A stretch of DNA of 32,000 bases, from the NCBI GenBank assembly GCA_003056265.1, contig NBVN01000003.1:126923-158922 (forward strand), written 5' to 3'. A model generated the notes under the pieces. The model worked only from the letters and a program-made list of their open reading frames with translations. It ran no database searches and was not told the DNA's origin. Below are positions 1 to 32,000 of the stretch, piece by piece. Numbering within the stretch: position 1 is the stretch's first letter; every line of letters begins with the position of its first letter. Position numbers and translations under genes: made by a program. Origin of the DNA: Zestosphaera tikiterensis. Its GTDB lineage: Archaea > Thermoproteota > Thermoprotei_A > Sulfolobales > NBVN01.

Positions 1-588
1 GGAGGCACTGCGGACATAGGGTTTGCGACGCTTTCAGGAGCTGCTGAAAGAAACGATAATATCATACACATATGCGTGGATAACGAGGCTTACATGAACA
101 CAGGCATTCAAAGATCTTCTCAAACCCCCTTAGGGGCTTGGACCACGACTACTTGGAAAGGAAAGAAGGAAAGGAAGAAAGACCTACCGATGATTATGTT
201 AATGCATAAAATACCTTACGTAGCTACTGCGAGCGTCGCATACCCCCTAGACTTCATAGAAAAGCTTAGGAAGGCAGCATCCATTAAAGGGTTTAAGTAC
301 ATCCACCTACACGCTCCATGTCCAGTAGGTTGGAGGTTCGACCCAATGAAGACCGTAAGCGTTGCTAAGTTAGCTGTCGAGACAGGGATGTGGATATTAT
401 TCGAAGCCATCAACGGGAAGGTAGTGATAAGCCCTCCAAGCAAGCCATACGTAGATAAAACCAAAAGAAAACCCATAAAAGAATACCTATCAATTCAAGG
501 CAGGTTTAGAAACATAACTGAGGAAATATTAAAAGACCTCGAAAGACAAGTAGATGAAAACTGGGAAACACTCTTAAAGTTTACATAA
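1..588 (+). CDS. 2-oxoacid (pyruvate-type):ferredoxin oxidoreductase beta subunit, 5'-truncated by the window edge
   Basis: Frame 1 is open from nt 1 (GGTADIGFATLSGAAERNDNIIHICVDNEAYMNTGIQRSS...). This is the TPP-binding segment and C-terminal half typical of POR/OFOR beta subunits. The ORF-track start at nt 76 is an internal GTG. Confidence 0.8.
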   Translation, partial: GGTADIGFATLSGAAERNDNIIHICVDNEAYMNTGIQRSSQTPLGAWTTTTWKGKKERKKDLPMIMLMHKIPYVATASVAYPLDFIEKLRKAASIKGFKYIHLHAPCPVGWRFDPMKTVSVAKLAVETGMWILFEAINGKVVISPPSKPYVDKTKRKPIKEYLSIQGRFRNITEEILKDLERQVDENWETLLKFT

Positions 589-764
589 AACAGGTTTTCC
601 CCTAACCTCCTTAATCAACATTACCTCAATAAGCTTACCCAAAAAGCCAATCAAACAAGCCCTCAAACCTTTAACCTAGTGTAGTCAGAATAAACATGGA
701 TTTACTTAGAAAATCCTTATCTTTCAAAAGCTAGAGGTTAGGCTAATACCTGATGAGGTCTTAG

Positions 765-780
765 AGAGTAAATTTACACT
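765..780. repeat. 16-bp palindromic box, copy 1 (AGAGTAAATTTACACT, one arm mismatch)
   Basis: Read directly. It shares 15/16 positions with the perfect palindrome at 851-866, and both copies are followed by TAAA. Confidence 0.85.
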
Positions 781-850
781 TAAATGAAGAAGCAAATCCC
801 TTATCCTCCCTAAAAAATAGGAAAATGAGTAGATAAGAAAGCGTGTTTTG

Positions 851-866
851 AGTGTAAATTTACACT
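851..866. repeat. 16-bp perfect palindrome, copy 2 (AGTGTAAATTTACACT)
   Basis: Read directly. The sequence equals its own reverse complement and lies 86 bp centre-to-centre from copy 1. Confidence 0.9.
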
Positions 867-996
867 TAAAAAGGTTTTCTGCAGTTTCTTAGTGTTCTTT
901 AAGCTATTGTGTATGCTATGTGAAGAGGGGTTTGAAGAAGCTACGATAAACCCACCTACGGAAACTAAGGGAAAAGCCGTAGCGGAAGCGGTTGAT

Positions 997-1359
997 TTAC
1001 TGCCCTGTAAATGCTTTTTCAAATGCCTTCTCAATAGCTTTCCTATAGTTTGTTAGACGTGTGAAGAGCTTCGTAAGAACTTCCTCTACAGCTACTTCAT
1101 ATTCGATTCTTTCATCTTTTGATAATTTCTTAAAAGCTTTAAGTAGTGAGTTGATTGCTGTTTCGATATAGTCTTGATCCTCTATGTTTGTAAGTTCTAA
1201 GTCGTGGAGGGCTTCAACCCTAACGTATCCATCTAAAGGGCCTACGTAGCAGTACGTAACACCCTTCGTCTCCGGGTTGTAGTGCCTGTAGTAGACGTAC
1301 CTCCTGCCACTAATCACACGCACAATTCGAGACCCGCTCCTACCACATTTAGGGCACAC
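997..1359 (-). CDS. Small Zn-ribbon protein with an SSV-type-integrase-N-terminus-like beta-hairpin motif; function unknown
   Basis: 120-aa ORF. It has an N-terminal CPKCG, then GRRYVYYRHYNPETKGVTYCYVGPL. This parallels GKLYVYEQYRVGGKVITNYVAPL in the tRNA-overlapping ORF at 8014-8373 and the G+YYVY...YVGPL motif of fusellovirus-type integrase N-termini. The C-terminal half looks helical. A palindromic box lies 24 bp upstream of the ATG. Confidence 0.6.
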   Translation of the reverse strand: MCPKCGRSGSRIVRVISGRRYVYYRHYNPETKGVTYCYVGPLDGYVRVEALHDLELTNIEDQDYIETAINSLLKAFKKLSKDERIEYEVAVEEVLTKLFTRLTNYRKAIEKAFEKAFTGQ

Positions 1360-1382
1360 GCTGTCTATTCCTAACCACCCAC

Positions 1383-1398
1383 AGAGTAAATTTACACT
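1383..1398. promoter_or_regulatory. 16-bp palindromic box, copy 3 (AGAGTAAATTTACACT), over the predicted promoter/TSS of the 997-1359 ORF
   Basis: Identical to copy 1. It sits 24 bp upstream of the ATG at 1359, and a TATA-like TTTATTAG (bottom strand, 1406-1413) lies just beyond it. Confidence 0.6.
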
Positions 1399-1591
1399 GA
1401 AGAAACTAATAAACCTTACTTTATCTATTTACTGTAAAAGATGCGCCTACATTATTTTATTAATGTGAATCAATAGAGTTTAAGTCATGATTGTAAGTTG
1501 TTAAATTTTTCACCTTAGTATAAGTAGATATATTACATGAAGTCTAATATCTGAAAACCAATAGATTAGATATTAAAACCAAAAGTTTTTA

Positions 1592-1613
1592 ACCCCTTTA
1601 TTTCCTGTGGAAC
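1592..1613 (-). promoter_or_regulatory. Origin recognition box (ORB), outlying copy
   Basis: The bottom strand reads GTTCCACAGGAAATAAAGGGGT: the dyad TCCACAGGA, a spacer, then a GGGGT G-string. Confidence 0.7.
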
Positions 1614-2015
1614 CCACATACAACCCACGAAGCCAACTTTTACATCCAAGTTTTGCAGACATTCAAAATAGCGTTGATTAAGCAACCGCAAGAAAATTTC
1701 GGGAGTGAAGGTATTGAATAATTATGTATGGGAAATCCAAAGGTTAGGAACCAACATTGCTGACCGCACTCACCTCATAATCTATTATGAGGTTGTTAGA
1801 AATAAACTACTTCGATACTCCAAAAGAACTGAATACATAGGAAAGCATTAAATTACGTAACGTAACCTAGAGAACCCTTTGCTAAAACAAAGCTTAATCA
1901 AAAATAGATTTAACGTACTCAAGAGCTACTGCGAAATAAAAATCAACACATAATTTGAAATATAGTATAAAATTAAGCTAATTAAGGCTTTACTTTAAGC
2001 ATTATTTAATTAACG

Positions 2016-2042
2016 CCCCCACCCCTTCATTTCCACTGGAAC
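2016..2042 (-). promoter_or_regulatory. Origin recognition box (ORB), left of the AT-rich core
   Basis: The bottom strand reads GTTCCAGTGGAAATGAAGGGGTGGGGG, the classical dyad TCCAGTGGA plus G-string. Confidence 0.85.
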
Positions 2043-2327
2043 GGAAAACCCTATTAAACACGTTAATTTCAACATATCACCTCAATGTTTTTAGTGAAGG
2101 AATTCAAGAATTTCTTAAAGAATTTCTTAAACCTTAAAATAAAGAATATATTACGTCTTATTTTTATTTTTTAAAATAATGTTAAAGTAGAAAATAAAAA
2201 GATGTTATTTATTATAATTCTTACTTAGCATATTAAATAATTATTAACTATGCTTATAAAATAGAATATCTTATATATAGAGATAATTATACAAACTAAA
2301 TCAATGCAATTTAAAATATGTTAATAA

Positions 2328-2356
2328 TCTCCAGTGGAAACAGAGGGGTGGGGGTG
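2328..2356 (+). promoter_or_regulatory. Origin recognition box (ORB), right of the AT-rich core, inverted relative to 2016-2042
   Basis: The top strand reads TCTCCAGTGGAAACAGAGGGGTGGGGGTG. It matches the 2016-2042 copy at 22 of 27 aligned positions. The dyads face the AT-rich core and the G-strings point outward. Confidence 0.85.
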
Positions 2357-2565
2357 TTTCTGGATTTATTTTTAGGTGTTTATTGGTGTTTTATGAATTT
2401 TATTTATATGTTATTTTGTAGTGATGTATTTTATCTGCTTTACATCTGGTTTTGTTTGAATGTTTTTGATTTTGTATAAAGTGTTTTAATTGAGTTGGTT
2501 TTACTTAATGGTGGGTTTTGTGGTGGGGTTTCATCGGTTTGAGTTCCTCTGGAGTTTTCCTAAGG

Positions 2566-2751
2566 TTATGGTTTTCCTATTATGTATGGTGTGAGGTATG
2601 TTAATATGATTACTGAGGTTGCGAAAGCTATTGAGAGCCATATTATCGTGTATGGTTTTATACCTACTTTAGATTCTACTTCTTCGAAAAATCTAACTAG
2701 GCCAGCACCGCTTGCCGGCCCTACCTCCCTTCTTTTTCTTCTGCTTGACAA
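2566..2751 (-). CDS. Preprotein translocase Sec61 beta subunit (archaeal Sec-beta)
   Basis: 61 aa. A basic N-terminus is followed by GPASGAGLVRFFEE...GIKP and a single C-terminal TM helix (IIWLSIAFATSVIILTYL), the characteristic Sec61beta layout. Confidence 0.75.
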   Translation of the reverse strand: MSSRRKRREVGPASGAGLVRFFEEVESKVGIKPYTIIWLSIAFATSVIILTYLTPYIIGKP

Positions 2752-2815
2752 CTTAAGCCCCTACACATCTTACTTAAGTTTAGTTATAAAGCTTTCAAAT
2801 TCTCAACGACTTGAT

Positions 2816-3088
2816 TTAATGGGGTGGTTCAGGATTTAAGTATTTCTTCTTAAACGCTTCGTTTAAATCTATGTTAAGTAGGTTAGCTATAGATGCTAAC
2901 CAAGCTAAAACATCCGCTATCTCCTCCTCACTCCTCTCCCTATCGTTGGATATAAGCGCTTCAGCTAACTCACCAACCTCCTCAACAAACCACGTAAAAG
3001 TTGCGTAAAGACCTCTAGCGGAATCCCTCATAAAGTAATACCTCCTCATTAAATCCTGAACCTCCTTAAGTTTTAAATCCTCCGTCAT
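2816..3088 (-). CDS. MazG-like nucleotide pyrophosphohydrolase (small, single-domain)
   Basis: 90 aa with EEVGELAEA ... EEEIADVLAWLASIANLLNIDLNEAFKKKY, the EExxE/ExxD four-helix MazG signature. Confidence 0.7.
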   Translation of the reverse strand: MTEDLKLKEVQDLMRRYYFMRDSARGLYATFTWFVEEVGELAEALISNDRERSEEEIADVLAWLASIANLLNIDLNEAFKKKYLNPEPPH

Positions 3089-3262
3089 TTAAACACACCA
3101 TTAAATATACGTAACTTAGTTAAAGATATATGCTATGTGATTTACAGTTGGTTGGGTTTGAAATGAAAAAGCATGATGATGGACAGTGTGGATTAAATAT
3201 AGTTTTTAGAGCGGTATTTAGTTATATAATAGTATGTTAATAGCTTTAGGGGAATAACCTCC

Positions 3263-4315
3263 CTATATGAGGAGGACCGCCGATCCTCTGATTTTAGCTC
3301 CTTTAACGAGTTTTAACGCTTTATTAACTTCCTCTAGCTTGAATGTCTTCACTTCAGGTTTGACGTTGTTTTTTAGAGCTATTGAGAGTAGTTCCTTCAC
3401 GTCTTTTCTAGTTACGTTAGCAACGCTTTTAACCTCTCTTTCCATCCATAGATGTTTGACGTAGTCTAAGTTCGTCGGTGTTTGCTTTCTTATTACGTTA
3501 ATCACTAACTTTCCTCCTCTCTCCAACAGCTCTAAAGCTCTACTCACCATCTCCCCTACGGGAGTGAAGTCGATGGCCCTATCTAGTTTTTTAGGTGGGT
3601 TTTCCTGCGGGTGTCCCGCCCATTCAGCACCTAACTTCCTGGCTAGGTCGCGATGTTCCTCACTCCGGCTGAATACGTATATCTCAACGCTTGGGTATAG
3701 CTTCCTAACAACTTGAGTTATTATGTGTGCTGACGCGCCGAATCCGAAGAGACCTAATCTAAACCCATCCCTTACGTCAGCTAGCTTAAGAGCTCTATAA
3801 CCAACAGCACCCGCGCAAAGCAACGGCGCTATCTCATAATCTTCTAAACCACCTTCACTCGGTATTAAATACGTGAAATCCTCGTAAGCTGTAGTATACT
3901 CCGCGTAACCGCCGTTTATATGGCATCCCGTCCCTTTAAACTCACTGCATAAGTTCTCCAAGCCAGACCTGCAGAACCTGCAAGTACCGCAGCTCCAGCC
4001 AATCCAAGCAACACCAACTCTATCCCCTACTTTAACCCTGCCCTTAGTTTCGAACCCGACTTCCTCAACCCTACCGACTATTTGATGACCTAAAACCAAC
4101 GGTAAACTACACTCAACCCTACCCTCTATGATGTCTATATCCGTATAGCAAACACCACACGCCTTAACTCTAATTAACACTTGATTAGGGCCTACCTCAG
4201 GTGTTGGCAGATCCTCCAAATCTAAAGGCTCTTCTTTAAGTGGTAGGTTAGGGTAACGCCTCGGTAACCCCTCCGCAAAAACTTCAGAGTGTTCTTTAAG
4301 GACTGCCGCCCTCAA
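3263..4315 (-). CDS. Zinc-dependent alcohol dehydrogenase (MDR family)
   Basis: 350 aa. It has the catalytic-Zn motifs CGVCYTD and GHQIVGRV, the structural-Zn Cys cluster CGTCRFCRSGLENLC, and a GLFGFGASAH Rossmann motif. Confidence 0.85.
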   Translation of the reverse strand: MRAAVLKEHSEVFAEGLPRRYPNLPLKEEPLDLEDLPTPEVGPNQVLIRVKACGVCYTDIDIIEGRVECSLPLVLGHQIVGRVEEVGFETKGRVKVGDRVGVAWIGWSCGTCRFCRSGLENLCSEFKGTGCHINGGYAEYTTAYEDFTYLIPSEGGLEDYEIAPLLCAGAVGYRALKLADVRDGFRLGLFGFGASAHIITQVVRKLYPSVEIYVFSRSEEHRDLARKLGAEWAGHPQENPPKKLDRAIDFTPVGEMVSRALELLERGGKLVINVIRKQTPTNLDYVKHLWMEREVKSVANVTRKDVKELLSIALKNNVKPEVKTFKLEEVNKALKLVKGAKIRGSAVLLI

Positions 4316-4373
4316 TTAACGTAACACCAGATAGATATTATTCGATACGACGTTAATTAAATTTAACCATACC

Positions 4374-5732
4374 TCAACGAATAAACTCGGTAACCTCCAT
4401 AGGTAAATCAAGGCATGCCCTCCACCTACCGTAACGTACTTCAGGCATTATCAAATGCTTAACCGCTCTATCCACCGGTACGTAAACACCTAAAGATACT
4501 TTCCTTTCCAAAGCGATTTCATCCCTAGCTAAGTTAGAAGCTTTAAAACCGCATTTAGGGCATCTCCACCCCTTACCTCGACCTAAGGACTTCATCCTAT
4601 GACCGCATTTAGGGCATTTAGGGTTTAAATACTTAACCCCAACGACATCTAACACGCTTACCTTATCCACATGAAGTACGGGCCCGAAACCCGTCCAGAA
4701 CTTAACACCGCCGCAAACCTCCACGCGATCTCCATCCATTAAAGCTTGAAGTACTTTATTAAGGCCTGTTTCTTTAAACGCTACGGCGTTAAGGGTTGAA
4801 ACCCCGTCAACGATTTTAATCATTACGTCACCACCTCGTAGGGTTGAGGGCCTACCTAACACAACACCTTCAAAACAACCTGTTTGGTAGGGTCTCACAT
4901 CATCTAAAGATCTCCTCACGTGGTGGGCGTTAGTTCCTTGATTGGTTTTAAACACTGCCCAACCTTCTATCTCCTCGCAGATCTTCAACGATTTAAAAGC
5001 TTTAAGAAGTGCTTTAGGGTCCTCACCTCTAATACCTAGAAGAACTGGATTACTTCCTGAGGGGGTTATGAGCGGCTTATCCTTGCTGTAGTCGTAGTTA
5101 AGGAAAGTTACGTGTTTAAACTCCTCATCCATAGCTTTAATCGATTCTACATCAACACACCTCTCTTTAAGGTAGTTGCTAGGATGTCTATAAACGATTA
5201 ACTCATAAGTACAGTCAGGTAGGTTAACAGCTCCAACGGCGGCTAAAGCCCCTACCAAACCCCTCTTTAAACCAAGGGGTGTTTCCACACGCCCGTTTAA
5301 TTCGTTAATTACGTTAACTAAGTAGTCCATATGTACGTAATCGGTTAACGCCTTAAGGTAGAGCTTCCTTAAAGGTTCCGATACTTCACCATATACGAAA
5401 GCTAAGCCTGGATCCACACCATAGCTTGTTAAGTCTTCATTAACGCGTGTGCTTACATACTTTAAAACTTCATTAACGACGTCCTTCTTCAAACTATCTA
5501 GAAGTTCCGTCGGTACCTTAAGCCTTAAGGCTAAGGCGGCATTCCCTCTAGTTTTGAAAGGTATTGTAGGGTTTAAACGTATTAGGTTTGGAAAATCTAA
5601 GGGTGTTACTTTAGAGTGTTTGTTAAGTATGTTCTTAAGTATTCTGTAAGTTACGTGTGTTGTACAACCTGAAAACTGCGTATCTACGTCGTCTAAGCCT
5701 ATATGGACTGTCGTGTAGTCGTTAACACTCAC
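4374..5732 (-). CDS. tiaS: tRNA(Ile2) 2-agmatinylcytidine synthetase TiaS
   Basis: 452 aa. The N-terminus reads HIGLDDVDTQFSGCTTH ... LIRLNPTIPFKTRGN. The C-terminus has a Zn ribbon, CPKCGHRMKSLGRGKGWRCPKCG. It overlaps the upstream RAM-domain gene by 4 nt. Confidence 0.85.
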   Translation of the reverse strand: MSVNDYTTVHIGLDDVDTQFSGCTTHVTYRILKNILNKHSKVTPLDFPNLIRLNPTIPFKTRGNAALALRLKVPTELLDSLKKDVVNEVLKYVSTRVNEDLTSYGVDPGLAFVYGEVSEPLRKLYLKALTDYVHMDYLVNVINELNGRVETPLGLKRGLVGALAAVGAVNLPDCTYELIVYRHPSNYLKERCVDVESIKAMDEEFKHVTFLNYDYSKDKPLITPSGSNPVLLGIRGEDPKALLKAFKSLKICEEIEGWAVFKTNQGTNAHHVRRSLDDVRPYQTGCFEGVVLGRPSTLRGGDVMIKIVDGVSTLNAVAFKETGLNKVLQALMDGDRVEVCGGVKFWTGFGPVLHVDKVSVLDVVGVKYLNPKCPKCGHRMKSLGRGKGWRCPKCGFKASNLARDEIALERKVSLGVYVPVDRAVKHLIMPEVRYGRWRACLDLPMEVTEFIR

Positions 5733-5983
5733 TTCTTTTGAGTTACCTCCCTACCCTCGACAACTATCATAGTTAACGTTGATCTAACGTTAGGTATCCT
5801 TCTAATCTTACTGGATATTATCTCCTTTAAAGCTTCTGTTGTCGGCGCCCTAACCTTAGCTACGATGTCGTACACACCATACACTATATACGTTTCGGTA
5901 ACCCCCTCTATAGTGCTTAATGTGTTCATAACCTCCTCTTCCGTGCCTATATCCGTGTTTATTAACACTATAGCTTCGGGCAT
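5729..5983 (-). CDS. Stand-alone Lrp/AsnC-type ligand-binding (RAM) domain protein
   Basis: 84 aa with a beta-alpha-beta-beta-alpha-beta type sequence (AIVLINTDIGTEEEVMNTLSTIEGVTETYIVYGVYDIVAKVRA...). Its stop overlaps the tiaS start. Confidence 0.65.
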   Translation of the reverse strand: MPEAIVLINTDIGTEEEVMNTLSTIEGVTETYIVYGVYDIVAKVRAPTTEALKEIISSKIRRIPNVRSTLTMIVVEGREVTQKK

Positions 5984-6012
5984 ACTTACACCCTATAAAA
6001 TAAGAGGTGAGG

Positions 6013-6025
6013 CTATATAAATTTT
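6013..6025 (+). promoter_or_regulatory. TATA box for tsr3
   Basis: CTATATAAATTTT lies about 30 nt upstream of the ATG at 6052, implying a short or absent leader. Confidence 0.45.
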
Positions 6026-6051
6026 AAAGAAGAACATCCTTAGGTAGGGTA

Positions 6052-6600
6052 ATGGATGTAGATTGTTTTAAACCTAAGGTGTTTGTAGTTAGGTTGGAAG
6101 GAGATAATCCGAAACTCTCGACAGCCTTGAAACTCGTTAGGTTGGGGTATGCCACCCGAATAAGCCCTCACGACATACCTAAGAACTCCATAGTTTTAAA
6201 TCCTTTATCGACGAAGGTGTTAACCCCTCAAGACAGGGGTTTAATATGTCGTTACGGTTTAGTCGTTATAGATACTTCATGGAATACCGGTATAGAGTTG
6301 ATTAAGAAGGTTGGCGATAGCGTTAAAGCACAGCATAGAGTGCTTCCAGCGTTGAAAGCTGGAAACCCGATAAACTACGGCGTTTTAACTAAGTTAAGTA
6401 GCGTTGAAGCCGTGGCGGCAGCGCTATACATCACCGGCTTAAGAAATTACGCGTTGGAGTTACTTAATAAGTTTAAATGGGGTCCTACCTTCATAAACCT
6501 TAACCTCGAGTACCTAGAGAGGTATTCTCAAGCACGAAACGAGGATGAAGTACTTAAAATCCAGGAGGAAATACTTAATAAACACTTACGCGTTGAGTAA
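6052..6600 (+). CDS. tsr3: 16S rRNA aminocarboxypropyltransferase Tsr3
   Basis: 182 aa with the Tsr3/DUF367 motifs VVIDTSWN, AGNPINYG, KLSSVEAVAAALYI and KWGPTFINLN. Confidence 0.85.
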   Translation: MDVDCFKPKVFVVRLEGDNPKLSTALKLVRLGYATRISPHDIPKNSIVLNPLSTKVLTPQDRGLICRYGLVVIDTSWNTGIELIKKVGDSVKAQHRVLPALKAGNPINYGVLTKLSSVEAVAAALYITGLRNYALELLNKFKWGPTFINLNLEYLERYSQARNEDEVLKIQEEILNKHLRVE

Positions 6601-6640
6601 GCATTAAAAATAGATAATAAGGTTGAAAACTTCTTTATTT

Positions 6641-6960
6641 GGCGGAGCCGGCTGGCAACCACGGGGTAATCCTGAGGAAGCACCGCCCTCCGCGCGGCGC
6701 GGGAACCCCGTAAGGGGTGCGGGGAGACCCGCGGCTCCGGCACAGAAACGACACGGCCGCCCTCGGATGTCTATGATGCGGTGAGGACATCCCGGTAACG
6801 GGGTGTCAGTAACCCGCTGAGTATGGGGGCGGATGCGTTGAAACGGCCGCCCTCCCGGGAGTAAGGCCAAGCAACGCCTATGAAGGCCGCGTGAGGCGTG
6901 GGTAGGCCGTTTAGCTAAATGTTGCCGTAGTACAGAAGGCGGGCTATAGCCGGCACCGCC
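6641..6960 (+). ncRNA. rnpB: RNase P RNA (archaeal type A-like)
   Basis: A 320-nt GC-rich island in AT-rich DNA. The 5' GGCGGAGCCGGC pairs with the 3' GCCGGCACCGCC (P1). A CRI-like GAGGAAGCACCGCCC pairs with the CRV-like ACAGAAGGCGGGCUAUAG (P4). Internal ACAGAAAC and GGUAAC motifs are present, and A/T-rich TATA-like sequence lies at 6604-6621. Confidence 0.8.
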
Positions 6961-7164
6961 TAAAAATGCTTTTACGTCTTTACGGCTTTCGGTGAAAGCA
7001 TTATCTTAACTAAACGTTTAAAGATATATGTTTTTAAATGTCTTAATGCTTAGTAAAGTTTTTATTGTTTAAAGGTTTTCAATCTTAATAACGTCGGTAG
7101 GTGGTGTTGAATAGGTAGTGGTTTACGCGTAGGTATCGTCGGCGCTGGTAAGATAGGTACTGCT

Positions 7165-7953
7165 ATGATAAAAGCGTTTCTGCAGTGTTTTGAAGGTATT
7201 CACGTTTACGCTAGCGGTAGGAGGGATGAGACCTTAGCTAAGGCTTCTAGTTTAGGTGCTGAAGCACATAAAGATAACGACTACGTAGTTCGTAATTCAG
7301 ACGTGGTTTTCCTTAGTGTTAAACCTTATCACTTCCCAGTGCTTTACTCGCAGGTTAATAGGGACTCTTGGGAGGGTAAGGTAGTGGTTTCAGTTATGGC
7401 CGGCGTTAAATTAGAAACTCTTGAGAAGGCTTTAGTAGGTGCTGAAGTTTTCAGGGCTATGCCCAACATAAACGCGTTTGTAGGGAGGTCCACCACAGCA
7501 GTAGCTACGAATAACGCAGCAGTGAGAAATGAAAGTAGGGACTTAGTCGATAAACTCTTCAGGTGTTTAGGAACTGTATATTGGGTTCCTGAAGAGTATT
7601 TGGATATTTGGACAGGCCTCGTAGGTAGTGGGCCGGCCTTCATAGCTGAGATAATAGATGGGCTTGTATTAGGTGCTGTAGCCTCAGGAATGTCTAGAGA
7701 GGTAGCCTACAACGCCGTATTAGATATGATCGACGGAACCGTAAAACTCCTTAAAGAGTTGAAAATCCACCCCATAGAGGTTAGAGATGAAGTTACGACA
7801 CCAGCGGGGACCACGATCAACGGGTTGAAAGTCTTCGAAAGTAAAGGCGTGAAAGCAGGACTTATGGAGATAGTTGAGACCGCATATAAAAGATCCGTTG
7901 AGATAGGTAATGAAGTCAATAAAGCAATAAAAACTAAATTACAAATGATTTAA
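7165..7953 (+). CDS. proC: Pyrroline-5-carboxylate reductase (coordinates from the first ATG; the true N-terminus is probably upstream)
   Basis: 262 aa with the ProC body (SVKPYHF..., C-terminal TTPAGTTI). The Rossmann motif VGIVGAGKIGTA is encoded in-frame upstream (7129-7164). No ATG/GTG/TTG lies between the in-frame stop at 7108-7110 and nt 7165. Confidence 0.8.
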   Translation: MIKAFLQCFEGIHVYASGRRDETLAKASSLGAEAHKDNDYVVRNSDVVFLSVKPYHFPVLYSQVNRDSWEGKVVVSVMAGVKLETLEKALVGAEVFRAMPNINAFVGRSTTAVATNNAAVRNESRDLVDKLFRCLGTVYWVPEEYLDIWTGLVGSGPAFIAEIIDGLVLGAVASGMSREVAYNAVLDMIDGTVKLLKELKIHPIEVRDEVTTPAGTTINGLKVFESKGVKAGLMEIVETAYKRSVEIGNEVNKAIKTKLQMI

Positions 7954-7967
7954 AACATTCCTAAGAT

Positions 7968-7977
7968 CATTTATAAG
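7968..7977 (+). promoter_or_regulatory. TATA box for tRNA-Ala
   Basis: CATTTATAAG is centred about 30 nt upstream of tRNA nt 1 (8003). Confidence 0.5.
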
Positions 7978-8002
7978 CTCTCCCAATTTCTAATTTATAC
8001 TG

Positions 8003-8079
8003 GGGCCGGTAGCTCAGCCTGGAAGAGCGCTCGGCTTGCAACCGAGAGGTCCCGGGTTCAAGTCCCGGCCGGTCCACCA
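8003..8079 (+). tRNA. tRNA-Ala (anticodon UGC), CCA encoded
   Basis: Cloverleaf folded by hand. The acceptor GGGCCGG/CCGGTCC has the G3:U70 alanine identity pair. The anticodon arm is CTCGG-CTTGCAA-CCGAG and the T arm is CCGGG-TTCAAGT-CCCGG, followed by ACCA. Confidence 0.9.
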
Positions 8080-8373
8080 ACCCCTCATTAAGTTAACTAC
8101 GTCGCCCGCGATTTCCTTCGCTAGCCTACGTAATTTCTTCGTGGTTAATCTGTAGTTAACTGACCCGTCATCGTTAACTACGCCCAGCTGGGTTAGCTGG
8201 TAGTGACGCACTAGAACCTCAAGAGGGGCTACGTAGTTTGTGATGACTTTACCGCCGACCCTATACTGCTCGTAGACATAGAGCTTACCCTTAACCTTCT
8301 TAACGACGAAGCCCAAGCCAACACCCAAATATGTAGTTAACTCTGAAGGCATATTAACCCAAACCCCACCCAA
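8014..8373 (-). pseudogene. SSV-type (fusellovirus-like) integrase N-terminal fragment, Int(N), reading into the tRNA-Ala gene
   Basis: The ORF's last ~22 codons (...WWTGRDLNPGPLGCKPSALPG) are the reverse complement of tRNA-Ala nt 8014-8079. Upstream it encodes KGKLYVYEQYRVGGKVITNYVAPLEVLV, the integrase N-terminal motif. No catalytic tyrosine-recombinase part follows. The likely real start is the ATG at 8352. Confidence 0.7.
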
Positions 8374-8456
8374 GAGATCCTACGTAAGTTATCTATAAAA
8401 ACGCTATGTAGATGTAAGAAGCAAGTTCTGAAAAACCTTGGCAACATAAATTCATG

Positions 8457-9152
8457 CTAGCGTTTAAACCATTTATCTAGTGAAATATGTTTATTATGTT
8501 CAGCTAGCTCAATTCTATTTCTTATTTCATCGGCAATTTTTCGCTGTATTTCATTGATGTTAGTTAATAAATAGTTGAGAACTCTTTCTTCGATTTCCAG
8601 TTCCTTTGCCTTGACTTTAACCATTTCCGCTATTAATTCACTATATTTATTCTCGTCCAGCTTAACTTCTATTTCCTTAGCCAGCTCCTCGACTTTGTGT
8701 TTATATTCGTCGCTCTTTAATACATCCCGTATTTTTACTAGCCTTTCGTCTATTGGCATGTTCCCACTTGAGTGAAATAGTTCGGATTTCAATATAATTT
8801 CAGCTAACTTTCTCGGATTCCTTAAGGTAGCTATGTAGTCCAGCATGTCATGCAGGTCTACTGCTAATCTACACTCTTCTTTATTATAATACTTACTACA
8901 AATGGTCAACACCATATTCCTTCTACCTTTACTACCACGACTCCAATCATGCCCGATAAAACCTGCCTCTATTAACTCATAGAAAACCCTCTTATCATCT
9001 TCACTACTTAAACGGTCCGTAGCTTTAGATGGCTCATCAATCAATTTATTAACAAATCGAGCAACATCCTCACTAACACCTAGACAACGAGCCAACTTCA
9101 CGTGAAGCTTCCAAGAAGGCATTGTAATCAGCCTCTCACTAGCACCACTCAA
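8457..9152 (-). CDS. Hypothetical protein with His/Asp motifs (possible metal-dependent hydrolase) and a C-terminal coiled-coil-like tail
   Basis: 231-aa ORF. The probable start is the ATG at 9122 (MPSWKLH), with GAGAGG 10 nt upstream. Motifs are H17, GH68D69W and DLH101D102MLD105Y. The C-terminal 90 aa are E/K-rich and helical. I recognised no family. Confidence 0.5.
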   Translation of the reverse strand: MSGASERLITMPSWKLHVKLARCLGVSEDVARFVNKLIDEPSKATDRLSSEDDKRVFYELIEAGFIGHDWSRGSKGRRNMVLTICSKYYNKEECRLAVDLHDMLDYIATLRNPRKLAEIILKSELFHSSGNMPIDERLVKIRDVLKSDEYKHKVEELAKEIEVKLDENKYSELIAEMVKVKAKELEIEERVLNYLLTNINEIQRKIADEIRNRIELAEHNKHISLDKWFKR

Positions 9153-9558
9153 ATTAAATTGTTAGTTTCCAATTTCTTGTTAGTTATTTTCTTTAAAACA
9201 TTCACCATTTTAAAAATAGTAACACGAGTAACGTGATTAGAGTTGCTAGTCCTATAAGAGATATGGATATTTTCTTCTTATGATATCTAATATCACTTCA
9301 ACGTTGTTGCTTCCTACGGGTACGTCTATCTCCTCCTTGTTGGCTTTGACAGTTCATTATATGGTTAATGATTAATTATAAACGACCTTACACCTATGTC
9401 TTTAAATTCAAATAAATAAAGTAGTTTTGACTTCCTCAGTTATCGAGACAGAAACATATCCAGTTTAGCTATGACGCCTCATTGTGATAAATGCCTTTAT
9501 CACTTTAAAAATTATCGTAAAGGCTTTACTGGAATCTCGCAGTATATTTAGTCAGCAC

Positions 9559-10890
9559 TTAACTTAGATTTCTCACGTAATTGGTGAACTCCTCGTTACT
9601 TGAGAAGAGCTTATACATATTGTATGAGTATATAGCATATACCCTACCGTTTACGCATCCACTCTGACTCCAGTAGCTAAAGTACTCTTGTAGTGCTATG
9701 GTAACATCTTTAGCGGTTAAAGCATAAGGCATATTAGTATAATATCTCCCTGCGGGATCTACTATCGCAAGCTTTCCGTTAGTTTCAGGTAAAGCTACTG
9801 TTGCATGACCTACTGTTTCGTTGTCTTTTTCAAAGACAACCAGCAAAACCCATACAATACGTTTCTTTCCGTTATAGTTTAATATCATGCTTGCTAAGAG
9901 GTTTGCCATATCTTCGCAATCACCAGTTAAATCTCTTGCTGTTTCGTTGGGAAATCTCCAAAATTCACGCCTCCACATTAACGACGTATTCAATTCAGGC
10001 AATATCGGTTCTGGGGAATCGTATGAGTAGTATATGCTGTCTTTTACCCATAAATACATTTTTAGTATGTCATTCCAAAGCTCGTTTATATCTGCTTGAT
10101 TGCTCCAACCGCCAGTAACGTTGATTACAAGCGATTTAATCGCTGGATCTTCTGGTGTTATAAACTTCATCCAGTCCTCATATTCTAGTGCTTGCCTTAA
10201 ATTTACCTGGCTCTTGATGCTGTTATACCAAGATATGAAGCTCTCGTATTCGGTTTTAAGTGAGTTATACATATTTACCAACGCTTCGTACTTGCTGACT
10301 AGCGAATCATAAAACTCTTTTAACATGTTGTAGTTTATGCTTAACTTATCGTAATCTTCTTGAAGTAATGAATATTTCTTGTTAAGGTCGTTGTACTTAT
10401 TGTTGAGAGTGCTGTAATCACTAAGTAATGAGTTATACTGGTTTTGAAGTGCAACATAGTTGTTATTTAGTATGTTGTAGTTGTTAAGTAGCTCGTTGTA
10501 TTGCGTGGTGATTTTTACGTAGTCGTTCTTAAGGGCCTCGTAATCGTTAAGTAACTGCTCGTATTGATTCTTTAACATGTTATAATCGTTTTTAAGTACG
10601 CTATAGTTGTTGAGCAACCTACTATATCGAGCGGTAAGCTCGTTATAGCTGTCCTTAAGTTGGTCGTATTGGTTCTTTAACGTGTCGTAGTTACTTTTAA
10701 GTACGTTGTAGTTATTGAGCAACATACTATATTGATTAGTTAGCGAATCATACTTATTACTCAACGTTTGATAATCCTGTTTGAGAGATAAAAACTCACT
10801 ATAGAAATACCCAAAAAGAGACGCAAAAACCATATTCAAAACAACTAACGTAACTACCACAACCTTCAACGAAGGCAAATTACCTCCCAT
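9559..10890 (-). CDS. Membrane-anchored protein: N-terminal TM helix, 27-heptad Leu/Tyr coiled-coil stalk, C-terminal transglutaminase-like cysteine protease domain
   Basis: 443 aa. The TM helix is LKVVVVTLVVLNMVFASLFGYFY. Residues 34-222 are 27 uninterrupted heptads of the form xxLxxxY. The C-terminal domain has a Cys-His-Asp arrangement: GDCEDMANLLAS ... GHATVALPE ... IVDPAG. Confidence 0.75.
   Translation of the reverse strand: MGGNLPSLKVVVVTLVVLNMVFASLFGYFYSEFLSLKQDYQTLSNKYDSLTNQYSMLLNNYNVLKSNYDTLKNQYDQLKDSYNELTARYSRLLNNYSVLKNDYNMLKNQYEQLLNDYEALKNDYVKITTQYNELLNNYNILNNNYVALQNQYNSLLSDYSTLNNKYNDLNKKYSLLQEDYDKLSINYNMLKEFYDSLVSKYEALVNMYNSLKTEYESFISWYNSIKSQVNLRQALEYEDWMKFITPEDPAIKSLVINVTGGWSNQADINELWNDILKMYLWVKDSIYYSYDSPEPILPELNTSLMWRREFWRFPNETARDLTGDCEDMANLLASMILNYNGKKRIVWVLLVVFEKDNETVGHATVALPETNGKLAIVDPAGRYYTNMPYALTAKDVTIALQEYFSYWSQSGCVNGRVYAIYSYNMYKLFSSNEEFTNYVRNLS
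10225..10791 (-). repeat. 21-bp-periodic coding repeat (27 heptads) inside the 9559-10890 gene
   Basis: Each 21-nt unit encodes xxLxxxY. The protein has Tyr at every 7th residue from aa 40 to aa 222. Confidence 0.85.
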
Positions 10891-11449
10891 AATTTATCAT
10901 AAAGAGTTACATAAAAAAGATTGCGTTGCTAAATAATAAATTGTTAGACAGATACTAGCTACTTCTTTAGTTAGTTTAAAAGACCTTTCTAATCTAACTC
11001 AGATACAAAGATCTTGATCATCACTCTTCTCTCCAAAGAATATAGGAATTGATGTCATATTACTGGTATTCTGGTATTATAAAGAGAGTTCTCACGATTG
11101 CTTCGTACCTGCTACCTACCTATGATAAGCCCTTTTATTTCTCTTATTAGAGTTCAAGAAAAAGGTTAAAGAAATAGTAAAACCTGTTATAAAGGTAAGG
11201 AGCTAACGTTAGAAGAATACATTAAAAGAGTAGACGAGGAATGTAAAGGCATGAGAAAATTTAGAATAAGCACAAAAGAAAAATCTAAATACGAAGACAA
11301 TTGAAACGCCCTATTAAAAACTTAGAAGTAGGTAACATAAACCAAATATTGTTGCCGTTGAAGCTTGCTCTTAATGGTAAGAGCGTAGATTGCTTATTAA
11401 ACTGCTTAAACATGCTTATATCTTAACCTTTATAAGGTTTGCTTAGGGT

Positions 11450-12667
11450 TTATAAGTAAGGGTAGTGACCGTCTGGGTGGGAAGGGTAGAATTTCTCGTT
11501 CATTTCCTTTATCAGTTCTAGCAGTTCGTGTGAATTGTGAGCTAAAGGTATGCTATCGAGTAAATCTCGCCATTTCTTACTTTGTTCGCATAACCCATTC
11601 CATTGCGAATACCCTTTGTCTAGTCCTCTAAGGGCATCAGATAAGCTAGGGTCTAGTCTTCTGAGGACGTTAGATAAGCTAGGTATGTCAACACCAACTT
11701 TCAATCCGTATTCCTGATATTTATTGGCGTAACCGCTTAACCAAGCTTTTTGGAACTTGTTAGGTTCAAACTCCTCAAGCGGAACTTTTCTTCCGTTACC
11801 TGTCTTTGGATTGTTGCGGAAATCTCTGTATGCTTCAAAGTGAGGCACGACATTATTTATGAACATATCGTATAGCGAACTAAAGTCGTTTGACCAAGTT
11901 CTTGGGTGGAAAAGCGGATATTCCTTCGGTAGGGAGTAAGGATCTATGGGTACAACCGCTACGTTATGAAAGTCTATTGATGGGCCTAACCCTGCTACGA
12001 CATATAACGCTACATTGTTAAAGTTCTCATCCCATAGGGGTTTAACAACCTTTAATAGGGTTTTAAAGCCTGTTAGTTGCTTTTCTAAAATCCTTGAGCT
12101 ATCCCATTCACGTTTCCCAGTAGGATCCTTGAATGATAATTCAAAGATAATCCTTCCCCGCCCGCTATCACGTAGAGATTTCTTAAGCTCTTCTCTAATA
12201 AGGCTAATTGCCTTCTCGTTATTATTTAAGGTCGAGAAGAAGATACCATTTGTTTGAATAACAGCTCTTGTGCTGGGATATCTGTTCAGCCCAATTTCTT
12301 GTATTACCTGTAAAGCCTTACCGCAGGCTTTTAACGTAAGTAAAGTTCTATCCAAAGAAAGGCACGGCTCACCTCCCTGTATTCTTACCCAGTTAATTTT
12401 CCTTTGAACGTTAAGACTGTAGAGATTATCCAGAGCCTTCAATACGTGATCTAAACTATATGTGTAACCCTCTCTATTCGGAAACCACGCATATCTCCAA
12501 GCATAACATAAGGGACATCTAAGGTTGCATCCAGCATACCTTAAAACAAGGGCGTATCCTTCACCACCTCTTTTACCTTCCTTATTCAACTCAAAAGGTC
12601 TAATTTTCGAATCTATTGATGACTCAGTTGGTGATCTAGCAAAAAATTCGTATTGCTTCATAACCAT
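11450..12667 (-). CDS. Radical SAM enzyme (QueE/activase-like core) with an uncharacterised ~200-aa C-terminal extension
   Basis: 405 aa. The CX3CX2C motif lies at C47/C51/C54 (LVLRYAGCNLRCPLCYAW), with the SAM-binding IQGGEPC downstream. There is no second Cys cluster. Confidence 0.75.
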   Translation of the reverse strand: MVMKQYEFFARSPTESSIDSKIRPFELNKEGKRGGEGYALVLRYAGCNLRCPLCYAWRYAWFPNREGYTYSLDHVLKALDNLYSLNVQRKINWVRIQGGEPCLSLDRTLLTLKACGKALQVIQEIGLNRYPSTRAVIQTNGIFFSTLNNNEKAISLIREELKKSLRDSGRGRIIFELSFKDPTGKREWDSSRILEKQLTGFKTLLKVVKPLWDENFNNVALYVVAGLGPSIDFHNVAVVPIDPYSLPKEYPLFHPRTWSNDFSSLYDMFINNVVPHFEAYRDFRNNPKTGNGRKVPLEEFEPNKFQKAWLSGYANKYQEYGLKVGVDIPSLSNVLRRLDPSLSDALRGLDKGYSQWNGLCEQSKKWRDLLDSIPLAHNSHELLELIKEMNEKFYPSHPDGHYPYL

Positions 12668-12820
12668 ACTCTATAACCTCATCAATATCCTCTCTGTAAA
12701 TCTACTATGTTAAGTAACCTTATATAGTTTCAACTCAAACGTTGCTCACTATCTAAGCATTCAACGCAGACTTCTTAACCCTTGCGTTTAAAGCTGTGGA
12801 AGGGAAGGTAAACGGTTTAA

Positions 12821-13174
12821 ATGTTAAACACGTATATAATTATAGTGTTATGGTGGTTGCTTGTGATGTTAGGAAAGATACACATATTACTGAATAAGGA
12901 GATGATCCGCGATGGGAAGTATCAAGCAATCGTAGAGAGGCAAGCCAAGCTCTTAAGGGAACTCATAGAGATGAGTAATATCAAATGTCCCTTCTGCGAT
13001 TATAAAGCAGACATATCTCAATTCAAGCTCCTCAGAGATCCTTGGAGGTTTAGGTTCTACAGAGTTAGGATGCTTCAATGCCCTAAATGTCATGGAGTAT
13101 TCAACCATTATTACGGGCTGTCCTCAAAGGATAAGGAGGTTAAGTTCACAGTTAAAGTAAAGCCTGGGAAATGA
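12821..13174 (+). CDS. Small Zn-ribbon protein (CPFC...CPKC); start uncertain
   Basis: 117-aa ORF divergent from the radical SAM gene. An internal ATG (MIRDGKYQ...) preceded by AAGGAG would give ~91 aa. Two CxxC pairs are present: CPFCDY ... CPKCHG. Confidence 0.45.
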   Translation: MLNTYIIIVLWWLLVMLGKIHILLNKEMIRDGKYQAIVERQAKLLRELIEMSNIKCPFCDYKADISQFKLLRDPWRFRFYRVRMLQCPKCHGVFNHYYGLSSKDKEVKFTVKVKPGK

Positions 13175-13180
13175 GCAGAG

Positions 13181-13354
13181 ATGGCTATGGTTGAAAAGCC
13201 TACAGAGAGAACTTACGCTACCGAATTGGTTGCGGTGATTAAAGAAAAGAAAGATTTAGGTTTTGACACGGAAGTTGAAGAGCGTTTGAGTTGCTTAGAC
13301 TTTATAGTGCGGTTAACCATTACCCTGACTTTAGGGTTTGATAGGTCTTCATGA
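13181..13354 (+). CDS. Short ORF (57 aa), possibly a gene fragment
   Basis: The ATG lies 7 nt after the stop of the Zn-ribbon ORF. It translates as MAMVEKPTERTYATELVAVIKEKKDLGFDTEVEERLSCLDF... I recognised no family, and the ORF is below the ORF-track size cutoff. Confidence 0.25.
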   Translation: MAMVEKPTERTYATELVAVIKEKKDLGFDTEVEERLSCLDFIVRLTITLTLGFDRSS

Positions 13355-13509
13355 TTTCCTCTAAAAGGTCTACAGCATTTAACTCAAACGTCAAGATTAT
13401 CTCATAAAAATTCTAAGAAAAGCAGAGAACCTCAACATTCGCCACATGCTTGAGGCTCCGCTTTTTAAGGTGGGGTAAATGTTTATAAGTTTGTGTTTAA
13501 TTAAGTCAT

Positions 13510-13680
13510 GGTTGGGTGTGGGCAACCGTAGCTTGGGATGAGACCCACATCTTCCCGGAGCTGACGGCGGGAGCTGATAGGTGATGCGCTCCCGGTGAGG
13601 GGCTTCAGAAAGGTGATGGAAGCCCTAGGGGGAGAACCCCTGTTAAAAACAACAGGGGCCGTCAGCATCCAAGAACGGAA
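13510..13680 (+). ncRNA. Candidate structured ncRNA with two K-loop/C'-D'-like hairpins (unassigned family)
   Basis: A GC-rich island with a TATA-like GTTTATAAG at 13481-13489. A 9-bp closing helix, GCTGACGGC (13560-13568) with GCCGTCAGC (13658-13666), encloses three hairpins. These are GGGAGC/GCTCCC (13569-13593), GGGGCTTC/GAAGCCCT (13599-13626, whose terminal pair is G:U only in + sense) and CCCTGTT/AACAGGG (13638-13657). The loops of the first two share GA(U/A)AGGUGAUG. Confidence 0.55.
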
Positions 13681-13859
13681 TACCCTTAGAGAAAGCTTTC
13701 AACCCTATATATCATCTTATATTTGAACAAGCACTTAACAAACTGTTGGTTGAGGGTGTTGTAGTAAGTCCTAAGGAGAGGATTGATGGGGGAAGTATTC
13801 AGCGTTTCTTATCGTGCTTCAACCCAGTAAATAACCTACTGCTTAGTTGCTCTTATTAA

Positions 13860-14978
13860 CTACGAATAACTTCTTAAGTATTCTTGAATTATTGGTGAGA
13901 GACGTTTTTTAGCTTTTGATATTACTTCAAGTCCTAAAGTTAGTGTTTCTGCGTTGTCTAGAAGTATTTCATCGTTTATTATTAGTGTTTCCACGCGTAG
14001 CTCTCCTTCAACGATAGCTTTAGTTAAGCTGTTTATTTCTGTAGGTAAGGGCCAGCCGGGCGGTTCTGAGGTATTAAACATAAGTATGTTTGTTATGTAG
14101 TTGTTTTCTATAGGGCCTAAAGACTTAAATCCTAGGATGCTGGGGTTTCTGGCCGTCGCCGCGTAAATTACGTCTATTGGGTGTTTACCGGTTTTATACA
14201 CGACCTCTCTAGAGACGTCTATCATGCTGTATGAAGGTCTAACGCCTATGCCTAACCCTTCGTTAGGTTTCCACATGCTTAACTGCGATCCCCACCTGAT
14301 TACGTTATTTCCAGACCCGTTCGTAGGGTTTATATAAACTACGTTGGGTTCTGAAGGGTCTACGTAAGGCGCGTTTAACACGAAGAGCTTCAAACCATAT
14401 GCTTTAGCAGTCTCTAAAACTTCATCAGTGGGTTTTCCGCAAGTTGCTAAAGCTACCTTCACCTCATCAACTTTCTCATGCCATCTGTTAATCAACATTT
14501 TAAACTCGTTCTCAGGCTCGAACTCCTCCAAACCGCAGTTTATAGGCGGGGCTAGAACAACGTTAAAGCCTGAGTCGTGTGCCGCCCTAGCTACCTCATC
14601 TAAGTATATATCTATAAATAACGCGTTCGTAATCCCTTTAGAGATCATTTCAATCATAGTCATAGCTGCTAAGAAATACATATCAGTCCTGCTTAACTTC
14701 CTAAGGTAGTCTAGATTCTTACTTAAATCCGGGTCTTTAACGACGTACCTAAGCGGGTAAAGAGAAGCTATGGTGTACGCGGAGCTAAACGCGGGTAGGA
14801 CCAACCTATCCTTACCGCTAATCAATAGTTCGGGGTAGCTGAATTCCTCCGGAGGCTCTCCCTCACCCACTCCGTTAACCCTTCCCTCACTTGAGAATAT
14901 ATACCCCTCCTTAATTAGGAGTTTCTCCTCGGTAGAGAACGTGAGTATTGAGGCGTTATTAATTAGGATTTTAACCAA
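13860..14978 (-). CDS. Amidohydrolase-superfamily protein (MTA/SAH- or nucleoside-deaminase-like) lacking the canonical HxH metal motif
   Basis: 372 aa. The N-terminal beta-sandwich and barrel entry (ILINNASILTF...GKDRLVLPAFSSAYTIAS) align to the xPGFxxxHxH segment, but Y-T-I replaces H-x-H. The stop of the upstream phosphorylase gene lies 6 nt from its start. Confidence 0.6.
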   Translation of the reverse strand: MVKILINNASILTFSTEEKLLIKEGYIFSSEGRVNGVGEGEPPEEFSYPELLISGKDRLVLPAFSSAYTIASLYPLRYVVKDPDLSKNLDYLRKLSRTDMYFLAAMTMIEMISKGITNALFIDIYLDEVARAAHDSGFNVVLAPPINCGLEEFEPENEFKMLINRWHEKVDEVKVALATCGKPTDEVLETAKAYGLKLFVLNAPYVDPSEPNVVYINPTNGSGNNVIRWGSQLSMWKPNEGLGIGVRPSYSMIDVSREVVYKTGKHPIDVIYAATARNPSILGFKSLGPIENNYITNILMFNTSEPPGWPLPTEINSLTKAIVEGELRVETLIINDEILLDNAETLTLGLEVISKAKKRLSPIIQEYLRSYS

Positions 14979-14984
14979 GGCTTT

Positions 14985-15839
14985 TCACAACCTCTTAGCT
15001 ATTATAGCCGGCGTGAGGAACTTCCTACCCTCAATAGCTTTAACTTCATCCCATTCGCTAAGTATCTTCACGGCTTCGTTAGCTACCTTTATAGCTTCAG
15101 TAACTCCAGCCCCTGGAACGAACTCGTCGGTGATTCTATTAGCTATGGCAGCGCATACAGCGCCTCCCCTACCGCCGTAGATATTCGTTAAGGTGAATAT
15201 TGTTGAGGCCTCCATCTCGAAGTTAAGTACGTTCACCTCGGAGAGTTTAAGATGTATGTCAGCCCACCTACTGGGTAAATACCCTTTAAATCCAGGCCTC
15301 CCCTGACCTACGTAGAAGGAGTCGCTGCTTGCCGTTAAACCCACATGATACCTAACCCCTAACTCCTCAGCTGCCGCTATCAACGCTAAAACTACTTCAT
15401 AATTAGCTACGGCTGGGTAGGCCTCATCAACGTATATCTTCGTTACGCCATCATACCTCACAGCACCCGTTGATATCACTAAATCACCTACTTTAATCTC
15501 CTTCTTTAAAGCCCCTGTAGTACCTACCCTAATGAACGTATCCGCCCCAACCCTAAAAAGCTCTTCAATAGCTATGGCTGCAGCCGGGCCGCCAATACCT
15601 GTTGACGTAGCAGCTATCGAAACACCTCGATACCTACCTACGTACGTAACGTACTCCCTATGTTTGCTTAACTCTTTAAACTCATCCCAAAAACTAGCTA
15701 TTAATGGAACTCTATCGGGATCCCCCGGTAGTAGAACATACCTCGGCACCTCACCGGGTTTAACAGCTATATGGTATTGCCTTCCACCGACGTCCTCAGG
15801 TGTTGAGGCAGATCTAACCCTCTCAGACAAAGCATCCAC
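14985..15839 (-). CDS. Nucleoside phosphorylase, PNP/UDP family (uridine phosphorylase-like)
   Basis: 284 aa with YVLLPGDPDRVPLIA, ATSTGIGGPAAAIAIEEL, RVGTTGAL and NFEMEAS motifs. Confidence 0.8.
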   Translation of the reverse strand: MDALSERVRSASTPEDVGGRQYHIAVKPGEVPRYVLLPGDPDRVPLIASFWDEFKELSKHREYVTYVGRYRGVSIAATSTGIGGPAAAIAIEELFRVGADTFIRVGTTGALKKEIKVGDLVISTGAVRYDGVTKIYVDEAYPAVANYEVVLALIAAAEELGVRYHVGLTASSDSFYVGQGRPGFKGYLPSRWADIHLKLSEVNVLNFEMEASTIFTLTNIYGGRGGAVCAAIANRITDEFVPGAGVTEAIKVANEAVKILSEWDEVKAIEGRKFLTPAIIAKRL

Positions 15840-15928
15840 CTAAAATTGATTTCCACCGAGGTATTTTAAAACGCTGTCGTAAAAACGTATTTAAGCTCTC
15901 CATATACTATTTGTTTGGTGTGGCGTAG

Positions 15929-16402
15929 ATGGCTGTGAATATAGAGATACCCCCTGAGTGGAGGCGCTTTAGATATAGGGGGAAGACCTTAGAGGAATTG
16001 CTATCGATGCCTATGGATCAATTAATAAATCTTTTCCCCGCGAGGATTAGAAGATCCCTCATTAGAGAGTCTAAAACGCAGGTCTTACTTAGAAGGCAGG
16101 AATACGGAATTAAAGACTCACCCAGAATGAAACTCTTAAGTAAGGTTATGAAGGCCAGAGAGTTAATGAGTAAGGGTAAGAACGTAAGAATAAGAACTCA
16201 CGTAAGAGACGCGATAATCTTGCCGGTGATGGTAGGCCTCACTATAGAAGTATATAACGGTAAGGAATATGTGCCGGTTAGAATAACGCCTGAAATGATA
16301 GGTCATTACCTAGGTGAGTACGCACCCACCACCAAGCAAGTAAAGCATGGAGAGCCAGGACTTAAGGCAACTAGATCTACGTTATTCGTCGCGATGAAGT
16401 AA
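15929..16402 (+). CDS. rps19: Ribosomal protein uS19 (S19p/S15e)
   Basis: 157 aa with [31 protein letters not shown] ... [63 protein letters not shown]. Confidence 0.9.
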
Positions 16403-16634
16403 ACTTCAACCTTCTTTACAAATAAAACCTTAACTGTCCGTGGTTGGTATTAAAGTCTTTAACTCCTATATCTGGTGCTTTTATCTTTAGTAAGGTGACG
16501 TGTTTAAACCCTTCAAGACATTTCAAGACTTAGTTATGACGGTGTCTTAAGAATTAGGGCATCGTTCCAATAAAGACGGATATGTGAGTAATGCCTGTAT
16601 AACTTAGGGGCATCGCTTTAGAACTTTAAGGAGG

Positions 16635-16928
16635 TTATTTAACCTCAAGACATTCTTTCAAAACGTTAAGTAAGTATTTCTTAAGTTTGACTGCGTCGTT
16701 TTCAAGCAATACTAGCTTAAACTCTCGTGTTTTATGTTTGATCTTAACTAAGGAGATGTAGCCTTTATAGCCCTCCGGTATTAAGTAAGCCAACTCTTTC
16801 CTATCCGCTTTTATGCGATGCTTCTCTACGGATGTAATGTCGCATAACCTAAGCTCTATCTCTTGAGGGTTTCTTACAGCGCTTAACGTTTTCAACTCCT
16901 TAAGTGAAGGTGATCCTTTAACCTTCAC
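16635..16928 (-). CDS. Hypothetical protein
   Basis: 97-aa ORF starting at a GTG. The frame stays open for a further 44 codons upstream (to ~17060) without a canonical start codon. I recognised no family. Confidence 0.35.
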   Translation of the reverse strand: MKVKGSPSLKELKTLSAVRNPQEIELRLCDITSVEKHRIKADRKELAYLIPEGYKGYISLVKIKHKTREFKLVLLENDAVKLKKYLLNVLKECLEVK

Positions 16929-17130
16929 TATGTTTGAAACAAGCTTAGGTTTTAACCTAAGTATTAGGTTTTCAGGGATGTTTAAAGAAACTACACACTC
17001 AATAACTAACCTACCTTCAACGCATAAAGCCTTAAATAGCTTAACGCCTCCCTTAATTACTCAACCACCGTTGAGTGTTTTATTTTAAAGCTTATAATTG
17101 AAGTAATTCTTACTTTAACGGGTTTAAAAC

Positions 17131-17916
17131 ATGGGTATGTACGGTATAGACGAGATGTTTCGAGTGAGGTTCAGCAGGGAGGAGATTGAGGAGTTAAGAA
17201 ATACGTTAAGCGAGATGAAAAACCCTGTTGAGGTATATACCTTCGTCGACGAGAGGTGTAGATACTGTTCCAACACAGTCAAGCTTGTGGAGGTATTAAG
17301 CGATGCCAGCCCATCATCCAACGGGGGTAAGTTAATTAAACATACGGTAGTTAGTAGGGGTAACGACGCCTTAGGGCTTTTCAAAAAGTTTAACGTGTCT
17401 AGAGTGCCTACAGTAGCTTTTCTCGACGGATATATAAGATATACAGGCATGCCAGCTGGGGAGGAAATCAGAGGTTTCATTGAAACGTTAATTAGGTTGA
17501 GCACGGGGGATTCAGGGTTAAGCCAATCTACTGTTGAAACCCTATCTAAGCTTAAAGGCTTAGTACGTGTTGAGGTTATAGTAACGCCCACATGCCCTTA
17601 CTGCCCCTACGCAGCTTTACTAGCTAACATGTTCGCCTTCGAATCGTATAGACTAGGTAACAAGGTAGTTGTCGCCGACGTAGTTGAGGCTTATGAAAAT
17701 CCGGATATTGCCGACATGTACGGCGTTATGACAGTCCCTACAATAGCCATCAACGGTGAAGTCGAGTTCGTCGGCGTTCCTTACGAAGACCAATTCCTCG
17801 AGAAAGTTGTTGAGCATTCTAACAAAGCTTACTTAAAACAGAAGAAAAAAGAAGAGTATATGAGGTTATTAAAAGAACTAGAGAAAGATACCACACAGGA
17901 TAAGGACGTTAAGTAA
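17131..17916 (+). CDS. Protein disulfide oxidoreductase (PDO; two thioredoxin folds)
   Basis: 261 aa with two CxxC sites, CRYC (N-terminal unit) and CPYC (C-terminal unit). The C-terminal unit has the glutaredoxin-like MTVPTIAING motif. Confidence 0.8.
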   Translation: MGMYGIDEMFRVRFSREEIEELRNTLSEMKNPVEVYTFVDERCRYCSNTVKLVEVLSDASPSSNGGKLIKHTVVSRGNDALGLFKKFNVSRVPTVAFLDGYIRYTGMPAGEEIRGFIETLIRLSTGDSGLSQSTVETLSKLKGLVRVEVIVTPTCPYCPYAALLANMFAFESYRLGNKVVVADVVEAYENPDIADMYGVMTVPTIAINGEVEFVGVPYEDQFLEKVVEHSNKAYLKQKKKEEYMRLLKELEKDTTQDKDVK

Positions 17917-18012
17917 CCCACTTTAATTAGTTAATTTACGGAGGATTCCCCCCACGCGTTAGTTACTTTTTATTAACGTGAGTTTATTGCTTAGTGAGGA
18001 GTTTAAGATGCT

Positions 18013-21000
18013 TTAATATTCGCATGTGGGGCATTCCCCTGACTCGCCTTCCTTTAACACGTATCGGGTGATTCTATACCTACTTAAATCCTTTCTAACT
18101 TGTTTTGGCTCCACCTCATGTTCTGCTTCTTCAGATTTACGGATTACTCGTTCCTTTACTTGAGGTTCTTCAAGTTCTTTACCTTCACGTGACATCTTCT
18201 TAGTTAGCTTCGCACCGAAGTAAATCACTTGCTGTGTCTTGCTTTTATCTCTATATACGGTTATTCCTTTACAGCCAACCACCCATGCCGTCATATAAGC
18301 TTTCCTAACGTCTTCTACGGTTGCTTCAGCCCTCATGTTAATTGTCTTACTTACTCCAGCGTCCACCCATTGCTGCCATGCCGCTTGATGAAGTATATGC
18401 CATATAGGTTCAATGTCATGAGCTGTTGGGAAAACCTCCCTAAGCTTCTTGGGTATGAAGGGATTCCCCCTTACGGAACCTGACTCCGCAACAACGCCAA
18501 CTACCTCCGGGTTGTCGAGGCCGTAGAGTCTGAGGGCTTCTAGGAAGAGTGGATTAACTTCGATGAAAGTCCCTACAGTTACTACTCTAGTGAACGCTAA
18601 AGCAAATATGGGTTCTATAGATGATGAAGTGCCGCCGATTATCGAGACCGTCCCTGTAGGCGCTATAGAAAGTACGGCGGCGTTTCTTAAACCTTTAGCT
18701 CTAACCTCACTTTCAAGTTCTCTCCAATTAACGGAGGGCCTTTCAAACACAAGCTTCTTCACCTCACTTGAGATGTTGCCGGAGACGCCGCTAGCTTTGA
18801 AGATCTCTTCTAAAGGAAGTGCGTCACTCCAAAACATCTTGTAAAGCTTCGAGTTCCAAGCAGGGAACGGACCTTTCTCAATAGCTAACTTAAGTGAAGC
18901 TCTATAGGCGTTGTAAGCAATCCACTCAGCAAGGTGGTAAGCTAGGTAAACAGCATCTACGCTGTCGTAGGGGATTCCTAACTTCACAAGCATGTGGGCC
19001 CAACCCATAACACCTAAACCAACTTTCCTCGTTCTTCTAACACGCTCCTCAATTTGAGGGAGTAAAAACCTAGCAACGTCAATAACATTATCTAAAAATC
19101 TAACAGCTACCTCAACATCCTTTCCTAAACCCACCCAATCTATTCGGCCGTCGCTAGTCACGTACTTCTCAAGGTTTATACTTCCTAAATTGCAGGCCTC
19201 CCACTCAAGAAGAGGTTCCTCACCACAGTTGTGATGTATTAATCCGGCCGCAATGTAGGCGTGAACCTCCGGTACGGTGAAGTCATAAAAGTCTACTACT
19301 CCAGCGTCTTCAACTCTCTCCACCGACACCCAGACCGGGTCGCTCTCAGCTTTACTTAACTTCAGCTCGGTGGTCTTTTCCAATGATTCAAAACCTACGA
19401 GTTCAGTGAATATGTGACGGCTGTAGTTACTTATCGTTAACTCATAGTATTCGGAAGCCTCATATACCTTCACCTCATCATTTGCTGTGGCATAGCTGAA
19501 TTTCCTGTCGTGTGGTTTGCTATATATCTCGCTGAATATCCCTATCGTCGTTAGCAATATTTGAACGTCCTTAAGCAGGTCTGAGCTGGCGTTAGTCAGC
19601 CTTATCGCATCGTCAAAACCTGTAGCTCCGTTGGCTGTGAATAAACCACGTAGGAAAGATTTAAGGGATTCTAGATCTAGCTTCCAAGCAATCTCTGGAA
19701 GTCTTCTCCTATGCTGGTATGGAGGGATTTCACCAATAAGTTCAACCACTTTCTTATATGCACTTGTTCCACTACCGAACTTAAGTGTTAATTCAGCTTT
19801 ATCTAACACCGCATTACCGTCTGAGTTCCCGCCTAACTTAGCTATCGCCTGCTTAACCCTCTCGAAAGCAGCTCCATCCCCTGATTTAAAGTGCCACGCG
19901 ACATAATCCTTGCTTAATGCGCCGTTTCCCACCAACCAACCAAGGGCGAACGCAACGTCCGAATCGAGTTTGATAGTAGAGGTCAGGGCCCTCCCTACAT
20001 ACTCTGGATGCATTCTCGCTAACGCTATTGCGTCGCCAGGCCTTAACTCACGTGCTTCTTTCCAACCTTCAGGGGTTAGGAATCTATGCTCATACGTGAC
20101 AGTTACCTCATACCCTTCCTTCGTAACTACCTTAAGTGCTGGCTTCCTACCTACGTACCAAACCCACGCTTTCTGCGGAGCTACGATTTTCAACTTTAAC
20201 TCTTTGTTTTCGGCGATTCCGCGTACAGCAGATTCACCTACCGGCGCTACAAGCGTTGTTTCGTATGCTATCGGTTCACCACCCTCGCCGAGAACTTTTT
20301 CATCAGCAACTACGGTTTTGACTTCAACTCCATGTTTCTTAGCCTCCTCCCAAACCTCCCGGGCGGTCCTCCACCCCTTAGGTGTTAATACACGGGTCTC
20401 TCCACTAACGCATGGGTTGGTCGCGTTTATCTTGCCTAAGTACCACGTCGGATGTCTTCGGTTTATAGTGTCTATGAATAGAAGCCCTGGGTCTCCCGAC
20501 TCCCAAGCGTTCTTAACTATCTCCTCAAATATTGCCTTAGGGTCTTCCCACGCTACTATCGCCCCCTCCGCTTCAGCTATCGCTAAAGCTTCGTCCCACG
20601 TTATTATGAGGCTATTCTCTAAAGGTATGGAGCCTCCGTTCATTTCCAACTCATCTATTATTACCTCCTGAACCCATTCCTCATCCATGTAATGTCTTGC
20701 CCAGACGACAGCGTATTTCAGCGAGTTATGTGTTTTATCTAAGGAGGTCTTTCTTGGGTTGATTAAAGGTACGGGTTTTCCTTCATTTAACGCTTTCATG
20801 AAGTAGTCGTACATACCTACGGATATGTTGAAGTTTTGAAGGACGGCGTCTTTCCCCTCGCCAGATTTAGCTTTAATGAACTTCTTAATGTCTGGATGCC
20901 AAACGTGAAGTACGCCCATGTTAGCTCCTCTACGCCTTCCGCCCTGCTTAACGACCTCCGTATTCACGTCGAACAGCTTCATGAATGAAAGAGGTCCTGA

Positions 21001-21777
21001 AGCAACTCCAGCAGTTGAAGCGACTACATCACCTTCAGGCCTTAATTCAGAGAAGTTGAAGCCGCAACCACCGCCCTGCTGGAATATAATTGCTTGAGCT
21101 CTAACGGCGTCGTAAATCCCATCGTTTTCAGGCGTTACCATAGCGTCTCTAACGGGTAAGACAAAACACGCTGAGAGAATTCCCAACTTAGTTCCTGCGT
21201 TCATTAACGTAGGTGAGTTGGGAATGAACCTTAACTCCTTCATTAAACGAAGGAACTCGTTAAACCAATATTCCCTAGATTCCGGCTTCTCAGCGGAAGC
21301 GACGAACCTAGCCACCCTTTCAAAAAGGGCTTTAGGCGTTTCTAAAAACCTTCCGCTGTTTGGATCCTTCCTTAAATACCTACTCATTAAAACCCTTAAA
21401 GCATAGTAAGTAAGTCTTAAATCGTCTGGGTCGAAAGAACTCCACTTACCCTTGCCGAAGACGTCGTTGTAGATCCTCGCAAGTAAGTAGTACCTACCAG
21501 CAACTTCATACCTAGGGTCTTCAACAACCCTGGTAATGAAAGCCTTCTCAACAAAGTCGGATATCTTACTTGAAGGAACTTTATCAGGCTCGTTAAAAAC
21601 GGAGTTTAGAACATCATCCATAACTGACGTAAGTGACGCGTCGTTTAAACCAGCCGCGTTTAACGCCGCATGAACACTCTTGACTAACTTACTCAACTCA
21701 AAAGGTTCTTCACGTCCATTCCTCTTAACTACGGTTAGGGATTTCATAGTCAAACTCAATCGACCTATACCATTCAC
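18013..21777 (-). CDS. nrdJ: Ribonucleoside reductase, adenosylcobalamin-dependent class II, with N-terminal ATP-cone and one intein
   Basis: 1254 aa. The ATP-cone is [11 protein letters not shown].... The catalytic site NATNP-C...GEEPL is interrupted between P455 and the catalytic Cys. The C-terminus carries CPTC. The likely real start is M11 (nt 21747). Confidence 0.9.
19228..20412 (-). mobile_element. Intein (395 aa) with a LAGLIDADG-type endonuclease domain, inserted at the RNR active-site NPCGE motif
   Basis: The intein starts at CVSGETRVL (Cys codon 20412-20410) and has block B TYEH. The LAGLIDADG-like motifs are [10 protein letters not shown] and [11 protein letters not shown]. It ends ...AAGLIHHN (Asn codon 19230-19228), followed by the +1 Cys of CGEEPL. 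Both junctions are in frame with the ORF, at codons 456 and 850. Confidence 0.9.
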
Positions 21778-21959
21778 TTAGTATTTAGTTATGAAGCTTA
21801 TTTTCCTTAACTCCACGACTATTATTTAAGCTTGGTAATACCTTATTCACAGCCAGAGTAATAATACAGGCAGTTACTGCTGTAAGTTAAGTTAATCCCT
21901 AGGGAAAATTCGTTGAATAAGACTACCTAACGTTAAGTCGTGAAACGTTTATAAACTAC

Positions 21960-23117
21960 TTAAATAGCTTTGAACTTAGCATCCCAGGATTCGAAAACTT
22001 TAATCAACTCTTTATTAACGCTAGGTTTCCTCTCCTTTAAAACTTCCATAAAGTCCTCCATAGTTATAGGTCTAGGTACGCCGTCGTGAGAGCCTCTAGC
22101 GAAAAGCTCTCTAACCGTTCTTAAATGAGCCGTCATAACTATATCTTTTATATCGCTTGCTGTATACCCGTCTAAAGCGTCAGCCAACCTGCTGAAGTCA
22201 ACGTCGGGACTTAAACTTAACTTCTTCGTGTAAAGTTTAATTAACTGCAGCCTAGCTTCTTTGTTAGGTAGGGGTATGTAGATCCTTTTTTGAAATCTTC
22301 TTATGAACGCATCGTCGAGTTTCCATGGCTTGTTCGTAGCCGCTATGACATATACGAAGTACGTTTTGTCCTTGTCTTGAAGGCCGTCCATCTCCTTCAA
22401 AAACTGATTCCTAACTCTAGTTTCCCCACCTACTTCAGCGTTAAACGAGCTTAGTAGAGAATCTACTTCATCAATGAATATTATCACGGGTTTTTTCGAT
22501 GCTGCGGCTAGGTCACGCGCCTTACTGAATATTTTAGCGACCCTCTTCTCAGCTTCACCTAACCATTTAGACATTATGGAAGCGGCGTCCACATGTATGA
22601 AGTAGCCATCAACTTCATTAGCTACTGCGGCCGCTACGTAGGTCTTGCCACAGCCCGGAGGCCCGAAAAGTAAAATCCCTCTAGGCCACCCTAAAGGAAA
22701 AAGATCGGGTCTTTTGGTGGGGTAGATTATAGATTCGAAGAAAGCCTGCTTAACATGTTCTAAATCAGCAACGTCTTCAAAAGTAACCTTCGGTTTTTCC
22801 TTAAGTATAAACTCCTCAAGATCTTCATCGTCTGATTCCGAGCTCCTACTTCCGGTCGCTGGGAGGAGTGAAGTCCTCAAGCTTTCTAAATCTTTAATTC
22901 TCTTATGGTATTGCTTTATCCAATCCTTGTAGATTGTGTTGAGGGGGTTGTCGGGATATAACTGTATTATCTTGTTAAGTACTTCTATAGCGTTCCTATA
23001 GTTTTTTATAGCCTCCCCGTAATTACCTTCCCTATCGTTAAGAACTGCTTGAATCGCGTAATGCCTTGCTGCGTTTTCAAGATAGGGTAGTGAGTTGCTG
23101 CTCATCCGTAAAAACAC
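21960..23117 (-). CDS. cdvC: CdvC, Vps4-like AAA+ ATPase with N-terminal MIT domain
   Basis: 385 aa. It has MIT-like helices ([22 protein letters not shown]), Walker A GPPGCGKT and Walker B IIFIDEVD, and lies immediately downstream of cdvB. Confidence 0.9.
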
Positions 23118-23137
23118 CTCATATAGGTTTTCCCTTC

Positions 23138-24007
23138 CTAAAAGATTACCTTATTCTGTTCTTTCAACCTATTTAACGACTCGTATATCTCTTCCTTACC
23201 TACGCCTAACTTAGACGCTACGTCATTTACGTCTAGGAAGCCGTTATGCGTTAATATATACTCCAGCACAGCCTTATCTAACATGCTGGGCTCCATCCTC
23301 CTACTAGGTGTTTTAGGCTTCGACGGCTGTGGTTGAGCTACAGCCTCCTTAACCCTCTCCTCCAAGTTACTCTTGACTTTAACAGGGACAAGGATATTCA
23401 ACGGTATCTCGGGGAGTTGATTCTTCACAGTTTCCGCAGCTGCTTTCTCAATCTCCTCCAACAACTTCTTAGCTTCAGGTGTGTATTCCAAAGCCTGCTC
23501 GGGCTTCAGCTGGACGTAGTCTGTTGTGGAGGCTAGCATCTTCCTCGATTCGTTAATCATAGTTTCTATGTTGTACGCGAGGCTCGGTATAACGTCTTTA
23601 ACGTAGTCTTTAGCTAGGGAGAGTAGGTTAGAAACCTCAATTAAAGATGGTGAGATATTACTCACATCTTCTAAGGTCTCAAGCCTTAGTTTAACTTGCT
23701 CAAGCACCTTCTCAACTATGACTAACTTCGTCACCATCTCACGTACTTGATGAGCTTCATTAGCGTATATTAAAGCTCTATCGCCTTCCTTACTGACCGT
23801 AGCCGCTATAGTTGCTTTCAGTAGGTTCTCGAACCTAGACTTAAGCCTAGCTATAGCTTCAGTAACCTCCTGCTTAGCTGTGTCTATATGAACTATAAGT
23901 AGGGATATAACTCTTTTCTTCTCTAGCTTAGATTTACTCCTACTAAACGGACCTATTAAGTTCCTGAACCATTTAAGCACACCCCCCTCATTCTCTACCG
24001 ATGTCAC
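23138..24007 (-). CDS. cdvB: CdvB, ESCRT-III-like protein with C-terminal winged helix
   Basis: 289 aa. A Snf7-like helical core is followed by a C-terminal wH-like segment ([40 protein letters not shown]). It sits between cdvA and cdvC. Confidence 0.85.
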
Positions 24008-24039
24008 TGCTCACCCCTCCCAGCTCCTCCCTTCAGCGT

Positions 24040-24801
24040 TTAAGTGTCGACGACCTGAACTTGAATTGGGGATTCTGCTTTAGGCATAGACTGCGTGGCA
24101 GGGGTTGAGGGGGTTGTGAGTGTTTGTTGCGGTGCTTCCGCCGCCTGCCTTATCTCACCGGCTTCAGTCTCTAACTTACTTATAAGTTCTAAGTGTTTCT
24201 CAACATCTCTTTTTTCGTCTAAAGACTTAGTTCTGTTGTTCCTAAGGAAGTCGGCCGCTATCTTATATGAAGCCTCGCTGAATTCGTTGCTCATGTAGAG
24301 CACTTGAAGGTTTGTTAAGTCCTTCTCAAGCCTTATTATGAGGTCTTCTAACTCCCCAGCTCTCTTCCTTAACAACTCCTTAACCTTCTTAACTTCCTCC
24401 TTTAAATTCCTAAACTCGACCTCCAGCTTTCTCTTCAACTCTTCGTAGGCGTGGACGGGTACGGTGCCTTTCCTGTAGAGATCTTCAGTAGCTCTTAACC
24501 TCTTCTTAACGCGGTCTAATTTATTTTCAATATCTAGCGCCTTCACTTTCCACTCGGGAACAACTACTAAACCGTCTGGAGTGAGTTTAATTCTTGAAGC
24601 AGGCACGCCTTCATACATAGCGTCATTAATGCTTAACTCTATAGACTCTACTTCACCGGAGACGTTGCTATAAACCATTACTAACTTACCTAAAATCCTA
24701 CCATACTCATCTTTAATCATTTGACCAACGAACTTATCCAGTTGATCCAAAGTTATTATCACTTTCTCAACACCTCGTAAAAGATACTGATGTATTAACA
24801 A
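24040..24801 (-). CDS. cdvA: CdvA (PRC-barrel, coiled coil, C-terminal tail)
   Basis: 253 aa with FVGQMIKDEYGRILGKLVMVYSNVSGEVESIELS (PRC barrel), then a long coiled coil. An alternative start is the GTG at 24762, preceded by GGTG, with TTTTTTAAGG (bottom strand) about 45 nt upstream. Confidence 0.85.
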   Translation of the reverse strand: MLIHQYLLRGVEKVIITLDQLDKFVGQMIKDEYGRILGKLVMVYSNVSGEVESIELSINDAMYEGVPASRIKLTPDGLVVVPEWKVKALDIENKLDRVKKRLRATEDLYRKGTVPVHAYEELKRKLEVEFRNLKEEVKKVKELLRKRAGELEDLIIRLEKDLTNLQVLYMSNEFSEASYKIAADFLRNNRTKSLDEKRDVEKHLELISKLETEAGEIRQAAEAPQQTLTTPSTPATQSMPKAESPIQVQVVDT

Positions 24802-25148
24802 TCCTTAAAAAACTTAATACTCATGAAAGCACGTAATAACTGAATGCATGCTTCAGCTTAACAACGACTTACGTATAGAGCTAAGGAAGGTAGCTTTAAT
24901 TCACTACGGGTTAGAAAGTCTTACTGCTTGAATTAATTAGAGTAAAGTTTATGTCTTTCCCTAAAGACCGTTGTTGAATTCTGTTGAGAGTGGCCGTAAT
25001 TGGGGAGGTGCTAACCCTTACGGAGTTTAAAAGCGTGTTTTAAGAGCGGGTTTTAACGTGTTGGGAATTGCGAGTGATTTTAAGTATTGAATTCTGAGGG
25101 GCTTCAACGGTTTTAAATGGTGAGAGGTTAAAATCTAGGTGTTTAGTA

Positions 25149-26432
25149 ATGGAGTTTGACATAACCTTCGTTAAAGCTTTACAGGTGCTTGATTCTAGAG
25201 GTAATCCAACAGTGGAGGTTCTCGTTGGCACGGAAGGCGGTGGTTATGGAAGGGCTATAGCTCCAGCTGGGGCATCGCGAGGAAGGCGTGAGGCCGTGGA
25301 CTTAAGGGATGGTGGGAATAGGTATTTAGGGATGGGTGTAACGAAGGCTGTAGAGGCAGTTAATAAATATTTAAGTCCTGCGTTAATAGGTCTTAACTCA
25401 GCTAACTATAGATTAGTTGATAGGAAGATAGTTGAGGTTGATGGGACAGCGAACAAATCTAGGATTGGCGGTAATGCTTGCGTGGCTACGTCTTTAGCCA
25501 ATATTAAAGCAGCGGCGGAAACTTTAGGCGTTCCACTCTTTCAATTTCTAGGTGGGTTTAAAGCGAGGTTGCTACCAACGCCTTTAATGAACATAATTAA
25601 CGGGGGTTCACACGCAGGTAATGAGTTAAGCATACAGGAGTTCATGATCGTTCCAGTTGGTGCTGACAGATTTAGTGAGGCTTTAAGGATTGCTGTGGAG
25701 GTTTACATGAATTTGAAGAAATACCTGAAAAACAGGTACGGACCGAACTCAATCAACGTAGGTGATGAAGGGGGTTTCGCACCTCCTATGAAGTTAACTG
25801 AAGAGGCTTTAAACGCTTTGGCGGAAGCCATTAAGATGTCTGGATATGGGTTAGGTAGTGACGTCTTAATAGGTCTTGACGCGGCCGCGTCTCAATTCTA
25901 TAAGGAGGAACGTAAGGCATACTTTATAGACGGCAAGTATTTAAGCACTTCAGAGTTGCTTGATTATTATGAAGACCTCGCGTTGAGATATCCTATAATA
26001 TATCTTGAAGATCCGTTTTGGGAGGAGAGTCCTGAAGCGTATGGAGAGCTTAGGAAGAGATTGAAAGGCAAGACCTTAATCATAGGGGATGACCTAACAG
26101 TTACGAGACGTGATTTAATCGAGGAGTACTTTAGTAAGGGAGTTATTGACGGAGCCATAATTAAAGTTAATCAAGTAGGGACTTACAGCGAGGCTGAAGA
26201 TTCCGTTACTTACCTTCTTAGAAGCGGTGGTAAAGCGATAATAAGTCATAGAAGTGGTGAAAGTGAGGATGTGAGTATAGCACACATATCCGTAGGCTTG
26301 GAAACGGGCCTTATAAAGACGGGAGCCCCAGCCAGAGGCGAGAGAACGGCAAAGTATAACGAGCTTTTAAGGATTGAGGATTATTTAGGGGATGACGCGC
26401 AGTTCATAGGTAAAAAAGCCTTTAACCTCTAA
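25149..26432 (+). CDS. eno: Enolase
   Basis: 427 aa with ALQVLDSRGNPTVEV, INGGSHAGN, and IKVNQVGT followed by SHRSGESED. TTTTAAAT lies at ~25111-25118 upstream. Confidence 0.95.
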   Translation: MEFDITFVKALQVLDSRGNPTVEVLVGTEGGGYGRAIAPAGASRGRREAVDLRDGGNRYLGMGVTKAVEAVNKYLSPALIGLNSANYRLVDRKIVEVDGTANKSRIGGNACVATSLANIKAAAETLGVPLFQFLGGFKARLLPTPLMNIINGGSHAGNELSIQEFMIVPVGADRFSEALRIAVEVYMNLKKYLKNRYGPNSINVGDEGGFAPPMKLTEEALNALAEAIKMSGYGLGSDVLIGLDAAASQFYKEERKAYFIDGKYLSTSELLDYYEDLALRYPIIYLEDPFWEESPEAYGELRKRLKGKTLIIGDDLTVTRRDLIEEYFSKGVIDGAIIKVNQVGTYSEAEDSVTYLLRSGGKAIISHRSGESEDVSIAHISVGLETGLIKTGAPARGERTAKYNELLRIEDYLGDDAQFIGKKAFNL

Positions 26433-26668
26433 GGCAGGATCAAAGCAGCTACGACTAAAACCACCCCAACCCCCAATAAAAACAGCGAGAACTCCTTAGC
26501 CCTCAATGAAGTTACCCACTTACCTAGCTTAATCAATCCGTAGATGATGTAGGCAAGAACCGTAACACCTATTAAAGCCAACCCTACTAACGCTAAAGCA
26601 CCTGACAAATTCAACGTACCTATCTTAGAGATTAAAGACGTAACTATCTCTAAAGCTTCAAGACCCAT
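26429..26668 (-). CDS. Small membrane protein (two predicted TM helices)
   Basis: 79 aa, hydrophobic (LALVGLALIGVTVLAYIIYGLI; LFLLGVGVVLVVAALIL). It is convergent with eno and overlaps its stop by 4 nt. Confidence 0.4.
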   Translation of the reverse strand: MGLEALEIVTSLISKIGTLNLSGALALVGLALIGVTVLAYIIYGLIKLGKWVTSLRAKEFSLFLLGVGVVLVVAALILP

Positions 26669-26706
26669 TATACCACCGTAGAATAGCTTAAGGAAGACAT
26701 AACTTT

Positions 26707-27022
26707 AAAAACACTGACCTTCAAAACCAGGGGTTCAGCCTACATAGGCTTACAAGCACCTATGTAGGCTTTGGGGTTCATTAGATTCAGCCACCCTCTT
26801 GGGTTCATCGGTGGCTTATCATCGCCCTCACCCCCATTCGTGGCAACCCCACCTAAAGCCTTCACCCGCACCCTCACCGAGGGATCACCTCCTCAATCAC
26901 CACACGATGGGGGATGCTCAGGCTTTAGGGAAAACCACACATCTTAAGCCTAGGGTTTCACACTCACCTCCTTCGGAGCTTTACCACCCCCTCCACATCC
27001 GAGGTGAGATCTGACCACCAAG
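26707..27022 (-). ncRNA. Candidate ~300-nt GC-rich structured ncRNA (or a long structured leader of the 26668-26429 ORF)
   Basis: The bottom strand is G-rich. A bottom-strand TATA-like TTAAATATTT (27043-27052) lies ~25 nt upstream of GGTGGTCAG. Several perfect helices are present: CTCACCTC/GAGGTGAG, AGGCTT/AAGCCT, GCCACC/GGTGGC, and a 12-bp hairpin 26737-26748/26759-26770. Bottom-strand T4 and T5 runs follow. The only ORF here (26799-27014, +) has a Pro/His-rich low-complexity translation. Confidence 0.45.
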
Positions 27023-27102
27023 AACTATAATTACCTACCAAATATTTAACCGTTTCGGTTAGACGTTACTCATTAACTAAAACGTAGGCACGTTAACTAA
27101 CT

Positions 27103-28521
27103 TTAAGGTGGTGGGTTTGTGTTTAACATCATCCAAGCCGGTGTTTTAACGACGAAAACGCTCACCCATTCTATGAAGTCTTCACGAAAGCTTAAAGCAT
27201 TTAATACTTCATTTAAGTCTTTAGAAATCATAACCAACCTTAAGTCTTTAGATTCTAGATAACGTTCCTTATCTAAGGACATAAGGAAGTCTTTAGGGTC
27301 GGTATATCTTTTCCTAGTGAGAGCTTTAATTACACCATCGTAAGAAATCCATAAAGCCTTAGTTGATTCTCTACTTACGTACTTGCTTAAGAAGTTTATA
27401 GAACCGTTGCATAACTTCGAAGGACCTACTCTAACCACATAAGCCTGCCTTACCGAACTTAAGTCAACGTCAAACGTTATCACAGCATGGGATTTTTCAT
27501 CACTCCATAAACCAACGTCGATAATGTTGAAGTTATTCATTTTCAACGCGTTAAGTAACTTCCTACTGATTTTCTTAAGTTCACCCCACATAATGTCTGG
27601 GGATAGGTCGGGTTTAAACTCATATATTAAACACATAACCTCCCTGTTGGTTCCGTTAAGTATGTCGTTTATTCGATCTACGCTTAACTTCATACGTGGT
27701 GGTTTAAAGAATATTTTGGAAGGCTTCTCTAAAAATCTATGTGAGGCTAAAACCGCGATAGTTAGAGACCGCCTTGAAACAGCTGACGCCACGTTTCTAT
27801 ACGGGTCTACAGGGTCAGGCACTATTAATGGGGCGTTCAGGAATAACTTACGTAGGATCTCCACGTTATGCGTGCCTTCAACAACAACTACCTGACCTTC
27901 AACCCATTGAGTCATGGCTTTAAGGACGCTTAGGAAATCGCCGTATTTAATCGTAAGTAACTCCGTTAGATAGCCTGAAAAACCCTCCACCTTTATCTCA
28001 GCTCCATAAACCCCAATGCCTTTGAAGAACTTCTTTAAAAGCCTAACCTCATCTCGTAACTCGCTTGTTAACCTGCTATTTACAAATCGTGTGTGGAAAG
28101 GCGTTCTATCAACGGCTGTTTTAGCTTCAGCTGGCGTCTTAGCCCAATAGGCAGGAACCACATCAACGTCTATGTTATTAACTCTTAAGGTTATGTAGGG
28201 ATGTGCGGCGTATTTTATATGTGCTTCATATTTTTTAAGGTCTGGATAAAGCCTCCTTATAACGTTTTCCTCAATCCACTCCTTACTAAGGTCCTCCTTA
28301 TCTATAAGTATAAACACGTCTAAGTCTAGATCACCTTTCAATGCGGTGCCTTTAGCGAAAGACCCCTCTAAAGAAACCTTAAAATCTACATCAAGTCTTA
28401 ACTTACTATGGATTAAATCCTTAAGAAATTCGTAAGTCTCTAACCCTCTCGCTACCTCCTCGTCAGTAGGTCTTAACTCCTTCCTTAACTCGTCGAGTAG
28501 ATCCTTAAGATCCACACCCAC
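27103..28521 (-). CDS. cca: CCA-adding enzyme (archaeal class I tRNA nucleotidyltransferase)
   Basis: 472 aa with LEGSFAKGTALKGDLDLDVFIL (the GS...DxD polymerase-beta motif) and archaeal CCA-type downstream domains. Confidence 0.9.
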   Translation of the reverse strand: MGVDLKDLLDELRKELRPTDEEVARGLETYEFLKDLIHSKLRLDVDFKVSLEGSFAKGTALKGDLDLDVFILIDKEDLSKEWIEENVIRRLYPDLKKYEAHIKYAAHPYITLRVNNIDVDVVPAYWAKTPAEAKTAVDRTPFHTRFVNSRLTSELRDEVRLLKKFFKGIGVYGAEIKVEGFSGYLTELLTIKYGDFLSVLKAMTQWVEGQVVVVEGTHNVEILRKLFLNAPLIVPDPVDPYRNVASAVSRRSLTIAVLASHRFLEKPSKIFFKPPRMKLSVDRINDILNGTNREVMCLIYEFKPDLSPDIMWGELKKISRKLLNALKMNNFNIIDVGLWSDEKSHAVITFDVDLSSVRQAYVVRVGPSKLCNGSINFLSKYVSRESTKALWISYDGVIKALTRKRYTDPKDFLMSLDKERYLESKDLRLVMISKDLNEVLNALSFREDFIEWVSVFVVKTPAWMMLNTNPPP

Positions 28522-28522
28522 T

Positions 28523-29092
28523 TTAAACCTCCTTTAAATTAACAACTAGTATGTCGTTATATATAGGTCCTTCAGGTCTTAACAAACTTCTTTTAAGCTT
28601 TACTTGAGTTACCGGTGACGCGCCGAAGTTGAAATTCTCGTAGTTGTGGAGAACCTCCCTTAAGCAGGCAGAATCTACAGAACCTTTAACCCTACCTACA
28701 GTTATGTGCGGTACAAAATCCTCCCTCTCTAACCTCACGTACTTCTCCAGGCAAGCATCTAGAAGCTTCCTCAACCTGGAAAGTTCTTCAACACCGTCCT
28801 TCACACCAACCCACACGACTCTTGGCCTACTTAAGCTTGGGAAGGTCCCGACACCCGCTACCACCATGTCAAACCTTCTAATGTTCTCAAGGCTTTTCAC
28901 ACACTCATAAATCTTAGGCAACAAACCTTCTGAAACCTCACCTATGAATCTAAGCGTTAAATGTATGTTCTCGTCTTCAACCCCTTTAATACCCCCTTGC
29001 TTAGAACACGACAGAACGTAATTCTTAAAGCTTATGACTCTCTTTAAAACCTCAGGATTCTCTAACTCTACAGCTACAAATAACCTAACCAT
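28523..29092 (-). CDS. thpR: RNA 2',3'-cyclic phosphodiesterase (ThpR/LigT, 2H family)
   Basis: 189 aa with the two HxT/S motifs, HLTLRF and HITVGR. It lies 1 nt upstream of cca on the same strand. Confidence 0.85.
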   Translation of the reverse strand: MVRLFVAVELENPEVLKRVISFKNYVLSCSKQGGIKGVEDENIHLTLRFIGEVSEGLLPKIYECVKSLENIRRFDMVVAGVGTFPSLSRPRVVWVGVKDGVEELSRLRKLLDACLEKYVRLEREDFVPHITVGRVKGSVDSACLREVLHNYENFNFGASPVTQVKLKRSLLRPEGPIYNDILVVNLKEV

Positions 29093-29155
29093 AACTTAAG
29101 CCCATTTAAACAGCTTCAAAAACACTTAAAAAACAACCACCCTATATTTAGTTAG

Positions 29156-29254
29156 GGGGCCGTCGTCTAGCTTGGGTAGGATGCCAGCCTGGGGTGTTTC
29201 CCGCCGGTGAATCCGGAGCGCTGGTGGTCCGGGGTTCAAATCCCCGCGGCCCCA
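29156..29254 (+). tRNA. tRNA-Pro (anticodon GGG) with a ~24-nt intron at the canonical 37/38 position; CCA not encoded
   Basis: Folded by hand. The acceptor is GGGGCCG/CGGCCCC with discriminator A. The anticodon stem is CCAGC/GCTGG with loop C-T-GGG-G. The intron spans 29195-29218 (TGTTTCCCGCCGGTGAATCCGGAG, containing a CCGG/CCGG hairpin). The T arm is CGGGG-TTCAAAT-CCCCG. Confidence 0.75.
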
Positions 29255-29383
29255 CTAACCTGTTAAACCACCCTTCCTAGGTCCTTACCTACTTAATTTT
29301 TAATGTGTGAAAGCGAGGTTAGTAGCTGAGTTAACGAAAGCAATATTTATATCTTAAGTAGAGTTAGAGAGTTAGGGTTTGAA

Positions 29384-29770
29384 ATGTCTGAGGAAAGTGA
29401 GGAGAAACGCGAGGAGGAGGTTGAGGAGGAGTTATTCGAAAGCAGTGTAGATCAATTTTTAGGTGAGTCATTCACTAGCGAGGTTGAAGGCGAGGAAACA
29501 ACCTCAGTTAGGATAACTTCAAGTGTTTCGGCTTTAACGCTCATGACTGAAGTCAGCGATCTTTTAATTAAGGGCCTGGAGGGTTCAATACCCTTTAATG
29601 AAGTTGTGAATAAGATTAAGGAGCTCCGTTCACGTGCTTCCGTTAAGAAGCAGGTTAAAAGCGTTAAAACCAAAACAGTGGAGAAGACTGTTAAGAAGAA
29701 AGAAAAGGAAGAAAAGAAGGTAAAATCCACTAAGAAGAAGGAAAAGAAAGGAAGTTCATCTAAAACATAA
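29384..29770 (+). CDS. Acidic-head/lysine-tail small protein; possibly RNA polymerase subunit Rpo13-like
   Basis: 128 aa. The N-terminus is E/D-rich (MSEESEEKREEEVEEELFE), a short helical core follows, and the C-terminus is K-rich (KKQVKSVKTKTVEKTVKKKEKEEKKVKSTKKKEKKG). This tripartite layout resembles crenarchaeal Rpo13 as I recall it; no alignment was done. Confidence 0.35.
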   Translation: MSEESEEKREEEVEEELFESSVDQFLGESFTSEVEGEETTSVRITSSVSALTLMTEVSDLLIKGLEGSIPFNEVVNKIKELRSRASVKKQVKSVKTKTVEKTVKKKEKEEKKVKSTKKKEKKGSSSKT

Positions 29771-29795
29771 ACATAACTTTCAAACATAAGTAAGC

Positions 29796-31409
29796 TTAAG
29801 TTGATAGTCCCTCAACGTTTTGTTTTGCGTAATCGTAAGTCTTTAAACCACTGGTGTAAGTCTCTAAGACCTTAATCTCCTTTAATTCCTTCTCACCTAC
29901 TTTAAGTGGGTCTTTATCAACCACTATGAAGTCAGCTAGCATGCCTTGCTCTAGACTTCCAAGGCTTTTCTCCTCAAACAACGCATAAGCAGAACCTTCG
30001 GTATAGCTGTAAAGCGCTTCCTCAACGCTTAAGCATTCATGTTTAGTTAATTCGTAAAGCGGTATGTTTTCATACTTACCTCTTGTGACAGCAGCATAGA
30101 TCGTGTCCCAAGGATTGAGAGGCTCTACAGGCGAATCTGTGCTAAAAGCTATTTTAACACCGCTTTTAAGAAGTGTTTTAAAAGCGTATACGTACTGAGC
30201 TCTTACATCCCCTAATCTATTAACGACCCACCAGTCGGTTATTATGAAGTGAGGTTGTACTACAACTACTGAGTCGACTTTAACTAGCTTATCAAGTATA
30301 TCCGGTCGTAAAACTGACGCGTGTTCTATACGATGCCTTAAAAACTGCACCCCCTCTAATCTTTCGTAGACGTTAAGTATGGTTTCGACAGCTTTATCGC
30401 CTATTCCATGGATAGCTATTTGAAGCCCTAAATCATGGATTTGATTAACTAACTTGAGAAGAGAGTCTTCATTGAGTATAGGTACTCCTACAGTGTCCGC
30501 ATCAGCGTACGGTTGAGAAAGCCAAGCGGTTCTAGCACCTAATGAACCGTCAACAAATATTTTAATACCGTTTAACCTAACGTACTCTGTACCAAAACCT
30601 CTAACAATACCTAAAGCCTCTAAAGCCTTAACTACGTTAAACCCAGCTTCCTCCGGGTTTAAATAAACTCTAACCCTAACCGGTAAGCGACCGGTTTCAA
30701 CCTCAAGCTTTTGAAGTGTTTTAAAGGAGTTAAGATCTGCGGATACGAAACCTACGGTAGTCACTCCGTTAGATGCTGCATAAATCATCGCTTTAGTAAG
30801 TAGCTTTTTAAAATCGTCGTATGTTAAACTCTCTTTAATTTTCTCCCTAACTACATCGAGGGCTCTCTCCACAACTACGCCGGAAGGACTTCCTGAAGGG
30901 TCTTTCAGTACGTCGGGGCTGTTGGAGTTGATCAAACCGGTTAAAACCATAGCCTTAGTGTTAAGTACCGCGGCATGACCGCATACACGAGTTAAGACGA
31001 CGGGCTTATCGTTAACTACCTCATCTAAATCCCATCTGGTCGGGAACCGCTTCTCCTTAAAGAGTTCTTGATCCCAACCCCTGCCTAAAATCCAGGTAGT
31101 TTTAGCTGATTCAGCATACCTTCTCAACCTAAGTTTAAGTTCTTCAACGCTTCTCACACCTCTTAAATCCAGAGTTGTTAAGTAAGAGCCTAACCCATCT
31201 AGATGCATATGTGCGTCTATGAAGCCAGGGATTACTACACGTCCTTTAAGATCCACTACATCCATGTTTAACGTCCTTGAAATATTTAAAGCTACGTTTT
31301 CAGAACCGGTGTAGAGAACCCTATCTCTAAACACTACTAACGCATCGACCTTACTAACGGGTTTAAACGCCGTATATATGGTTCCGTTAATCAACGCAAA
31401 ACCGTTCAT
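29796..31409 (-). CDS. Amidohydrolase family metallo-hydrolase (YtcJ-like, Amidohydro_3 type)
   Basis: 537 aa with an intact VIPGFIDAHMHL HxH motif, later IHGIGD and HASV motifs, and a TDSP segment. Confidence 0.8.
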   Translation of the reverse strand: MNGFALINGTIYTAFKPVSKVDALVVFRDRVLYTGSENVALNISRTLNMDVVDLKGRVVIPGFIDAHMHLDGLGSYLTTLDLRGVRSVEELKLRLRRYAESAKTTWILGRGWDQELFKEKRFPTRWDLDEVVNDKPVVLTRVCGHAAVLNTKAMVLTGLINSNSPDVLKDPSGSPSGVVVERALDVVREKIKESLTYDDFKKLLTKAMIYAASNGVTTVGFVSADLNSFKTLQKLEVETGRLPVRVRVYLNPEEAGFNVVKALEALGIVRGFGTEYVRLNGIKIFVDGSLGARTAWLSQPYADADTVGVPILNEDSLLKLVNQIHDLGLQIAIHGIGDKAVETILNVYERLEGVQFLRHRIEHASVLRPDILDKLVKVDSVVVVQPHFIITDWWVVNRLGDVRAQYVYAFKTLLKSGVKIAFSTDSPVEPLNPWDTIYAAVTRGKYENIPLYELTKHECLSVEEALYSYTEGSAYALFEEKSLGSLEQGMLADFIVVDKDPLKVGEKELKEIKVLETYTSGLKTYDYAKQNVEGLST

Positions 31410-31551
31410 TCAATTACACGCCCACATCTATAGTTAAACCCAACGTAATAAAAGAATAGCCCTATCGCCCTCTATGTATTTCATCGATATTCTTAAATGT
31501 TTTAATTTCTTTCTATTTTAAAGTTTATATTTTAGAAGTGGATATTGTTTT

Positions 31552-31762
31552 GGGTTGGTGAGGGGGTTTATCCACCTATAGGGTAGGTGGATCCCTGAGT
31601 AAGTATCGTGGAGATTAGGGGGAAGAGTGGTTAAGCGTGTGCGGGGGTGCTTGGGGTCGTCCCTAAGAGCCTCTGCAGTGAAGGATGAAGCCAGACGGAG
31701 TGGAGGAACAAGATATGAGGGGATGAAGAAAGTGATTAGGGAAATCGTTCAGACCCGAACCC
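31552..31762 (+). ncRNA. Candidate ~210-nt G-rich structured ncRNA
   Basis: A/T-rich TATA-like AAGTTTATATTTT (31521-31533) lies ~25 nt upstream of GGGTTGGTGAGGGGG. A perfect 9-bp hairpin is formed by ATCCACCTA (31570-31578) and TAGGTGGAT (31584-31592). The 5' GGGTT can pair with the 3' AACCC (31758-31762). No ORF is present. Confidence 0.35.
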
Positions 31763-32000
31763 CTATCGTTGATTGATAATTTCATACGTAAGGCCAGCTT
31801 TTTTAAGAATATCCAGCAAGGAGTTTAAGTCAACCCTCCTATCAAGAATTATTGAGGCTTTCTTAACGTTTCTATCTATGTAGAGTTTCACCTTATCCAC
31901 GAAAACCCTACCGCTGATTAAATCCGCTTCGTTTTTCTTCGGAGCTAAGTATTCTTTAAACTTCCTTCTCATCATTCCATAGAAAACATCGAAGTTCTTA
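31763..32000 (-). CDS. Hypothetical protein, N-terminus probably beyond the window edge
   Basis: The frame is open to nt 32000 (…KNFDVFYGMMRRKFKEYLAPKK...LTYEIINQR). I recognised no family. Confidence 0.35.
   Translation of the reverse strand, partial: KNFDVFYGMMRRKFKEYLAPKKNEADLISGRVFVDKVKLYIDRNVKKASIILDRRVDLNSLLDILKKAGLTYEIINQR

Follow-up and report, generated by a model that had tools for sequence, protein, structure and literature searches.

A probable Orc1-1-type chromosomal replication origin with no initiator gene in cis in an uncultured Zestosphaera-like member of the Thermoprotei

The 1.2-kb non-coding interval at positions 1360-2565 of a 32,000-nucleotide stretch of archaeal DNA (hereafter, the window) is very probably (probability of about 0.85) the main Orc1-1-type (oriC1) chromosomal origin of an uncultured Zestosphaera-like member of the Thermoprotei, whose activity we infer from sequence features. 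A first, sequence-only reading of this DNA had proposed an ORB-type chromosomal origin here, a proposal now supported by the box consensus, the geometry of the boxes, a conserved motif called ucm, and synteny. Here, we describe the elements of this locus, their geometry, their conservation and synteny in relatives, and the lack of an initiator gene in cis. The analysis places the main origin of this lineage and provides it with four known cis elements: an outer ORB, an inverted ORB pair, a duplex-unwinding element (DUE), and ucm.

Recognition Boxes and AT-Rich Core

The interval extends from the start of ORF120 (997-1359, minus strand), which encodes a 120-aa Zn-ribbon protein, to the stop of sec61-beta (2566-2751, minus strand), which had been correctly named as the neighbor on that side. 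The absence of ORFs that had been reported for it holds for those of at least 60 aa, but the ORF list contains three smaller ones of 41, 48, and 53 aa (all below 60 aa), and the corresponding sequence differs by indels from that of the nearest relative, locus L004.

Three origin recognition boxes are found within the interval. The left inner ORB (2016-2042, minus strand; GTTCCAGTGGAAATGAAGGGGTGGGGG) has its dyad toward the core and its G-string outward; the right inner ORB (2328-2356, plus strand; TCTCCAGTGGAAACAGAGGGGTGGGGGTG) also turns its dyad toward the core; and the outer, ORB1-like box (1592-1613, minus strand; GTTCCACAGGAAATAAAGGGGT) has the same orientation as the left inner ORB, with TTAAAA following the G-string instead of further G. 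When the window was re-read, the coordinates and sequences originally given for the boxes proved exact to the base, including those of the third box on the bottom strand, and the two inner boxes were identical at 22 of 27 positions, as had been claimed. A repeat finder recovered the latter as an inverted repeat with 29-nt arms (2012-2040 and 2330-2358, 86% complementary), which confirms that they are inverted with their dyads facing the core.

The boxes possess the features of the ORB consensus, i.e., the dyad TCCAGTGGA and a GGGGT G-string, and they agree with the published consensus for Archaea, CTTCCAGTGGAAACGAAAGGGGT (PMC4153887, Table 2), which upholds their assignment to the ORB type. 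In Methanomassiliicoccales, the ORB is given as GTTCCAGTGGAAATGG-AGGGGTA, with an optional GGGGGT extension (PMC4153887, Table 2). In the 32-kb window, a 20-nt ORB pattern, TCCASWGGAAANRRAGGGGT, was matched three times, always within 1360-2565, against an expectation of 0.00; none of 100 shuffled versions of the window contained any match. The exact dyad is present at four sites in the window, all within 1592-2553. The fourth of these, a bare dyad at 2544-2553 (minus strand; TCCAGAGGAA), is a doubtful candidate for a mini-ORB and may be a chance occurrence, since it is not conserved in L004.

The inner boxes enclose a 285-bp AT-rich core (2043-2327), the presumed DUE. Its GC content of 18.2%, compared with 41.5% for the whole window, is the lowest of the 32 kb, and 285-bp segments with less than 22% GC start only at positions 2019-2169, all of them overlapping the core; its extreme AT-richness, already pointed out in the first reading, is therefore confirmed. 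The tandem 12-mer described in the core (AAGAATTTCTTA x2; 2106-2129, plus strand) is likewise present. It is absent in L004, and on this comparison it is lineage-specific, with no function indicated.

Distribution of the Box Across Archaea

An extended form of the box, TCCASWGGAANNNNAGGGGTGGGG, was scanned over one genome per species in 185,579 species, and was found in at least 120 blocks from nearly all archaeal phyla. The matches listed come from Thermoplasmata, several orders of methanogens, Nano-, Woese-, Odin-, Bathy-, and Thaumarchaeota, haloarchaea, Archaeoglobus, Thermococci, and Desulfurococcales. Among these listed matches, Orc1 is encoded in 76 of 120 blocks, at a median distance of 98.5 bp from the box, and the inward orientation is seen in every one of the 23 loci that contain exactly two strict boxes. 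This is the geometry of the window, which the sequence-only reading had called canonical for inverted ORBs around an AT-rich element. Among 2.9 million viral contigs, just two occurrences of the extended ORB were found. The consensus match, the spread across phyla, the proximity to Orc1, the inward geometry, and the rarity in viruses together identify the box as a canonical Orc1-type ORB.

As a side observation, four contigs assigned to bacterial MAGs (L023, L033, L073, and L104; Lachnospiraceae, Eggerthellaceae, Paludibacter, and Thermodesulfobacteriota) carry archaeal ORBs, accompanied in the first three by an orc1 gene. These are very probably archaeal contigs that were mis-binned in public MAGs.

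The ucm Motif

The core contains one more element, which had not been noted in the first reading: an exact 11/11 match to ucm (ATTATACAAAC) at 2286-2296 on the plus strand, 33 nt inside the right ORB. This motif is conserved inside the cores of four loci (the window, L004, L006, and L051), and it was found nowhere else in 131 loci. It was considered as a possible new and unexplained element; this was rejected, as it equals the published ucm (PMC12141716).

The 11-bp ucm, whose sequence we took from the oligonucleotides of Dhanaraju et al. (2025; PMC12141716), is essential in Sulfolobus islandicus, where its mutation abolishes firing of oriC1. It is bound by the nucleoid protein UBP, which contacts MCM, and it is conserved across Sulfolobales and in both origins of Aeropyrum pernix (PMC12141716). 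By analogy, the site at 2286-2296 is presumed to be a UBP binding site. In a sequence search against solved structures, no UBP gene was detectable among the small unassigned ORFs of the window. Sulfolobus oriC1 itself contains three ORBs, two of which are inverted around the DUE (PMC12141716); with an exact ucm beside its ORBs and core, the locus studied here therefore has the full parts list of oriC1.

A ucm match is not significant alone, as one with at most one mismatch is found in 65 of 100 shuffles of the window; its evidential weight comes from position and conservation. The match is exact in L004 and L051, 10/11 in L029, and 9/11 in L035, and in these four loci it lies 35-45 nt from the ORB on the tiaS side, while L006 has two inverted 10/11 copies, each about 50 nt in from an ORB. 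In the remaining ~1 Mb of retrieved loci, the ucm 10-mer occurs only three times. Within the window, a G+T-rich flank of about 200 bp runs from the right ORB to the sec61-beta stop (2357-2565, plus strand), with a top-strand GC skew of up to +0.6 and an AT skew down to -0.5; it includes a 22-nt block that is conserved in L004 and spans a ucm-like site (TTTATACAAAA; 2470-2480, minus strand).

The boxes could also be imagined as regulatory sites for an Orc1/Cdc6 paralogue that exerts Orc1-2-like transcriptional control, with no origin at this locus. Orc1 paralogues are described as able to act as transcription regulators (PMC9738581), and ORBs isolated from orc1 do exist in other archaea (14 of 40 non-Thermoprotei blocks among the matches listed). 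However, an inverted pair, an extremely AT-rich core, and ucm make up a complete origin architecture and not a promoter arrangement, and the flanking genes terminate at the region, none of them beginning from it. We therefore regard a purely regulatory role as highly improbable.

Conservation and Synteny in Relatives

Relatives were gathered through homologues of TiaS (4374-5732 in the window) and the contigs that carry them. These homologues place the organism among uncultured Thermoprotei, with TiaS identities of approximately 53% to the closest Zestosphaera and Desulfurococcales MAGs and 77% to L004. A look-up of MazG recovered only short metagenome fragments, which are identical or almost identical to the window and thus uninformative as to conservation. 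The complete cdvA-cdvB-cdvC (Vps4) cell-division cluster of the window (21960-24801) is consistent with a host from the Thermoprotei. The window also encodes a MazG-like protein, an alcohol dehydrogenase, an AsnC-type ligand-binding protein, Tsr3, RNase P RNA, enolase, a CCA-adding enzyme, and the large subunit of ribonucleotide reductase (18013-21777), which is split by an intein that contains a LAGLIDADG homing-endonuclease domain. Inside a radical-SAM ORF (11450-12667), a 33-nt sequence is repeated in tandem (11618-11683; two copies, 85% identical).

Relatives whose TiaS is 36-77% identical retain the ORB-core-ucm-ORB unit in the same chromosomal location, next to tiaS, mazG, sec61-beta, and the operon for 2-oxoacid:ferredoxin oxidoreductase (POR), while the surrounding non-coding DNA has diverged. 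The position beside tiaS/asnC/tsr3/mazG/sec61-beta/POR is retained in L004, L006, L029, L035, L051, L013, L037, and L117. The whole unit was found in L004 (77% TiaS identity), L006 (53%), L029, L035, and L051, with diverged spacers in all of them; L013 has ORB-core-ORB with a diverged spacer and no detectable ucm. The pair faces inward, as in the window, in L004, L006, L013, L029, and L035.

In L004, the gene order is tiaS, adh, mazG, sec61-beta, gap, and POR-beta, and the 860-bp gap holds an inverted ORB pair around an AT-rich spacer of diverged sequence. A 33-nt block at the right ORB is identical to that of the window and a 45-nt block at the left ORB is 87% identical, as compared with ~50-65% for the flanking DNA; the outer box is of the same type (AGGGGTT(T)AAAA), a similar box being present in L051, and the core has diverged except for ucm. 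In L006, a Zestosphaera MAG, the inverted pair surrounds a 170-bp core with 18.5% GC (56% for the locus), and the unit sits between the POR operon and mazG/sec61-beta. Four more loci from Thermoprotei/Desulfurococcales MAGs (L029, L035, L051, and L013) have an ORB pair beside tiaS or sec61-beta, and in two further loci, 2.6 kb separate an ORB from POR-beta. The distance to tiaS varies: the gene directly adjoins the unit in L029 and L035, and 2-3.5 kb lie between the two in the window and in L006. The near-perfect retention of the inner ORBs and ucm around and within a diverged spacer indicates purifying selection on every functional element.

Location of the Initiator Gene

Among the window ORFs of 90 aa or more, none was found to contain a Cdc6/ORC Pfam domain. 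In addition, an Orc1 profile built from 77 Orc1 proteins of other ORB loci found no match in the window, L004, or L006-L008, and the syntenic loci of relatives contain no orc1 gene. The observation that no orc1/cdc6 gene lies near the origin is thus borne out for the window by both the Pfam and the profile searches. Domain searches likewise revealed no whiP-like gene among the neighbors, although a very divergent homologue is possible.

This arrangement has a precedent. Neither of the two cdc6 genes of A. pernix adjoins an origin (reviewed in PMC5333045), and the origins of this species, verified by marker-frequency analysis, have been equated with Sulfolobus oriC1 and oriC3, its oriC1 corresponding to the Orc1-1-dependent Sulfolobus oriC1 (PMC10769869). 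A search with the A. pernix ORC1 sequence from structure 2V1U showed Orc1-1 proteins to be highly conserved in both Desulfurococcales and Acidilobales. Within 10 kb on either side of orc1-1, the loci from A. pernix (L132), Stetteria (L133), and a Desulfurococcales MAG (L134) have no ORB, bare dyad, or strong AT dip. In all three, an Endo_dU (PF01949) gene directly follows orc1-1 (L132, 10001-11837; L133, 10001-11780; L134, 10001-11780); judging from these loci, the orc1-1/Endo_dU neighborhood is a conserved, origin-free home of the initiator gene. A tRNA gene was also seen just upstream of orc1-1 in Stetteria and the Desulfurococcales MAG.

Among the matches listed in the box scan, and after edge correction, Orc1 is encoded within 2 kb of a box in 26 of 40 non-Thermoprotei blocks vs. 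0 of 4 Thermoprotei blocks. Adjacency to orc1 is thus typical of oriC1 but does not define it, as A. pernix lacks the linkage. The earlier remark that a non-adjacent initiator gene is unusual is accurate for archaea overall; it does not extend to this group, given the A. pernix precedent (PMC5333045) and the absence of linkage from all four Thermoprotei blocks. In this Desulfurococcales-like order, a replicator separate from its initiator gene appears to be the norm; this is not a new finding, since A. pernix, with origins verified by experiment, is a published case.

The genes on both sides are directed toward the origin and would run head-on to replication forks, so that gene orientation provides no support for an origin. 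The cumulative GC skew over the window has no informative inflection, because only 1.3 kb of the window lie to the left of the origin. It could be proposed that the locus is a dormant or relic origin, the elements of which are kept, and perhaps bound by Orc1-1, while replication starts elsewhere, e.g., at a WhiP-type origin. Dormant origins are documented in haloarchaea (PMC4595724), and the unlinked initiator gene and a gene orientation that lends no support to firing would both fit such a state. The selection that has maintained the inner ORBs and ucm across lineages with diverged spacers, on the other hand, argues against dormancy, as does the fact that the homologous type of origin fires in A. 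pernix, which makes this explanation improbable compared with an active oriC1.

Linkage to tiaS

The gene tiaS accompanies origins well beyond the Thermoprotei. In Methanomassiliicoccales and other Thermoplasmata, it lies directly beside an ORB-orc1-ORB unit in 32 loci among the matches listed (L042, 3790-7140; L011, L020, L024, L071, and 27 other Thermoplasmata loci), and in a Salinarchaeum MAG (L010) it is 3 kb from an ORB. No mention of synteny between tiaS and oriC was found in the literature searched. The occurrence of tiaS beside an orc1-ORB unit in Thermoplasmata points to an ancestral position. It is conceivable, though on balance rather unlikely, that oriC1 kept an ancient address by tiaS and that orc1-1 was translocated near the base of the Desulfurococcales, where it is now associated with the Endo_dU gene; our reserve stems from the fact that most other phyla in the scan have no tiaS linkage. 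If the linkage were ancestral, oriC1 would have stood beside tiaS since before these phyla diverged, and the order as a whole would represent a natural uncoupling of a replicator from its initiator gene.

Mobile-Element Cassette and Probable Integration Remnant

A mobile-element cassette of approximately 0.9 kb (589-1480, minus strand; borders approximate), which is not part of the origin, is located between the POR operon, whose POR-beta gene ends in the window (1-588), and the outer ORB. It contains ORF120 and three copies of the palindrome GTAAATTTACAC (768-779, 854-865, and 1386-1397), for which 0.33 occurrences are expected in the window. In L004, which does not have the cassette, the outer ORB follows the POR-beta stop by ~85 nt; from this comparison, the cassette was apparently inserted in the present lineage only.

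Only seven homologues of ORF120 were found in 5.8 billion proteins. Homologues with 75-79% identity are encoded on mobile-element contigs, among ORFans and beside genes for DUF5906 primase-helicases, with a Cas4-like gene on one contig. One of the seven, named as from Zestosphaera tikiterensis, is 75% identical, far closer than TiaS. The palindrome lies 18-29 nt upstream of the start codon of each homologue, and likewise in the window. ORF120, which has no Pfam or NCBIfam match, probably encodes a DNA-binding protein that regulates its own expression and stems from an archaeal plasmid or virus. The label "Zn-ribbon/integrase-N-like" that had been attached to it is therefore right as to the Zn-ribbon and not as to the integrase: its similarity to an integrase-N-like ORF at 8014-8373 is weak (28%, E 0.002), and its homologues reside in mobile elements with their own palindrome. 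For these reasons, we rejected ORF120 as an N-terminal fragment of an SSV-type integrase marking a captured element. It was also rejected as a component of the origin, being absent from L004.

The ORF at 8014-8373 (119 aa, minus strand) has a weak match to the N-terminal family of the SSV1 integrase (PF07935, E 3.5e-4), and its 3' end is overlapped by a tRNA-Ala(TGC) gene (8003-8079, plus strand). This tRNA/integrase overlap (8003-8373) is an SSV-type integration signature, which probably persists as a solitary remnant. Neither a second att repeat nor an integrase C-fragment was found in the window to the right of tRNA-Ala. An intact provirus at tRNA-Ala was rejected, as no tRNA repeat exists rightward and the ORF at 13860-14978 is amidohydrolase-like.

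These features raise the question of whether the origin belonged to an integrated extrachromosomal element, a plasmid or virus of which the Zn-ribbon ORF would be the remnant. ORF120 does come from a mobile-element gene family, the integrase-N-like remnant at tRNA-Ala is 5.5 kb from the origin, and a capture model has been put forward for oriC2 and oriC3 of Sulfolobus. Nevertheless, L004 has the origin without ORF120, the origin lies amid housekeeping genes in at least six lineages, and the contigs with ORF120 homologues carry no ORBs. The near absence of the extended ORB from viral contigs and the presence of tiaS beside the orc1-ORB unit in Thermoplasmata also speak against capture, for which we see very little likelihood. 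A resident chromosomal oriC1, next to which a cassette was inserted, is the reading that we retain.

Proposed Mechanism and Implications

By analogy with work on Sulfolobus and Aeropyrum, from which we infer protein binding, helicase loading, and firing at this origin, Orc1-1 monomers, produced from a gene at another chromosomal site, would bind each ORB with a fixed polarity, the winged helix being placed on the TCCAGTGGA dyad and the AAA+ initiator-specific motif on the G-string. Because the two inner boxes are inverted, the two initiators would face each other across the AT-rich core. In its ATP form, Orc1-1 would then load the MCM helicase onto the core, where UBP bound to ucm may help in the activation and departure of MCM. 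The outer box could accommodate one more Orc1-1.

A placed origin could be used to orient the genome, to estimate growth rates from metagenomic coverage, and to design shuttle vectors. More generally, the case of A. pernix, in which oriC1 is served by an initiator encoded in trans, can be extended to several uncultured lineages. Prediction tools that rely on an initiator gene next to the origin would miss such origins, which a combined search for ORB and ucm would find.

Comparison with Known Origins

The locus most resembles oriC1 of Sulfolobus/Saccharolobus and of A. pernix. Like the former, it has three ORBs of the same consensus, of which two form an inverted pair on the two sides of an AT-rich DUE, and ATTATACAAAC within the DUE. 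Three differences are apparent. In Sulfolobus oriC1, orc1-1 is immediately adjacent, whereas it is absent from the window and the syntenic loci; the two inner ORBs of the window are 285 bp apart, compared with 130 bp for the ORB3-DUE-ORB2 region of Sulfolobus; and ucm, which is midway in Sulfolobus oriC1, is off-center in the window, 33 nt from one ORB. A. pernix oriC1 is also of the ORB type, belongs to the same broad order, has no adjacent cdc6 (PMC5333045), and is reported to contain ucm (PMC12141716). Its activity has been confirmed by marker-frequency analysis (PMC10769869), and its orc1-1 locus is without ORBs.

The orc1/cdc6.1-linked origin of Methanomassiliicoccales/Thermoplasmata has the same ORB, including the GGGGG extension (PMC4153887), and in these archaea, as in the window, tiaS neighbors the ORB unit, directly adjoining it in the 32 loci mentioned above. 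In contrast to the window, their inverted ORBs lie on either side of the orc1 gene, at a separation of 1.5-1.9 kb, and ucm was not found there. Finally, the WhiP-dependent origins (Sulfolobus oriC3 and A. pernix oriC2) are chromosomal, are found in the same lineages, and share ucm (PMC12141716), but they have an adjacent whiP gene and are specified by WhiP rather than Orc1-1, whereas the window combines canonical ORBs with the lack of any whiP-like gene.
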